From contig CAXXHO010000003.1 of assembly GCA_963667725.2 (NCBI GenBank), positions 448,001 to 512,000 on the forward strand: a stretch of 64,000 bases of DNA, written 5' to 3'. Source of the stretch: Treponemataceae bacterium. Lineage in GTDB: Bacteria; Spirochaetota; Spirochaetia; Treponematales; Rectinemataceae. The notes below the pieces were generated by a model, which was given only the letters and a program-made list of their open reading frames with translations, made no database searches and was not told the DNA's origin. Of the stretch, positions 1-64,000 are shown piece by piece (the first letter of the stretch is position 1; every line of letters starts with the position of its first letter). Both the position numbers and the translations under genes were made by a program.

Positions 1-327
1 ATCATCCTCGATCCCGGTATCGGCTTCGGAAAGCGGCTCGAACATAATCTTGATTTGCTCGAAAGGCTTTATCTCCTGACCGAATCCGGCTATCCTATTC
101 TTGTGGGGCTGTCGAGAAAGCGTTTTATCGGCGAAATCACCGGCAAGCCCATTGAAGAAAGGCTCGCGGGGAGCCTAGGCGCCGCCTGCGCGGCCTGGGC
201 GCGGGGAGCCGATATCTTCAGGGTTCACGATGTCGCGGCGACGCGGGACGCGCTCAAGGTTTTTGACGAGGCGGCGCGGCGCGACCCTGAATCCGCATTC
301 GGCATAAGGAGACCTGATGGACCTTAA
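1..327 (+). CDS. folP: Dihydropteroate synthase, C-terminal part (5' end outside window)
   Basis: Frame open from base 1: IILDPGIGFGK...GLSRKRFIG...IFRVHDV, the DHPS motifs. Confidence 0.95.
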   Translation: MILDPGIGFGKRLEHNLDLLERLYLLTESGYPILVGLSRKRFIGEITGKPIEERLAGSLGAACAAWARGADIFRVHDVAATRDALKVFDEAARRDPESAFGIRRPDGP

Positions 328-1120
328 CGGCCTGGCTTCTTTATTCTCAACCTATGTACGGCCCGTTCTCGATGTCCTCCTTTTAGCCTATCTCATCTAT
401 AATACCTACCAGATTCTGGTTAAGACGCAGGCGATTCAGCTCGTCAAGGGAATTCTGCTCCTCACCGGCATCTACGCCCTGGCCTTCTTCCTCCAGCTCT
501 CCACGGTTACCTGGATATTGGGGATCGTGGCGCCCGGACTGGTCATCGGCCTCACGATCATCTTCCAGCCTGAATTGAGGAAGATCTTCATGCACTTGGG
601 ACAGGGAAGGCTTTTCCGGACGAACCGACAGCCCAGGGCCAGCCAGATCGAGGCTTCCGCAACCGCATGCGAGATACTTGCCCAGATGAAGCGCGGCGCC
701 CTCATCGTGTTCAGCAGGAATGTCGGCTTGAAGGAAATAATCGACAAGGGAATCAGGCTCGACGCCGTGCTTACCACGAGTCTCCTCGTCACGGTTTTCG
801 CCCATGACAATCCCCTCCATGACGGCGCGGCGATCATTCAGGAAGGCCGTCTCGCCGCCGCCGCGTGCTTTTTGCCGCTCTCCAACCAGCAGGATATCAA
901 GAAAAGTTTCGGAAGCCGACATCGCGCCGCTCTCGGCATCACCGAGGAATCCGACGCCGTCGTGCTTGTCGTGTCGGAAGAGACTGGCGCTCTTTCCCTT
1001 GCCTACGACTCCAAGCTTTACTATGGACTCTCGGGAGAACAGCTGAGGGTACGCCTCGCGAAGCTTCTCGAGGGCGAGGCGATGGAATCGGCCGAGGAGG
1101 AGAAGCATTATGAAGCTTGA
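317..1120 (+). CDS. cdaA: Diadenylate cyclase CdaA (TIGR00159 type)
   Basis: Three N-terminal TM segments; DAC motifs HDGA and GSRHRAA; followed by a YbbR gene. Confidence 0.95.
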   Translation: MDLNGLASLFSTYVRPVLDVLLLAYLIYNTYQILVKTQAIQLVKGILLLTGIYALAFFLQLSTVTWILGIVAPGLVIGLTIIFQPELRKIFMHLGQGRLFRTNRQPRASQIEASATACEILAQMKRGALIVFSRNVGLKEIIDKGIRLDAVLTTSLLVTVFAHDNPLHDGAAIIQEGRLAAAACFLPLSNQQDIKKSFGSRHRAALGITEESDAVVLVVSEETGALSLAYDSKLYYGLSGEQLRVRLAKLLEGEAMESAEEEKHYEA

Positions 1121-2153
1121 TCGCTTCTTCAAGCTCACCTTCGCCGACTGGCCGGCGAAGGTGCTCTCCCTGGCGGTAGCCCTCCTTCTTACCCTTTTCT
1201 TCAATCTCACCCGTCTGGAACAGAGGACCATAAACATTCCGCTCACGGTCTCCCTCAATGACGAGATGGCGCCTTCCAGTCAATACCCGCGCATGGTGCG
1301 GGTCATCCTTCGCGGCGAACGCGATGTCATCTATAGTATTCGCGAGGATGAAGTCTCCGCTTCCCTGGACCTCGCGGAATACAAGAACGAAGGCGTGTTC
1401 AAGGCACCCATACGTCTCGAAAAACGGGGGAACGCTCTTACCGCCGATCCTCTCGAGATCCATCCCGAACCTTCCGAGATAGCCATCGGCCTGGAGAGGA
1501 GAATGGCGAAGAAGGTGCCCGTCACTCCTTCGTTCAAGGGATTTCTCGAATCCGGCTTCGAACTCACTACCTTCGACCTGGTGCCATCGGAAGTGACGGT
1601 CTCCGGACCCGCTGGGCTCGTCGCGCGCACCACAGAAGTCTCGACCGACACGATCGAGCTGAGCGGGAAGAAATCGGATTTCACCGCCAATGTGCGTCTT
1701 CTCAAAAAGGAAAGTCTCCTTTCGCTGGATGGAAAGGAGACGGTCATTTTTTCCGCGAAAGTGCGAAAGTCCCTCGACATCAAGAATTTCGTCAATATAA
1801 AGATCTATCCTCAGGGCCTGAGCGCTTCGCTTGAAATCACGGATATCCTGCCCACGGGCAACGTGCGGATGCATATTCCGGAAGAGGCTATGGGCAATTT
1901 TGACCAGAATGCCTTGCTCAGCATTGACCTTTCCACGCTTACCAAACCCGGAACGTATATGCTTGATGTCGCCGTCTCGGCACCCGAGGGCGCCGTGGTG
2001 GAAACCTTCGAACCGCAGACCCTTACCATCAGCCTCAGGTCAGCCGGATCCGGATCGGGAAGTCAGTTGTCCGGATCGATTCCATCGTTGCCGTCCCCTA
2101 GCCTTTTCGGCGCGCCTCAGCAGCAGGCGGCCCCGCAGGCCAATGGCTTCTAA
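1110..2153 (+). CDS. cdaR: CdaR / YbbR-like regulator
   Basis: N-terminal anchor KVLSLAVALLL, repeated beta-rich YbbR-like domains, overlaps cdaA. Confidence 0.9.
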   Translation: MKLDRFFKLTFADWPAKVLSLAVALLLTLFFNLTRLEQRTINIPLTVSLNDEMAPSSQYPRMVRVILRGERDVIYSIREDEVSASLDLAEYKNEGVFKAPIRLEKRGNALTADPLEIHPEPSEIAIGLERRMAKKVPVTPSFKGFLESGFELTTFDLVPSEVTVSGPAGLVARTTEVSTDTIELSGKKSDFTANVRLLKKESLLSLDGKETVIFSAKVRKSLDIKNFVNIKIYPQGLSASLEITDILPTGNVRMHIPEEAMGNFDQNALLSIDLSTLTKPGTYMLDVAVSAPEGAVVETFEPQTLTISLRSAGSGSGSQLSGSIPSLPSPSLFGAPQQQAAPQANGF

Positions 2154-2177
2154 TCTTTCTTCGTTCAGGAGTCCAGA

Positions 2178-2564
2178 ATGATCGCCGGCATTGGCATAGA
2201 TATAGTTCACGTCAGCAGGATCCAGCGCTGGATGACCACGCCGGGGCTGGTGGAGCGTTTTTTCCATCCGATGGAGATCGCGGATTCGGCCTCCCGCGGC
2301 GCGGGCCGCGCTTTGTCTTTGGCTGCCCGTTTCGCCGCGAAGGAAGCCTTTGGCAAGGCTCTCGGTACGGGGCTGGCGAAGATGAAGCTGAAGGATATCT
2401 TCGTGAGGAACGATCACAATGGCCAGCCGTTCATCATCCTGGAGGGTACAGCCTCGGCGCGCTTCGCGCAGTTGGGCGGCGGTAAAGTACACTGCTCGCT
2501 TACCCATGAAGGCGAAAACGCGGTGGCCCTGGTAGTGATCGAGAAAGAAGCGGGCGGGAAATGA
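2178..2564 (+). CDS. acpS: Holo-ACP synthase
   Basis: GIGIDIV, ARFAAKEAFGKALGTG, SLTHE motifs. Confidence 0.95.
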   Translation: MIAGIGIDIVHVSRIQRWMTTPGLVERFFHPMEIADSASRGAGRALSLAARFAAKEAFGKALGTGLAKMKLKDIFVRNDHNGQPFIILEGTASARFAQLGGGKVHCSLTHEGENAVALVVIEKEAGGK

Positions 2565-3463
2565 CCAGAAGGCCCATTCAGCTCGTCGTTTCTTACGACG
2601 GCACCGATTTCGCGGGCTGGCAGCGCCAGAAAAACGCGCGTTCCGTGCAGGAAGAGATAGAAAAAGCCCTCGAGAAAATGCATGGGCATCCTGTTCGCCT
2701 GACCGGGGCCGGCCGCACCGACGCGGGCGTTCACGCACTGGGCCAGGTGGCCGGATTCTTTACCGATATCGCGTCCATTCCCGCCGAAAAGTTTCTTCTC
2801 GCCCTCAATAAGCTGCTGCCGCGCGACATACGCGTCCTGTACGCGGGCGACGCGCCTCGCGATTTCCACGCGCGTTTCGATGCTTCGTTGAGGAGATACA
2901 GGTATTTCTTCCTTTGCTCCAGCCATCAGGACGCTTTTTCCCAGCGTTATGCCTGGTGCCTTTCCCGCCAGCCCTCCATCGGCAAGCTCAACGCCATGGC
3001 TTCGGTCATCGTGGGAGAGCATGATTTCTCGGCGTTCGCCTCCGCCAAGGACATCAGCGTTTCGAAATCCAGGTTCATCCAGGATTCCAGCTTCTGGTTC
3101 GAGGGCGGCAAGCTTGTCTATCAGGTTTCGGCGAACGCTTTTTTATGGCGCATGGTGCGTTCCCTCGTCGGCACGATGATTTTTTTCGAATCTAAGGCCG
3201 CCACCGAGGCCGACGCGGCTAAACTGATGCTGGATATACTCGTCAGCGCGGACAGGAAGGAAGCCGGTCCGACCGCTCCTCCTTACGGGCTCTTCCTCTG
3301 GAATGTGGAATACGGCCCGCGCGCCCACGGACATCAGCGCCAACGGTCTCAGGATGAGGAACCTGGGGAAGATCTTTCCGATGAAGTCTCGACCGGCCTT
3401 CAGACCGCCAGGCTCGTCCCAGGCATCGGATTCGTGGATGAAACCTCGATTTTACGCGGCTGA
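2561..3463 (+). CDS. truA: tRNA pseudouridine(38-40) synthase
   Basis: YDGTDFAGWQ, AGRTDAGVHA, FLWRMVR, TAPPYGL motifs. Confidence 0.95.
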   Translation: MTRRPIQLVVSYDGTDFAGWQRQKNARSVQEEIEKALEKMHGHPVRLTGAGRTDAGVHALGQVAGFFTDIASIPAEKFLLALNKLLPRDIRVLYAGDAPRDFHARFDASLRRYRYFFLCSSHQDAFSQRYAWCLSRQPSIGKLNAMASVIVGEHDFSAFASAKDISVSKSRFIQDSSFWFEGGKLVYQVSANAFLWRMVRSLVGTMIFFESKAATEADAAKLMLDILVSADRKEAGPTAPPYGLFLWNVEYGPRAHGHQRQRSQDEEPGEDLSDEVSTGLQTARLVPGIGFVDETSILRG

Positions 3464-4257
3464 GGCTGGATCCCCCTGGCCGCCAGGCCGCCGACGATGG
3501 AGGGGAGGAGGCTGTTCTTGAGCGCGGTGAGATTCTCCTGGAGGAACCAGGTGCCTACGAGGACGCTGGTTCCGTCGGGGGTCACCGCGTCGAGAAGAAT
3601 CAGCGGCGCGGGATCCTTGAGCGCGAGGGGCTCGGCGTCGATCGCCGAGCGTATCGCCGTTGCCGCCGCGGCATAATCGCAGCCATTGGGAATGCTGAGC
3701 CAGAGATCGAGCCGACGCTGGGGATAGTACGAGATATTGACGATATTGGATTTGATGAGCGTTTCGTTCGGCACCCGGATGAGTCGGTTGTCGAAGGTCC
3801 TGATTCTGATGCACATGAGATCGACGGTTTCCACGACGCCTGAGGTTGCGTCTATCTGGACCGTGTCGCCAATTTTGAAAACCCCTTCGGAAAAAAGGAA
3901 GAGGCCGGATATGATATTGGCGACCGAAGTCTGGGCGGCGAAGCCCAGCGCTATACCCGCTATTCCCGCGGCGCCCAGCAAGGCCGAGATGTCGAGCCCC
4001 GCTCTTTTGCTGGCGGTAAGGAACACGATGATGTTCCCGCCGTATTTGATGACATTTTCCAGGATCAAGGCGCTGCGGTTGGGCAGTCGTCCCTTCCTTG
4101 AAAATCTTTTTATTGCGTTGAATAATAGACGCACGGCGCCGAGGCCGACGACAAGTATGATAAGAACCGAAAAAACCGTGGTGACGGTTTTTGCCGAGAC
4201 CAGTTCGCCGAAAGCTTCGGATATGGACTGTATCCAACCGTGGACCTTTGTGTTCAT
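3400..4257 (-). CDS. MscS-family mechanosensitive channel
   Basis: GIAGIALGFAAQTSVANIISG, FKIGDTV, VPN motifs; start chosen at MNTKVH. Confidence 0.9.
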   Translation of the reverse strand: MNTKVHGWIQSISEAFGELVSAKTVTTVFSVLIILVVGLGAVRLLFNAIKRFSRKGRLPNRSALILENVIKYGGNIIVFLTASKRAGLDISALLGAAGIAGIALGFAAQTSVANIISGLFLFSEGVFKIGDTVQIDATSGVVETVDLMCIRIRTFDNRLIRVPNETLIKSNIVNISYYPQRRLDLWLSIPNGCDYAAAATAIRSAIDAEPLALKDPAPLILLDAVTPDGTSVLVGTWFLQENLTALKNSLLPSIVGGLAARGIQPQPRKIEVSSTNPMPGTSLAV

Positions 4258-4294
4258 GACTGAACTATAAAGCAGCGGCAAGGCGAGAGGAATA

Positions 4295-5323
4295 GTGTCC
4301 GATAAAAAGAAAAAGAAAAAAAACGCCGCGGGCCTTTCTTCCCTCGCCCCTGGTAATGAAGCTTCGGCCATTCAGGGCAGGGAACGCTCTTGGACCGGCC
4401 TGGTCGAGGCGGGCGATGGGGAGAGGGCTGACAAGTACATCGCCGAGATTGCCGGAATCCTGAGTCGTTCCCAGATCAAGGCGCGGGGAGCCAGGATCTT
4501 CGTCAACGGAAAGGAAGAAAAACTCTCACGGCGTCTGGCCTCCGGGGATCGGATCGAGGTGGCATGGACCGATGAGCCGAGCCACAGCCTGAAACCCGAA
4601 AAGCTGGATGTGCAAATCCTCTATGAGGACGAGAATGTCTTCGTGTTCGATAAAGCGCAGGGGATGGTGACGCATCCCGCCAACGGCAACTGGAGCGGAA
4701 CGCTGGCCAACGCGGCCGTATGGCTCGACGCCGAGCGAAAAGGCGAGGGCGAGGCGCCGCGCGGCGGCATAGTCCACAGGCTCGACAAGGACACTTCAGG
4801 CGTCATAATCGTGGCCAGAAATACCGAAACCCACGAGTTTCTCGCGTCTCAATTCAAAAACCGGAGCACTCGAAAGGAATATTGGGCAATCGTGCGAGGT
4901 TCTCCGGCGGGTAACGCCGGCCACCTCGAAAATTGCCTGACCCGCGACAAGTACAACCGGAAAAAATTCGTGGGGAATGAATCACAGGGGAAACGCGCCG
5001 TAACCGATTATCGCGTACTGGCCCGCTGGTCGGTCGAGGGCAGGCGAGACTACGCTCTCGTCGCCCTATATCCCAAGACGGGGAGGACTCATCAGCTCAG
5101 GATCCATATGTCGGGAATGGGCTGCCCCATATTGGGCGATCCACTTTATGCCCAAAGCGATTTCTTTTTCCCGGATGCCACGCTTATGCTGCACGCGAGG
5201 CGCCTCCGGATAGTCCTGCCCGGCTTCGCCGAGCCCATGGTCTTCAAAGCCCCGACGCCCTCGCGTTTTCTCGCCATGCTCGCCCTCCTTGAAAAAAAAG
5301 GGCGCAGAGTTCATAGGACATGA
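4295..5323 (+). CDS. rluD: RluA/RluD-family 23S rRNA pseudouridine synthase
   Basis: S4-like N-terminus, GIVHRLDKDTSG, TGRTHQLR, PILGDPLY. Confidence 0.85.
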   Translation: MSDKKKKKKNAAGLSSLAPGNEASAIQGRERSWTGLVEAGDGERADKYIAEIAGILSRSQIKARGARIFVNGKEEKLSRRLASGDRIEVAWTDEPSHSLKPEKLDVQILYEDENVFVFDKAQGMVTHPANGNWSGTLANAAVWLDAERKGEGEAPRGGIVHRLDKDTSGVIIVARNTETHEFLASQFKNRSTRKEYWAIVRGSPAGNAGHLENCLTRDKYNRKKFVGNESQGKRAVTDYRVLARWSVEGRRDYALVALYPKTGRTHQLRIHMSGMGCPILGDPLYAQSDFFFPDATLMLHARRLRIVLPGFAEPMVFKAPTPSRFLAMLALLEKKGRRVHRT

Positions 5324-5356
5324 AAAAGCCCCCCGGGCGGCCATCGGGGGGCTTTT
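5324..5356. terminator. Bidirectional intrinsic terminator
   Basis: AAAAGCCCCCCG...CGGGGGGCTTTT hairpin between convergent genes. Confidence 0.8.
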
Positions 5357-5419
5357 CTCGCATCGACCAGGGATTTACTCCCGGGTCGGCGCGATTTTCA
5401 CACTACGCTTTGAAGACGA

Positions 5420-5707
5420 TCAGTAGCTGCGGGGGCGGAAAGATCCACCGTCGCGGCGGGGCTTGTCTTCTGCTTCGTTCACGCGAAGCTGCCTGCCCAT
5501 GAACTCAAAGCCGTTGAGAGCATCAATGGCCTTCTGAGCCTCGTCATCATTGAGCATCTCGACAAAGCCGAATCCCTTCGCCTTGCCGGTGTAGCGATCG
5601 ATGATGATGTTGACGGAAGAAACCTCGCCGTACTGGGCGAAAAGGTCACGAAGCTGATTCTCAGCGGTACTGTAATTCATGTTGCCGACATAAACCTTCT
5701 TGGACAT
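5420..5707 (-). CDS. RRM-domain RNA-binding protein
   Basis: RNP2 VYVGNM and RNP1 KGFGFVEM; start MSKKVY. Confidence 0.95.
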   Translation of the reverse strand: MSKKVYVGNMNYSTAENQLRDLFAQYGEVSSVNIIIDRYTGKAKGFGFVEMLNDDEAQKAIDALNGFEFMGRQLRVNEAEDKPRRDGGSFRPRSY

Positions 5708-6036
5708 GCGGAAAAACCTCAAATTAGGGCCGTCTTCGCAGGACGACGGCGGCACCGGATCCGTCCGCCTAGGGCGGACGTACTGTGACTTTCAGGAGGA
5801 CTGGATATACACCTCGACCGTCTTTAAAGCAGGAGTGTTAGGCTGAGACAGCAATGCTTGGGTCTTTCCGAAAGAAGAAGCGAGTGGAGCGGGGGCTCTG
5901 GAGAATTCGGCCGCCGAACCCCCAAAACCGTAAGTAAAGGAATGACGATGCATGAAAAGCCAGTTTCTACCTTAAAAACGGAGGAAGATAACAACCCTCC
6001 GAAAGCTTGTAACACCGCATACACGGCATCATTGTG

Positions 6037-6066
6037 AGTATATGGGGATTTCCCGGGTGCAGTCAA
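6037..6066 (-). promoter_or_regulatory. Sigma70-type promoter for the RRM gene
   Basis: TTGACT-N18-TATACT on the minus strand. Confidence 0.6.
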
Positions 6067-6102
6067 CTCCTTTTTCATCGTTTTGCCGTTATTTTAATTG
6101 CC

Positions 6103-6130
6103 TTGACAAAGAGTAGCCCATCCGTATAAT
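6103..6130 (+). promoter_or_regulatory. Sigma70-type promoter for rny
   Basis: TTGACA-N16-TATAAT; GGAGG RBS before ATG 6166. Confidence 0.75.
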
Positions 6131-6165
6131 CAAAATGACGGCATTTACATACATCGGAGGGACAA

Positions 6166-7698
6166 ATGGCATCAAAAGTTTGGTTTGTTGCCCTTCCCCT
6201 TGCCGGCTTGATTCTTGGATGGACGATCCGCTGGCTATATGCCAGATTTCAACTCACTGCTGCGGAAAATGAAGCAGCGCGAATTAAACAGGACGCAGTT
6301 AAAGATGCAGAAGCCGAAAAAAAGGCGATCCTGGTAGAGGCGAAAGATCAGCTCATTCGGGAACGCAACCAGCAAGAAAGGGAAATAAGGGAACGGCGCA
6401 TCGAAGCCCAGAAGCTCGAACGCCGCGTAATGCAGAAGGAAGAAAACCTAGATAACAAAATCGAGGCGCTCGAAAGGCTTGAAGGAACCCTGAAAGGTAG
6501 AGAAAAGGTCATCGTCGAGAGGGAAACCGCCCTGCTCGGCCAGGAAGAACAGTACAGACAGGAACTGGAGCGTATTTCAGGTCTCACGGCCGAAGAAGCG
6601 AAGCGCATCATTATCCAGAATATGGAAAATGAGGCGAAACGCGACGCGCAGATCCTGATCAACAAGATCGACCAGGAAGCCCAGCTCACCGCCGAGAAGC
6701 GAACGCGCGACGTTCTCGTGACGACGATGCAGAGGATAGCCACCGACGTGACGGCCGAAACGACGGTCACTTCCGTGAGCCTGCCCTCGGACGAGATGAA
6801 GGGCCGGATCATCGGCAGGGAAGGGCGGAACATACGCACGCTCGAGACCCTCACCGGCGTGGATGTCATCATCGACGATACGCCCGAGGCCGTGGTCATT
6901 TCCTGCTTTGATCCTGTGCGCAGGGAGATCGCCCGCGTATCGCTCGAACGCCTCATCTCCGACGGACGCATCCATCCTGCCCGCATCGAGGAGATGGTGC
7001 AGAAAGTCACGCGCGAAATTTCCCAGAAGATCTACGACGAGGGAGAGAAGGTCGTCTTCGACCTCGGCCTCCACAACATGGCCCCGGAACTCATCAGGGC
7101 TCTCGGAAGGCTCTATTTCAGGACGAGCTACGGGCAGAACGTCCTGCTGCATTCGAAGGAAGTGGCCGTCATCGCCGGCCTTCTCGCCGCGGAAATCGGC
7201 CTCAACAGGGAAATCGCCAAGCGGGGAGCCCTCCTTCACGATATCGGAAAGGGTATCGAGACCGATGGCGACCAGAACCACGCCGAGATCGGCATGGATC
7301 TCGTGCGCAAGATGGGTGAGGATCCGCGCGTCATCAACGCCGTAGGTTCGCACCACAACGATGTGGAGCCCATCTGTCCCGAAAGCGTGCTCGTGCAGAT
7401 CGCGGACGCCATATCGGCGGCCAGGCCTGGCGCCAGGCGCGAAACCCTCGATAATTACATCAAGCGGCTGGAGAACCTCGAGACGATCGCGGAAAGCTTC
7501 TCAGGCGTCGACAAGGCCTTCGCCATCCAGGCGGGCCGCGAACTCCGCATCCTCGTCAACTACGAAAACGTATCCGACGAGCAGGCCAAGGAAATGTGCA
7601 AGAGCATCGCCAAGAAGATCGAGACTGACTTGCGCTATCCGGGCCGCATTAAGGTGACCATCATCCGCGAGACCCGCATTGTGGAATACGCCCGATAA
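6166..7698 (+). CDS. rny: Ribonuclease Y
   Basis: TM anchor, coiled coil, KH (MKGRIIGREGRNIR), HD (LLHDIGK), AIQAGRE. Confidence 0.98.
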   Translation: MASKVWFVALPLAGLILGWTIRWLYARFQLTAAENEAARIKQDAVKDAEAEKKAILVEAKDQLIRERNQQEREIRERRIEAQKLERRVMQKEENLDNKIEALERLEGTLKGREKVIVERETALLGQEEQYRQELERISGLTAEEAKRIIIQNMENEAKRDAQILINKIDQEAQLTAEKRTRDVLVTTMQRIATDVTAETTVTSVSLPSDEMKGRIIGREGRNIRTLETLTGVDVIIDDTPEAVVISCFDPVRREIARVSLERLISDGRIHPARIEEMVQKVTREISQKIYDEGEKVVFDLGLHNMAPELIRALGRLYFRTSYGQNVLLHSKEVAVIAGLLAAEIGLNREIAKRGALLHDIGKGIETDGDQNHAEIGMDLVRKMGEDPRVINAVGSHHNDVEPICPESVLVQIADAISAARPGARRETLDNYIKRLENLETIAESFSGVDKAFAIQAGRELRILVNYENVSDEQAKEMCKSIAKKIETDLRYPGRIKVTIIRETRIVEYAR

Positions 7699-7709
7699 CG
7701 GGTGACGCA

Positions 7710-8516
7710 GTGTCCGAGCGAATGGCTTCAGTAATAATGGTGGGGGACGTCGTAGGCGCTTCTGGCCTGCGCGTCCTCTTTGCCCAGCTTCCCGCTTTTT
7801 CTAAGAAGAAAAATGCCGATATCGTCATCGCCAACGGCGAGAATTCGCTGAAAGGTTTCGGCATCGGCAAGGAAGAACTCGACATAATGCTCTCGAGCGG
7901 CGTTTCGGTCATAACGACGGGCAACCATGTCTGGGAGCGGAAGGAAGCTGCCGAGCTTCTGGATGCCGAAAAGGTCCTTTTGAGACCAGCCAATTACCCT
8001 CCCGGCTTGCCGGGCAAGGGACTGCTTCATATCAAGGGCAGGGAATTCGACTGGGTGGTCATCAATCTGCAGGGAAGGGAATTCCTTTATTCTATCGATT
8101 GTCCCTTCAGAACGGCCGACGAGCTCATCGCCAAGGCTAGGCGAGAATTTCCCGCGGCCATGATTGTCGTGGACTTCCATGCCGAGTCGGCTGAAGAGAA
8201 AGAAGCTTTAGCCTGGCACCTGGACGGCAGGGCGAGCGTCGTCGCCGGCACGCACACCCATGTGCAGACCGCCGACGAGCGGATTTTCCCTGAAGGGACA
8301 GGCTATCTCACGGACCTCGGCATGACAGGGCCCATCGATTCGATTATAGGCGTGAAAAAAGATATCTGCATACGACGCTCCCTAAGCCAGATTCCCTATA
8401 AAATGGAAACCGCCGAGGGGGAAGCGGCCATGGCCGGCGCGATTTTCGGCGTGGACCCCCAGACCAAGCGCTGCGTCTCGATAGAACGGTTCTACCTCGC
8501 CACGACGATCGCGTAG
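7710..8516 (+). CDS. ymdB: YmdB-like metallophosphoesterase (TIGR00282)
   Basis: GDVVG, NGEN, GNH, DFHAE, GTHTHVQTAD, DLGMTG; downstream of rny. Confidence 0.93.
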   Translation: MSERMASVIMVGDVVGASGLRVLFAQLPAFSKKKNADIVIANGENSLKGFGIGKEELDIMLSSGVSVITTGNHVWERKEAAELLDAEKVLLRPANYPPGLPGKGLLHIKGREFDWVVINLQGREFLYSIDCPFRTADELIAKARREFPAAMIVVDFHAESAEEKEALAWHLDGRASVVAGTHTHVQTADERIFPEGTGYLTDLGMTGPIDSIIGVKKDICIRRSLSQIPYKMETAEGEAAMAGAIFGVDPQTKRCVSIERFYLATTIA

Positions 8517-9208
8517 CGGTCCCTTCCGACCTCGAAAGGCGCTCGATCCCAGCCCGACCATAGCTCGATATTTCTGAAACCGGCGCCGCGGAGCCAATAG
8601 ACGATCATCTCCGGCTTTATGACGTGCAGGACGGTAATATCGCTTGAGGATTTCTTTCCTTCGGTGAGGGTCGTGGTGAAGGCGATGGTGCCGGCTCCGT
8701 TTCCGCGTTCATAGCGCCGCTCAAAGCGGAAGCTTTCCGTCTCGATGTCGGGAAAAGCAAAGCCCGGACCTATGTCGGGATGGGCATAGTTCATTGTCTG
8801 GATGATGAAAGGCGCGCCCGCTCCCAGAAGCCTTTTGACCATGGAGAAGAACAGGGGGATGCTTTCGGGGAGAAGATGGGGAAGGGTGTTGCCGAGACAG
8901 AGAATGGCCCCGAACCTCACGATGATGCCATAGTCGTTCTTGACGACGGATTCGGCGTCGAGCATGGATCCCTGCACGACATGGGCGCGGGAAGCGGCTC
9001 TGGCCGCCATTTCGCTGCTCAACTCGATTCCGAGCGTGTCCCAGCCTCTGTCGGCAAAGGCTCGGGCGTGTCCGCCGGTGGCCGCTCCAAGATCGAGAAT
9101 CCTTTTTTCGGCTCCGCTGGGGATGAGGGCTTCAATAGCTTCTACCGTTTTGGGGTTCAGCGGGAAGATCTCGTCATAGATGCGACTGATTCTGTCATAA
9201 AGCGGCAT
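8492..9208 (-). CDS. Class I SAM-dependent methyltransferase
   Basis: ILDLGAATG motif I, CLGNTLPHL. Confidence 0.88.
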   Translation of the reverse strand: MPLYDRISRIYDEIFPLNPKTVEAIEALIPSGAEKRILDLGAATGGHARAFADRGWDTLGIELSSEMAARAASRAHVVQGSMLDAESVVKNDYGIIVRFGAILCLGNTLPHLLPESIPLFFSMVKRLLGAGAPFIIQTMNYAHPDIGPGFAFPDIETESFRFERRYERGNGAGTIAFTTTLTEGKKSSSDITVLHVIKPEMIVYWLRGAGFRNIELWSGWDRAPFEVGRDRYAIVVAR

Positions 9209-9263
9209 TGGCCTTCCCCTCCCTGGTTGAATTTCTTTATCAAGACTAAATATACTCACTTCC

Positions 9264-11003
9264 ATGTCTCAAGCACAGCAAAGCACCGGCAAGGTGCTCA
9301 GTTCCCTGAAACAGTTGGCGCCCGCTTTTTTCAGGCAGCTCTCCGAGGGCTACTCCACCGGTGATTTCAAGAAGGATCTCGCCGCCGGCATCACCGTCGG
9401 CATCGTAGCGCTGCCCCTCGCCATGGCTTTCGCCATTGGAGCGGGAGCCAGCCCCGCCCAGGGACTCTATACGGCGATTGTGGCGGGATTTGTCGCGGCT
9501 TTCTTCGGCGGTAGTTTCCATCAGGTCTCCGGCCCCACGGGCGCCTTCGTCGTCATAATCGCCGACATCATCGCCCAATTCGGCATGCCGGGACTGCAGC
9601 TGGCCACGCTCATCGCGGGGCTCCTCCTGATCTTCATGGCGATTACAGGGCTGGGAAGCATCATAAAATATATTCCCTACCCGGTGACGATCGGCTTCAC
9701 GACCGGCATAGGCGTGACTATTTTCGTGGGCCAGCTCAAGGATTTTTTCGGCATGGCGATACCCTCGCTCTCGCCCGAGTTCTTCGAGAAAATCGGCCAG
9801 TACGCGGAATATTGGGGCAGCACCAACCTGGCGGCCCTGGGCGCTGGACTGGCGACGGTCGGCATCATCATACTTATAAGGAAGACAATGCCGAAGTTGC
9901 CGGCAGCCGTGACAGCCGTAGCCGTGGTCACCGCCGCCGCTTTCCTGTTGAATCTGCCTCTCGAGACCGTGGGGTCCAAGTTTGGGGCCCTCCCTAAGGG
10001 CTTTCCCTCTCCCAGGTTCCCTGAATTCAGTTTTTCCCTCATACGAAAGGTTTTTCCGAGCGCTCTGACCATCGCGCTTCTCGCGGCGATAGAATCGCTG
10101 CTCTCGGCCGTCGTGGCCGATGGCATGACGGGTACGCGGCATTCTTCCTCTGCGGAATTGAACGGGCAGGGCTTGGGCAATATCGCCAGCGTACTTTTCG
10201 GCGGCATCCCCGCCACGGGAGCGATAGCCAGGACAGCGACCAACATCAAGTCGGGAGCTCGCTCGCCTGTTTCTGGCATGATCCATGCCATCGTGCTCCT
10301 GCTTTTCACGCTTTTCCTTGGGCCTCTCGTCCAGGCAATCCCACTCGCGACGCTCGCCGGCGTCCTCCTCGTCGTCGCCGTAGACATGAGCGAGCTGCCG
10401 CGCTTCTTCTCGATGCGGAAGGCTCCCAAGAGCGACCTAGCCGTCATGGTGACCACTTTTATCCTGACGGTGGTGGTCGATCTTACCGCGGCGGTCGAGG
10501 TGGGTGTCATCCTCGCCATCATCCTTTTCGTGAAGCGCGCGAAGGACACGACATCCGTCGCCACCCAGACCGATTGGCCCAAGGAAGCGGCCGAACTCCT
10601 GGAATCGGGCATGGCGAAGGCAGTCGATAAAAAGGATCTGCAGATTCTCGCCTCCCGCAAGATCCCGAAAGGCTGTGAAATCTATGAGATCAACGGCCCA
10701 TTCTTCTTCGGCGTGGCTGATATCCTGCAGGATACCCTGTCGGGACTCGAGAAGACCCCTAAGGTGTTCATTCTGAGGATGCGCCATGTTCCCGCGATCG
10801 ACGCGACTGGCCTCAACGCGCTGCGCAGCTTCAATAAACACTGCAGGCATCACGGCACGGTGCTTATTCTCAGCGCCGTCGGCGCTCAGCCGGCCAAGGC
10901 GATAGCCCGCATCGGTCTGGCAGAGGAAATCGGAACGGAGAATATCTGTGGCGACATCGATGATGCCCTGGCAAGGGCCGAGAAGATCGTCGGCTCACTA
11001 TAG
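9264..11003 (+). CDS. SulP/SLC26 anion transporter with STAS domain
   Basis: DLAAGITVGIVALPLAMAF, SGPTGAF, PATGAIARTATN; STAS GPFFFG...IDATG. Confidence 0.95.
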   Translation: MSQAQQSTGKVLSSLKQLAPAFFRQLSEGYSTGDFKKDLAAGITVGIVALPLAMAFAIGAGASPAQGLYTAIVAGFVAAFFGGSFHQVSGPTGAFVVIIADIIAQFGMPGLQLATLIAGLLLIFMAITGLGSIIKYIPYPVTIGFTTGIGVTIFVGQLKDFFGMAIPSLSPEFFEKIGQYAEYWGSTNLAALGAGLATVGIIILIRKTMPKLPAAVTAVAVVTAAAFLLNLPLETVGSKFGALPKGFPSPRFPEFSFSLIRKVFPSALTIALLAAIESLLSAVVADGMTGTRHSSSAELNGQGLGNIASVLFGGIPATGAIARTATNIKSGARSPVSGMIHAIVLLLFTLFLGPLVQAIPLATLAGVLLVVAVDMSELPRFFSMRKAPKSDLAVMVTTFILTVVVDLTAAVEVGVILAIILFVKRAKDTTSVATQTDWPKEAAELLESGMAKAVDKKDLQILASRKIPKGCEIYEINGPFFFGVADILQDTLSGLEKTPKVFILRMRHVPAIDATGLNALRSFNKHCRHHGTVLILSAVGAQPAKAIARIGLAEEIGTENICGDIDDALARAEKIVGSL

Positions 11004-11059
11004 AAGCCTTAAAGTATTGACAAGAATTATGCCTTTACGGTATAAGTTGCATGTTGCGT

Positions 11060-11141
11060 GCGGCGATGGTGGAATTGGTAGACACGCTAGCTTGAGGTGC
11101 TAGTGCCGAGAGGTATGGAGGTTCAAGTCCTCTTCGCCGCA
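11060..11141 (+). tRNA. tRNA-Leu(GAG)
   Basis: Acceptor stem GCGGCGA/TCGCCGC, D-arm TGGTGGAATTGGTAGACAC, anticodon loop TTGAGGT, long variable arm, GGTTCAAGTCC; no encoded CCA; TTGACA at 11017 upstream. Confidence 0.95.
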
Positions 11142-11148
11142 GCAGATA

Positions 11149-11178
11149 GGGCTGTCCAAACGGACGGCCCTTTTTTTT
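11149..11178 (+). terminator. Intrinsic terminator after tRNA-Leu
   Basis: GGGCTGTCC-AAAC-GGACGGCCC followed by a T run. Confidence 0.85.
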
Positions 11179-11291
11179 ATGCGGAAGTCCTCGGCTCGCG
11201 AGCCTGCCGCGATTTTTTGTTGACAAGGGAAGTCTTCTATCCTATTGTTTACTAGTTTTATAAGCGTTAAATGTGTTTACAGGAAGGAAGC

Positions 11292-12404
11292 ATGAAAAAA
11301 GTAAAGCTGTCGACGGCAATCTACGCGATCATCTCCATGGCATTCATCATCGGCCTCGCCTCTTGCACTATGGCGGGGCTCAGCTCGTCGGATTTCGATG
11401 ACCTTGGCGACGGTGCCTCGACATCGAAGGGGCTTACGGCCTCGGGAAATCTGACGGTTAACGGCATCCTGGTGACCTTCGATCCGAACGGCGGAACCGT
11501 CGATGCCGGCAGCAAAACAGTCAAACACGGCTCCGCTTATGGCGAGCTTCCCCAGCCAAGCCGCGGCGGCTATAAATTCGGCGGCTGGAGGACAGAACCG
11601 GAAGGGGAAGGGGAAGGGAATCTTGTCACGGCTTCCTCGAAAGTCGCGGCCAAGGCTGATCACATTCTCTATGCCGCGTGGAATCTGGCGCCGAAAAAGA
11701 TAGCCGGGACGGCGGTGACGGGAGAGACCTGCTTCTTTTTCGAGTTCGATGTGGACAGCCCCGTGAAGACAGCCAGCGTTCTGGTTCCCGCTTCGCAGGG
11801 CGGATATATACAGAACGAGAAGATGGCCTACGAAAAAATCATCTATGCTATGGCTTATCTCTATGTCGATTATGCCCATGGCATAATGGCGGGAGCGACT
11901 GAAGAGAAGGATGGAGTGTCTTACTCCTTCCAGGGGAACTACTCGCCGACCGATGGCTTCGTGGGCAATATCCAGAAGAACGAGAATGGCGCGGCATCGG
12001 GCGGCTATCTGGTTGGGACCCCTCTGTTCAGCGGCATGAATGTCGTCAATTATGTCGGCGCCGCGACGTACTTGTTTGATACTCCCACGCCCCAAACCCT
12101 GCTTTTCAACGCGACGGCCAATTTCGACACGAATGAAGTCATCGGCACCTGGTGCGAATCGGGCGAAGGCTGGGGCTATGGAATCCATGGCAGCATCGGC
12201 GGTGCTCTCGAGAGCAGCAAAGTCATAAGCCTGAACGCGGCTCCTTTGCCGGCCTTCGAGCCATATTTACTGTATCCATTGAGCGTGCTCGGTGAAGGCA
12301 GGTTCAAGAATGCCAGCAAAGAGACGGTATCAGGCTATCTGAACTTGTATTATGGCGATCAGGTGCTGCCGTCCACTATCATTGCCGTCAGGGAGTCCGA
12401 CTGA
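11292..12404 (+). CDS. Lipoprotein with an InlB B-repeat (Flg_new-like) domain
   Basis: Lipobox LASC; VTFDPNGG...YGELPQPSRGGYKFGGW...LYAAW repeat signature. Confidence 0.75.
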   Translation: MKKVKLSTAIYAIISMAFIIGLASCTMAGLSSSDFDDLGDGASTSKGLTASGNLTVNGILVTFDPNGGTVDAGSKTVKHGSAYGELPQPSRGGYKFGGWRTEPEGEGEGNLVTASSKVAAKADHILYAAWNLAPKKIAGTAVTGETCFFFEFDVDSPVKTASVLVPASQGGYIQNEKMAYEKIIYAMAYLYVDYAHGIMAGATEEKDGVSYSFQGNYSPTDGFVGNIQKNENGAASGGYLVGTPLFSGMNVVNYVGAATYLFDTPTPQTLLFNATANFDTNEVIGTWCESGEGWGYGIHGSIGGALESSKVISLNAAPLPAFEPYLLYPLSVLGEGRFKNASKETVSGYLNLYYGDQVLPSTIIAVRESD

Positions 12405-12632
12405 CCGGAGGGGCAACCGAAGAGAAAATCGGCTATTTTCTTTGAAGAAGCCCCAATTCTTTTTGCCTCAGCAAATTAGGAATATTTCGCGGTCGTTGTT
12501 CTATTTCGCATATATTGACAAAATGTCAGCAAATTTGGAGAATAGCACTGTTGGGACGAAACAGGCAAAAATGAGACATCGTGGGTGCCCCTTGCCGTAT
12601 CTTCCAACGCTGTTTTCCGGAGGTTTTCTTAG

Positions 12633-13235
12633 ATGAAGTACCTTAAGGTAATCGCTCTCGTCCTCGTCGTCGCTCTCGTCGGTTCCTGCGCAGCCAAGCT
12701 TCCGCAGAAAGATATCGATCTCGCCACCACGGCGTTGAGCGATGCCCAGGCAGCCAAGGCCGATGTCTACGCTCCCGCTGAGTACCAGACCGCTCAGGAT
12801 GCCAAAAATTCCCTGGATACAGAGATCGCCGTCCAGGAAGCCCTGCAGTCCGGCAAGTCATATAAGCTGACCGGCGAGCTCGCGAAGGCTCTCCTCGACG
12901 CGGCCACGAAAGCCAAAGATGCGGCCGCCGCCAACATGGAAACGGTGAAAGCCGAAGTAGCGACGCTGATCACCGATGTACAGGCCGCTTTCCCGATCGT
13001 CAAAGCCGAATCCGAAGCCGCTTCCAAGGAAGCGAGAAAGGCCGCCAAAGCCGGGCTGAATGTCCAGGCAATCGCCGCCCAGGTAACCGCCGAGGAAGAG
13101 GCCATCGCCGCCGCTCAGGCCGCCAATGACGCTCAGGATTACGCGGCAGCCAAGGATCAGCTCACCCTGCTCAAGGATGAGATCGCTCAGCTCCAGGCCA
13201 GCCTGGAAGCCGCCGGCTTCACCGCCGCGCTCTGA
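12633..13235 (+). CDS. Ala-rich helical lipoprotein (DUF4398-like)
   Basis: Lipobox VGSC; ADVYAPAEYQTA motif. Confidence 0.65.
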   Translation: MKYLKVIALVLVVALVGSCAAKLPQKDIDLATTALSDAQAAKADVYAPAEYQTAQDAKNSLDTEIAVQEALQSGKSYKLTGELAKALLDAATKAKDAAAANMETVKAEVATLITDVQAAFPIVKAESEAASKEARKAAKAGLNVQAIAAQVTAEEEAIAAAQAANDAQDYAAAKDQLTLLKDEIAQLQASLEAAGFTAAL

Positions 13236-13276
13236 TCTATCGGCGATAATTGTCGCCGTTTAGCGACAAATCGTTG

Positions 13277-13309
13277 AAAAAGCACCCGGTTTCCGCCGGG
13301 TGCTTTTTT
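13277..13309 (+). terminator. Intrinsic terminator
   Basis: AAAAAGCACCCGG...CCGGGTGCTTTTTT. Confidence 0.85.
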
Positions 13310-13443
13310 ATGCTTTATCTTGTCCGCCCTCGGAAATCTATTGCGGCGGGAGAAAGGCGACAGCTATCTCTTGAAGCGGCTTTTCCTTGCGGCAGGCTGG
13401 CGCGGCGGCGTATTGGCCGCTAAGATGAACAGAGGCGGTACCC

Positions 13444-14379
13444 ATGATTTTCCGATACACCGAAGCGCCGAGCTTCAACAGCGTCCTCCTGGAGAAAATG
13501 CTTTGGGCGGTGAGACTGAAAGATTCCCAGGAGACGGAAAAGCCGAGTTTTCGATCCAGGGACTATTCGAAAAGTATTTCCAGTCCTTCACCGCCGGAAC
13601 ATCTGCGGCTTCGCGTCGATATCGCGAAAAGCGAATTCCAGGGAAGACCGATCCACACGCTCTCGCCCAAGGTTGGCATCGGTTCGCCTCTCGTGCTGTT
13701 CCTCCACGGCGGCTCCTATGTCCTCAACGCGACGCATCCGCATTGGCGGTTCCTGGCCGGTCTTGTCGAGCGCTCGGGATGCGCCATCGTGGCTCCCGAC
13801 TACCCTCTGGCTCCAGAATATTGCTATGTCGACGCCTATAGGCTGCTCGTGCCGCTTTACCGCGAGCTTGTGACCGAGAAAAATCATCGCAAGATAATCC
13901 TCATGGGCGATTCGGCTGGAGGCGGCCTCATCCTGGGCTTGGCGATGATGATTCGCGACGAGAATATTCCCCCCGCGGATGCCGTTGTCCTGCTTTCTCC
14001 CTGGCTGGATGTGACCATGAGCAATCCTTGCATAGAGAGTATTGACCGCGCCGACCCCTTCCTCAACGTCGGGGCTCTCGTTCGCGCGGGCAAAGCCTGG
14101 GCCAGGGGAGCAAATCCCCGTAAGCCTCTCATAAGCCCTATCTACGGCAAGGTGGATGACCTGCCTCCCATCCATCTGTTCATAGGGACCAAGGATGTCC
14201 TCGCCGCCGACTGCAGGCGGTTCAGGGAGCGCTGCATGGCGGCGAATGTCCGTCTTGCCTACTATGAGTTCGAAAATATGGTGCATGACTGGATGCTTCT
14301 GGAGTTCAAGGAAGCGAGGATGGCGGCCATGCAGATAGCGGCTATCGTGGCGGGGGTGAGAGATTCGGAGACGGTCTAG
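13444..14379 (+). CDS. Alpha/beta hydrolase (HSL-family esterase)
   Basis: HGGSY oxyanion motif, GDSAGG nucleophile, distal D and H. Confidence 0.9.
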   Translation: MIFRYTEAPSFNSVLLEKMLWAVRLKDSQETEKPSFRSRDYSKSISSPSPPEHLRLRVDIAKSEFQGRPIHTLSPKVGIGSPLVLFLHGGSYVLNATHPHWRFLAGLVERSGCAIVAPDYPLAPEYCYVDAYRLLVPLYRELVTEKNHRKIILMGDSAGGGLILGLAMMIRDENIPPADAVVLLSPWLDVTMSNPCIESIDRADPFLNVGALVRAGKAWARGANPRKPLISPIYGKVDDLPPIHLFIGTKDVLAADCRRFRERCMAANVRLAYYEFENMVHDWMLLEFKEARMAAMQIAAIVAGVRDSETV

Positions 14380-14393
14380 CGATGCGGAAAAAG

Positions 14394-14424
14394 CGAGGGC
14401 GACGTCCGCAGGACGTCGCCCTCG
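14394..14424. terminator. Hairpin between convergent genes
   Basis: CGAGGGCGACGTCC-GCA-GGACGTCGCCCTCG with an A run on the left. Confidence 0.75.
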
Positions 14425-14446
14425 TCGAATTTACCTTATGCGACGC

Positions 14447-16246
14447 TTATTCGGCGTTTTCGACGGCGAACTGCCAATAATCCGCGCCGTGGCCATCCTC
14501 TACGGCATAACCGGCGGGAAGGGACGAAGCTTCGCTCGCGAAAGCGGGAGGGGTGAAGTATTGGATGCCCGCCGGATCCAGGGCCTCCTGGCTGTCCTTT
14601 TCGGCGGAATCGGAGAGCGCGGCCGCGACGGCGGCGGCAACGGCGACGTCTGTCGCCGCTTTATAGCCGTCTGACTTTTTCCACTCTTCCATCCGCTGGC
14701 CTTTGAGGAATTTCTCGGCTACGGAAGGGAAAAGCTCAAGAAGCAATTTTTCCTTCTCATCGATAGCGAGGAGACTGCCGCCCGCATCTTCCTGGACGGG
14801 ATTGGGCTGTTCCTTATAATTGGAAGTGTCGTAGGGGATTTCTTCCTTCGTGCCGCAAATCTTCAGGCGGAATTCCGGATCGACAGGCCATGGCGTTTTT
14901 CCGTAGGACCCTTTCACCAACTCGGCGAAGTTTTTCGACACATTGGCGTAGGGGTCTTCGCCCTTAATTTTGGAAACGACATAATTGACAGCCTGCACGC
15001 CGACGATCTGGCTCGTGGGCGTCACGAGGGGCGGAACGCCGGCATCGAGCCTGACGATGGGAACAACCTTCAATACCTCATTGAGATGCTGTTCCAGTTT
15101 GGCTTCTTTCAGTTGGGCCATCATGTTGGTATACATGCCGCCCGGGATCTGCGCGGTCTGGACGATGGCGTCGGGTTCGGGATAGTTGAAGGCTGCCTCG
15201 ATCTGCCTGCATCGCTCGAGAGCCTTCGTGAATTTGCCGCCGACCGTGAACTCCAGCGCGTCGTCGAAGAGGCTGTTGAGTTCGGGCGGGAGCCTGTCCT
15301 TGGATAGGTCCATCGCGGGAGGCAGCCGCTTGTACTGATCGAATTTGGAGAGTTCGGCCCTTATTTCGCGGAGCGCCGCGTCTATTTTTGCCACGGCGGC
15401 GTTGTCGACGCCTGTTTCCATCCCCAGCTTGTCGGCGAAAATCCTGATGATCTCGTACGCTGGCGCCGCCGGTCCGCCGGAGAAGGAGAGCATGGCCGTA
15501 TCGACGATGTCGACGCCGTTCACCATGGCCGAGAGGAGACTTGCCACGCCGTATCCGGGCGTGCAGTGGGTATGGAGATCGATGGGGACGCTCACCTCGT
15601 TTTTCAGGGCTTTTATGAGCCTGGCCGACTTTACCGGATCGATAAGTCCGGCCATGTCCTTGATGGTGATCATGTCGGCGCCGACGGCTTCGAGCGCTTT
15701 GGCTTTTTTCACGAAATAGTCAATGTTGAATATGTCGTTGGGCAGGTGCTTTCCGGATATGAAGGACCTGAATCTTTCCATCCCCGAAAACTTCGGATCC
15801 ACGGTGTAGCAGACGGCGCAGTCGGCCATTCCGCCGGCTTCTTTGACGAAGTTGATGGATGATTTCATGTTCTCGATATCGTTGAGGGCGTCGAAAATGC
15901 GCATGATGTCGATGCCCGAAGCGACCGCGTTCCTGCAGAAGCCGCCGATGACCGAATCGGGGTAGGGGTTGTAGCCGAAAAGATTTCTTCCCCTGGAGAG
16001 GGCGGTGAGCTTCGAGGCTCCGTCAATGCCAGCTTTGATCGATTCCAGCCGCCGCCAGGGGCTTTCATTGAGGTAGCGCATCACCGAATCGGGAACCGCT
16101 CCTCCCCAAACTTCCATGGCGAAAAAATGCGCGTCGCGGTAGTCGGGAAGAACTCTGTCCACCTGGGCTTGGTTCATCCTCGTAGCGAACTGGGATTGCT
16201 GACCGTCGCGCAGTGTCAGATCCCTTATCTTAAGCTGTTTCTTCAT
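14447..16246 (-). CDS. Pyruvate/oxaloacetate carboxyltransferase (OadA / transcarboxylase 5S-like) with no biotinyl domain
   Basis: LRDGQQS, EVWGGA, RIFDALND, IKDMAG, HTHCTPG, QIPGGMYTN, PLVTPTSQIVG; no AMKM motif. Confidence 0.88.
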   Translation of the reverse strand: MKKQLKIRDLTLRDGQQSQFATRMNQAQVDRVLPDYRDAHFFAMEVWGGAVPDSVMRYLNESPWRRLESIKAGIDGASKLTALSRGRNLFGYNPYPDSVIGGFCRNAVASGIDIMRIFDALNDIENMKSSINFVKEAGGMADCAVCYTVDPKFSGMERFRSFISGKHLPNDIFNIDYFVKKAKALEAVGADMITIKDMAGLIDPVKSARLIKALKNEVSVPIDLHTHCTPGYGVASLLSAMVNGVDIVDTAMLSFSGGPAAPAYEIIRIFADKLGMETGVDNAAVAKIDAALREIRAELSKFDQYKRLPPAMDLSKDRLPPELNSLFDDALEFTVGGKFTKALERCRQIEAAFNYPEPDAIVQTAQIPGGMYTNMMAQLKEAKLEQHLNEVLKVVPIVRLDAGVPPLVTPTSQIVGVQAVNYVVSKIKGEDPYANVSKNFAELVKGSYGKTPWPVDPEFRLKICGTKEEIPYDTSNYKEQPNPVQEDAGGSLLAIDEKEKLLLELFPSVAEKFLKGQRMEEWKKSDGYKAATDVAVAAAVAAALSDSAEKDSQEALDPAGIQYFTPPAFASEASSLPAGYAVEDGHGADYWQFAVENAE

Positions 16247-16346
16247 ATCGAAAGTCCTCCGATAAATTATGCCGGTATTTTTATCAAATAAGTATACATC
16301 CTGAAAAGAGGATCGAGAAGTGGGCCAGCGGTCGGGTACTATTCTT

Positions 16347-16375
16347 TTGACAGAATCCCCATATTCGGATATAAT
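16347..16375 (+). promoter_or_regulatory. Consensus sigma70 promoter of the kor-mcm operon
   Basis: TTGACA-N17-TATAAT. Confidence 0.8.
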
Positions 16376-16509
16376 GACGGATATGCCGCATTCCTAGACT
16401 AACCTCGAACAAATTTTATCTAGGCTATTTCTGTCTTGTTCCAGGCGCCCGGGAAACAATTCCGACCTGTATAGGCCGGGAGCGGCGCAAACATCGTCGA
16501 GCAGGGTAT

Positions 16510-16785
16510 ATGGCTGAACAAAAAAAAGGCTATTATCATGTGATCCGCGAGAAGTACTGCAAAGGCTGCGGCATTTGTGTCGCCTTTTGCCCAAAACATC
16601 TTCTCGTGCTGAAAAACGGCAAGGTTTTCCCCGAGAAACCTGAAATCTGCATCGGGTGCCGCATGTGCGAATTCAGGTGCCCGGACTACGCGATCGAGGT
16701 AAAGCCGCTCGAAAAAGAGCCCAACCACGGACACAACGTGGATGCCTACGATCTCAGTCTGCCGCCGGAGGCGCATAATGGCTAA
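16510..16785 (+). CDS. korD: 2x[4Fe-4S] ferredoxin, delta subunit of 2-oxoacid:ferredoxin oxidoreductase
   Basis: CKGCGICVAFCP and CIGCRMCEFRCPD. Confidence 0.85.
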   Translation: MAEQKKGYYHVIREKYCKGCGICVAFCPKHLLVLKNGKVFPEKPEICIGCRMCEFRCPDYAIEVKPLEKEPNHGHNVDAYDLSLPPEAHNG

Positions 16786-17911
16786 TATCGTCAAACTCAT
16801 GCAGGGAAATGAAGCGTGCACGATGGGCGCTCTCGCCGCCGGACTCCAGTTCTTCGGCGGCTACCCGATCACCCCTTCCACAGAGATTGCCGAGATGTGC
16901 TCCGAGGAGCTGCCCAAGGTCGGCGGCAAATTCATTCAGATGGAAGATGAAATAGGCTCCATCGCCGCGTGCATCGGCGCTTCCCTCACCGGGAAGAAGG
17001 CCATGACCGCCACGTCGGGTCCCGGATTCTCCCTGATGCAGGAAAACATCGGCTATGCCTGTCTCTGCGAAATTCCCGTCGTCATCATCAACGTTCAGCG
17101 GATGGGTCCTTCCACGGGCATGCCTACAAGTCCGGCCCAGGGCGATGTGATGCAGGCGCGCTGGGGAACCCATGGAGACCATTCCATCATCGTCCTCACG
17201 CCAGGCAACGTTAAGGAGTGCTTTGAACTCACCTTCAAGGCCTTCGTCCTCTCGGAAAAATACAGGATTCCCGTCATCGTTCTGGCCGACGAGGTCATCT
17301 GCCACATGAGGGAGAAGGTGGTTCTGCCCGATCCCAAAACCTACAAGATTCCCATGCGCGCCATGCCGGAATCTCCGGCCGGGTACAAGCCATACGCGGC
17401 CGATCCCGATGGCGGCGTGCCTCTCATGGCGCCCTTCGGCAAGGGTTATCGCTGGCACTGCACGGGTCTGTTCCACGACGAGACGGGAGCCCCGTCGGGC
17501 AAGCCCGCCGTCGCCAACGCCCTTCTACGGCGGCTCGATCGAAAAATCGAGAAGAACAAGGCCGAATTCGAGGATTATTTCGCCGAAAATCTGGATGACT
17601 GCGACGTCGCTGTCGTTTCCTTCGGTTCCTCGGCCATGGCCGCCCTGTCGGCGGTGAGGCGGGCTCGGAAGGAAGGCTTGAAGGCCGGCATGCTCAGGCT
17701 CAAGACGATGTGGCCTTTCCCCGACGAAACCCTGCGAAGATTGACCTCTAGCGCGAAAACGATAATCGTCCCCGAGATGAATCTTGGCCAGGTCGCCCTC
17801 GAAGTGGAGCGCGTGATCCACGGCAAGGCTAAGGTCGTAAAGCTTGGAAAGGTGAACGGCGAACTCTTCCACCCCGACGAAGTGTACGCGGCCCTCAAGG
17901 AGGCCTTCTGA
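16778..17911 (+). CDS. korA: 2-oxoacid:ferredoxin oxidoreductase alpha subunit
   Basis: GYPITPSTE, QMEDE, TATSGPGFSLMQE. Confidence 0.92.
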   Translation: MANIVKLMQGNEACTMGALAAGLQFFGGYPITPSTEIAEMCSEELPKVGGKFIQMEDEIGSIAACIGASLTGKKAMTATSGPGFSLMQENIGYACLCEIPVVIINVQRMGPSTGMPTSPAQGDVMQARWGTHGDHSIIVLTPGNVKECFELTFKAFVLSEKYRIPVIVLADEVICHMREKVVLPDPKTYKIPMRAMPESPAGYKPYAADPDGGVPLMAPFGKGYRWHCTGLFHDETGAPSGKPAVANALLRRLDRKIEKNKAEFEDYFAENLDDCDVAVVSFGSSAMAALSAVRRARKEGLKAGMLRLKTMWPFPDETLRRLTSSAKTIIVPEMNLGQVALEVERVIHGKAKVVKLGKVNGELFHPDEVYAALKEAF

Positions 17912-18771
17912 TGGCTGAACTACTCGACTATTTCCGCAAGGAAAGGCTTCCCCATATCTGGTGCCCCGGCTGCGGCCACGGAACGATCACGGGTGCTCTC
18001 GTCCGGGCCATCGATAAGCTTGGTCTCGACAAGAACAACATCGTCCTGGTCTCTGGAATAGGCTGTTCGAGCCGCGCCGTCGGCTACCTCGATTTCGACA
18101 CGGTGCATACGACCCATGGCCGGGCGCTCGCCTTCGCGACGGGCATCAAGCACGCGAGGCCCAATCTCAAGGTAATCGTCATGACCGGCGACGGAGACTG
18201 CACGGCCATAGGCGGCAACCATTTCATCCACGCCGCCCGCCGCAACATCGATATCACCACGATCATCATGAACAATTCGATCTACGGCATGACATCGGGC
18301 CAGTATTCACCCACGACCCCCCACGGCATGCTGGGAACGACGGCTCCGTACGGCAACGTCGAATATGAATTCGATGTCTGCAAACTGGCCGAGGCGGCCG
18401 GCGCGAGCTACGTGGCGAGAGCCTCCAGCTACCATGTGACGCTTCTCACCGAGCTCCTCGAGAAGGCCCTCATGAACAAGGGCTTCTCCGTGGTCGAGGC
18501 GCTGGCGCAGTGTCCCACCTATCTGGGCAGGAAGAACAAGATCGGCGGAGCCGTCGAGGTCCTGAACTGGATCAAGGACAGGACGGTCAACGTAAAGGCC
18601 GCCGCGGCGCTTCCTCCTGAAAAGCTGGAAGGCAAACTGCTGATCGGCGAACTTTTCACGCATGACAGGCCCGAATATACGGCCAGCTACGCCGAAATGA
18701 CGGCGAAAGTACAGAGAACATACAACGATTACAAGGGAGGTAACCGGGGATGCGAGTTGAATTCAGACTAA
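17911..18771 (+). CDS. korB: 2-oxoacid:ferredoxin oxidoreductase beta subunit
   Basis: WCPGCG, GIGCS, HTTHGRA, TPP motif GDGD...NN. Confidence 0.92.
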   Translation: MAELLDYFRKERLPHIWCPGCGHGTITGALVRAIDKLGLDKNNIVLVSGIGCSSRAVGYLDFDTVHTTHGRALAFATGIKHARPNLKVIVMTGDGDCTAIGGNHFIHAARRNIDITTIIMNNSIYGMTSGQYSPTTPHGMLGTTAPYGNVEYEFDVCKLAEAAGASYVARASSYHVTLLTELLEKALMNKGFSVVEALAQCPTYLGRKNKIGGAVEVLNWIKDRTVNVKAAAALPPEKLEGKLLIGELFTHDRPEYTASYAEMTAKVQRTYNDYKGGNRGCELNSD

Positions 18772-19301
18772 GCGGCTCCGGTGGCCAGGGCCTTTTGCTC
18801 GCGGGCATCACGCTCGCCGAAGCGGCCATCGATGAGGGCAAGAACGCGGTACAGACACAGAGTTACGGACCTGAGGCGAGAGGCGGCTCAAGCAAGGCGG
18901 AAGTCGTGATTTCCGACGAGGAAATCGATTACCCGAAGGCGACCGATCCCGATTTCCTTCTCGCGCTCACCACGGATGCGTATAAAACCTATGGACCCCT
19001 GATGAAGAAGGGGCTGATCATCACCGATACGTCGGTGACGCTCAATCCCGCCATTACGGCGAGAACGGTCGCCCTGCCGATACTGGCTTCGGCCGTGGAG
19101 AAGGTGGGCAAGAAAGTCGTGGCCAATATGGTGGCCCTGGGCGTCCTCGGCGGCATTTCCGGCGTCGCAAGCCGCGAAGTGCTGCGAAAAGCGGTCAAAG
19201 CCAGGGTCCCAAAGGGAACCGACGAGCTGAACCTTAAGGCGCTCGATGTGGGGCTTCAATTAGCCGCGCAGTCGGGAGTTTCCGGCGTGACGGTCCTATA
19301 A
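18750..19301 (+). CDS. korC: 2-oxoacid:ferredoxin oxidoreductase gamma subunit
   Basis: GSGGQG, SYGPEARGG, NMVALG. Confidence 0.92.
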   Translation: MRVEFRLSGSGGQGLLLAGITLAEAAIDEGKNAVQTQSYGPEARGGSSKAEVVISDEEIDYPKATDPDFLLALTTDAYKTYGPLMKKGLIITDTSVTLNPAITARTVALPILASAVEKVGKKVVANMVALGVLGGISGVASREVLRKAVKARVPKGTDELNLKALDVGLQLAAQSGVSGVTVL

Positions 19302-19313
19302 GGAGACTAAGCA

Positions 19314-20981
19314 ATGAGTGAAAGCGAAAAACTCGAGAAAGCGCTCCAGGACTGGAACGCCAAAGTCGAGAAGTCCATCGCCAAATATCCTGAAAGGAAG
19401 GCCGCGTTCGTCACAGGCTCCAATAGTCCCGTCAGGCGTATTTATACGCCAATCGATGTCGGGAATAAGGATAAACTTGAGACGGTCGGCCTGCCTGGAG
19501 AGTTCCCCTATACCAGAGGCGTCCAGTCGACCATGTATCGCGGACGTCTTTGGACCATGAGGCAGTACGCGGGTTTCGGCAACGCCGAAGAATCCAACGC
19601 CCGCTACAAGTTCCTCCTCGCTCAGGGACAGACGGGTCTGTCCATCGCCTTCGACCTTCCTACCCAGATCGGCTACGATTCGGATCATCCGCTCGCCGCC
19701 GGCGAGGTGGGCAAGGTAGGCGTGGCGATCGACTCCCTGGAGGACATGGAAACCCTTTTCGGCGGCATTCCGCTGGACAAGGTTTCCACGAGCATGACCA
19801 TCAACGCTCCCGCCTCTGTCCTCCTCGCGATGTACATCGCCGTGGCCGAAAAGCAGGGCGTGTCGGCCGGCAAGCTCGACGGCACGATCCAGAACGACAT
19901 CCTCAAGGAATACGTCGCCCGCGGCACCTATATCTTCCCGCCGACGCCTTCCATGAGGCTCATCACCGACATTTTTTCCTATTGTTCGAAAGAGGTACCT
20001 AGCTGGAATACGATTTCCATCTCCGGCTACCATATCCGCGAGGCGGGCGCCACCGCCGTCCAGGAAGTGGCCTTCACCCTGGCCGACGGCATCGCCTATG
20101 TCGACGCGGCCATCAAGGCCGGCCTCGACGTGGATGAGTTCGCGCCTCGCCTTTCCTTCTTCTTCAACGCGCACAACGATCTTTTCGAGGAAGCGGCCAA
20201 GTTTCGCGCGGCCCGCCGCGTCTGGGCCCATATCATGAAAGAACGTTTCGGCGCCAAGAACCCCAAGAGCCTCATGCTGCGCTTCCATACGCAGACGGCG
20301 GGCTCGACGCTCACGGCGCAGCAGCCAGAAAACAATGTCGTGCGCGTCACGATCCAGGCGCTCGCGGCCGTGCTCGGCGGAACCCAGTCCCTGCACACGA
20401 ATTCAAGGGATGAGGCCCTCGCCCTGCCGACCGAGGCTTCCGTGCGAATAGCGCTCAGGACCCAGCAGATCCTCGCTTACGAGTCAGGCGTCGCCGAGAC
20501 GCCAGACCCGCTGGCCGGTTCCTACTACGTGGAAACCCTCACCGATTCGATCGAGGAGGGCGTCCTCGCCTACATCAAGCGCATCGACGATCTGGGCGGA
20601 GCGGTCAAGGCCATCGAGCAGGGCTACATCCAGCAGGAAATCCAGGATTCGGCCTATGCATGGCAGATGGATGTCGAGAAGAATGAGCGCGTGGTGGTCG
20701 GGCTCAACAAGTTCCAGGTGAAGGAAGGTCCGCCCAAGGGACTCCTGCGCGTGGATCCCGCGGTCGGCGAAAATCAGGTCGCGAAGCTGCGGGCCCTTAG
20801 GGCACGTCGCGATAACGCGGCCGTCACGGCGGCGCTGGAAGCCCTGAAAGTCGCCGCGATGGGCTCGGACAATCTCATGCCTTACATCCTTACCGCGGTC
20901 AAGACCTACGCGACATTGGGTGAAGTCTGCGATGTGCTGAGGGGCGTCTTCGGCGAATATCGCCCCAGCGTCATGTTCTAA
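19314..20981 (+). CDS. Methylmalonyl-CoA mutase, large (substrate-binding) subunit
   Basis: [39 protein letters not shown]. Confidence 0.95.
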
Positions 20982-20997
20982 TCGAGGGAGTCACAGC

Positions 20998-21396
20998 ATG
21001 GAACGTAAAATACGCGTTATCGTCGCGAAACCCGGCCTCGATGGCCATGACAGGGGCGCCAAGGTCATAGCCCGAGCCCTGCGCGACGCGGGCATGGAAG
21101 TAATCTATACAGGACTGCGCCAGACTCCCGAACAGATCGTCCAGGCGGCCATTCAGGAAGATGCCGACGTGATCGCCCTCTCCATTCTTTCGGGGGCGCA
21201 CAACCATCTCTTCCCCCGCGTCGTGGACCTGCTCAAGGAAAAGGGCGCCGATGACATTCTCGTGTTCGGAGGCGGCGTCATACCCGAGGAGGACATTCCT
21301 TTCCTCAAATCCAAGGGCATCGCGGAAGTCTTCGGACCGGGCACGCCCACTTCGGTGACCGTGGATTTCATCAAGACACATCTAAAAAGAGAGTAG
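20998..21396 (+). CDS. Methylmalonyl-CoA mutase, B12-binding small subunit
   Basis: [12 protein letters not shown] (DxHxxG), GGVIP, FGPGT. Confidence 0.95.
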
Positions 21397-21405
21397 CGTC
21401 CATAC

Positions 21406-22473
21406 ATGATTGATACCCTCGCGCGCCGCTGCCTCGATGGCGACCTGCGTGCCGTGGCGAGGCTGATAAGCCTGCTCGAGGACGGCGACAAGGATGCTTT
21501 CGGCACTCTCGCCGCCCTCAAACAGCGCTCTGGCCAAGCCCACGTCATAGGCATAACGGGTCCCCCAGGCTCGGGCAAAAGCACATTGACGGACAAGCTC
21601 ATCGGCGAATTCCGCGCGAGCGGGAAGAAAGTGGGCGTCATCGCCGTCGACCCGTCGAGCCCCTTCTCCGGCGGCGCCATCCTGGGCGACCGTCTGCGCA
21701 TGCAGGAGCACGCGACCGATCCCGGCGTTTTCATACGCAGTCTCGCCTCGCGGGGCCGCCTCGGCGGTCTCTCGAAGGCGACGGCCTTCGCCCTGCGCGC
21801 CCTGGAAGCCGCCGGCTACGATATCGTGATCATCGAAACGGTAGGCGTAGGCCAGTCGGAGATCGATATAGTCAAGGTGGCCGATACGGTAGTCCTCATC
21901 TCCGTTCCAGGCTTGGGTGACGATATACAGGTCATCAAGGCGGGAATCATGGAGATAGGCGACATCTTCGTCGTGAACAAATCGGACAGGGATGGAGCCG
22001 ACAGGGTAGTGAGGGAAATACGCGCCATGCTTGAAACCCAGGCGATGCTAAAGCGGGGAAGAAGCGTGGATGCGGGCCCTGACACATTATCCGCGAGAAA
22101 CGCGGAAATTCTGCATCATGGCCAGAATGACCTCCGCCCCGAAACCATGCCCGATAGGGCTGATCCCTTCGACCTGCCTCCCGTGATGAAGACGATAGCC
22201 GAGACAGGGGAGGGCGTGCCCGAGCTCTGCCGGGAAATCCTTTCGCGTTTCGAAGACGCGAAGGCTTCAGGTGAACTCGAAAAAAGACGCCAGGCTTCCA
22301 TTAAATCCCAGCTTAAGGATCTGGTCGGATGGCAGGTCATGGACTATTTCGTCGATCATGAGGAAAACGGCCGCCTGGACAACCTGGCGCGGGCCATCCT
22401 CACCAGGGAGATCGACATCTATACCGCGGCGCGGGAACTTTTTTCCGCGCTCATCAAAGGAGAAAGACAATGA
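21406..22473 (+). CDS. meaB: Mutase-associated GTPase MeaB
   Basis: GPPGSGKST, AVDPSSPFSGGAILGDR, ETVGVGQSE, NKSD. Confidence 0.95.
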   Translation: MIDTLARRCLDGDLRAVARLISLLEDGDKDAFGTLAALKQRSGQAHVIGITGPPGSGKSTLTDKLIGEFRASGKKVGVIAVDPSSPFSGGAILGDRLRMQEHATDPGVFIRSLASRGRLGGLSKATAFALRALEAAGYDIVIIETVGVGQSEIDIVKVADTVVLISVPGLGDDIQVIKAGIMEIGDIFVVNKSDRDGADRVVREIRAMLETQAMLKRGRSVDAGPDTLSARNAEILHHGQNDLRPETMPDRADPFDLPPVMKTIAETGEGVPELCREILSRFEDAKASGELEKRRQASIKSQLKDLVGWQVMDYFVDHEENGRLDNLARAILTREIDIYTAARELFSALIKGERQ

Positions 22474-22874
22474 AACTCGATAGACTGGATCATATCGGCA
22501 TCGCGGTGGAAAAGATCGACGAAGCGCTGCCATTCTGGGAAGGGATTCTGGGACTCCCTCTCCACGGCACCGAGGAAGTGCAGGAACAGAAAGTGCGCAC
22601 CGCCTTTCTTCCTCTTGGCGAGTCCGAGATTGAGCTTCTGGAATCCCTGGACCCGGAGGGACCCATCGGTAAATTCATCGCCGCTAAGGGGCAGGGCATA
22701 CAGCATATCGCTTTCAGGGTGGATGACATAGAAGCCGCGCTTGCCGAACTGAAAGAAAAGGGAGTTCGCCTGATAGACCAGGCTCCGCGCTATGGCGCCG
22801 GCGGAGCGAAGATCGCATTCCTTCATCCTAAAGCCACGGGCGGCGTACTGATCGAACTCTGTGAGAGGAAATAA
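22470..22874 (+). CDS. mce: Methylmalonyl-CoA epimerase
   Basis: DHIGIAV, IELLE, HIAFRVDD, FLHPKATGGVLIEL. Confidence 0.95.
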   Translation: MKLDRLDHIGIAVEKIDEALPFWEGILGLPLHGTEEVQEQKVRTAFLPLGESEIELLESLDPEGPIGKFIAAKGQGIQHIAFRVDDIEAALAELKEKGVRLIDQAPRYGAGGAKIAFLHPKATGGVLIELCERK

Positions 22875-23114
22875 TAAAGGTTGGCTTGGTTTATATAATC
22901 TATATATATAAAGTATAATATATATAATACACTTTATCATTTTATATTATTATATATAGATATTAATATATATTACTGAATTTTAAGGTGTAGATATTTT
23001 TTTTATCAGGTACTATACTGATTCTCGGTACTTTATCAATCAATAGCTCTCCCGGACTGCTTTAAATGGATACGCGACAGCCCGGCGGGCAAATGCAAGG
23101 ATGGTCGGCGCATT

Positions 23115-24659
23115 ATGGATGAAAAGCTTAAAGAGCTTGAAGAGCGGCGCGCCAAGGTGCTTGCGGGCGGTGGCCCAAAGCGCATTGCGGCCCAGCACGC
23201 GAAAGGCAAGAAGACTGCAAGAGAAAGGATAGAGGCTCTTCTTGACCGGGGATCCTTTGTCGAATTGGATGCTTTTGTCGAGCATCGCTGCACCGATCTG
23301 GGAATGGACGAAGTTCAAGCTCCCGGGGAAGGTGTGGTGATCGGTTACGGAACCATCAACGGCAGAACCGTCTATGTGTTCGCCCAGGATTTTACCGTCA
23401 TCGGCGGTTCCCTTGGCGAGATGCACGCGGCAAAAATCTGCAAAGCCATGGATATGGCGGTAAAAGTCGGTTGCCCCTGCATCGGGATCAACGATTCCGG
23501 CGGAGCGAGAATCCAGGAAGGCGTCGACGCCCTCTCCGGATACGGCGATATTTTCTACCGCAACACTCTTGCTTCTGGGGTAGTTCCGCAGATCTCCGTC
23601 ATAATGGGACCCTGCGCGGGCGGCGCCGTCTATTCCCCAGCTCTCACGGATTTCGTCTTCATGACGGAAGGCTCCTCGAACATGTTCATCACCGGTCCCC
23701 AGGTTATAAAGGCCGTAACCGGCGAAGACGTCTCGGCGGAAGACCTCGGTGGCGCCCGTGTCCATACCGAAGTTTCGGGCGTATCCCAGTTCCGCTTCAA
23801 GGACGAGGACTCGACCATCGAAGGCATAAGGAAACTCCTCTCCTTCCTGCCCCAGAACAACATCGAAGACGTGCCCCTCGTAAAGAACGGCGACGAACCG
23901 TTCAGGGCAGATCCCGAACTCGCCAATATCATGCCCGATTCGCCCAACAAACCCTACGATGTCCGCAGTGTCATTGAACGCGTTGTCGACCTGGGCGACT
24001 ACCTTGAGGCTCAGCCCGATTATGCCAAGAATATCGTCACCTGCTTTGCCCGCCTTGGAGGCAGATCGGTAGGCATCATCGCCAACCAGCCCGCCGTCAT
24101 GGCCGGCGTTCTCGATATCAACGCTTCGGACAAAGCCTCGCGCTTCATCCGTTTCTGCGACTCCTTTAACATTCCCCTCGTGACCTTCACCGACACCGCG
24201 GGGTACCTCCCGGGCGTGGGACAGGAACACGGCGGCGTGATAAGGCACGGAGCCAAGCTCCTCTACGCCTATTCTGAAGCCACCGTCCCGAAGCTGACCG
24301 TCATCCTGAGGAAAGCATACGGCGGCGCCTACATCGCCATGTGCTCTCGCCATCTTGGAGCCGATCAGGTTCTGGCTTGGCCCACGGCGGAAATCGCCGT
24401 CATGGGACCCGACGGCGCGGCCAACATCATCTTCAAGAAAGAAATTGAAGAAGCTGCCGATCCCGTCGCGGCCAGGAAGGAAAAAATCGCCGAGTACAAG
24501 ACAAGCTTCGCCAACCCCTATAAAGCGGCGGTGCGCGGCTACGTCGACGACGTGATCGATCCGGCCCAGACCAGAGCCCGGCTCTGCTCGGCGCTCACCA
24601 TGCTGCTCGGCAAACGGCAGACGCTCCCCGCGCGCAAGCACGGGAACATGCCCGTCTGA
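23115..24659 (+). CDS. mmdA: Methylmalonyl-CoA decarboxylase alpha subunit (carboxyltransferase)
   Basis: [46 protein letters not shown]. Confidence 0.93.
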
Positions 24660-24673
24660 CAGGGAGAATAAGC

Positions 24674-25033
24674 ATGGACAATAAATGGATGATAATGCTT
24701 GCCGGAGTCGGCACTGTCTTCGTGGCGCTTATCGTAATCATCGTAATGCTTGCGATTTTTCATATGATTTTCGGAAAGCGCGCCGATAAAAAGCGGCCTA
24801 ATCTGGCGCCTCTTCCCGAAATCCACAGTCCTACCCCAGCGGTACAATCTTCCCCAACTCAGCCTTTACAAGCTGGCGGAGAACTTATAGCAGTGATTAT
24901 CGCCGCGATCTCTTCCGCTACCGGCAAGTCCCCTGCCGCATTCCAGATCAGCTCGATCAGCGCTTCATCGGAAACGGAGAGCGGTTTTAATACCCCAGTA
25001 TGGGGACAGATCGAGCGATTCGCTCGCAAATGA
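24674..25033 (+). CDS. mmdD: OadG/MmdD-family decarboxylase subunit
   Basis: N-terminal TM GVGTVFVAL, Pro-rich linker, ELIAVIIAAI. Confidence 0.85.
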   Translation: MDNKWMIMLAGVGTVFVALIVIIVMLAIFHMIFGKRADKKRPNLAPLPEIHSPTPAVQSSPTQPLQAGGELIAVIIAAISSATGKSPAAFQISSISASSETESGFNTPVWGQIERFARK

Positions 25034-25053
25034 GCACAACAAGGAGAATAGCA

Positions 25054-25458
25054 ATGAAACAGTATAAGGTCACCGTAAATGGTCAGAGCTACGATGTGAG
25101 CGTTGAGGAAGTCGGCGCCGCCGGATATTCCGCCCCAAGGGCAGCCGCACCCGCAGCCCCTGTCGCTCCTGCGCCAGTAGCGGCCGCCGCGCCTGCGGCC
25201 GTCCCCGCCGCGGCCCCCGCCGCCGCATACGTTCCCGCAGCAGGAGCAATCACCGTCAAATCGCCGATGCCTGGTACCGTCATGTCCTTCAAGGTAACCG
25301 TCGGCCAGGAAGTGAAGCGCGGGGACGTACTCCTCATCCTCGAAGCCATGAAAATGGAAAACGAGATTGTGGCTCCTCAGGCAGGCAAAGTCGCCGCTCT
25401 CAGGGTCCCCGTCAGCGCTTCCGTCAATACCGGCGATCCGCTCGTCGATCTCGCCTAA
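25054..25458 (+). CDS. mmdC: Biotin carrier subunit
   Basis: Ala/Pro linker, SPMPG, LEAMKMENEI. Confidence 0.93.
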   Translation: MKQYKVTVNGQSYDVSVEEVGAAGYSAPRAAAPAAPVAPAPVAAAAPAAVPAAAPAAAYVPAAGAITVKSPMPGTVMSFKVTVGQEVKRGDVLLILEAMKMENEIVAPQAGKVAALRVPVSASVNTGDPLVDLA

Positions 25459-25473
25459 AGGGGAGGCGTCCCC

Positions 25474-26604
25474 ATGCTTGAATTTTTGACAGAATTCGTT
25501 CAGTCGACCGGATTCGCCAATATTGACCTCGGCCAGCTTTTAATGCTGGTGGTTAGTTGCGTTTTACTCTACCTGGGAATCTACAGGAAATATGAGCCGC
25601 TTCTCCTGATTCCGATAGCCTTTGGTATGCTTCTGGCAAATCTGCCTCTCTCCGGCATTACCGACGGACCAATAGGGGACCAGCCTGGCGGACTCATATA
25701 TTATCTCTACCAGGGCGTCAAGCTCGGTATCTATCCGCCGCTTATCTTTCTTGGCATAGGCGCGATGACCGATTTTGGACCGCTCATCGCGAATCCAGCC
25801 AGCCTCCTCCTCGGCGCCGCCGCGCAGATTGGCATTTTCATCCCCTTCATTCTCGCAACCTTTCTCGGCTTCGATCTCAAGGCCGCGGCGAGCATCGGGA
25901 TAATCGGCGGAGCCGACGGCCCAACCGCCATATTCCTCACCTCGCGGCTCAGGCCGGACATGCTGGGACCTATCGCGATAGCGGCCTACTCCTATATGGC
26001 TCTTGTGCCCCTTATTCAGCCTCCCATCATGAGAGCGCTTACGACGCCTAAAGAAAGGGCCGTGAAGATGGCCCAGCTGCGCGAAGTCACGAAGACCGAG
26101 AAGATTGTATTTCCGATCGCTGTCACGATTTTCGTTGGTCTTCTGCTTCCGGCAGCCGTTCCCTTGGTTGGCTCACTGATGTTGGGCAATCTTTTCAAGG
26201 AATCTGGATCGACGGATAGACTGTCGGCTACCGCTCAGCATGAACTGATCAACGTGCTGACGATCTTTCTCGGCGTCGCTGTCGGTTCTACCGCCACGGC
26301 GGCACGTTTCCTCAATCCGGAAACTTTGAAGATAATCGTCCTTGGACTTTTTGCCTTCTCCTGCGGAACCGCAGGCGGTATCCTCTTCGGAAAATTGATG
26401 TATCTGGTGACGGGAGGAAAAGTGAATCCTCTCATCGGTTCAGCCGGTGTATCGGCGGTTCCGATGGCCGCGCGCGTATCCCAGGTGGTCGGCGCTGAAA
26501 CCGACCCGACGAATTTCCTTCTGATGCATGCTATGGGACCTAACGTCTCTGGCGTCATAGGATCGGCGGTAGCTGCTGGAGTCCTTCTATCCATTCTGGG
26601 ATAG
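25474..26604 (+). CDS. mmdB: Na+-translocating decarboxylase beta subunit
   Basis: EPLLLIPIAFG, GIIGGADGPT, AYSYMALVP, SAVPMAARV, HAMGPNV. Confidence 0.95.
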   Translation: MLEFLTEFVQSTGFANIDLGQLLMLVVSCVLLYLGIYRKYEPLLLIPIAFGMLLANLPLSGITDGPIGDQPGGLIYYLYQGVKLGIYPPLIFLGIGAMTDFGPLIANPASLLLGAAAQIGIFIPFILATFLGFDLKAAASIGIIGGADGPTAIFLTSRLRPDMLGPIAIAAYSYMALVPLIQPPIMRALTTPKERAVKMAQLREVTKTEKIVFPIAVTIFVGLLLPAAVPLVGSLMLGNLFKESGSTDRLSATAQHELINVLTIFLGVAVGSTATAARFLNPETLKIIVLGLFAFSCGTAGGILFGKLMYLVTGGKVNPLIGSAGVSAVPMAARVSQVVGAETDPTNFLLMHAMGPNVSGVIGSAVAAGVLLSILG

Positions 26605-26619
26605 GGAGGACAACAACGG

Positions 26620-26651
26620 AAAAGCGGCACCCGCAAGGTGCCGCTTTTTTT
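26620..26651 (+). terminator. Intrinsic terminator
   Basis: AAAAGCGGCACC-CGCAA-GGTGCCGCTTTTTT. Confidence 0.85.
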
Positions 26652-26815
26652 ATTCGCCCAGCATGAAGCAATCATTTTGATTCCAAACAATGAAACAGCC
26701 TGGAAAATCCGTGACGCATCTCTTTTCCGGCTCGCGTCGCTATGCTATAGTTTGCGGAATTCGGGTATAATTATGCATTTTGGATGGCTTCTTCATCCAT
26801 ATTTGGAGATTCTTG

Positions 26816-29254
26816 ATGAATGTGCTTAAATTCGGCGGCGCCTCGGTAGGAAGCGTGGAAGCGATCGAAAACCTAGTCGAGATAGTCCGAATGGAAAATG
26901 AAAAGATAATTGTCGTTTCGGCTTTCGCCGGCGTGACTGATGAATTAATCGCTGCCGCCAGGAATGCGGAGAAGAGAATAGAGTACCTGCCAATCCTGGA
27001 GAGGCTCCGTACTCGGCATCGCTCCGTGGCGGATCATTTTCTCAAGGATGCTTCGCTGAGCGCGGCATTATCTGAAGTTGACAGATGCTTGTTGGAATTG
27101 AACGATCTGCTTCGGGGCATCGAGCTTTTAAGAGACCTGACAAAGCGAAGCCTGGATCAGATAATGAGCATAGGCGAACGTCTCTCGGCGGCAATGGTCG
27201 CCCGCATACTTACGGCCAGCGACATTCAGGCACAGTTTGTCGATGCGCGCGGGATGATCAAGACCGACGCGAATTTCGGCTCGGCTCGCTATATCGAAAC
27301 CGAGACCCGCAGATTGGTCACGGCCCAGCTGTCGGCTCTTGAAACTGCGGCTGTCATCCCCGGATTCATAGGCTCCACTATAGACGGTTTCACCACGACC
27401 TTCGGAAGGGGAGGCTCCGATTTTACCGCCAGTATTCTGGGTTCATGCCTGGGTGCAGGCGAGATAAGGATATGGTCTGATATCGACGGCATGCTCACTG
27501 CCGATCCGCGGCTGGTGGCCGACGCTTTCCCCATACGGGAGATTTCCTATGAGGAAGCCCTTGAAATGACGCATTTCGGGGCACACGTCATTAATCCATT
27601 AGCTCTTCTCCCCGCTATGGCTACGGGGACTCCTATAAGGATACTGAACGCTTTCAATACATCAGGGAAGGGTACCCTTATCGTAAAACAGGCGGGGGAA
27701 AGTAGCTATCCCGTCAGAGGCCTCGCTTCCATTGCGTCAGTCAGCCTGCTCAGCATCCGCGGTCTAGGGATGCCGGGTGTCACAGGCATTGCGGGCAGGA
27801 TGTTCAGCGCGCTCGCGGGCAGCAAAATCAACGTCATCCTTATCACTCAGGCCTCGAGCGAGCTTTCCATATGCTGTGCTGTAGATCCCGAAGACGCAGC
27901 CGAAGGCCGGAGGGCTCTCAGAGAGGAGTTTTCGGTCGAAATCGCAGCCGGTTTCATTGGAGAGCCTTCCATAGAGAACGAACTCTGCGTCATCGCCGTC
28001 GTGGGCGAGCAGATGAAACAGAAAACGGGCATCGCTGGAAGAGTTTTTTCGGCCCTGGGAAGGAATGGCGTGAATGTCGTTGCTATCGCACAAGGTTCTT
28101 CAGAGCTGAACATCTCAATCGTAACCTCAGCCCAGAACAAGGCAAAGGCCCTGAACGTCATCCACGATTCATTCTTCCTCGCCGGGATCAGGACAGTCAA
28201 CCTCTTCATGGTCGGCACTGGCCTGATTGGCGGGACCCTCCTCGCCCAGATCGCCGACCAGAGAGAGCGGCTCCTAAGGGAACATTCCATACGGATTAAC
28301 CTTGTTGGGCTCGCCAATTCCAAGAAAATGCTCATCGACCCGAGGGGCATCGACGAGACCAGCTGGAAGAAAAGTCTTTCAGAGGGAAGGACAGCCGATT
28401 TCGGCCGCTACCTGGATGCGATCAAAGCTCTTAACCTGCCTTCGGCATGTTTCTGCGACTGCACGGCGAGCGAACTGCCGCCCGATCACTACAAGGAACT
28501 CTTTGAAGCCTCCATCTCCGTCGTTACGCCTAATAAACGCGCCAATGCAGGTCCCTTCGATCGCTATCTTGCCCTGAAGGAAGCCGCCAGGCAGATGGAC
28601 GTCGTCTATGGCTATGAAACCACCGTAGGCGCCGGATTGCCTGTTATCGGAACCCTTCACGATCTTGTGGCTTGCGGAGACACCATCACCAGGATCGAAG
28701 CCGTCCTTTCCGGGACGATCAGTTTTATATTCAATCAGCTGGGCAAGGAGAAGAGTTTTTCCTCGCTTGTCCTCGAGGCAAAGATGAGGGGATACACCGA
28801 ACCAGATCCTCGCGACGATCTGGGCGCGGTGGATATCGCGAGAAAAACGCTCATCCTCATAAGGGAAGCGGGATTTCATCTCGATTACAAGGATATCGCC
28901 ATACAGCCTCTGCTTCCCGACAGCTTGACCAAAGCGCCCAGCGTTGCCCAATTTCTTTCCATGCTGCCTGAAGCTGATGCGATGATAGACGGTATGGCGA
29001 AGGAAGCTGCTGCGAGGGGAAAAGTCCTTCGGTACGTGGCGGCCATCCAGCCTGATTCGGCCGCGCTCTCATTGCAGGAATACGGCCCGGAAAGCCCCTT
29101 CTACAACCTCAGCGGCACCGACAATCTCGTCATGTTCACGACGGCCCGCTACTCGGCCAATCCGCTTGTCGTTCGGGGGCCAGGCGCGGGAGCCGCGGTC
29201 ACGGCTGGAGGCGTCTTCGCCGATATTTTGAAGACCGCCCAATCGTACCTCTAA
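26816..29254 (+). CDS. thrA: Bifunctional aspartokinase / homoserine dehydrogenase I
   Basis: KFGGASV, GRGGSD, two ACT domains, GTGLIGG, ETTVGAGLP, GYTEPDPRDDL, GPGAG. Confidence 0.95.
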   Translation: MNVLKFGGASVGSVEAIENLVEIVRMENEKIIVVSAFAGVTDELIAAARNAEKRIEYLPILERLRTRHRSVADHFLKDASLSAALSEVDRCLLELNDLLRGIELLRDLTKRSLDQIMSIGERLSAAMVARILTASDIQAQFVDARGMIKTDANFGSARYIETETRRLVTAQLSALETAAVIPGFIGSTIDGFTTTFGRGGSDFTASILGSCLGAGEIRIWSDIDGMLTADPRLVADAFPIREISYEEALEMTHFGAHVINPLALLPAMATGTPIRILNAFNTSGKGTLIVKQAGESSYPVRGLASIASVSLLSIRGLGMPGVTGIAGRMFSALAGSKINVILITQASSELSICCAVDPEDAAEGRRALREEFSVEIAAGFIGEPSIENELCVIAVVGEQMKQKTGIAGRVFSALGRNGVNVVAIAQGSSELNISIVTSAQNKAKALNVIHDSFFLAGIRTVNLFMVGTGLIGGTLLAQIADQRERLLREHSIRINLVGLANSKKMLIDPRGIDETSWKKSLSEGRTADFGRYLDAIKALNLPSACFCDCTASELPPDHYKELFEASISVVTPNKRANAGPFDRYLALKEAARQMDVVYGYETTVGAGLPVIGTLHDLVACGDTITRIEAVLSGTISFIFNQLGKEKSFSSLVLEAKMRGYTEPDPRDDLGAVDIARKTLILIREAGFHLDYKDIAIQPLLPDSLTKAPSVAQFLSMLPEADAMIDGMAKEAAARGKVLRYVAAIQPDSAALSLQEYGPESPFYNLSGTDNLVMFTTARYSANPLVVRGPGAGAAVTAGGVFADILKTAQSYL

Positions 29255-29299
29255 GAAGAGTATTCCACGGCAGGCGGCGAACTCGCGGCTGACATTGAG

Positions 29300-29345
29300 A
29301 AAAAAGGGGCTGTCCGGGAATTTTTCCCGGGCAGCCCCTTTTTTT
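29300..29345. terminator. Bidirectional intrinsic terminator
   Basis: A6-GGGGCTGTCCGGGAA...TTCCCGGGCAGCCCC-T7. Confidence 0.85.
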
Positions 29346-29386
29346 GCTTTCGCGTCTTCGCGCCCAAGGAGCGCGAAGACGAACCG

Positions 29387-31375
29387 CTAGACCGTGAGAG
29401 CCTTTTTCTTGTTGTACTTGATCTGCTGATAGACGAAGACCGCTGCGCAAAGCACGATGCCGATGATGTCGGTGGACAGACCGGGATAGATCATGAGAAG
29501 ACCGCCCGCAAATGCCATAATTCTCTCAGGCCAAGTCATCGTTGTCCTGAACCAGGCGCTTACGGCGGCCGAGACCGCGGTAATGCCGATGAGGCTCGTG
29601 ATAAGCATCCAGACAAGCCCTACCGGGGTAACGTTGAACAGAAGCATCTGGGGATTGAGCACGAAGATGTAAGGAACAAGGAATGCGGCAATCGCCAATT
29701 TTGTGGCGTTGACTCCAGTCTTCATCGGATTGGCCTTGGCTATACCGGCCCCCGCGAAGGCCGCCAGCGCAACGGGCGGGGTGACGTCCGCTATTATGCC
29801 GAAATAGAAGGCGAACATATGGGCAGGGAGCATGATATAGGCAGGCGCCACGAGGTTGGGATCGAGGCCGGCTTTCTGCGCCATTATCATGACGATGGCC
29901 GGCGCGGCTATCGTCGAAGTGATGACGTAGTTGGCTGTCGTGGGAACGCCCATGCCCAAAAGAATCGATGTGATCATGGTAAAGAAAAGAGTGATGACCA
30001 GATTTCCATTGGCTATATCGACGAGGACGGAACCCAACTTGAGGCCAAGACCGGTGAGTGTCACGACGCCGATGATGATACCCGCGCAGGCCGTAGCCGC
30101 TATCACGCCGAGAGCGCCCCTGGCGCCAGCCTCAAGGCCCTTGATTATCTCAATCGGTTTGATTCGCGTGGATTTTCTGAGCATCGATGAGAGAATCGAG
30201 AGAATGATAGCCCAGAGCGCCGCCTTCATGGGCGTAAAGCCCGTGACGAGGAGGTAGACGATGGCGATGAGGGGGATCATGAGGTGGCCGCGCTCAAACA
30301 TGATTTTCTTGAACTTAGGCAGGTCCTCTCGTTTCAGGCCCTTGAGTCCAAGTTTCTTGGCTTCATAGTGCACGCCTGACCATACGCCGAAGTAGTAGAG
30401 GAGGGCGGGGATGGCCGCGGCGGCGATGATGCGCGAATAGGGAATGTTCGTGAACTCGGCCATGAGGAAGGCAGCCGCGCCCATGATTGGCGGCATGAGT
30501 TGCCCGCCTGTGGATGCGGTAGCTTCGACGGCGCCGGCGAATTCAGGCTTATAGCCGAGCTTTTTCATCATAGGGATAGTGAAGGAGCCCGTTCCTACAA
30601 CGTTGGCTACCGAGGAACCGGATACCGTACCCATGAGGGCGCTGGAGAGGACGGCAACCTTGGCGGGTCCGCCTGCAGCCCAGCCGGCAATCGAGTTGGC
30701 CAGATCGATGAAGAGCTGTCCGAGGCCTGTTCTTTCCAGATAGGCGCCGAAGAGTATGAAAAGAAAGATGAAGGTGCTTGATACCCCAAGAGGGATGCCG
30801 AAGACGCCCTCCGTCGTGTAGAAGAGATGTTGGACTAGGGTGTCGAGGCGCGCCCCGCGGTGGGCCAGCTTCCCCGGGATATAGGGGCCGATAAAAGCGT
30901 AGATGATAAAAATGAGCGCTACTATGACCATCGGGATGCCGACTACCCTGCGGGCCGCCTCTAGGACGAGGAGTAGCCCGATAATTCCTGCGATGAGGTC
31001 GAAGGTAGTTGTCGATCCCGCCCTGCCTACCAGGGCTTGATAATTCCATACAATATACATGGGGGCAAGGACGCCAAGAACGGAGAGAACAGCATCGAGC
31101 GGATGCAGCTTGCTCCGTGACCATTTTTTGCTGGTGGGGTAGAGGAGGAATATCAGACAAAAACCGAATGAAAGGTGGATCGATCGCTGGATCATAGCGT
31201 CCAGTACGCCAAATACCGCCGTATAGAGTTGGAAGACGGAAAAGGTGATGGCGAGAGCGGCCACTACTTTGGCAAAGAAGCCGGTATAGACGCGATAGTC
31301 CGATTCCTTGTCGAATTTCTTCAGAATCGCCTGGCTGTCGACCGGCTGATCATCGTTGATAATTTGTTCGCTCAT
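29387..31375 (-). CDS. TRAP transporter fused 4TM/12TM permease (TAXI type)
   Basis: GGPAKVAV, SGSSVANVV, ASTGGQLMPPIMGAAAF, GMGVPTTANY, DVTPPVAL. Confidence 0.95.
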   Translation of the reverse strand: MSEQIINDDQPVDSQAILKKFDKESDYRVYTGFFAKVVAALAITFSVFQLYTAVFGVLDAMIQRSIHLSFGFCLIFLLYPTSKKWSRSKLHPLDAVLSVLGVLAPMYIVWNYQALVGRAGSTTTFDLIAGIIGLLLVLEAARRVVGIPMVIVALIFIIYAFIGPYIPGKLAHRGARLDTLVQHLFYTTEGVFGIPLGVSSTFIFLFILFGAYLERTGLGQLFIDLANSIAGWAAGGPAKVAVLSSALMGTVSGSSVANVVGTGSFTIPMMKKLGYKPEFAGAVEATASTGGQLMPPIMGAAAFLMAEFTNIPYSRIIAAAAIPALLYYFGVWSGVHYEAKKLGLKGLKREDLPKFKKIMFERGHLMIPLIAIVYLLVTGFTPMKAALWAIILSILSSMLRKSTRIKPIEIIKGLEAGARGALGVIAATACAGIIIGVVTLTGLGLKLGSVLVDIANGNLVITLFFTMITSILLGMGVPTTANYVITSTIAAPAIVMIMAQKAGLDPNLVAPAYIMLPAHMFAFYFGIIADVTPPVALAAFAGAGIAKANPMKTGVNATKLAIAAFLVPYIFVLNPQMLLFNVTPVGLVWMLITSLIGITAVSAAVSAWFRTTMTWPERIMAFAGGLLMIYPGLSTDIIGIVLCAAVFVYQQIKYNKKKALTV

Positions 31376-31881
31376 GGATGAGCCTTCCTCCTGGAAAAAA
31401 TTAAAACCTTTACCCCTGCTTTCAGGGTTATACTCGACTCGACCGTTGCCCATTCGGTGAAAGGGTGAAAGGAACCATCATAGACAATACCATGCCCCGG
31501 AAGATGTGAAACCCTTATATCCAGCTTTTTGAAGGATCGATGCATGTCGACGACAAAACGGTTGTCTTCGATTCTGAACGCGTCGCCGCCATCTGAAGGC
31601 ATGCCTACGCCATATGTGTCGTACCTTACTCTTACCAATTCCAGGGTGTCGCCGGAAATGACAAATTCTTCGTCGACAGGTGTTTTATGGATCGAATGGA
31701 TATATCGATGTACAAAACCTTCTTCCATGACGGGAATCGACGCCAGCTTACGCCCCTCGCCGCTAAAAATCATAATCGCTGGACGAATGGAGATGGCTGA
31801 TGCGAGGATCGCCGGGGGAATGATCGTTAATGCTGCGACGAAGATCGCGGCAAAGAATGGATTCCTGTTGCCGAATCTCAT
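31372..31881 (-). CDS. DUF1850-family protein
   Basis: YIHSIHKTPVDE and YGVGMP motifs; lies between TAXI binding protein and permease. Confidence 0.8.
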   Translation of the reverse strand: MRFGNRNPFFAAIFVAALTIIPPAILASAISIRPAIMIFSGEGRKLASIPVMEEGFVHRYIHSIHKTPVDEEFVISGDTLELVRVRYDTYGVGMPSDGGDAFRIEDNRFVVDMHRSFKKLDIRVSHLPGHGIVYDGSFHPFTEWATVESSITLKAGVKVLIFSRRKAHP

Positions 31882-32013
31882 ATCGCCTCTTCTCAGGATC
31901 GGTACCTGTTCAACTATGAATAAGGAATGGAAATGGGCTTCCTGGATGATCCGGGTTACCCATTTCCATCATGTAAAAGCCGCTATCTGCCCTTCCATGG
32001 AAGGGCAGGTAGC

Positions 32014-32958
32014 TTACTTATTCTCTTTATAGAACTTCTCGGCACCCGCATGCAGGGGAATGGACATGCCTTCGAGAGCGCTGGCGAGCTTAATGTTTGC
32101 TCCCTGAGAATGCGCGGCTACAAGCCTCGGGCCGTTCGCGAACATGGTCTTCAGCATCTGATAGACCAGATCGGCGTCGAGTTTGGCACTGACGGCGAGC
32201 ATGGATTTCATGCAGAGGGAGGGGGTATCCACCGTGATGCCATTATAGGTGTTGGCCGGAACGACCGTGGGGGCATAGAAGGACCATTTAGCCATAAGCT
32301 TGTCCTGAAGGGCTTTGTCTACCGGCACGAGGATAGTCTTCTTGGAGATCGCGAGATCCTGGATAGCTGCGATCGGGAAACCGCCGGTCGTGAAGGCGGC
32401 GTCGATGTTGCCGTCTTTCAGGTTGGAAGCGGATTCGGCGAACGAGAGGTACTGAACCTTGATGTCGGAATAGGTGAGTCCTGCTGCTTCGAGGTACTGC
32501 TTGGCGTTCGCTTCAACGCCTGAACCGGCAGCGCCGACCGATACTTTCTTGCCCTTGAGGTCATAGACGGACTTGATCCCCGAAGACTGGAGGGCGATCA
32601 GCTGGACGGTTTCATTGTAGAGGCTTGCCATGCCGCGGAGTTCGGGCACCGGTTTGCCGTTAAACTGGTCCAGGACAACGCCGTCGTGGGCATAATACGC
32701 GACATCGTTCTGGATGATGACGACGTCTACCTTCCCATCTTTAAGCAAGGTGACATTCGCGGCCGACGCACCCGTGGCCTGAGCTGTGGCGTTCATCTTG
32801 GCGATGTTCTTGTTCCAGATCTCGGCCATGGCGCCGCCGAGGGGATAGTAGGTTCCAGCGGTGCCGCCGGTACCTATCGTGATGAATCTCTGCTGCGCCG
32901 ATACGGCGCCGACGGCGATAAGGAGACAGAACGAGATTGCCAATAGCTTCTTCATCAA
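32014..32958 (-). CDS. TAXI-family TRAP solute-binding protein
   Basis: Signal peptide, IGTGGTAGTYYPLG, VGAAGSG, IPLHAGAEKFY. Confidence 0.93.
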   Translation of the reverse strand: MMKKLLAISFCLLIAVGAVSAQQRFITIGTGGTAGTYYPLGGAMAEIWNKNIAKMNATAQATGASAANVTLLKDGKVDVVIIQNDVAYYAHDGVVLDQFNGKPVPELRGMASLYNETVQLIALQSSGIKSVYDLKGKKVSVGAAGSGVEANAKQYLEAAGLTYSDIKVQYLSFAESASNLKDGNIDAAFTTGGFPIAAIQDLAISKKTILVPVDKALQDKLMAKWSFYAPTVVPANTYNGITVDTPSLCMKSMLAVSAKLDADLVYQMLKTMFANGPRLVAAHSQGANIKLASALEGMSIPLHAGAEKFYKENK

Positions 32959-33271
32959 AAACCTCCGGTAAACAATTTGGGGATGTAAAACAGCCTATTC
33001 CCCGACAGGCTCAACCGAAGCAGTATAGTATGGTTTTTGCTATTTCGCAATCTTGATTTTGCCAATCAAAAATGATTTATTGAAGCGGGAAAGAAGCAAA
33101 AAAAGAAGGCTTCCGGAGAAGGAGGCACAACCCGGAAGTCTTCAGCGCCAAATTCTGGGCACGAAACCCGGAAATCGGCAGTCAGGAAAAAATATATAGT
33201 GAATTCTAAATAATGGTCAATACTTATCGATAAAAAAAGCCCTTTAAAATTCAAATTCTTTCTTTTCAAGA

Positions 33272-34681
33272 ATGAGATTGCGCATCGACCGTCTCTCGTG
33301 TATGGTTCTTGCGGGTATTTTCCCATGGAAAAGGGGCGCTGCCGCGCCTCTTCACGCCGCGCATACGGGAGGCCGTTCCGTGATTTCTTTCGAGCGCTGG
33401 AGAGATGGCTTCGTCATGACCGTGGAAGGCCGAAGAATCCTGAGACACTCCTCTTCTTCCCCCGCCATTTTCTTGGGAACAACGAAGGTGAAAGCCTCGT
33501 CCAAGAAGGTTCAAGGCATTGGGGATGGGCAAGTCTGGAAAAATCCCGGAGCCTGCGAGATCATCAATGAAGGCCCTGATCTGACTGTCCTGGAATTCGG
33601 CTCCTTCTGTACTATCCGGATTTCGTATGTAGACAGAGTGCTTCGTCTTCGTTTTTTCCCCTCTTCAGCCATAAACGGGGGAATCAGGATAAAACTGGGA
33701 GCGAATCCCAAGGAAAAGCTGTTCGGCGCCGGCCCGTCGACACTCTACGACCTGAAAGGCAAGAAGCTTCTGACGCGTCCCTCTGACGACAAGACAAAAC
33801 TCCGCGGCAACCTTTCGGTCATGTCGAATATGGGCACCTGGATGAATGTCGACGGCGGGGAAATCCTCAGCTGGAACTTCGGGGCTTCTCTTACCGACCT
33901 GTCCTGTTCCGTATTGCCGGCTGAGATCGCGCTGGGCTTCGGGAATTCGACCGCGATGGGCATAGAAATGCTTACGCGTCATTTGGCCGGAAAGCTGGGA
34001 AAGACCGTCAGGGAAAGACTTCCGCAAAGCATACAGAGCGGGTTCTTTCTTGAAGAGGCTTTCGCCGAACCGCTTCCTGCCGACGCCGGAAGGCTGAAAA
34101 GCGCCGAAGATCTCGTCACCATGATTCTCTCCCTCTCCCTTGCGGGAAAGGGCAATGTGTACATGCCCCTTGACGGTTTCAGAATGAAGGATGCGGCAAA
34201 CTCGCGGAGTGACGCGGCTCATGCGCTGGAAATCGCGGCATTTGGTCCGCTCTTCACCATGTCCGAACCGGAGAATGTTCAGGATGAGGTTCTCGGACGT
34301 CGGATGAAGGCCGCCCTCACGATTCATGAGATGCTGAAGCCTTATAGGGATTTTTGTTCGGAAAACTGGGTTGAAAAAGGTATACCGATCCTGATCCATC
34401 CCGCCGTCTATTATCCCGAGGAAGAAGGGCTCTGGGAACTCAGGGATCAGTATATGTTCGGTCCCGATCTCCTGATAGCCCCGACTCCCGAGGGCGGGAC
34501 GCGAACGCGCCGTCTCTGTTTGCCCCGTGATGAATGGATACACCTTTGGACATCGCGCCATTATCGAAACGGCGCGACAGTCGTCGACGCCCCGGAGGGG
34601 AAACCCGCGGTTTTCTATAGAAAAGAAAGCAGATTCGTCGAACTTTTTAACGCGATACGGCAGAAGGCGACCAGGTTCTAG
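33272..34681 (+). CDS. Degenerate GH31 alpha-glucosidase-like protein
   Basis: GH31 C-terminal signature (DQYMFGPDLLIAP, LPRDEWIHLWT, APEGKPAVFYR), but short and without a recognisable catalytic core. Confidence 0.6.
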   Translation: MRLRIDRLSCMVLAGIFPWKRGAAAPLHAAHTGGRSVISFERWRDGFVMTVEGRRILRHSSSSPAIFLGTTKVKASSKKVQGIGDGQVWKNPGACEIINEGPDLTVLEFGSFCTIRISYVDRVLRLRFFPSSAINGGIRIKLGANPKEKLFGAGPSTLYDLKGKKLLTRPSDDKTKLRGNLSVMSNMGTWMNVDGGEILSWNFGASLTDLSCSVLPAEIALGFGNSTAMGIEMLTRHLAGKLGKTVRERLPQSIQSGFFLEEAFAEPLPADAGRLKSAEDLVTMILSLSLAGKGNVYMPLDGFRMKDAANSRSDAAHALEIAAFGPLFTMSEPENVQDEVLGRRMKAALTIHEMLKPYRDFCSENWVEKGIPILIHPAVYYPEEEGLWELRDQYMFGPDLLIAPTPEGGTRTRRLCLPRDEWIHLWTSRHYRNGATVVDAPEGKPAVFYRKESRFVELFNAIRQKATRF

Positions 34682-34707
34682 GATTTTATCCAGGCATTTC
34701 CGTCGAC

Positions 34708-35979
34708 TTACCGATGTTTGCGGAGCATAAGCACTACCGCGCGGGCTTCGATGGCGTTTCCCGCGCCGATTTCCCCGAATCCCTCATTGGTCTTGGCCTT
34801 GACCGAAACAGCGTCGGCAGGAATTCCGAGCCGGCTGGCGATGGAGGCGCGGATCTCGTCGCGCCGCGGCCCCAGCCTGGGTTTTTCTAGGATAACGGTG
34901 CAGTCCATATTGCCAATCTTCCAACCCGCTTCGGCTGCTTTTTGGGCGGCGAGAGCGGCCAATTGCCCCGAATCGGCGTCTTTCCAGAGAGGATCCGACG
35001 GCGGAAAATGGGAACCGATATCGCCCAACGCCAATGCTCCGATGAGGGCATCGGTGATGGCATGCCAGAGGACATCACCGTCGGAATGACCGGCTTCGCC
35101 CCTGTCGTGTTCGAGGCGGATTCCCCCGATCAGCAGCCTTCTGCCCGGAACGAGGGGGTGGATGTCCCAGCCCTCGCCGATCCTGAACGCGGGTGCGTCT
35201 TCTTCCATGGGCAAATCTTCCCTGTAGGTGATTTTTCTGTTTTTCCTGTCGCCGGGGACGGAGGCCACTTTTCCGATATAGCGATCCCATAGCGAGGCGT
35301 CATCCGTGCAGGTCCAGCCTTCGGCGGCGGCGGCGCCGTGGGCGGCGGCGAGGGCCGCGAGGGCGAATCCCTGGGGGGTCTGAGCGGCCTTTACCGAATC
35401 GCGCTCAAGGTGGGTTTGGATGAAGCCGTCGGCCGATATCGCTTTGGGAGTGTCGGGGAGATCGCTCAGGGGAATGCAGGCGCCGTTGGCTCTGGCGGCG
35501 GCAAGGACAGCGTCGACGGTATCGGCCGCCACCCAGGGACGAGCCGCGTCATGCACGAGGACGACTGCCCCGGCCGGATCGATGGCGGTGCCGGGAAGAG
35601 CGGCGCCACAGGCTTCGATGAGCGCGTCGAGCCCGCTTTTCACCGAGGCTTGTCTCGTTTCTCCGCCCTGGATGAAACGAAGGCCGCATGCCAGCGCGGT
35701 CAGTTTTCCTGCCAGCTCTTCGTCGATGCTCGCCCGTATCTCGTCGAGCCGGCCGGCTGGATAGGTAACGACGACGCCGGCGAGATCCTCGAGATGGAGA
35801 AAGCCCTCAAGCGAATGCTGAAGTATGCTTTTGCCTTCTAGAGAAAGGAGTTCTTTTTTTGTGCCGCCGAACCGCGAACTGGATCCGGCCGCTGTCAGAA
35901 GGAGAAAGGCTCCGTGGCCGAGGGGCAGGCGAGGAGCCTCCAGGCAGCGATGAGCATCCAGCTGGTCTGTGCCGGACAT
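34708..35979 (-). CDS. ispDF: Bifunctional IspD/IspF
   Basis: AAGSSSRFG, VHDAARP, QTPQGF, TDDASL; GEGWDIH, HSDGDVLWHA, SVKAKTNE. Confidence 0.95.
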   Translation of the reverse strand: MSGTDQLDAHRCLEAPRLPLGHGAFLLLTAAGSSSRFGGTKKELLSLEGKSILQHSLEGFLHLEDLAGVVVTYPAGRLDEIRASIDEELAGKLTALACGLRFIQGGETRQASVKSGLDALIEACGAALPGTAIDPAGAVVLVHDAARPWVAADTVDAVLAAARANGACIPLSDLPDTPKAISADGFIQTHLERDSVKAAQTPQGFALAALAAAHGAAAAEGWTCTDDASLWDRYIGKVASVPGDRKNRKITYREDLPMEEDAPAFRIGEGWDIHPLVPGRRLLIGGIRLEHDRGEAGHSDGDVLWHAITDALIGALALGDIGSHFPPSDPLWKDADSGQLAALAAQKAAEAGWKIGNMDCTVILEKPRLGPRRDEIRASIASRLGIPADAVSVKAKTNEGFGEIGAGNAIEARAVVLMLRKHR

Positions 35980-35985
35980 CGGATA

Positions 35986-36486
35986 TCAGCTCTCGAGGCG
36001 CGCGTGGATGAGTTCGGCGATTTCTTCCTTCGGCTTTCCGAGCGAGAAAGAAATCTCGTCCTGCAGGAGGTTTATCGCCGAATCGTAGAGCTTCCGCTCG
36101 AGGATGGGGAGTTCCTTGATCTTCGAGCGATGATAGAGAGAGCGTACGACAGATGCTATATCCATTATAGAACCTTTCTTGAGGAGGTCCAGGTTCATCT
36201 GGTAGCGAAGTTTCCAGTCTGATGGTATGGGGGCGTAGTCCTCCGAAATGAAGGTCAGCGCCAGTTCGGCCTCGGTCTGGGGAACGATGGGGCGCAGTCC
36301 CAGGAATTCCGCCTTGTCCACGGGCACCATCACGGTCATGTCGGAAAACTCGAGATAGATGATGTAGTAGAGAATCTTGGAATCCTTGAAGGATTTTTCC
36401 CTGATCTCGAGGATGCGTCCGACACCCTGGCTGGGATAGACGACGCGCTGATCTATTTTATAGGCGGGGACCGTTTTGTTCTCCAT
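35986..36486 (-). CDS. carD: CarD-family transcription factor
   Basis: VVYPSQGVGRI, WKLRY; upstream of ispDF. Confidence 0.93.
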   Translation of the reverse strand: MENKTVPAYKIDQRVVYPSQGVGRILEIREKSFKDSKILYYIIYLEFSDMTVMVPVDKAEFLGLRPIVPQTEAELALTFISEDYAPIPSDWKLRYQMNLDLLKKGSIMDIASVVRSLYHRSKIKELPILERKLYDSAINLLQDEISFSLGKPKEEIAELIHARLES

Positions 36487-36593
36487 AGTAGGTCATTGTA
36501 TCAAAAAAAAGGGCTTTCGTCAAAGCATTGACATCGCAATGACGATTTCCACGCTTGCGGGGATCAAATTCGAAGTGTATCGTTCAGCCTGGT

Positions 36594-37298
36594 ATGAAAA
36601 AGGTCAGACCTCTGCCCCCAGAAGCCTGGGTTTTCCCCTTCATAATAGCCGCCGTCGCCCTGGCTAGCATTGTCTTCAGAGCGGAAATCGCTGATGTCTA
36701 CAGGAACAGAGAGGCCGTCAGGACATGGATGGAAGGGCTCGGCACCCTGGGTCCCATCGTCTTCATCGGCATGCAGATACTCCAAGTCGTCGTCTTCGTG
36801 ATCCCCGGCGAGCTCACCCAGGCTTCGGGCGGCTTTATTTTCGGGTTCTGGGGAGGCGGCATCCTCAGCATGGTCGGGATAGCGGCCGGGTCTCTCATCA
36901 ACTATGGAATAGGCCGATTTTCCGGCCGCCCCTTTATCCGCGGCATTTTGGGCAACGAGCGCCTGGAAAAGGCGGAAAAAGCCCTGACCGAAAACCGAAG
37001 GGCCGAAGCGGGATATTTCCTCCTCTTTCTCCTGCCCGGCATCCCCAAGGATATTCTCTGCTACATCGCCGGCATGGCGAAAACGCCCCTCGTCGAATTC
37101 CTGGCCGAATCCATGTCGGCTCGCCTCCCCGGTATCGCTGGCAGCACCCTCATTGGAATGGCCGCCTATTCCGGCCGGATAGCCCTTACCCTCTGGCTCT
37201 TCGCCGCGGCCGTTATCCTTTTCATCGCCGGGCTTGTCTGGCGCAAGCCGCTCGAAGTCTGGCTCGCCAGGCGCTTTGGCGGGCTGAGAAATCGCTGA
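36594..37298 (+). CDS. TVP38/TMEM64 (DedA superfamily) membrane protein
   Basis: QVVVFVIPGE, FGFWGG, LLPGIPKD. Confidence 0.88.
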   Translation: MKKVRPLPPEAWVFPFIIAAVALASIVFRAEIADVYRNREAVRTWMEGLGTLGPIVFIGMQILQVVVFVIPGELTQASGGFIFGFWGGGILSMVGIAAGSLINYGIGRFSGRPFIRGILGNERLEKAEKALTENRRAEAGYFLLFLLPGIPKDILCYIAGMAKTPLVEFLAESMSARLPGIAGSTLIGMAAYSGRIALTLWLFAAAVILFIAGLVWRKPLEVWLARRFGGLRNR

Positions 37299-37312
37299 AA
37301 CTGGAGGAAACC

Positions 37313-38941
37313 ATGGGCAGAGCCTGGTGGACAGAAGCCGTTTTCTATCAAATCTATCCCCGGAGTTTCAGGGACGCGAACGGCGATGGGACTGGGGACC
37401 TGGCCGGCATAGCGGAAAAAATTGAGTATCTCGAGTGGCTGGGCGTCGATGCCCTCTGGATCTCGCCCTTCTTTCCGAGCCCCATGAAGGACTTCGGCTA
37501 CGATGTTGCCGACTATAGGGACATAGATCCGCTCTTCGGGAGCGCCGAAGATTTCAGGCTGCTTGTAGGAAAAGCCAAGAAGCGCGGGATCAGGATTGTC
37601 CTCGACCTCGTCGCCAACCATAGCTCAGACGAGCATCTCTGGTTCAAGGAGGCGAGGACTTCGCGAGCGTCGCCAAAGCATGGATGGTATCTCTGGGCGC
37701 CCGAGACGGGGAGAGCTCCCAACAACTGGAAGGCGATCTTCGAGCTGGGCACGGCCTGGCACCCCAACCCCGCGACGGGCGAGCGCTATCTCGGAACCTT
37801 CACCCGGCATCAACCGGAATTCGACTGGCGGAACCCGGAAGTCCGGGAAGCCTTCTATGACATCATGCGATACTGGTACGATCTGGGCGTGGACGGATTC
37901 AGGCTCGACGTCGCCACCGCGTACATGAAGGATCCCGAGCTGCGCTCCAATCCGTTCTCCTTCAAGGCTGTCCCGGATTTCTTCCAGAACCATATCAGGG
38001 ATCGCAATCATCCCGATTTTCATGGGGTGTTCAAGGAGATGCGGCGCGTAGCCGACGAATGGGAATCAGCGCGCCCCGGGGCGAGCGTAGCCGGCGAGCG
38101 CGTGCTTATCGGGGAGACCCACGGCGAGAACCCGGCTCTCGCCGCGTCCTGCCATGGCGAACGGGGCGACGAGCTGCACATGGCGTTCAATTTCGATTTC
38201 CTGAACCAGCCCTGGAAGGCCGAAGCCTTTCGGAGCTCGGCGGAGCGCTGGTATTCCCTTCTGCCAGCCGGGGCATGGCCCAATTTTACCTTGAGCAATC
38301 ATGACAGGCCGCGCCATGCCTGGCGCTACCGCTCGCGCGACCCGAAAATCACCGAGGCGAGGGCGAGGATCGCCGCCGCCATGCTCCTTACGCTCAAAGG
38401 TACTCCCTTTCTCTATTACGGAGAAGAGATCGGCCTGACCTGTTACAGGCTGCCCCGCGCCGCCCTCCGCGACCCCCTCGGGATTAAAACCTGGCCACTG
38501 ACCTCCCTCGGCCGCGATCCGGAGCGCAGACCCATGCAATGGGACGGGAGCCCCGACGGCGGATTCGGCTCCGAAAAGCCATGGCTTCCTCTCGGTCCCG
38601 ATTGGCGCGAGCGCAACGTGGAAGCCCAGCGCGGGCGGCCCGACTCCATTCTCGTATGGTACAGGGCTCTTATCGCGCTCAGGCGGACGAGCGTTGCCCT
38701 GAAGAGCGGCTCCCTGCGTTTCCTCGATGCCGCGCCCGGCGTCCTCGCCTATGAAAGGAAGGACGAGGCTTCCGGAGAGAGTATCGCGATTTTTCTCAAT
38801 TTCGCGTCGCGCGGGAGGAAGATCGAATTAAAGGAGAATCTAGTCATCCTGCTTGGAACCGCCCGCCCCGAGGGCGCTGTCCTCGCCGCCGGCGGATCTC
38901 TTCTCGGTCCCTGCGAAGCGCTCATCGCCCGCCAAGGCTGA
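37313..38941 (+). CDS. GH13 alpha-glucosidase / oligo-1,6-glucosidase
   Basis: YQIYPRSFRD, DFGYDVADY, DLVANH, GVDGFRLDV, IGE, SNHD, YYGEEIG; start MGRAWW. Confidence 0.92.
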   Translation: MGRAWWTEAVFYQIYPRSFRDANGDGTGDLAGIAEKIEYLEWLGVDALWISPFFPSPMKDFGYDVADYRDIDPLFGSAEDFRLLVGKAKKRGIRIVLDLVANHSSDEHLWFKEARTSRASPKHGWYLWAPETGRAPNNWKAIFELGTAWHPNPATGERYLGTFTRHQPEFDWRNPEVREAFYDIMRYWYDLGVDGFRLDVATAYMKDPELRSNPFSFKAVPDFFQNHIRDRNHPDFHGVFKEMRRVADEWESARPGASVAGERVLIGETHGENPALAASCHGERGDELHMAFNFDFLNQPWKAEAFRSSAERWYSLLPAGAWPNFTLSNHDRPRHAWRYRSRDPKITEARARIAAAMLLTLKGTPFLYYGEEIGLTCYRLPRAALRDPLGIKTWPLTSLGRDPERRPMQWDGSPDGGFGSEKPWLPLGPDWRERNVEAQRGRPDSILVWYRALIALRRTSVALKSGSLRFLDAAPGVLAYERKDEASGESIAIFLNFASRGRKIELKENLVILLGTARPEGAVLAAGGSLLGPCEALIARQG

Positions 38942-39592
38942 ATCCGCGCTCCTGGGAAGGTGGCGGGGCTTGCCGCCAACTGAGGCCCGCTCTATCTGGT
39001 ATTCCTGCATGCGCGAAAATGCGTTGAGAAGCCTCCGCTTGTCAGGATAATCCTCCAATCCGGCCGATTCCAGGGTACAGAGCAGTTCGTGCACGGTCTC
39101 CAGGGTGGAGAGGCAGAGAGGGCCGGGTTGTCGCTTGATTAGCCACCGGCTCGGCGTTTGGGGCGTGAACATCAGCCTGGGAAGCCTCATCAGTCCGGGA
39201 CTCTCACGGAGGACGGCCTTGGAACAGGCCCAGGTAGCGTCGACGAGGAAGGCGACGATCTTCCGCCCGGAAACCTCGCCCGCGAACCGTTCCGCCATTC
39301 CTGGGTTGGAGAGATCGAAGGAGCCGCTGCTAGGGTAGAGGAGGACGGGAAAATTCTCGGGATCGTCGATGAGTTCCCTGACCCGATTATGCCCGTCGAA
39401 GGCGATTCCCGGTAGCAATTCCGCGCCGGCTATATTCAGACAGGTCATCCGCCCCGTGCCGCAGCGCTCGCGCCGCCATTCCTTGGGGTGCATGAGAAGG
39501 ACGATTTTCGTGCGCAGGACCATCGGAGGCTCGACAGGGCAGAGGCAGGATTCCCGAGGACGGCGGCAGCGGGGACAAACATTCCGAAACAA
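38840..39592 (-). CDS. DTW-domain tRNA-uridine aminocarboxypropyltransferase
   Basis: CxxC...CxC, LMHPKE, GTG, LLYP, DATW, LSTLE. Confidence 0.88.
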   Translation of the reverse strand: MFRNVCPRCRRPRESCLCPVEPPMVLRTKIVLLMHPKEWRRERCGTGRMTCLNIAGAELLPGIAFDGHNRVRELIDDPENFPVLLYPSSGSFDLSNPGMAERFAGEVSGRKIVAFLVDATWACSKAVLRESPGLMRLPRLMFTPQTPSRWLIKRQPGPLCLSTLETVHELLCTLESAGLEDYPDKRRLLNAFSRMQEYQIERASVGGKPRHLPRSADSALAGDERFAGTEKRSAGGEDSALGAGGSKQDD

Positions 39593-39756
39593 TCTTTATC
39601 GCTCCTGGCGAGTACTATACAATAAATCGAACATCCTGGGGATAGACGAGCGGAAGAGGAATAGCTTCCAGTCTTTGGCTCCGGAGCTTTTTTTTATTAT
39701 TATAAATGAGAATGATCGCGAAAATACAAACCCCGATATAGCCAGGAGCCATACTC

Positions 39757-41595
<1,839 letters not shown>

Positions 41596-41607
41596 AAGAG
41601 GTGATGC

Positions 41608-43146
41608 TTGAAGCGGCTACAGAAGATTTTATCGAGCAAGGCGAACCTGGTGTTCTTCGCGATGCTCATCCAGCTGGCGATCCTCGTAGCTGGCCTCATC
41701 GCGTTCATGGATTCCTTCTATATTTTTTATAGTTTGAGCATCGTGTTGAGCTTTGCCGTCGTCCTATGGATTCTCAACGACACGAGCAATCCCGCGTATA
41801 AGATAGCCTGGCTCATCCCGATTCTCGTCTTCCCCATTTTTGGAGGAATCTTCTATCTCTTTTTCGGCAAGATTCGCCTGAGCGGGAAAATGAAGCAGCA
41901 GATCAAGGAAGGCGAAAAATGGGTGCGTCCGCTGACGACGCGGGGGAGCGAGGACCTCAGGAGACTGGAATCCCTGAATATTGACGCCGCCATGCAGTCG
42001 CGCTATCTCAGCGTCAACGCCAGGAACCCGGTCTGGACCCATACGGCCTCAGAATATCTTCCCAGCGGGGAAATAGCCTTTGCGCGCATAACCGAAGCGC
42101 TGAAAAAGGCCGAACATTTCATATTCATCGAATTCTTCATCATCGGGGAAGGCCGGATGTGGGAGACCATCCTCTCCATCCTCGCGGAGAAGGCGAAGCT
42201 GGGCGTGGACGTGCGCGTCATGTACGACGATTTCGGCTGCCTCGGGCGATTGCCGTCCAACTATGAGAAGCGGCTGGAAGCCATGGGCATCAAATGCGCG
42301 GTCTTCAACCTGCTCAAGCCCCTTCTCTCCGCCAGCTACAATCACCGCGATCACCGGAAGATCCTGGTGATAGACGGCAGGGTGGGATTCACCGGCGGCA
42401 TAAATCTGGCCGACGAGTACATCAACGAATTCCCTCGATTCGGTCACTGGAAGGACAACGCCATCATGCTGGAAGGGGATGCCGTGGCCAGCTTCACGTC
42501 CATGTTCCTCAAGCTGTGGAGCTTCGCGAGGCGGAAGCATGATGACGACCTGCGGTACGAAATCTTCCCCCAGGAAGGATGGCCCGTCTTGGAATCCGAC
42601 GGATTCGTCCAGCCCTACGAGGACAGCCCCCTGGACTCTGAACTTGTCGGGGAAAATGTCTACCTGAATATCATCGGCAAGGCAAAACGATATCTCTACA
42701 TCACGACGCCTTACCTCATCATCGACAACGAAATGCTGATGGCGCTCACCCTGGCCGCGAAGAACGGACTGGATGTCCGCATCATAACTCCTCATATTCC
42801 CGACAAATGGTATGTCCATGCCGTCACCCGCGCCAACTATCGCGCGCTTGTCGCCGGCGGCGTGCGGATCTTCGAGTATCTGCCCGGTTTCATCCATTCG
42901 AAGACCTTCGTGGCGGACGATATTTTCGGCACTGTGGGCACCATAAACCTGGATTTCAGGAGCCTCTACCTCCATTTTGAATGCGGCGTCTGGCTTTACG
43001 GCTGCAGAAGCCTTTTTGCCATGCGCGACGACTTTCTCGCCACCTTGGGGAAATGCCAGGAAGTGACCATCGCTGAGCTCGATGCCATTAAAATTCATCG
43101 CAAGGTTGCCGGCTGGCTGCTGAAGGTCTTTTCGCCCTTGCTCTAA
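41608..43146 (+). CDS. cls: Cardiolipin synthase
   Basis: Two HKD motifs (HRKILVID, HSKTFVAD), N-terminal TMs. Confidence 0.93.
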   Translation: MKRLQKILSSKANLVFFAMLIQLAILVAGLIAFMDSFYIFYSLSIVLSFAVVLWILNDTSNPAYKIAWLIPILVFPIFGGIFYLFFGKIRLSGKMKQQIKEGEKWVRPLTTRGSEDLRRLESLNIDAAMQSRYLSVNARNPVWTHTASEYLPSGEIAFARITEALKKAEHFIFIEFFIIGEGRMWETILSILAEKAKLGVDVRVMYDDFGCLGRLPSNYEKRLEAMGIKCAVFNLLKPLLSASYNHRDHRKILVIDGRVGFTGGINLADEYINEFPRFGHWKDNAIMLEGDAVASFTSMFLKLWSFARRKHDDDLRYEIFPQEGWPVLESDGFVQPYEDSPLDSELVGENVYLNIIGKAKRYLYITTPYLIIDNEMLMALTLAAKNGLDVRIITPHIPDKWYVHAVTRANYRALVAGGVRIFEYLPGFIHSKTFVADDIFGTVGTINLDFRSLYLHFECGVWLYGCRSLFAMRDDFLATLGKCQEVTIAELDAIKIHRKVAGWLLKVFSPLL

Positions 43147-43270
43147 GCTTCTCGGGAGATCAGGGAAATCTTGCCATTTTGCTTTTTTTCTTGGATCAAG
43201 TCCCTTTTTTAAGTATCTTTGACATATAAGTATTCCTGAATATAGGAAAATCTTATTTAAGGAGTGTTAT

Positions 43271-43885
43271 ATGTCATTTACCGTACCCGAACTGAAATAT
43301 TCTCTTGACGCCCTCGAGCCGCACATCGACGCGGAGACTATGCGCATCCATCACGACAAGCATCATGCCGCCTATGTCGCGAATCTCAACAAGGCAATCG
43401 AAGGAACCGATTACGCGGCCTGGAATCTTGAAGCTCTCGTCCGCGACTGGAAGGAACTTCCCTCGTCGATCCAGACCGCCGTGCGGAACAACGGCGGCGG
43501 CCATTACAATCACGGCTTTTTCTGGGAGAGCATCGCCCCGAACGCGGGCGGCAAACCCTCGGGCGCTCTTGCCGCCGCCATGGAAAAAGAGCTGGGCGGC
43601 TTCGACGCATTCAAGGCCGAATTCAGCAAGGCGGCCATGGGCCGATTCGGTTCGGGCTGGGCATGGCTGTCCTTCGACGGAAAATCCAGGAAGCTCGTCA
43701 TCGGATCCACGGCCAACCAGGACAGTCCTATGGCTGAAGGCTTGACGCCTCTCCTCGGCGTGGATGTTTGGGAACATGCTTATTATCTGAAATACCAGAA
43801 TCGCAGAGCCGATTATCTGGAGGCATTCTTCAATGTCATCGACTGGGGAAAGGTCGAGGAACGATTCGAGAGGGTGGCGGGCTGA
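43271..43885 (+). CDS. sodA: Superoxide dismutase, probably Mn type
   Basis: [26 protein letters not shown]. Confidence 0.93.
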
Positions 43886-43962
43886 GGCCGAAATCCAGCC
43901 GCGGCCACGGTCGCGCGCATGGCCGCGGTGACGGTCATAATCGCGGTCGCAGGCCATTAACG

Positions 43963-44001
43963 AAAAGAGCTCCTTGCATGCCAGGGGGCTCTTTTCTTTT
44001 T
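43963..44001 (+). terminator. Intrinsic terminator after sod
   Basis: AAAAGAGCTCCTTG...CAGGGGGCTCTTTT. Confidence 0.75.
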
Positions 44002-44051
44002 AGTTAATAAAGCCATAAGATAGCGCAAAGATCGTTCATTGGAGACAGCAT

Positions 44052-44498
44052 ATGAATATCAGCCTGATGACAGCCGATGATTATGAAGCCGTGTATTCGC
44101 TATGGATTAATACGGCCGGCATGGGGCTTAACAGCCTGGATGATTCAAGAGAAGGAATTGAAACCTACCTGAAGAGAAATCCCGCCACCTGTTTTGTGGC
44201 CAAAGAAGAAAAAAGAGTGGTCGGCGTCATTCTCAGCGGCCACGATGGGCGAAGAGGGTACATTTACCATACGGCGGTGGATATGGATGAAAGAGGGAAG
44301 GGCATAGGGAAGCGATTGGTAGAGAAAGCCATGGAGGCTTTGAGGCAAGAAGGGATACATAAGGTAGGCCTTGTCGTCTTCGGGAAGAATGAGACTGGCA
44401 ATAATTTTTGGGAAAGAATCGGATTTGAGGAGAGGAAAGACTTAATCTATAGAAGCAAGATAATCACGTCGAGGAATATGGAAAGAATCGATACCTGA
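44052..44498 (+). CDS. GNAT acetyltransferase (YpeA-like)
   Basis: GHDGRRGYIYH, RGKGIG, FWERIGF. Confidence 0.9.
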   Translation: MNISLMTADDYEAVYSLWINTAGMGLNSLDDSREGIETYLKRNPATCFVAKEEKRVVGVILSGHDGRRGYIYHTAVDMDERGKGIGKRLVEKAMEALRQEGIHKVGLVVFGKNETGNNFWERIGFEERKDLIYRSKIITSRNMERIDT

Positions 44499-44572
44499 TT
44501 GAGCGGGCAGGATCTATCGCCTAACGGCAGCTCCTGCCATGCTCATGAAATAAGGACTATTTTAATTTCTCC

Positions 44573-45844
44573 CTAAGCATCTGAAATGTTTTCTCCCGTT
44601 TCCGTGGATAAGGTCGCGCAACCTTCTCGGTAAAAATTCCCGGACAGGAAGATGCTAAAGCCAAGAAGAATCATGAACACGGCGCATACGATAACCAGCG
44701 TCTGAATTCGAACAACGTCAGCCAGCGGTCCGAAGATGACCATGCCAAGAGGCATGAAGCCCGTAAACATCACGTTGACCAGACTGAAAACCCTGCCCAT
44801 CATGGTCGGAGCGGTCTTTTCCTGAACAAGGGTAAACACCGCGGTTTGAGCCGCCGGTATGGTCATGCCGATAAAGAACATGAGAGCGGCGAAAAGCCAG
44901 AACGCGTTGGTGAGGCCGACGGCAAAAGAAGCGGCGCCATTGATCATGACTCCCAGGAACAATGTCTTGTTCCGATTCTTGAAGCCTCCGGTCGCGCCTA
45001 GCAGAAGTCCGCCGGCCAACGCTCCCGCGAAACCCACCGTCTCATTGATGGTCAGCAACAGCACATTGTCGCCGAAGGTTCTTCCGATCATGAGCGCCGT
45101 CAGGAATCCGGAAGGCACGCAGAGAAAAATATACGCCCCGTAGGTCGCGAGCAGTCTTCTCAAGAATCGGTGATTCCACGTGAACGAAAAACCTTCCTTC
45201 ATTTCCTTTAATACGGACGTGGGTTCCGTTCTTTCGGTCGGCCTATGCTTTGGCGTTTTTATTAATGCCAATATGCCGATGCCGATGACCGCGGTAGCTA
45301 CGTCAATGAACAGAATGTTGTGGATGGGGCCGACAGACATCAGCGCTCCCGCGGCTATGGGAGAAGCGAACTGGACAAAAGACTGAATGCTTCCGTTTAT
45401 TCCGTTCACCCGCATAAGCTTGTCTTCGGGAACGAGCTGCGGAATCATGGCGTTCACGGCAGGCGTCTGAATTCCGCTGCCGAGAGAACGGATGGCGGAG
45501 GCGATAATTATCGCAGGGAGGACCGTCGCGCCCATGTTGCCGGATATCATGTAAACCGCGAGCAGCAGGGTCGTCGCGGCGATGGCCGCGTCGGCGATCA
45601 GGATTATGCTTTTTCTGTTGTAGCGATCCGCCCAGACCCCCGCGAATAGAGACATGATCATCTGGGGCAAAAACGCCGCCAGCGTCAGGACAGTGACCCA
45701 GCCGCCCGATGATGTTTCGAGAGCCACATGCCAGATGATCGCCATTTGCACGATTTGCGATCCGAAAAGCGAAATTCCCTGGCCCGCCAGGAACGCGGTT
45801 ATCTTTCCCCGCCATTCCGGCATGCGCTGATTATCCGAATCCAT
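44573..45844 (-). CDS. MFS efflux transporter (Mef/DHA3-like)
   Basis: GQGISLFGS, AGVWADRYNRK, 12-TM pattern, MMGRVFS. Confidence 0.88.
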   Translation of the reverse strand: MDSDNQRMPEWRGKITAFLAGQGISLFGSQIVQMAIIWHVALETSSGGWVTVLTLAAFLPQMIMSLFAGVWADRYNRKSIILIADAAIAATTLLLAVYMISGNMGATVLPAIIIASAIRSLGSGIQTPAVNAMIPQLVPEDKLMRVNGINGSIQSFVQFASPIAAGALMSVGPIHNILFIDVATAVIGIGILALIKTPKHRPTERTEPTSVLKEMKEGFSFTWNHRFLRRLLATYGAYIFLCVPSGFLTALMIGRTFGDNVLLLTINETVGFAGALAGGLLLGATGGFKNRNKTLFLGVMINGAASFAVGLTNAFWLFAALMFFIGMTIPAAQTAVFTLVQEKTAPTMMGRVFSLVNVMFTGFMPLGMVIFGPLADVVRIQTLVIVCAVFMILLGFSIFLSGNFYREGCATLSTETGENISDA

Positions 45845-45938
45845 GATACCCCTCCGGTATATATTTGATGAAAAAGCTTACCACTCGATTTTTGACTGGT
45901 GGCATACTGGAGGCTTAATTATTTTTTTATTCGCGGCC

Positions 45939-46679
45939 TTAGCTTTCCCGTATGGCATTGAGAATGGCCAGCATTTCCAGCGCATCGTTTTCAGCCATGC
46001 TCAGCGCGGTGATATATCGATCGGCGGCGCAAACGATATCTTCGTCTTCATCGGGCGTATCGATCGCTTTCCTTACATTCGTATCGCCTCTGTCCAGTCG
46101 ATTCAGCATTCTTAGTATGGACATCATGGAATAGTGAGCGTTTCGAAGCGTTCGGATGATTTTCAGCCTATTCATATCCGCCAATCCGAATTTCCTGCGC
46201 CCGTTAGCGCTTCGCGGCACCCGGATCAAGCCGTTTCTTTCCCAATCGCGCAGAACATCGATGGTGACGCCGAGAATGCCCGCCGCCATGAGCCTGCCGT
46301 TGAGCAATACCGCTTTATCCGATTTTTCGTTTTTTTCAACGATGTTTGAGGCGATGAGGATAGCCTCTTCCGCTCTGGCCCTCTCCTCTCTCAGGTGCTC
46401 CAAATACTTCTTTGTGCCTCGATACGCCGCGTCGATATCGTTCGCGGCCGCTGTCTTCACGATGTCATAGGCTTCTTGCCTGAGCCTGTCCCCGATTATC
46501 TCCGCGTGGAAAGCCCTGCGCAACAGCCTAAGCTGCCTAAGATGGGCATCGTTGAAAATTCGGTATCCGCTTTCCGTCCTGGGTATCGCGGGAAGCAGTT
46601 CCATCGCTTCGTAAAACCTTATGGTATTGGGATGAACTCCGATAAGCTTCGCTATCTGGGAGGTCTTATAAGTGTTCAA
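45939..46679 (-). CDS. MerR-family regulator with two HTH domains
   Basis: AKLIGVHPNTIRFYE...RTESGYR and a second LGVTIDVLRDWERNGL...NGRR. Confidence 0.88.
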   Translation of the reverse strand: MNTYKTSQIAKLIGVHPNTIRFYEAMELLPAIPRTESGYRIFNDAHLRQLRLLRRAFHAEIIGDRLRQEAYDIVKTAAANDIDAAYRGTKKYLEHLREERARAEEAILIASNIVEKNEKSDKAVLLNGRLMAAGILGVTIDVLRDWERNGLIRVPRSANGRRKFGLADMNRLKIIRTLRNAHYSMMSILRMLNRLDRGDTNVRKAIDTPDEDEDIVCAADRYITALSMAENDALEMLAILNAIRES

Positions 46680-46736
46680 GGAAGGGCCTCCTCATTTTTT
46701 TTCTGGATTAGGTCGACAAATTTTTCCATTAATTAA

Positions 46737-46785
46737 AAAAGAGAAGGGCAATTCCTTTTATTATAAGGAATTGCCCTTCTCTTTT
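46737..46785 (-). terminator. Long hairpin terminator directly downstream of the tRNA-like att remnant
   Basis: 21-bp arms AAAAGAGAAGGGCAATTCCTT / AAGGAATTGCCCTTCTCTTTT. Confidence 0.8.
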
Positions 46786-46796
46786 AGCCCCTAGGG
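46785..46796 (-). other. Putative att site: duplicated 3' end of a tRNA-Glu
   Basis: Minus strand CCCTAGGGGCTA resembles a tRNA-Glu T-stem/acceptor end (cf. E. coli ...CCCCTAGGGGACG); followed by a terminator; coincides with the GC drop. Confidence 0.55.
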
Positions 46797-47051
46797 CTAT
46801 AAAATGGCCTGTATTTGACCATTTTAACCAATCTTTTATTAGGTTTTCTTTCTTTGGGTATGGGCCTGAATCGGCAATTTACCCGAGTAAAAACATACCC
46901 GTATGTGTTTATAAATTTACATTAAGGAAGCTTCGGTGTCTAGCTGGTGCACAAGGTCCACTCTTAAAATAAAATGATAAAGAAGTAAAACCTGTACCAA
47001 TACAAGGATAGACGAATAGGTCGCTTTAGTTTTTATCCCAAATGTTGTTTT

Positions 47052-48161
47052 CTATATATTAAAATCTTGGCCTTTAATTGAAAACCAATAAAGGTTACTT
47101 TGTTTAAAGTATCGATTTTCATAAAGAACACTTGGAAAGGGCGAGCGCATAACGATATTTTTTATTACATCTTTGGCATCCTGTAACAATGGGGAGGTAG
47201 GTCCTATTGAGATTTGGGTTGTCCGCAATGGTGCAACTTCAAATTCTTTTTGCATGCTGCCTTCAACGGAAGAAAAAAAGGTCATTCGAATAATTACTGC
47301 GGCCGATGTCTCATCACTTCCAAGGTCATCAAAAATTAGATTACCTATACTGTAGCAAATGAGCGAACCATGGTACTCCTCAAGCCCTTGGAGCACATGC
47401 GGTCCGCTTCCGACTACTAAATCAGCCCCAGCGTCTATTAAGGATCTTGCGAGATGCTGTTGTGAATAAGTATAAGTTGTCTCATATTCGAAACCCCAGT
47501 GAAGCATAACCACCACAGCGAGAGAGGTTGCTTTGCATGTATGAATCTTATCTTTGAGCATTTCAACATTTATTGGTGCGATAACTGCGCCAAAGGATTC
47601 AGTAAAAGAAGTCTCATCGTCGTCAAAGCCGCATGACAGAACTGAGAGCGTCCCTCCGGGGCAGTTGATCCGAGCTTCTTTCCATGCAGCTTCCATTGTA
47701 TTTCCCGCACCTGTATGTACAATATGGGCTTCGTCGAGGGCGGCAATGCTTGCCAGTAATCCAGCAGGTCCATAATCCATGGAATGATTGTTAGCTAGTG
47801 CAACGACTGGGCTTTTAAATTGTGAAAGAGGATATAGTGCTTCAATTGGTGCACGAAATACGAACTGTTTATTCTTTGGGGAGCCGCCTTGACCAATAGT
47901 GGTCTCGAGGTTGAACAGGAATGCATTGCTATTTCGGGCGGCTTTGGCTAACGTGTCCCACCTATGGTCTTCCCATGAGTTAACACCAGTTTTGCCATTG
48001 TAGCGGTCAAGGAGGCAATCGCCTCCAACCAGCAGAGTCAAGACAGGCTGGCGCCGGTTTGAGCAAGATACAGTTACTACGTAGATTGTGATCACAATGA
48101 TTAGGAGGATCCATAGAACTGGACTTCCCTGTTTATTGCTTCGGGTGTTACGCTTAGCCAT
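47052..48161 (-). CDS. CapA/PGA_cap-family metallophosphoesterase, putative lipoprotein
   Basis: GGD, NLET, LANNHSMDYG, LHWGFEY, GSGPHVLQ, YSIGNLIFD; hydrophobic N-terminus ending TVSC. Confidence 0.85.
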   Translation of the reverse strand: MAKRNTRSNKQGSPVLWILLIIVITIYVVTVSCSNRRQPVLTLLVGGDCLLDRYNGKTGVNSWEDHRWDTLAKAARNSNAFLFNLETTIGQGGSPKNKQFVFRAPIEALYPLSQFKSPVVALANNHSMDYGPAGLLASIAALDEAHIVHTGAGNTMEAAWKEARINCPGGTLSVLSCGFDDDETSFTESFGAVIAPINVEMLKDKIHTCKATSLAVVVMLHWGFEYETTYTYSQQHLARSLIDAGADLVVGSGPHVLQGLEEYHGSLICYSIGNLIFDDLGSDETSAAVIIRMTFFSSVEGSMQKEFEVAPLRTTQISIGPTSPLLQDAKDVIKNIVMRSPFPSVLYENRYFKQSNLYWFSIKGQDFNI

Positions 48162-48174
48162 GGCACGGCTCAGT

Positions 48175-49620
48175 ATGAAATTTTTTTGCATCATCGTTTG
48201 CACTATCCTCATTTCTTGCGCCCCGCAGGAAGTCCATCTCCATGATCGGCATTCTCTATCGTATGACCTTGTGAAATCCTATGCGAAGAACCATCCGGGC
48301 ACAACACTTGTCCTGCTAGATTATCATCATGATGTTAGCCCAATCGGCAAAATACCACTTAGCTCAAACTGGGTTGCCATGCTTTTACATGAAAATATTG
48401 TTTCTCGAGTTGTATGGGTTTCAGGACGAGATTTACTCCTTCCAAACAAGAATGCTCGGATTGTATGGCTGAATCGAAAGCTTGCTTCATTCTCGCCAAG
48501 CGATGCCGTATCAATCGAAAACCGTATCATCCTTACTGATTGGCATGAACTCGAGAAACAACGAATCAAAGGTCCCCTCGTTGTGAGTCTCGATTTTGAT
48601 ATATTCTGTCATGATCCAGGAACCCCGCCCGAACGTTTCTTGGAAGAAATATGTGTTTGGATGGGAAAACAATCTCCTGGTCTTGTGACCGTCGCTCTTT
48701 CTGCCGCATACGAAAACGATGCTTCCTCCGCATGGCAGCGCCTTCAGCGTTTTGTGGAAGACTATAAGCATAAAGCAAGGAATTCTGTGTGGTACCTTGA
48801 GGCTGGGGCAAGAGCTGCTGTTCCCGAGGGAGGCGAAGAAAGCACCGCTTGGCAGGTTTGGGAAAAGCAAAATGAAAGATTCGGCAGGCGAAATGAAGGG
48901 TTCCTCCCTGGTGCCAGCGTTTGGATGGTTTCGCCTCCTTCTCTTCGCTCAAGTTTGAAGAAGATAAATATCAAGCCGGGCGATTCAACGGCCAGAGATA
49001 TTATCTCGGGCTGGAATGATGATGATTTTGTAACTCTTGAGCAGCTGTTCCCTCAATCGGTGACAGATAAAGCGCTCGCTGCGGCAGCAGCAGCTGTAGA
49101 GGATTATTGGCTAGATAAAAGGCAGCCTCAGATTGAAACCGGTAAGAATGAGATAGGGATAGCGCTACGTATTCAAGGTGCACATGGCGATCGAGGCTGT
49201 CTTGCGCTCTATCACGGAGTCTCTAGTCTAGATGCTGCAGCAAGATATTGTGCTCAGTTAGCCGCTGATGATCCACGATATCCAGCGCTCCTCCCCTCAG
49301 AACGATCTGATCTCTTCCTTGAACTCTCGGTCTTTGGCCCATGGTATGACATGTGTGATCCTCTTGACTTTAGGCCCGGCCTGGATAGCCTCATCCTCAA
49401 AAATGGAAACGAAGTAACTTTGCTCCAAGCTTCCATCGCCGCACAGAGGGGCTACGAGCAGGAGGATTTTCTTGCACGCCTTTCAAACAAAGCCAGTCTA
49501 GGTTTGATGGGTTGGAAGAACCCGGGAATCAAGTTCATGCGTTCGCCTACAATTTGGTCTAGAAGAGCAATGACCTTCATTGAAGAGATGCCTGACTACC
49601 AGAAAAACGAGAAAAAATAG
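48175..49620 (+). CDS. Lipoprotein: arginase/UPF0489-like domain fused to a C-terminal AMMECR1 domain
   Basis: Lipobox LISC; LDYHHD and SLDFD metal motifs; DRGCL, DDPRYP, LELSV, FLARLSNKA (AMMECR1). Confidence 0.75.
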   Translation: MKFFCIIVCTILISCAPQEVHLHDRHSLSYDLVKSYAKNHPGTTLVLLDYHHDVSPIGKIPLSSNWVAMLLHENIVSRVVWVSGRDLLLPNKNARIVWLNRKLASFSPSDAVSIENRIILTDWHELEKQRIKGPLVVSLDFDIFCHDPGTPPERFLEEICVWMGKQSPGLVTVALSAAYENDASSAWQRLQRFVEDYKHKARNSVWYLEAGARAAVPEGGEESTAWQVWEKQNERFGRRNEGFLPGASVWMVSPPSLRSSLKKINIKPGDSTARDIISGWNDDDFVTLEQLFPQSVTDKALAAAAAAVEDYWLDKRQPQIETGKNEIGIALRIQGAHGDRGCLALYHGVSSLDAAARYCAQLAADDPRYPALLPSERSDLFLELSVFGPWYDMCDPLDFRPGLDSLILKNGNEVTLLQASIAAQRGYEQEDFLARLSNKASLGLMGWKNPGIKFMRSPTIWSRRAMTFIEEMPDYQKNEKK

Positions 49621-50447
49621 CTTGTGATATCTTCTTTATTTTGCCCAGTTAAGTCGAAAGAATTACAGTGGAATAAAATGGCGCTTTGTACTTCTGGGGT
49701 GAATAGTCTGGCAAGAACATAGATGCCTGGCCTGTTGTCACATCCTGCAACTATCCAACTAGACTGTGATGGAAATTGGAAAAAAGCTCGAGAGCGCTCA
49801 TCTTTTTCTTTCGTTGCTGATAAATCACCATGATGCGAAAAGTCAGTCGACACAAGTAGGAAATTCTTCTCTTTACCTTTTTTATCGAAGGCTGGCTGTA
49901 GCGCGGAAGCTAGGCGTTCTGCCATGGGTTGATCAAGGGGGGGCTCACCTTGACAAGCGATCGCTAGGACTTTTGCATTGGGGAAGTATTTAATAATATA
50001 GGGCGCTAGAACGGAAATGCCGTGTTCGTGATCAAAAACCGTCGGCTCAAGACTCACTCCTAGCTTCTTTGCGAGAGCTTTCATTCGTTGCTGATCTGAG
50101 GCGAGCTGCCCCTTTGATAAGAGCCAAGAACCATCGGTTAGTGAATAAGTTTGGGTCGAGAGCCCCCAATGGGATGGGCAAATGATATAGAACTGCTCCA
50201 CATTTCTTCGAGCTGCTAGTTCAAAAAACCAACGGTCGATTTGGGTGTCTGTCAGAAGATGATGACTCACTGTTCCTCCCCAAGGATGCGCATCTAGCGG
50301 AGGAAGGGCCTCGATTGGTATAGAAATGGACTTCGCAGGTCTTTCACCGAGTGATGCCCAAGTCGAATAGGTACGTACATTCTTTGAGCATCCTATGAGC
50401 AAAAAAACTGACGAGACTGCGAATGTTAACGCTCTACTTGCTCTCAC
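49596..50447 (-). CDS. MEMO1-family (AmmeMemoRadiSam protein B-like) lipoprotein
   Basis: Lipobox LIGC; VSHH, PSHW, EHG, STDFSHH, CDN. Confidence 0.82.
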   Translation of the reverse strand: MRASRALTFAVSSVFLLIGCSKNVRTYSTWASLGERPAKSISIPIEALPPLDAHPWGGTVSHHLLTDTQIDRWFFELAARRNVEQFYIICPSHWGLSTQTYSLTDGSWLLSKGQLASDQQRMKALAKKLGVSLEPTVFDHEHGISVLAPYIIKYFPNAKVLAIACQGEPPLDQPMAERLASALQPAFDKKGKEKNFLLVSTDFSHHGDLSATKEKDERSRAFFQFPSQSSWIVAGCDNRPGIYVLARLFTPEVQSAILFHCNSFDLTGQNKEDITSYFFSFFW

Positions 50448-53269
50448 TTTTTTGCTTTTTCAGGTTCAGGCGGGAGGAGCATGCCTTTTAGCCAGAAAGG
50501 TTGGTATTTTTTCAAATCTGTATTCGGAGTATAAATGATTTCTTTCCACTTTTCGTCGGTCATGCGCTCGCTGATGGGTTGTATAAATTCATAATAACTA
50601 AATACATAACCTACGGCGATGCGTTTTCCTCCCTGTTGATCGTTGAGTGGAATATAAATCCGGTAAGGTATCCCCACTCCTGTCTCTAATACAACTTTCA
50701 ATTCGGCATTTGTAAATACATCAGCAATGATAGCCATCTTAAGTTGATCAGCATCTTCAACATCTCCACCCTCTATATGGACTAAGACGAGACTTACGAG
50801 CTCTGCAGGTATCGTGGCAATCCATTTGATATCAGTTGCTGCAACAGGCTTGTCCGAGGCTTCTAAAGCCGCAATCTCTGCAGCTTTAGAATAGATTTCC
50901 TGTAGACGCCCAAATGTTTTTGCACTCTCCTCATCAAGCAATTCGTATGCATCAAGAACTTTTAGGAATGTTTGTATTGCGGTGGCTGAGCTTTGCCAGA
51001 AAGGAAGGTTAGGTTCAAGGTAATGAATAGGCTCAGGGATAGCCTCTGTGCGGAAGGTTGGCTCGAAATCACCATCCCCAGCTCGTTCCGCATATGTCTG
51101 CTTCGCATAGAGCAGGGTATCATGCCTGAGTTCAGACCATGTCCCATGGGAGGAAAGCATCGCCTTGATTCCCCATGCAGGACTTTCTGTGAAGTAAAAG
51201 CCAGCCCCAGGTTCGAACTGCGCTTGGGTTTTTACTTGGAAAAGTACATTGTTATAGTATGTCTGCTTCCAGAAGCTCGCATCGTAGGAATTAAATTCTT
51301 GCTCTAGGGTATCCAGTCTTTGATTGAGACCTTCCATTTTTGGGTAGTCTGATTGTTGAAGGAATGATTCTGCAGTATGTGATCCAAATGCTTTCATGAT
51401 ATCAAGTCCGCGCACTATATCTCGACTCATTAGTCTAGGAGGAGAGACTTGCTGATGAATCGCTGAGTCGTAGGTAAATCTTTGTCCAAAAAGTCTCCAA
51501 CCCATTGGAGGTTTTCGATCGATGCTCTTAATATCGCCTTGTTCAATTACATTTCCTGTACCTTCTGCTGGACCCCAGAAAACTGAACTACTAGAAATTG
51601 CAGGTGGCTTGAGCTTTTCATGAGCCCGCTCCATGAATGTAATAAGGTTATCCTTGTTCCCAGCCCATGCGTTAAATTCCTGCTTGCTTACGCTTTGCTC
51701 CTTCCAAAGCGGCATAATATCTTTAAAACTCAGGTCATCGGAGAGACCTATAAGGGCGGTAATGGGATCGAATAGATTGCACCAAGATTGATAGAGCGTA
51801 GTGTTGTTTTTTACTGTATCAGTAATTAGTAGGGCTATCGGTTCCATCGCTAAAGTAAGAGCAGTCGAGTCAGAAGACTGCCCGTTCTGTGAGCCGACGG
51901 GGACGGGGCCTGATCTAGCTATAAGAAAATGAATTCGGCCAAACCACATCATTGTGCGAAAATAGGCTGATAGCGCGCCGTTCTTTGTGTAATGCCCTCG
52001 AGGCTTATACTGAGAGTAATCCTCAAGAGACTGCGTCCCGTTTTTAAAAGTGAAGACACTAGAGTTCTCAAAACCTTCAGCCTTGTCCATTTTCACGATT
52101 TCATCACGGACTTCGGTGGGATACGCTGAAAGGACGGCATCTTTGTCTTTGTCCGTATAAGCGATAGTTCTTGGTTCCCATCTTTGCGTCGGCGCTACCT
52201 CAACTCGATCTGGTGCCAAATCTAGCAGAGCCTGAGCGACTTGGAAGTAGAGTATAGCTTTATCAAGGAATTCCTGATTACCATCGGTCCCCGACGTTCT
52301 CGCTCTAAGATCAGCAATGAAAGCTTCGTTCAGCTTTCTCAAGCGAGGCAGAAAAATGGCTTCCTCAATATATTGAAGGGTTCTGTCAAACATGAGATGT
52401 TGAGCATGTGACGCAAGATCTGTTGTTACAAATATAGGTGTCTGCCGATTCCAGCCTACTGGGTTATTTGTCTTACGGTGTTTTGAATAGAGGGCGAGCA
52501 TGTCATCGGGCATGGGATCGGATCTATATCCCCAAAGATCGTATTCGAGCTTGCTAACTTCCTGGAATGCGAGTTTGTCTCTCTCTAATCTTTCAGTAAC
52601 TTGGGTTGGAAGCTCATGATAGCCAACAATGGGGTAGAATGCTTCGTACTTCCCTCCAGTTTGGTATAAACGGGCTGAGATGCGATTTGCTTCATTCGTA
52701 TCATTCAAACCATAGAGGTCTGCACCGTATACAATCCCTTCTTTCCCGTTATATGTAGTTCTATAGAACCAATTCCAATTGTCTTGAAATGAGAACATAC
52801 CATAGCGTTCAGTATTATTAGGATCGACGATTTTATCTCCTATGAGAGGAATTATCGTTCCAAAAGGGATGGGGATCCCGGAAGGGAGGTTATGCAAATC
52901 TGCAGCGCTTTCGAGCGTAGCATTGGGATATAACACACATACTCTGCTCCCAACTACTGCTGTCGAACCTTCTGGTAAGTCTTGATCAGGCAATGATATG
53001 AATCTCATGGGATCGGCCAGGTAATTTTTATGAGCTTCTGTGTGGAATGGCTTAACATCGAACTTGAAGTCTTTAAAATCGCTAGAATCGAGTTTTACTA
53101 AAGTTACTTCGATGTCCTTTTTTTCGCCTTTGGAGGTTTCCTCTTGTGATACTGTCCTGGAGGATGTATCTGCCTGTGACTCGCGAACAGGAGATTTTTT
53201 TTGACAAGAGAAGAGTATCAAGGAAGTTAGAATAAGTATGATGAATGTCAAGCGGGGCAGTTTTTTCAT
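50444..53269 (-). CDS. DUF3160-domain lipoprotein
   Basis: Lipobox LFSC; PIFVTTD, EDYSQYKPRGHYT, YFRTMMWFGR, GQRFTYD, WSELRHDTLLYAKQ, GYVFSYYEF. Confidence 0.85.
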   Translation of the reverse strand: MKKLPRLTFIILILTSLILFSCQKKSPVRESQADTSSRTVSQEETSKGEKKDIEVTLVKLDSSDFKDFKFDVKPFHTEAHKNYLADPMRFISLPDQDLPEGSTAVVGSRVCVLYPNATLESAADLHNLPSGIPIPFGTIIPLIGDKIVDPNNTERYGMFSFQDNWNWFYRTTYNGKEGIVYGADLYGLNDTNEANRISARLYQTGGKYEAFYPIVGYHELPTQVTERLERDKLAFQEVSKLEYDLWGYRSDPMPDDMLALYSKHRKTNNPVGWNRQTPIFVTTDLASHAQHLMFDRTLQYIEEAIFLPRLRKLNEAFIADLRARTSGTDGNQEFLDKAILYFQVAQALLDLAPDRVEVAPTQRWEPRTIAYTDKDKDAVLSAYPTEVRDEIVKMDKAEGFENSSVFTFKNGTQSLEDYSQYKPRGHYTKNGALSAYFRTMMWFGRIHFLIARSGPVPVGSQNGQSSDSTALTLAMEPIALLITDTVKNNTTLYQSWCNLFDPITALIGLSDDLSFKDIMPLWKEQSVSKQEFNAWAGNKDNLITFMERAHEKLKPPAISSSSVFWGPAEGTGNVIEQGDIKSIDRKPPMGWRLFGQRFTYDSAIHQQVSPPRLMSRDIVRGLDIMKAFGSHTAESFLQQSDYPKMEGLNQRLDTLEQEFNSYDASFWKQTYYNNVLFQVKTQAQFEPGAGFYFTESPAWGIKAMLSSHGTWSELRHDTLLYAKQTYAERAGDGDFEPTFRTEAIPEPIHYLEPNLPFWQSSATAIQTFLKVLDAYELLDEESAKTFGRLQEIYSKAAEIAALEASDKPVAATDIKWIATIPAELVSLVLVHIEGGDVEDADQLKMAIIADVFTNAELKVVLETGVGIPYRIYIPLNDQQGGKRIAVGYVFSYYEFIQPISERMTDEKWKEIIYTPNTDLKKYQPFWLKGMLLPPEPEKAKK

Positions 53270-53575
53270 TTTTTTTCCTTATCTTTGCTGAACTCAAGGC
53301 TATCATGACATTTATATGCTGACAAGAATTTGTTGGTCTTGATAGTCTCATGAAAACCTTAGTCAAGTATGAAGCTTAATATTAGCATGCATCCTTCGCT
53401 CGCAACGGATGCCCCCCTTACCCCCTGAATCCGTAGTGTGGGAGTCAGCCGAAACGCTGCGGTTTACACTAAATAGCCATAGAGATTGCACCCCCCCCTC
53501 CCCATGGGTAAGAAGCTGCAGGAGGCGCCAGTCGACGCGAATGCATCGGCTTCAATCTGCTGTGGTCCGTGTCCT

Positions 53576-53758
53576 TCAGGTCGATATTGTTGGAGTATGC
53601 ACGACGATCCTGTCTTTCTTGGCCATAACGCGCTTCTTCACAGTGGTCACGGCGATCGAGATGAAGCTCCCATCATGAATCTGTATCTCCAGCTTGCCGA
53701 ATCCACGCTTTCGAGCGACTACTCTTAGTTCCTCGATACCCTCGTATTCCGGAGGGAT
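53576..53758 (-). pseudogene. Diverged copy of the 62-aa small ORF, start codon lost (ATC)
   Basis: Translates IPPEYEGIEELR...FGKLEIQIHDG...VTTVKK...KKDRIVVHTP, homologous to 57381-57569. Confidence 0.75.
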
Positions 53759-53770
53759 CGCTGTACCTCA

Positions 53771-53876
53771 ATCAATGTATGCGTAATAGTTCGCCGGCAG
53801 AGACAACCGCCTCATTATGCCCAGATTCTGCATGAAATTCAGAAATTTTCGAGCATTTCTGGCCTATTCGTCTTCA
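53771..53876 (-). pseudogene. Remnant of the rep gene 3' end
   Basis: EDE*ARNARKFLNFMQNLGIMRRLSLPAN matches the rep C-terminus EERVENARKLASFVQNLGKAKRVSLLAN. Confidence 0.75.
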
Positions 53877-53965
53877 GAAAGGTTTTGTTTTTTGAAGGGA
53901 ATTCCTGTTGGGTACTAAGCCAATGTCATGTTGACACTTCGCACCAAGAAAAGATTAATAGAATG

Positions 53966-54066
53966 TGGTGCAAAATCTGTGAAAATGGTACATAAATCGA
54001 TTACATGTACCAAAAATAAAAGATATGGTACAAATCCTTGACAAGTGTACCAAATAGATCAATACT
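53966..54066 (+). promoter_or_regulatory. Fic promoter with a 20-bp-periodic operator array
   Basis: TGGT(G/A)CA or TGTACCA at 53966, 53986, 54006, 54026, 54046; TTGACA at 54038. Confidence 0.7.
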
Positions 54067-54073
54067 GGGATAT

Positions 54074-55156
54074 ATGAAGTCCTTTGATCCCAGTAAACCG
54101 TATGATGCCCTTCCTCTTTTACCTCCCGATCGCTCTAGAGTTGAGACTATTGCAGTATTGCGCCAGGAAAATAAGGCTATAGCTGCATTAGCAGAATTAA
54201 AGGGCTTGGCTAATATTATACCTAATCAGTCGATACTGATAAATGCGATTGTGCTTCAAGAAGCTAAAGATAGTTCAGAAATAGAAAACATCATTACGAC
54301 AAAGGATGAATTGTATAAAGCTATTTCTTCAACTACAAAAAAATATGATCCAGCAACAAAAGAAGTAATGTTTTATAGGGAAGCATTATATGAAGGATTT
54401 AAGAAAATAAAAGAAAGAGATCTTTTATCCATGAATGATATTATTACTTTACAGCAAATATTGGTACAAAATAATGCTGGCATAAGGAAGTTACCTGGTA
54501 CTACATTAGCCAATGATAAGACAGGCGAGATTATCTATACGCCTCCTCAGAGTGAAGAAGCTATCAATTCGTTGACGGCCAACTTGGTTAAGTATCTTAA
54601 TGATGGTGAAGTAACCTTAATAAAGATGGCAATTTTGCATTACCAGTTTGAATCGATACATCCTTTTTATGATGGAAATGGAAGAACAGGACGGATAGTA
54701 AATATACTATATTTACTATTAAAGCAGTATTTAGATATACCAATACTTTACCTAAGTTCATATATAATAAAAAATAAGGAATTATATTACAAACTTTTGC
54801 TTGGTGTCACTAAAGATGAGAAATGGGAAGACTGGATTATTTACATATTAAAAGGAGTTGAAGAAACTTCCAGAGAGACTATTGTCAAAATAAAGCAAAT
54901 AAAGAATCTATTAGATAGAACGATAGAGAGAGTAAAAGAACAAGCTCCCAAAATATATTCTAAAGAGCTTGTTGAGACATTATTTGTAAATCCGTATTGT
55001 AAAGTCGAGTTTATAACCAGTTCGATTGGCGTAGAGCGAAAAGCAGCTTCAAGATACCTACATCAGTTAGTAGAAGTTGGAATACTCGAAGAATATAAGG
55101 TTGGAAAAGAAAATATTTTTATTAATAAGGATTTACTGGAAATCCTGAAAAAGTAA
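54074..55156 (+). CDS. Class II Fic-family protein (AMP transferase) with C-terminal HTH
   Basis: HPFYDGNGRTGR catalytic motif; N-terminal inhibitory SSEIEN. Confidence 0.93.
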   Translation: MKSFDPSKPYDALPLLPPDRSRVETIAVLRQENKAIAALAELKGLANIIPNQSILINAIVLQEAKDSSEIENIITTKDELYKAISSTTKKYDPATKEVMFYREALYEGFKKIKERDLLSMNDIITLQQILVQNNAGIRKLPGTTLANDKTGEIIYTPPQSEEAINSLTANLVKYLNDGEVTLIKMAILHYQFESIHPFYDGNGRTGRIVNILYLLLKQYLDIPILYLSSYIIKNKELYYKLLLGVTKDEKWEDWIIYILKGVEETSRETIVKIKQIKNLLDRTIERVKEQAPKIYSKELVETLFVNPYCKVEFITSSIGVERKAASRYLHQLVEVGILEEYKVGKENIFINKDLLEILKK

Positions 55157-55158
55157 AA

Positions 55159-55284
55159 AACATGACACACGCTTCAACCTTATAACGCTCTTTGTCACGC
55201 ATCTTGCGGGAAGAGTTCACAAGATGCGCGCCAATCCCTCGCTTCGCTCGGGAGCGAGTGGTTAAGGTTATGCCAACGATAGAC
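55159..55284 (+). repeat. attC-like integron cassette recombination site
   Basis: Starts 2 bp after the Fic stop; TTCAACCT...GCATCTTG/CAAGATGC...GCGCCAATCCCT...AGGTTATGCCAACGATAGAC imperfect palindrome of spirochaete attC style. Confidence 0.7.
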
Positions 55285-55478
55285 CGATAGCCGCCTTAAA
55301 AAACAGAAAGATTGAAATAACCTCTCCAATATTCAATCAAAATCGAGAAAGCACGATGTTTTTCATATAGCTGTCATTTTTTAAAATTATTTTAAAATAG
55401 GTCTTGTAAAGCATTTTTAATCAATATATCCCTTGTTTTAAGGATATCCCCTACATCTTAACAAAGGAAGTTGATTGT

Positions 55479-56456
55479 ATGAATCAGGAAAAAATCAAAG
55501 AGCTTGAAAAGACGATAAGCAGTGACTACAGCAATATTGCTGGCATTATTGTTCAAAAATGCGGCGTAAAATTATTTGAAAACTACTTTAATGGATATAC
55601 CGCCGATAAGGCCGTTCATATGTATTCGGTGACTAAAAGCGTTATTTCCGCGTTGATCGGTATCGCCATCGATAAAGGTTATATAAAAAGCGTAGACCAA
55701 AAGGTATTGGACTTTTTTCCCGATTACGTTGTCGTAACAGGTGAAAAAACAATACAGCACGTTACGGTCAAAAATCTTCTTACCATGACGGCCCCCTATA
55801 AATATAAGACGGAACCATACGTGGAGTTTTTCGCAAGCCAGAACCCGATTCTAGATGCACTCAATTTATTGGGCGGGGATGGAGTCATCGGGGAATTTAA
55901 TTATTCTGCCATCGGAGGAACCCATATTTTGTCAGGTATCCTTGTGAGGTCGACGGGACAGTCCATACTTGATTTCGCTATGAAAAACTTATTTTCTCCA
56001 CTGGGAATCAACGTTATGCACAATCTGGTGTTGCGTAGTAAAGAAGAACATTTCGCCGTTATGAATGATAAAAACACAAGTGGCTGGGTTGTTGACCCAC
56101 AAGGGATAAACACGGCTAGCTGGGGCCTTTTTTTAACGCCTGCGGATATGACAAAAATTGGTCAATTGTACTTAAATGATGGAACGTGGGGTGGTAACCA
56201 AATTATACCGACCGCGTGGATAAATGAGAGTACAAGAGAACATAGCCGATGCGTCCAATGGGGCAATCTAGCTTATGGCTATCTTTGGTGGATCATTGAC
56301 GGGGATAGCTATGCGGCTCTGGGCGATGGCGGCAATGTTATCTATGTCAATTCAAAGAAAGAAATTATTGTTTCCATCGCTTCGCTTTTCTTGCCAGAGG
56401 CCAAGGATAGAATAGAGTTTATTAAAAAATATATCGAACCAGTTTTTAAGGATTGA
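55479..56456 (+). CDS. Serine hydrolase, class C beta-lactamase-like (6-aminohexanoate-dimer hydrolase-like)
   Basis: SVTK (SxxK), LLTMT, FNYS, YGYLWW, ALGDGG. Confidence 0.88.
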   Translation: MNQEKIKELEKTISSDYSNIAGIIVQKCGVKLFENYFNGYTADKAVHMYSVTKSVISALIGIAIDKGYIKSVDQKVLDFFPDYVVVTGEKTIQHVTVKNLLTMTAPYKYKTEPYVEFFASQNPILDALNLLGGDGVIGEFNYSAIGGTHILSGILVRSTGQSILDFAMKNLFSPLGINVMHNLVLRSKEEHFAVMNDKNTSGWVVDPQGINTASWGLFLTPADMTKIGQLYLNDGTWGGNQIIPTAWINESTREHSRCVQWGNLAYGYLWWIIDGDSYAALGDGGNVIYVNSKKEIIVSIASLFLPEAKDRIEFIKKYIEPVFKD

Positions 56457-56563
56457 GAATAACGAATCCTTATTTACCGGGGAGATTGAAAGTATTATAC
56501 GAAGCAGGCGAGTTTAAATTTCATTATTGGTTTGTAGAAGTGTATTGATTTTCAGCGGGTAGA

Positions 56564-56650
56564 TTCAACCTGACTCGGCTATTGTCACAGTTTGTGCTTC
56601 TGGGTTATGCCCAGCACAAACTGTGACAATGTACGCCTCACAGGTTAGAT
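56564..56650 (+). repeat. Second, truncated attC-like site
   Basis: TTCAACCTG...CAGGTT outer stem; perfect 18-bp inverted repeat 56581-56598/56613-56630; ends GTTAGAT. Confidence 0.7.
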
Positions 56651-56746
56651 GATGGCTCCTTCATGAATCTGAACCTCCACCTTGTCGAATTCCACGTTTG
56701 CGAGCACCTTTCTCAGTTCCTCGATATCTTCGTATTCCAGGGTCAT
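56645..56746 (-). pseudogene. Truncated copy of the small ORF
   Basis: MTLEYEDIEELRKVLANVEFDKVEVQIHEGAII*, cut at the attC junction. Confidence 0.8.
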
Positions 56747-56948
56747 TGCTGCACCTCCCCGCAACTTGCCACGGGCTAGTTCGTTGGTGAAAAGGTAGGC
56801 GCGGCTGCCGTAAATTAAGGTACTGACATGGTTCGTTTCAATCAATCATCCCTTGTTTCCTCCAGAAAGTATACAAGATTGATACATACTGGAGGAGAAT
56901 GTGATTAAGTTGCATCTTGTGAATATGGAAGAACTCAAAGACTATTAC

Positions 56949-57058
56949 TCAATCAAGGTATGAGTAATAGTTCGCCGGCAGAGCCATCCGCTTCATTATG
57001 CCGAGATTCTGCCGAAATATAGTCAATTTCTTCAAGTTTTCGGTGCGTTTTTCCTCGA
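56949..57058 (-). pseudogene. Second remnant of the rep gene 3' end
   Basis: EEKRTENLKKLTIFRQNLGIMKRMALPANYYSYLD*. Confidence 0.75.
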
Positions 57059-57149
57059 TATTTTTCTACCATTGAAAAATGCTTCTGTACTCCAATGTTC
57101 CGAATACTCGGTACTTGAAAATATATACCTTGATAATGGAACATTCGGT

Positions 57150-57395
57150 ATGGCCAGCTCAAATTCCAAACTCATCGCGGCGTTCACCCAGTCCCCTGTT
57201 ATGCGTTCTCGGGATCTTGTGAAAGCCGGCATTCCTCGCATCGAGCTGTCGCGTGCCCTGGCCGCGGGACAGATTCGGAAGCTTGTTCGTGGGATCTATT
57301 GCCTGAAGGATTACCGACCAAGCGAGCATGGTGATCTCGCCCTCATCATAGGGAAGGCAATAGGTCATCTATGGACTGTACTAGCTTATCTTTGA
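57150..57395 (+). pseudogene. Truncated AbiEi-type (type IV TA) antitoxin N-terminal domain
   Basis: MRSRDLVKAGIPRIELSRALAAGQIRKLVRGIY wHTH signature; no C-terminal domain and no AbiEii toxin. Confidence 0.7.
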
Positions 57396-57569
57396 TGCCG
57401 CTGGAGTATGGACCACGATTCGATCTTTCTTCGGAACAGGCTTCTTCTTTACGGTTGTCACCGTCATCGAGATAATGGCTCCTTCATGAATCTGAACCTC
57501 TACCTTGCCGAATTCAACATTGGCGAGCGCCTTCCTCAGTTCTTCAATATCTTCGTATTCCAGGGTCAT
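57381..57569 (-). CDS. Small protein (YezD/DUF2292-like)
   Basis: FGKVEVQIHEG motif, GAGGAG RBS, three homologous copies in the window. Confidence 0.7.
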   Translation of the reverse strand: MTLEYEDIEELRKALANVEFGKVEVQIHEGAIISMTVTTVKKKPVPKKDRIVVHTPAASKIS

Positions 57570-57596
57570 CGATGCTCCTCACATGGTGTATATCTA

Positions 57597-59072
57597 TTAA
57601 TTTGCCAGCAACGAAACCCGCTTCGCTTTACCCAGATTCTGTACGAAACTCGCTAGTTTTCGCGCATTTTCTACCCGTTCTTCTTCGGGTATGTGCTCCT
57701 CATCGAAGGATATCCCCGTGCTCCAACGCTCAGGCGTGGTCCGTGGACTCGTTGATGTTGGAGAGGCTTGCATGAGCGAGAGGATCTCCTGGATGTTCTT
57801 CGTGAAGCTTATGAACGTGAAGGACCACTGTCGTTTCTCAAGAGGCGTCTCTTTCGGCATACGCTTCTGAGCGAACCAGAGTTCCCGCCAGTTCTCGAAG
57901 TAGTAATCCACCGCGCGCTGCGCGAGTGTGTTGTTCTTCCCTAAGGCTTCATAAAGCTCCTTTGCCGCGTGGTTTGCCCGTTCATCAGGAAGGAGCGTGA
58001 TCCCCGTCACTTGATTGTACTTTCTGAACCAATAGCCGGCGATCTTGAATTGGGGGAGTTCCGAAAAGATGATGGGCTCATTTGCCGACGCCCCGCGGGA
58101 TGAAGTCTCTTGGATTGGAGTCTGATCCTCACACGCGCGCGTCTTCTCTTCTTCTGCTTCTTTATATGAGTCTATATATGCAGGCGTGACATCGTGTGAC
58201 ATGTCACAAAACGGGAGGCGTGACGTCACGCGTGACATGTCCGTGACATCGACCGTGACATCGACCGTGACAGGGGGCGTGACATCAGCCGTGACATCGG
58301 GTGTGACATCAGCCGTGACATCGGGTGTGACATCGGATGTGACATTGGCTGTGACATTAGGCGTGACATTAGGCGTGACATTAGGCGTGACATCGGCGGT
58401 TCTTTCTCCCGATGCATCATGATCCTGAGGTTGCGTTCCTGCGAGCGCCTTCCTGCGTTCCCGCTCTCGCCGCTTGCGTTCGAGTGCGGAGGAATCACCA
58501 CCATCGGATGCAAATTGCCGCTTCTCCCATCCATGGATCCGGAACTCGTCCTGCTCGTCCGTCTCAAGCAGACCGGCGCCTTTCAACTGGGTGAGCGCTG
58601 TCTCGACCGCCCCGCCATCCATCCGCAGAAAAAAAGCAAGGTCTTCATTACCAGGCAGATAGCCTTCCCTGCCTTCTTCCTTCACGATGCACAGGAGGTT
58701 GATCCACGTCTTGAACAGGTCGCCGGGGAGCCGTTGTACCTTCGGATCGTTGTACAGCTCGACATACAGGCGAAGCCATCCGTAGGAAGCGCCATTCTGC
58801 CGCTCTTCCCAGTTGTGGATACACCAGGCACCTTCAGGATCGACATCAAGAAGCTTTGCCTCGTGAAGTCTTTCAAGGGCCAGCCTGGCTGCTTCTGGCT
58901 CCTTCCTGAGGTAGTACGCGATATCCTCGAGTGGCGGAAGCCGCCCGCTCGTGTCCTTGTTCTTCGCGATGCACAAGAGGTTTATCCATGTCTTGAACTG
59001 CTCTCCCGATACTCTCTGAACCTTTGGCTTGTTCGGAATATCCGTGTAGAGTCTGAACCATGGCTGTTGCAT
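57597..59072 (-). CDS. Phage-type replication initiator / replisome organiser with duplicated N-terminal domain
   Basis: Two tandem W(F/L)RLY...PKVQR...FKTWINLLC...IH(N/G)WE domains, ERKRRERERRK, internal xxVT repeat region. Confidence 0.78.
   Translation of the reverse strand: MQQPWFRLYTDIPNKPKVQRVSGEQFKTWINLLCIAKNKDTSGRLPPLEDIAYYLRKEPEAARLALERLHEAKLLDVDPEGAWCIHNWEERQNGASYGWLRLYVELYNDPKVQRLPGDLFKTWINLLCIVKEEGREGYLPGNEDLAFFLRMDGGAVETALTQLKGAGLLETDEQDEFRIHGWEKRQFASDGGDSSALERKRRERERRKALAGTQPQDHDASGERTADVTPNVTPNVTPNVTANVTSDVTPDVTADVTPDVTADVTPPVTVDVTVDVTDMSRVTSRLPFCDMSHDVTPAYIDSYKEAEEEKTRACEDQTPIQETSSRGASANEPIIFSELPQFKIAGYWFRKYNQVTGITLLPDERANHAAKELYEALGKNNTLAQRAVDYYFENWRELWFAQKRMPKETPLEKRQWSFTFISFTKNIQEILSLMQASPTSTSPRTTPERWSTGISFDEEHIPEEERVENARKLASFVQNLGKAKRVSLLAN
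58186..58392. repeat. Iteron-like tandem repeat inside rep (putative origin)
   Basis: GTGACA at an exact 12-bp period, 13 copies from 58243 to 58387, plus off-phase copies at 58186, 58196, 58232. Confidence 0.85.
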
Positions 59073-59130
59073 ACGACGCTCCTTCTCTCTTTCCGTTCCT
59101 TCCGTTACCGTCTCCGAAATTGACCCTTGC

Positions 59131-59775
59131 CTACGCCACAGCGGCGATTGCCCCGTTTGAAATCCTTCCCTTGAGCTCACCAATCAACTCGCCAAGTTTC
59201 GCCCCCAAATCCTCGACCGCTGTGTATGCCATGAGTTCGTCCTGGATCACTTCGAGTTTTCCGATGAGTTCCCGGATCCCCTGCGGCACCTGATCACCCT
59301 CTGATTCCCTCGCATCACTTACCGCCGGCACCGGATCGTCATAGGGACGCATCGTCTCGGGTTTTGCCGAAACCGTCTCACGAGGGAAGGGCTGTGGCCC
59401 TGGGAAAGGCTTCTTCGTCTCAGCTCTGCCTGCGTTTGTCTCACCTCTGACTTCGATCCGTACTTTTACAGGCGCCTCGATGACCTGGGGATTGTCCACG
59501 AAGGCCAACACTTCCTGAGGGCCGTGTTTCGTACTCTCCACTTTGACGAGGGAGAAGAGGATCTCCTTCGCCTGGGACTTCCGGTACTCGATGGCCGCGA
59601 CGGTATTGTCCCACTCGAAGCATTTGTGGAGTTCGGAGTTCTTCTTCAAGTACGCTTCCTGAACCAGATCCTTCGGCCGTACCGACGCCCCGCCGATTGT
59701 CAGGATCTCGCGCGCGATCGCCTGAGGGTCCGCCTTCTTCGCTAGGGGGGAGTCCTCTTTCCACTTGTACACCAT
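59131..59775 (-). CDS. Phage protein, putative partner of the Cas7-like gene
   Basis: AAGGAG RBS; motif LHKCFEWDNTVAAIEYRKSQA. Confidence 0.7.
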   Translation of the reverse strand: MVYKWKEDSPLAKKADPQAIAREILTIGGASVRPKDLVQEAYLKKNSELHKCFEWDNTVAAIEYRKSQAKEILFSLVKVESTKHGPQEVLAFVDNPQVIEAPVKVRIEVRGETNAGRAETKKPFPGPQPFPRETVSAKPETMRPYDDPVPAVSDARESEGDQVPQGIRELIGKLEVIQDELMAYTAVEDLGAKLGELIGELKGRISNGAIAAVA

Positions 59776-59787
59776 TCACTACTCCTT

Positions 59788-59921
59788 ACTGTGTTTCCAC
59801 AGTGCCGTCTGATGCCACCTTGCAGGGAGATCCCCTTCAAGGCCATTCTTTGCCGGGCATATGACACGCCCAACCGCGCCTCGCCATGACTAGCAAAACC
59901 TCGCCGGACCAAACCTTTACC
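59788..59921 (-). ncRNA. Candidate guide-like RNA: GGY-NN pentamer tract with 3' hairpin
   Basis: 11 in-phase pentamers at 59861-59915 (8 GGY, 3 one-mismatch variants); GAAA-tetraloop hairpin at 59788-59803. Confidence 0.65.
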
Positions 59922-59927
59922 TATCTG

Positions 59928-60548
59928 CTACTTTGAAGATTCTTCTGTTTTGTTGGCCGACTCGATGGCCACATGGAAACAGCCGAACTGACCATCGCAC
60001 TCCGGTCTCCATTCCCCCACACCGACACCGAATCCCGCCAGGTTGAACAGGTTTACGAGCTGTTCGAGGCTGATCTTGTCCGCGTTGAACCGTACCCGCA
60101 CTGACGTCGTCCATGTCCTGAACTCAGGTCGATAGCGTATGTCGGCGACGCCCATGCCGACGCGGACCGTGTCCTCCCTCATCGAAGGCTCGCCCTCGAT
60201 GGCGACGAGATCGCTTCCGTTCTCTCCATCGATGAAGAAGGATCCCCGGAGCTCCGTCATCTTCATGCCTTCGGCGAACCGTCCGCCGGCGGATACCGCG
60301 GCAGCCTTGAACCCGATAGCGGGGAAGCCATAACGCCCGTCCGGAAGACGGTAGAACGATGCCTGGTATTCCTCTTCCGGATCCTTGGCAACTCGTGCGT
60401 TTTTGGCTTTCTTCATCTGCTTGTCGAGCATGGCTTTCTTAACCTTCTCGCTCCATGCATGGACGATGAGGGGTGTATCCCCGATGATGCGGATCTCGGT
60501 GTATTTGACGTTGATCGGTTTGATTTCGATGACTTCAAGATTTGCCAT
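59928..60548 (-). CDS. Stand-alone Cas7/RAMP-like protein (VIPR-like)
   Basis: IIGDTPLIVH first strand, GFPAIGFKAAAVSAG, RYRPEF, C-terminal G-rich loop AGFGVGVGEWRP...GQFGCF. Confidence 0.7.
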   Translation of the reverse strand: MANLEVIEIKPINVKYTEIRIIGDTPLIVHAWSEKVKKAMLDKQMKKAKNARVAKDPEEEYQASFYRLPDGRYGFPAIGFKAAAVSAGGRFAEGMKMTELRGSFFIDGENGSDLVAIEGEPSMREDTVRVGMGVADIRYRPEFRTWTTSVRVRFNADKISLEQLVNLFNLAGFGVGVGEWRPECDGQFGCFHVAIESANKTEESSK

Positions 60549-60966
60549 GTACGTACTCCTTTGACTTTTCTGTCTTCTCTTTAATCCAGGAAACGGGGAT
60601 CGCCCCGCGGTATAGGTACCAATGGGAACCGTCGGAATGCCCCGCGAGATTGAACAGCATGAGATCCATGGGGCTCATGTGGAAGATCATGCGGGCAGCC
60701 GTATTCCATGGAACCACGCTTGAACCTTCTTGGATCTCGATCGTGAAGCGAACCTCCGTGCGGTCACCGCACTTTCCCGTCAGGTTCGTCGCCCAGTGTT
60801 GAGCGGTGAACCTGGGATCATCGGTGAGCCAGAGATAGCCGCGGAATACCCTGGATCCGTCTTTGTAGGGGAGGTACACGCCGCCCACGGCTATTCCTTC
60901 CCGTACTATCCCTTTTGCGCATTCGCGGTTCGTAAAATGGTACAGCTTCACTCTTTCTGCCTCCAT
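60535..60966 (-). CDS. Hypothetical protein, possible ADP-ribosyltransferase fold
   Basis: LYHFT...GIVREGI and YLWLTDDP resemble ART core strands. Confidence 0.5.
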   Translation of the reverse strand: MEAERVKLYHFTNRECAKGIVREGIAVGGVYLPYKDGSRVFRGYLWLTDDPRFTAQHWATNLTGKCGDRTEVRFTIEIQEGSSVVPWNTAARMIFHMSPMDLMLFNLAGHSDGSHWYLYRGAIPVSWIKEKTEKSKEYVHGKS

Positions 60967-60978
60967 CAGGCACCCCTC

Positions 60979-61016
60979 TCATGATGGTGTCATGATCCGT
61001 CATGACAGCGTCATGA
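60979..61016. promoter_or_regulatory. Helically phased TCATGA palindrome array
   Basis: TCATGA at 60979, 60990, 61000, 61011. Confidence 0.6.
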
Positions 61017-61039
61017 TTCACTTCAGTTTCATCTCTTCC

Positions 61040-61294
61040 TCAAAACGGGATATCATCATCGCCAGCTGCGTCAGGAGCTGTGGGTACGGAATTCTCACGA
61101 GGGAACCATGCTTCGATGAAATAGAGCGGGAATTTGCCGCCTTCGACATACTTTTCATTCTTCACGAGCCGGCAGAAAAGCTTCTCCCCTGCAGGCAGAT
61201 TGATACCGATATCGCTCTCGATTTCTCCGGAGACCGAAACGATCTTTACTCCATTCTCTTCTTTCACCTTCTTCCACAGCGATCCTATCCTCAC
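61040..61294 (-). CDS. Small putative ssDNA-binding protein (DUF736-like) with SSB-type tail
   Basis: IGSLWKK N-terminus; acidic DDDIPF C-terminus. Confidence 0.65.
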   Translation of the reverse strand: MRIGSLWKKVKEENGVKIVSVSGEIESDIGINLPAGEKLFCRLVKNEKYVEGGKFPLYFIEAWFPRENSVPTAPDAAGDDDIPF

Positions 61295-61512
61295 CTCAAA
61301 CCTCCTTTACTAACGTCAAAGATTGTAAAAACCCTCCCTAGGGCGTACTCTTGAAGTACGACCAACAATTTCTTCCCGAAGGAGGGACAAACGCGCACTT
61401 TTGGAATTGAAGAATGGGAAGTTTTTGCTGTTCTAAACTGCCCTATCTGCGGTGAACCAATCGGATTGAGTCGTGAACAAATCACGAGCATGCTTGAATC
61501 GAGGAAGTTCAC
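61291..61512 (-). CDS. Hypothetical protein
   Basis: ORF with start/stop overlaps to both neighbours. Confidence 0.35.
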   Translation of the reverse strand: MNFLDSSMLVICSRLNPIGSPQIGQFRTAKTSHSSIPKVRVCPSFGKKLLVVLQEYALGRVFTIFDVSKGGLR

Positions 61513-61871
61513 GTTCTCTTGCTCCCGGGGGCTTGTCTCTGAATTTCATCCCCTTGCGTTGAAGAAGGCTCTCGAGAAAGGCGATCGGGATCAAATGCAG
61601 AAACGGGAATCAAGATCGGGAAGATGATCCCCTCAGGAGCACCGTAGAAATTGTTGTAGATGGAGGCGCCCATCTCCTCCAGGAGTGCAGCGAGCTTGGC
61701 TTCAAAGGCGATTCTTCCGCCCCACCGGGTGTAGCGCATCATGTTTTCCCAACATTCCGGCTGTATTGCCGAAACGCCCCGCACAGTGTCTTCCTTTCCG
61801 ATCTCCAGGAGTTCCGAATAGAAGACTTTGAACGCTTCGAGCATCATTTCTTCATAGGATTGATTAGGCAT
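61509..61871 (-). CDS. Hypothetical phage protein
   Basis: GAGGA RBS before MPNQSY; in the co-oriented gene run. Confidence 0.55.
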   Translation of the reverse strand: MPNQSYEEMMLEAFKVFYSELLEIGKEDTVRGVSAIQPECWENMMRYTRWGGRIAFEAKLAALLEEMGASIYNNFYGAPEGIIFPILIPVSAFDPDRLSREPSSTQGDEIQRQAPGSKRT

Positions 61872-61918
61872 TCTTTTCCTCTTGTTTCCTGTGGGGGTGC
61901 ATCCTGGGGGCGAAAAAT

Positions 61919-62194
61919 TCAATCATGGACGGGGTTCTCCTTGCTCTTTGAATCAGCGACACCGCTCGCTTGATCAACCAAAAGGGTTGTACCGTCATCC
62001 GGAAGTCTGATCTCGATGTTGAGTGTGTTGAATGCATTTGAACCGCGGATGATGACCTCGGCATCGAGACCGGCGTCCTTGAGCATCCCTGCGATCTCAT
62101 CGAAGATGGCGCGGACTGCTTTCTGTCGAATGGCTTTCGCCTTTGTATAGGCGACAACCGATTCCCGCATTGAATCACTCGCTTTCAAATACAA
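61919..62194 (-). CDS. Hypothetical phage protein
   Basis: AGGAGG RBS; in the co-oriented gene run. Confidence 0.6.
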   Translation of the reverse strand: MYLKASDSMRESVVAYTKAKAIRQKAVRAIFDEIAGMLKDAGLDAEVIIRGSNAFNTLNIEIRLPDDGTTLLVDQASGVADSKSKENPVHD

Positions 62195-62201
62195 CCTCCT
62201 T

Positions 62202-62537
62202 TCATGCTTCTTGCGGTAGTTTCACCGCACTCAAGTCAAAACGATCCTTCAGCCAAGAAACCGCATTGGCGATCGCCTCCTCGCGGGAATGGGCCGCATA
62301 CGCAGGTCCATGTGCCCTGAAGGGCTGGAAATCACCGCCGCATCCTTTCACGGGGATGGCATAGCGCATGCCCCATATCCATAGACCATTCTCGAGCTTC
62401 CGAAGCTTGACCTTTCCATACTGGAAGGGGACTTCCTCGACCGGGATCCGCGCATCGAGCGCATAGGGATCCTCGGCGTGGAGCGCCTCCTTGGGGATCT
62501 GCTTCGTCATGTCAAGCTCGAGTTGCCCTTTGCTCAT
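62202..62537 (-). CDS. Hypothetical phage protein
   Basis: ATGA overlap with the upstream gene. Confidence 0.6.
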   Translation of the reverse strand: MSKGQLELDMTKQIPKEALHAEDPYALDARIPVEEVPFQYGKVKLRKLENGLWIWGMRYAIPVKGCGGDFQPFRAHGPAYAAHSREEAIANAVSWLKDRFDLSAVKLPQEA

Positions 62538-63472
62538 AGCGCCTTGTCCTTCGGAAGTCCGGCAGTGAGCGCCTCGCCGGGATCCTCAGCACACGGGGCG
62601 GTATCCGTCCCTGCAGGTGCAGCATCGTTCGCCTGTCTGGGTTCCGGATCTTCCAATGCCTCGATTTCGCGCGAGAGTTCGTCGATCCTGCGTTCCACCC
62701 GTTCTTTCTTCTTGTATTCCCCGGAGAGTTCCTTCTTGGCGCGCTCAAGACGCTCTTCGTCCGTTTCCGCTTCCCCCGGATCGAAGCGGGGATCGATTAC
62801 TTTCTTCTGTCGGCAAACCGCCTTGATCTGTTGGATCGAGCATCCCTGGTTCGCCATAGCGGCCGCGTGGCTCATGTCCTCGCCCTGGCTCACGATCGCT
62901 TCCACGAGGGAAGGCGAGCCCGCGGTCTCGACATTGCTCAACGCGACGTTGTGCTGCGCTTTGACGAGGTTCTGGGCGTGGTTCCTTGGGATCCGCGCAT
63001 GACGATCGAGGAAGTCCTCCAAGCGGGCGCCCTTTTCCTGGGAGAGGGTCTCCATCTCGGCGATTGCTTGCCCTAGCTTTCTATTGAGTTCGTTCTGCTG
63101 CCGCTGAAGTTCGAGGATCTCTTCACGTTTCGCCTTCAGCGCTTCGTCCTCGAGGTAGGGATCCACATAGACACCGGCTTCGATCGCCAGCTTCAGAAGG
63201 GAGTGGAAGAGCGCCCAGAAGGCGATCGAGTGCGCGTTCCTTCCTGAGACGAGATTGCGGGTATGTGCAAGGTGGTGCGTAAACTCGTGGAGGGCGGTAT
63301 ATATGAGAGCGTTGTCGTTCGTGAAATTCTTGTTGTGAAGGACGATCGAGGCGAGGGCAGGCTTGTAGAGGCCGTTCACCCGGCAGGAGGCTTTTCCTGA
63401 GAACACGAGGGTGAAGTCCGGACAGGGAACCTTCAAAGAAAGAAGCTTCTCCTTCACCTGATCCTGGTTCAT
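62534..63472 (-). CDS. SprT-like zincin domain protein with coiled coil
   Basis: NGLY, TALHEFTHH (HExxH), distal HSIAFW. Confidence 0.65.
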   Translation of the reverse strand: MNQDQVKEKLLSLKVPCPDFTLVFSGKASCRVNGLYKPALASIVLHNKNFTNDNALIYTALHEFTHHLAHTRNLVSGRNAHSIAFWALFHSLLKLAIEAGVYVDPYLEDEALKAKREEILELQRQQNELNRKLGQAIAEMETLSQEKGARLEDFLDRHARIPRNHAQNLVKAQHNVALSNVETAGSPSLVEAIVSQGEDMSHAAAMANQGCSIQQIKAVCRQKKVIDPRFDPGEAETDEERLERAKKELSGEYKKKERVERRIDELSREIEALEDPEPRQANDAAPAGTDTAPCAEDPGEALTAGLPKDKAL

Positions 63473-63999
63473 ACGGTTGCCTCCGCAATCGTCGTATCGC
63501 GGGCACTTTCATCGTTAGGAATCTCGTCTTCAGTGGCATCGTCAGCATCATCGTTTTCGCCGGGGGCGCCCCGCGGGTCGATATCGTCTGCGGTCAGGCC
63601 GTAGGCTCCGGCGATCTCCTCGAGGAGCGGGGCGGTCTCGATTCCCGCGGCTGTGGCTCCTTCAACGAGAGAGCGATCGACGCCTGCGCTGTACTGGTTC
63701 ACTTTCGTATGGATCCCGAAGGCGAAGACGAGAAGAAGCCGCTCGAGGCTTCCCCGGTAGAGCGTCTCCAGGTGGTTTTTCAGGAAGGTGTTGTTATAGT
63801 CCGGATCCTCCCATCCTTGGAGCTTCGTGATCCGGCTCTGGCCGTCGAAGCCAAGGCTCTTCCATATCTGAAGGAGCGAACGCCTGAGGAGAGGCAGGGA
63901 AATCCCTTCCTCTTCATGGAAGGAGCCCATGATCCCTTCGTAGAGCCCCAGGGCGTATTCATTCCTCGCCTTCTCGATCTTCTTCTCCCGGGCTCGCGC
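63469..63999 (-). CDS. Hypothetical protein, C-terminal part (starts beyond window)
   Basis: Frame stays open to the window edge (ARAREKKIEKARNEYALGLYEGIMGSF...). Confidence 0.6.
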   Translation of the reverse strand, partial: ARAREKKIEKARNEYALGLYEGIMGSFHEEEGISLPLLRRSLLQIWKSLGFDGQSRITKLQGWEDPDYNNTFLKNHLETLYRGSLERLLLVFAFGIHTKVNQYSAGVDRSLVEGATAAGIETAPLLEEIAGAYGLTADDIDPRGAPGENDDADDATEDEIPNDESARDTTIAEATV

Positions 64000-64000
64000 T

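Follow-up and report, generated by a model that had tools for sequence, protein, structure and literature searches.

A single GGY/NN guide of a VIPR locus in a phage-derived element of a Treponemataceae genome, and its probable target in related temperate phages

What is the role of a run of five-base units that lies between two genes of a Treponemataceae genome and in which three bases are nearly constant and two are variable? The window, i.e., the whole stretch of DNA analysed, is 64,000 nucleotides long and corresponds to C3:448001-512000 of a genome of 8 contigs (97% complete, 4.22 Mb). A sequence-only reading of this DNA had proposed a non-coding code on the minus strand, with constant GGY and variable NN, and the letters it gave for the pentamers check out exactly. 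The tract is intergenic. It lies in a gap of 152 nt between the co-directed ORFs 59928-60548 and 59131-59775 and begins 7 nt past the stop codon of the former. The features of this region are as follows.

59928..60548, minus strand: vipr gene (206 aa) with a RAMP/Cas7-like fold, assigned from the match to SUSP1 Vipr and a predicted model
59866..59920, minus strand: putative vrRNA guide of 11 pentamers, 8 with exact GGY and 3 degenerate
59861..59865, minus strand: unit that closed the sequence-only reading, probably the start of a 3' tail
59131..59775, minus strand: accessory (vap-like) gene, 214 aa, of a family found in 70/97 homologous vipr loci
57597..59183, minus strand: phage replication initiator / replisome organiser (rep), downstream of the VIPR locus

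The periodicity was compared with shuffled intergenic DNA, a check that had been suggested together with the proposed code. GGY is exact in 8 of the 11 in-phase pentamers at 59915-59861. None of 5000 dinucleotide shuffles of the 152-nt gap gave 7 or more, and the maximum of 6 was reached once. When the whole genome was scanned on both strands (4.22 Mb), only five start positions had at least 8/11 GGY: two at the present tract and three at C3:1632960-1632970, behind a second vipr gene. A score of 6/11 occurs at 43 positions. The period of five is real, but the leading unit, read before as GGT followed by AAA, is better placed in phase as GTA-AA (59920-59916). The closing GTC-AT is indeed in phase, but its NN matches 0/2 bases at the target site described below for the sister element B.

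The 206-aa protein has a single sequence match in the PDB, SUSP1 Vipr (36pp_D; E 1.6e-7, and 1.1e-8 with a profile), with homology that is significant over residues 128-200 only. It also matches PHROG 4652 and has 7528 homologues; a Pfam search returned no family. For the predicted model (pLDDT 79), Csm3/Cmr RAMPs were the best folds in both structure searches, and the best RAMP match had a Z of 10.1 and an rmsd of 3.9 over 151 aligned residues. According to the accessible part of the structural preprint, SUSP1 Vipr reads GGY with H17, R138, D177, W178, and R179 (10.64898/2026.04.26.720927). H30, R140, and E179-W180-R181 of the present protein align with H17, R138, and D177-W178-R179, respectively, where the stretch around H17 is weak and non-significant and the counterpart of D177 is E179. 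Among 93 Vipr homologues, H30, R140, W180, and R181 are invariant, and E179 is conserved in at least 90%. Searches of related bacterial genomes found vipr in 0/60 and 0/68 (overlapping sets). Homologues with 40-44% identity are present in Mycobacterium and Gordonia phages, where the phage collection annotates them as hypothetical.

The same arrangement is found in homologous loci. A GGY tract of at least 7/11 lies within 1.5 kb on the vipr strand in 88/97 of them and on the opposite strand in 1/97. The entropy by pentamer position is 0.29, 0.71, 1.19, 1.89, and 1.99 bits, i.e., positions 1-3 are constrained and positions 4-5 are free, which is the conservation of GGY and variability of NN that the code had predicted. 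A few vipr loci (L079, L080, and L033, of which only L033 has full flanks) have no GGY/NN tract of 7/11 within 1.5 kb; they possibly carry other repeat types or are guide-less. As for the accessory protein, it has a proline-rich insertion relative to its relatives. Searches of it against PDB and Pfam gave no family, and an Atlas search gave unnamed viral clusters alone. Its single-sequence model was too poor for use (pLDDT 49.5). No CRISPR array or cas genes were found at the locus, and the neighbours are phage early genes.

Because the tract follows a gene that matches Vipr and precedes a conserved accessory gene, we are nearly certain that the locus belongs to VIPR, as described by Yoon et al. 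2026 in the accessible parts of two preprints (10.64898/2026.04.26.720920; structure, 10.64898/2026.04.26.720927). The proposed guide code is borne out by the Vipr neighbour, by the constraint on positions 1-3, and by the decoding of NN with a one-base skip. This code is that of the published VIPR system, and the tract is therefore no new kind of thing; period-5 arrays have also been catalogued at scale, according to what is available of a further preprint (10.64898/2026.10.21.760802). An Rfam search of both VIPR loci gave no match up to E 5, hence no ribozyme is present at either. A promoter scan returned 1 site where 2.9 were expected.

We decoded the guide by the published one-base-skip rule, in which the NN pairs are codon positions 1-2 and the wobble base is skipped. 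The units from 59920 to 59866 spell KFPDFYIEAWV. With a skip of 1, the best genomic site is C3:1631536-1631568 with 19/22 matches, and the next has 17. The site is in frame, with the skip on the wobble base, within an 82-aa gene of the sister element B; this gene lies about 770 bp upstream of the second vipr and is the orthologue of gene 61040-61294 of the carrier, element A. A 10-unit guide gave 18/20 in the genome, with 15 as the next score. Order-shuffled guides reached 19 in 16/1000 cases, and for the in-genome match alone p is about 0.016, with its location uncounted. Skips of 0 and 2 gave at most 17 in the genome, and a skip of 3 found the tract itself alone. None of these other skips produced a distinct genome match, and their sole 18/22 site, with skip 0 in an L088-type phage, is within the shuffled range (19 in 1000).

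The same site is matched in related phages. In 13 loci retrieved with the target gene, the guide scores 17-21/22 there. The 8 de-duplicated relative loci have 21, 20, 20, 18, 18, 18, 18, and 17 matches, and at least 20 was reached in 0/2000 shuffles. These matches are not independent of the first one because the target gene served to find the loci and the guide differs little from the family consensus. The score of 21/22 is that of the original guide on L094, where rep lies about 370 bp downstream of the target gene. At the protein level, the database protein P0122 contains the exact 11-residue peptide. Since the first two codon bases are invariable for each of the 11 residues, this peptide determines all 22 bases that are read. 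Conservation at 9 target sites is 88, 84, and 65% for codon positions 1, 2, and 3, respectively, and 7/10 database homologues of the target match the guide peptide at 8/11 residues or more. Exact-pattern scans of viral contigs with guide A and with guide B gave 0 perfect targets each, and the target gene was found in 0/68 related bacterial genomes. When an 80% threshold is applied to wobble-aligned, non-self targets, element B has 19/22 and the relatives have 20-21/22; self has 17/22. Judged from these sequence matches, the target is very probably a small early gene that, in related temperate phages, lies a short distance upstream of the replication gene. The carrier has its own copy of this gene.

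61040..61294, minus strand: carrier copy of the targeted gene, 84 aa, with an acidic DDIPF end and a DUF736-like lead
61103..61135, minus strand: self site for the guide, 17/22 (77%), with 4/5 mismatches in three adjacent units

A natural allele of the guide was found in contigs of the environmental runs X5 and X7 (one study). It is about 97% identical, with 75 differences in 2296 bases. Within the tract, over which the list of differences is complete, there are four: one exchanges Y for the other Y, one brings back GGY, one affects the degenerate first unit, and one alters NN. The NN change, at 59911 (one contig, X5 only), alters the decoded residue from F to Y. For the X5 guide, the matches are 22/22 with L094, 20/22 with element B, and 16/22 with self. 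This one change in NN tracks a polymorphic amino acid of the target and bears on how guides are acquired or updated. An alignment of orthologous loci had been named as a check of the code, and for this allele its outcome is favourable, from few events.

The second complete VIPR locus (C3:1632341-1633834; L084:7341-8834) is in the sister element B on the same contig. Its vipr is 88% identical to the first and has its own, different tract. Guide B found nothing above background in its own genome. On the opposite strand, it is compatible at 9/10 positions with LFEILRYAYE, which belongs to a 119-aa early gene of complete phages. Shuffles reached this score of 9 in 0/1000 cases in the best of three registers and in 15/1000 and 3/1000 in the others; at the DNA level, the match is 16/20, which 87/1000 shuffles equalled. 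The copies of the 119-aa gene in A and B have diverged at the guide B site (A, 9/20). The 119-aa early gene of the complete relatives is the likely target of guide B, as far as its sequence indicates.

We consider it highly probable, taking the whole reading together, that the tract is a single vrRNA of a VIPR system aimed at an early gene of related phages and that element A is spared by its divergent allele. By analogy with SUSP1, we infer expression, RNA ends, binding, and silencing along the following lines. The vrRNA would be made in the order vipr, vrRNA, vap within the early operon of the integrated, phage-derived element A. Vipr subunits would polymerise on the RNA, one per pentamer, so as to bury GGY and present NN, and NN would pair with DNA while every third base is skipped; both steps are assumed from homology to the SUSP1 mechanism. 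In this way, the guide would read the first two positions of 11 codons in the small early gene. As the guide has mRNA sense, it would pair with the template strand. Binding would block transcription downstream, i.e., of rep in complete phages and of vipr, vap, and rep in element B. Element A would escape because its own allele of the targeted gene is divergent. Whether the guide of element A silences element B itself we regard as an even question, because element B has three mismatches, two of them at the guide 5' end. In the SUSP1 structures, as far as the accessible part of the preprint describes them, the guide 5' end engages last (10.64898/2026.04.26.720927). With its three mismatches, element B may be an escape variant.

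Two further features of element A are relevant to the nature of the carriers.

46782..46796, plus strand: weak candidate for the far attachment site, based on one short match, a 15-bp repeat of the 3' end of tRNA-Glu (C3:534201-534215)
53410..53502, minus strand: putative cos-like stretch of about 93 bp, which in complete relatives lies directly before the small-terminase start

Element A (39.4 kb) extends from an integrase at tRNA-Glu (C3, about 534200) to the 15-bp repeat at window position 46782, and element B (39.8 kb) is bounded by 44-bp tRNA-Pro repeats. Both carry CI-like, excisionase-like, RusA-like, ParB, and replication genes. Among the genes of the relatives, which are temperate phages, are those for HNH, terminase, portal, protease, and an HK97-type capsid. 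In these relatives, vipr is absent between the target gene and rep, and it was found in 0/6 whole records searched, all of which are incomplete (30-81%). When A and B are examined as satellites, both are integrated and have their own integrase and replication genes and no virion genes. The 93-bp stretch before terS is kept in both although the HNH, terminase, portal, and capsid genes are gone; we take it to be cos from its position and from general knowledge of HK97-type phages. It has two copies in the genome (A and B), and in 4/4 viral records with the motif, terS follows immediately. In 3/4 phages, it overlaps the end of the HNH frame.

With less than even confidence, we put forward that A and B are near-phage-sized satellites derived from a temperate phage. 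They would have given up the virion module in exchange for cargo, some of it integron cassettes, and kept the packaging site. Their complete VIPR systems with single guides would silence the early operon in helper-type phages and, in the case of A, also in a rival satellite in the same cell. Alternatively, A and B may be decayed prophages whose VIPR was aimed at rivals while they were still complete, so that its present effect would be a relic or a host-kept defence against superinfection, with no satellite parasitism. This alternative comes fairly close to an even chance. It agrees with the lack of virion genes, which are absent from both elements and were not found elsewhere in the genome (97% complete), and with the published pattern of the P. 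fulva clade, in which prophages target prophages. Three guide units are also degenerate, one of which is intact in the orthologous allele. Against decay, A and B each retain open frames of vipr and vap, and among the differences listed between vipr and its allele, most leave the protein almost unaltered (P0001, 99% identical). Also, the pre-terminase stretch is kept at 86-90% identity, whereas other DNA shared with the phages is about 70-75% identical. Finally, A and B have different integrases and different tRNA sites, which implies that the virion-less form moved or arose twice.

The satellite reading can be placed beside known systems. Like the SUSP1 / P. fulva VIPR, the present locus has a Vipr RAMP with GGY-reading residues, one accessory gene, a guide in the range of 9-16 GGY/NN units, a wobble-aligned one-base skip, targets in rival phage elements, and no good self target. 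It differs in belonging to a distant clade, in having one guide and no array, and in that no SUSP1-type tail was found. In addition, its contig also contains a second element with VIPR, in which a target reaches at least 80%, and virion genes are missing from the carrier. PICIs measure about one third of the helper genome and have a gene set of their own, whereas the present elements span about 39 kb and show gene-for-gene homology with the early region of complete phages. From the accessible part of the source, cos-type phage-inducible chromosomal islands (PMC6092414) resemble them in having integrase, regulators, and replication genes, no capsid genes, and a retained packaging-site-like sequence. 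The F5 satellites with solo vrRNAs, in the accessible part of their description (Lopez et al., 10.64898/2026.10.15.759431), are likewise helper-dependent-looking integrated elements in a VIPR conflict with wobble-aligned targets. However, their guides come without a vipr gene and turn the system of the helper toward REP decoys of the host, whereas the elements here have a whole VIPR system aimed at complete relatives in which no vipr was found.

Prophage-versus-prophage and VIPR-versus-VIPR targeting have already been described (10.64898/2026.04.26.720920). In the open literature, we found no account of an element that lacks virion genes and directs a complete VIPR at complete relatives, and such a carrier is possibly a new ecological variant. 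The locus confirms the wobble-aligned one-base-skip rule in a distant Vipr clade from sequence alone and offers a natural pair of guide and target element in one genome. If A and B were indeed packaged satellites, VIPR would be used by a parasite against its helper, as RNA-guided helper interference. This would reverse the phage-versus-satellite direction given in the accessible parts of the VIPR preprints.

The guide could instead bind the carrier's own copy and damp the early operon, including vipr. We regard such self-regulation as quite improbable, even though the self site is the second-best in the genome, lies in the same operon about 550 bp upstream of vipr, and has seven units, not in one contiguous run, that are fully matched. 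Its score is under the 80% of the published work, and four mismatches are clustered in three adjacent units. Non-self alleles score 19-22, and the guide of the natural allele has shifted away from self and toward non-self. The carrier copy is only 51-55% identical to that of element B, with 76-97% for the neighbouring genes, and it is 83-85% identical to the copies in two other phages. This pattern fits an allele swap and is no proof of self-avoidance. A functionless chance stretch, G-rich or microsatellite-like, has a negligible probability: the genome is GC-rich and reaches 6/11 at many positions, but the shuffles stay below 7, scores of at least 8 are confined to the tracts that follow the two vipr genes, and decoding of the NN pairs yields a phage peptide.

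Downstream of the guide, three elements can be named.

59850..59854, minus strand: GGCAA, which the orthologous allele has as GGCAG; candidate for the GGCAG guide-end motif of the clade, shifted by one base from the phase of the tract
59818..59842, minus strand: predicted 25-nt hairpin from RNA folding; the one change of the allele here, among the differences listed, is in the loop
59788..59803, minus strand: 6-bp hairpin with a GAAA loop just before the ribosome-binding site of the accessory gene, unaltered in the allele among the differences listed

Guide runs in homologous loci end in GGCAG in 292/372 cases. At 59854, the allele has GGCAG in place of GGCAA, so that this motif may be where the single guide ends. 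The closest homologues have runs of 9-12 units whose terminal GGCAG overlaps the next unit, together with the same accessory family, and in this they correspond to the staggered-array VIPR loci of a figure legend (Fig. S18 of 10.64898/2026.04.26.720920). The present locus differs in that hairpins follow its one guide and its GGCAG-like motif is shifted by one base. The sequence-only reading had pointed out the GAAA-loop hairpin as a possible 3' handle or processing site. This hairpin is present, and folding adds the longer one. The GAAA-loop hairpin is not common to the sister locus. The 3' regions of A and B align poorly, and no SUSP1-type conserved tail was found between the two loci. A phase-shifted continuation at about 59804-59854 had been suggested as a second, decayed guide. 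This did not hold up, as only four GGC in two phases (59854/59844 and 59816/59806) and one GGT are present, and the NN pairs have no target beyond the shuffled range. Tried at 59859-59815, this second guide gave 14/18 in relatives and 16/18 in the genome, where 35/200 shuffles had at least 16, and its peptide match of 6/9 equals the mode of the null.

Several further observations were made on the two elements. The replication protein at 57597-59183 has a duplicated N-terminal organiser domain and shares the C-terminal part alone with element B (94%). Within rep, 12-bp GTGACATC repeats run at about 58185-58400 and may be origin iterons. A 62-aa gene has three full or partial copies in the window (57381-57569, 56645-56845, and about 53597-53749), which bracket the cargo from rep to the cos-like stretch. 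Element B has two in the same arrangement, and fragments of this gene precede HNH in complete phages. Low-GC cargo of element A at window positions 54038-56456 includes Fic-domain and beta-lactamase-fold (serine hydrolase) genes. Between CI and the integrase of A, low-GC cargo at C3:524356-532013 (L081-L082) holds a HerA-like ATPase operon, a DUF6602 gene, and a transposase, and may be an anti-phage defence. The cargo in both elements is flanked by attC-like repeats of about 130 bp (window 55148-55283; C3:519651-520792; C3:1636330-1653189). The genome has 201 such copies, of which 130 are at C5:397-550 kb, 37 on C1, and 22 on C7, and the C5 cluster adjoins an integron-type integrase (C5:550880-552109). 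This pattern suggests a large chromosomal integron from which cassettes moved into the elements. The early region of A also contains a tRNA-Ser(CGA)-like gene at C3:515931-516014.

Follow-up and report, generated by a model that had tools for sequence, protein, structure and literature searches.

The window, by which the whole stretch of 64,000 nucleotides analysed here is meant, carries on its minus strand a VIPR system together with neighbouring early genes of a mobile element, here called element A (Table 1). The gene for the Vipr protein (vipr), a GGY/NN array, a predicted tail and a vap-like gene follow one another in this order, and vipr, array and vap-like gene are a VIPR system as defined in bioRxiv 10.64898/2026.04.26.720920. 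The hallmarks of such systems are a stand-alone RAMP protein with G-loop and thumb, 9-16 YNNGG repeats, a structured 3' tail and a vap gene (vap1-6). Element A has a Vipr match, an 11-unit tract, a vap-like gene, natural targets of at least 80% in frame and a self match below 80%.

Table 1. Features of the VIPR locus and its surroundings (positions in the window)
Feature	Position	Strand	Evidence and remarks
HNH gene remnant	53414..53491	-	tblastn 69% over 26 aa, E 1.8e-4; gene precedes terminase in intact relatives
Replication initiator / replisome organiser (rep)	57597..59072	-	PF09681 E 3.8e-8; phrog_3926 E 2e-26; final large gene in the early operon
vap-like accessory gene, 214 aa	59131..59775	-	phrog_15946 E 6e-9
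Predicted vrRNA 3' tail, including NN unit 12	59776..59865	-	hairpins; ends at the vap ribosome-binding region
vrRNA guide, 11 pentamer GGY/NN units	59866..59920	-	8 canonical GGY, 3 degenerate
vipr, 206-aa RAMP-like Vipr protein	59928..60548	-	phmmer vs PDB 36pp; phrog_4652
143-aa ORF directly upstream of vipr	60535..60966	-	76% to element B counterpart; common to elements A and B
Targeted 84-aa ORF, acidic DDDIPF tail	61040..61294	-	all-beta model, DUF736-like lead; two allele classes in family
Self near-match of guide	61103..61135	-	17/22 read bases; 13/18 over nine tail-proximal units; orthologous position of target
Conserved stem-loop of ~65 nt, then U tract, upstream of targeted gene	61321..61386	-	

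The VIPR cassette and its carrier element

The SUSP1 Vipr (PDB 36pp) is the sole PDB match of the 206-aa protein at E<=1 (phmmer, E 1.6e-7), aligned over residues 128-200. In the alignment the SUSP1 His, Arg and G-loop D-W-R positions are covered by the motifs IVHAW, IRYRP and VGEWRP, the Arg of IRYRP standing at the SUSP1 R and the G-loop E-W-R at D-W-R. The protein is matched by phrog_4652 (E 1.5e-38), and 1340 database proteins reach E<=1e-60; a search of 68 other genomes of the host family recovered no Vipr. A literature search gave no report on this locus or on VIPR in spirochaetes; data files and supplements of the preprints, which may list the clade or its targets, lay outside its scope.

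The array begins 8 nt past the vipr stop. The predicted vrRNA tail folds with z -2.09 (6 of 200 shuffles equally good) and does not align with the tail of the vrRNA of element B, a second element described below. None of 200 shuffles folds as well as the whole vrRNA (z -3.39), and pairing is predicted between the first part of the tail and the final units of the guide (59850-59880, minus strand), which may affect loading. Homologues of the vap-like gene come after the array in element B and in the intact phage L091 too, and the 143-aa ORF found no family in Pfam or PHROG searches. As the cassette lies within the repressor-controlled early operon and no sigma-70-like promoter was found on its strand, it may be silent in the lysogen.

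Element A extends from an integrase gene by tRNA-Glu (C3:532906-534087) over cargo and genes for a CI-like repressor, an excisionase, RusA-like and ParB-like proteins as far as vipr, vap and rep; the ORFs of vipr, vap, repressor, ParB-like protein, rep and integrase are all open. An att duplication was looked for in element A and not found. Element B, about 1.1 Mb away on the same chromosome (site at G000:C3:1631536), has an early region as in element A, its own vipr (88%), and 44-bp attL and attR copies at tRNA-Pro, 39.8 kb apart. Terminase, portal and capsid queries from L089, L091 and L095 found no match in the genome (97% complete, 6% contamination, with both elements on one contig), so both are head-less by these queries; judged by sequence, they fit a phage satellite and a decayed prophage alike. 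The HNH remnant is probably the end of the phage-derived part, and a remnant of identical kind is kept in element B. In place of virion genes both elements hold cassettes (53414-57600 of the window in A, G000:C3:1635164-1656110 in B), which are separated by attC-like repeats of ~130 bp with many copies on contig C5 and flanked by the HNH remnant and a duplicated 62-aa gene that comes after rep in intact relatives.

The rep gene contains a 12-bp tandem array (58231-58397, 14 copies) and a duplicated N-terminal domain (72-bp repeat at 58680/58962); the rep products of A, B and L089 have differing N-terminal domains and a common C-terminus. A tRNA-Ser and a second tRNA-like gene lie in the early region of element A (G000:C3:515931-516014, 516151-516223), and L089 has two at the same place. 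Among the related loci L085-L101, vipr is found in L091 only, and L086-L090 and L094-L096 span its expected place. After rep, L086, L089 and L095 carry terminase, portal and capsid genes, and L091 portal, protease and capsid genes. In L091 (5200-5560) a vipr (76%), several back-to-back vrRNAs and a vap gene occupy the same position after the target gene, which marks VIPR as a variable insert in this phage family.

Guide, targeted gene and matches in related elements

The 84-aa ORF is 52% identical to its orthologue in element B. As regards the OB-like fold, acidic tail and ssDNA binding of SSB or DUF736 proteins, its structure model is beta-only (pLDDT 76.5), and the acidic tail is invariant in the family alignment. 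A DUF736 label is attached to 23% of an Atlas cluster, and Pfam DUF736 was matched by 1 of 14 members (E 0.099); searches of Pfam, PHROGs, PDB-wide and viral folds gave nothing significant, and a GTDB scan a single match of 14 residues. One allele class, K-[YF]-P-D-F-Y-I-E-A-W-V, is carried by intact VIPR-less phages and by element B; element A carries KFPLYFIEAWF, which differs at three adjacent mid-guide units. The self-type allele is also present in VIPR-less phages (L086), which makes it a pre-existing allele and gives no support to an origin by escape.

The initial annotation had compared 12 dinucleotides, the NN positions of the 5-nt GGY/NN array at 59861-59920 (minus strand), with positions 61100-61135 of the minus strand (KFPLYFIEAWFP), which lie in frame in the 84-aa ORF. 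Rescoring reproduced its count of 7 of 12 NN units and 17 of 24 nucleotides in frame. Its caveat that the first unit, AA, is out of phase stands in part: such a reading exists, but the in-phase pentamer 59916-59920 also has AA at its NN position. Unit 12 is not followed by GG and is mismatched at all 19 loci scored, so it is probably tail, which leaves a guide of 11 units (22 read bases), although this unit was dropped post hoc with the targets already seen. The 11 NN units spell codon positions 1-2 of the K-[YF]-P-D-F-Y-I-E-A-W-V stretch.

The self match scores 17/22 (77%), narrowly below the 80% calling threshold of the VIPR papers. By itself it is as unremarkable as the initial annotation had estimated: 639 of 2000 order-shuffled 12-unit guides reach 17/24 in the window, and 29 genome sites have that score with 12 units; with 11 units, 74 of 2000 shuffles reach 17/22 in the window. 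It is a shadow of homology, since element A carries the other allele class of the targeted gene.

The proposal that the guide targets the homologous gene of a related element was supported by better matches in the orthologues of element B and of L089, an intact, VIPR-less phage. The top site in the 4.2 Mb genome (C3:1631536, units 1-11, skip 1) is unique at 19/22 and lies in element B, in frame, at the orthologous codons of the only other homologue of the 84-aa ORF in the genome. The next-best genome sites (units 1-11) score 17/22 (n=2, self among them), and the margin of the B site over self is two bases (8 vs 7 units). The pattern of units 3-11 (18 bases) has a single exact IMG/VR match, which falls on the orthologous codons of phage contig L085/L089 and extends to 21/22. 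Among 17 orthologous DNA sites, the better-matching homologues that had been suggested as a check number 16, the last site being equal to self (11 of 12 distinct sites score higher). Over the nine tail-proximal units the self-type sites score 13-14/18 and the other 14 sites 16-18/18. A clean split of the allele classes by guide score is contradicted by the self-type relatives L086 and L092, which reach 18/22 and so pass the 80% threshold of the papers, and by the proteins P0009 and P0011, which would score below self, at about 15/22 by hand from the protein alignment. By hand count, 14 of 22 read positions and 1 of 11 skipped positions are invariant among nine distinct sites of the other class. 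No exact IMG/VR match was found to the 10-unit pattern of the window, whose own guide is thus without a perfect target there, and readings of 10 guide units with skip 0 or skip 2 gave no matches of the L089 or B level. Guide-target match, register and allele discrimination are evident in these alignments.

A natural variant of the guide is present in run X5, from another study, whose contigs carry a close copy of element A. The X5 contig over vipr and array (one contig, depth 14; run X7 is gapped at that position, and run X8 yields short fragments) has 28 differences in total. Four of these fall within the guide, three at scaffold positions and one at a read position, where unit 2 takes a form that matches a Tyr codon. 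Scored by hand, the X5 guide matches L089 at 22/22, L087 at 21/22, element B at 20/22 and self at 16/22. The 10-unit pattern with the X5 unit 2 has three exact IMG/VR matches, all three in orthologues.

Shuffled guides, named by the initial annotation as the control that might do equally well in frame, did not. Codon-aligned windows were scored over nine gene pairs of A and B and four of A and L089; none of 20,000 shuffles reached 19/22 in the aligned genes of B, and none of 20,000 reached 21/22 in those of L089. The orthologue exceeded the best self window, chosen post hoc, by at least 2 (B) in 164 and by at least 4 (L089) in 11 of 20,000 shuffles. Genome-wide the outcome depends on the units chosen: the score of the B site was reached by 7 of 500 shuffles with units 1-11 and by 1 of 250 with units 2-11, and is unexceptional with units 2-12 (56 of 250 reach 18/22) and with all 12 units (65 of 250 reach 19/24). 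With two unit choices unexceptional, the B score by itself is not decisive; its location is. An accidental resemblance of the NN series to the gene family would accord with the chance-level self match and with the two weak choices, but the sole IMG/VR match in a predicted orthologue, the three of three variant matches likewise, and the shuffle and regression controls make it exceedingly improbable.

Related guides and published systems

A total of 280 guides was parsed from 80 IMG/VR vipr loci and three others. A cross-scan of 178 guides gave 12 matches of at least 85% at skip 1, guide A among them, vs 5 at skip 0 and 4 at skip 2; on this comparison of sequences the skip-1 rule holds for this Vipr clade. 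Three of the ten cross-scan matches inspected, besides guide A, lie in a relative's copy of a gene that the carrier also has: L058:9155 on L049:8852, a vap-like gene (18 vs self 15, of 20), L009:2478 on L005:2674 (16 vs self 13, of 18), and L018:2985 on L014:8357, antisense in vipr (16 vs self at most 11, of 18). The gene at L005:2674 is, by motif, presumably terminase-like. Targeting of kin orthologues therefore recurs in this clade. The guide at L043:9129 matches at 23/26 a non-coding stretch just past the VIPR array of another phage (L047:9365) and, with a lower score, a comparable place in its own locus.

Element B has its own vrRNA (G000:C3:1632965-1633020; L103:15966), and reciprocal targeting of A by B was rejected, as guide B found nothing above shuffle level in the genome or the related loci. 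Its 9-unit pattern has no IMG/VR match. The 8-unit pattern has 16; no long open frame covers any of these in either of the two codon-aligned readings, and for the ones compared with the family no homology was seen. Guides of L091, whose staggered array was parsed roughly, found no target in the related loci searched. The best sites of three other GGY-rich tracts of the genome, taken as 11-unit guides, score 18/22, the level of other skips and of shuffles.

The idea in the initial annotation of a wobble-skipping guide with an anti-kin role agrees with the published VIPR mechanism, so the mechanism as such is not new. A 1-nt skip, wobble alignment, the 80% calling threshold, competing-phage targets and the lack of self matches at threshold were described in bioRxiv 10.64898/2026.04.26.720920. 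In VIPRs studied elsewhere, Vipr subunits bind the GGY of each unit and offer its NN to double-stranded DNA, every third target base is skipped, and the bound filament blocks transcription. According to bioRxiv 10.64898/2026.04.26.720927, the filament grows from the 3' tail end, and in SUSP1 structures the units near the tail are the first to engage. An action against satellites, and self scores that are lower in the case of vrRNA-targeting guides, are reported in bioRxiv 10.64898/2026.10.15.759431; the available text of bioRxiv 10.64898/2026.10.21.760802 records the recovery of such arrays and nothing further.

With the type II VIPRs of SUSP1 and of a Pseudomonas fulva prophage the present system shares a RAMP-like Vipr, a GGY/NN array with tail, a vap gene, the 1-nt wobble skip, a competing related mobile element as target and a self score below 80%. 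It differs from them in that a single vrRNA instead of an array of them lies between vipr and vap, the Vipr is distantly related (E 1.6e-7 against SUSP1), the element itself carries an orthologue of the targeted gene, and carrier and one target are on the same chromosome. Codon-aligned targeting of a conserved gene, a self score below that of kin (there for vrRNA-targeting vrRNAs) and guides that would silence the VIPR of a rival are also found, as far as the available text of 10.64898/2026.10.15.759431 goes, between SUSP1 and F5 satellites with solo vrRNAs. There the intact phage has the full system and the satellite solo vrRNAs only, whereas here it is a head-less element that has the full system, and intact phages of its own family that lack VIPR are its best targets. 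Like element A, the P. fulva clade (10.64898/2026.04.26.720920) has prophage-borne guides against other resident prophages and VIPR systems, but these mostly match lysis-lysogeny regulators, whereas here a small early gene that precedes the replication initiator is the target.

Class 1 CRISPR systems have a Cas7 backbone, a RAMP filament on the guide RNA, and CRISPRi acts through silencing by the bound complex. The present system resembles them in both respects, yet here there is no CRISPR array or contiguous spacer, and two bases are read per five RNA bases.

Proposed action, alternative readings and a neighbouring stem-loop

From sequence comparison the guide of element A is probably aimed at the kin allele class of this early gene, so that element A would suppress the replication of kin, its own copy being bound weakly or not at all. 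Element A would be a head-less prophage-derived element whose early operon carries vipr, one vrRNA and the vap-like gene. By analogy with other VIPRs, the guide-loaded Vipr filament would bind the kin allele at codon positions 1-2 and block transcription. In intact relatives 375-444 bp separate the target site from rep, which lies downstream (406 bp in L089); in element B the distance is 805 bp to vipr and 2311 bp to rep, both downstream as well. Given this position, silencing would have a polar effect on replication and, in B, also on that element's VIPR. Two terminator-like pattern matches were found in B, inside vap and rep, and none between site and vipr, which is chance level. Superinfecting or co-induced kin would thus be suppressed in their replication, and we infer that self is spared.

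The guide could instead be directed at intact phages of the KYPDFYIEAWV type, element B having partly escaped or matching incidentally without being silenced in this cell. Element B has three mismatches vs one in L089, and it alone among the 17 orthologous DNA sites has Val for Ile at unit 7, a conservative substitution that affects a read base; it persists with intact attL and attR and open early genes. Against this stands its score of 86%, with 17/18 over the tail-proximal units, which is within the natural-target range of the papers, and a silenced integrated element would likewise persist; we regard this reading as credible, at somewhat less than even probability. It is decidedly unlikely that weak binding at the self site damps the element's own early operon by negative feedback, besides or instead of kin targeting. 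The self site lies in frame in the operon of vipr, 550 bp upstream of that gene, and four neighbouring units towards the tail are matched; unit 2 of the window's guide fits self and not the Tyr-type targets, and no mismatch-tolerance data for VIPR were found in the available part of bioRxiv 10.64898/2026.04.26.720927. However, self has five mismatches in the nine tail-proximal units, spread over three consecutive units, the X5 variant is further from self, the VIPR papers have no self matches of at least 80%, and matches of 251 related guides (74 of 83 loci) to their own loci are barely enriched (19 at p<0.05 vs 12 and 11 in controls).

Decay of element A, its guide being a relic of past conflicts without present effect, would be in keeping with the missing head genes and att duplication and with the three degenerate scaffold units of the guide, one of which is canonical in the X5 variant. 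The open reading frames of the element and the 97-98% identical copy with the same guide in another study (one read-position change, on X5) speak against such decay, which is held unlikely. Beyond the probable kin targeting by element A, a wider role is possible but on balance doubtful: A and B would be head-less elements that took integron-type cargo cassettes for virion genes and use a complete VIPR as an allele-specific weapon, or superinfection immunity, against intact phages of their own family, telling kin from self by a few codons of an exchangeable early gene and turning off the replication operon of the rival. If so, the published phage-vs-satellite direction would be reversed, the elements would represent a still-existing step by which VIPR passes from viruses into host defence, and the Ile-to-Val change unique to B would be an escape mutation observed within the very chromosome that carries the guide.

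VIPR was first described in 2026, and no measurements of the limits between self and non-self were found in the available parts of the VIPR preprints. The locus offers a testable natural guide-target pair with an unusually complete range of graded matches to a single guide: 17/22 for self, 18/22 for self-type kin, 19/22 for element B and 20-21/22 for intact phages, with 22/22 for the guide variant. With this series direct tests become possible of the mismatch threshold, of how much the tail-proximal units count, and of non-synonymous escape. A sub-threshold in-frame self match can, moreover, predict the target gene of a guide.

The stem-loop upstream of the targeted gene has 11 further copies in 9 of the 18 loci searched, and 4 of its 19 predicted pairs have a compensatory change; no Rfam family was matched at gathering score. 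Two copies are in element A and one in element B (coordinates besides the window copy: L102:11230-11297 and L103:14307-14370), and most intact relatives have it (L086-L089, L092, L094-L096), twice right before tRNA genes. It is possibly a terminator or antitermination element or a small RNA element of the phage family.
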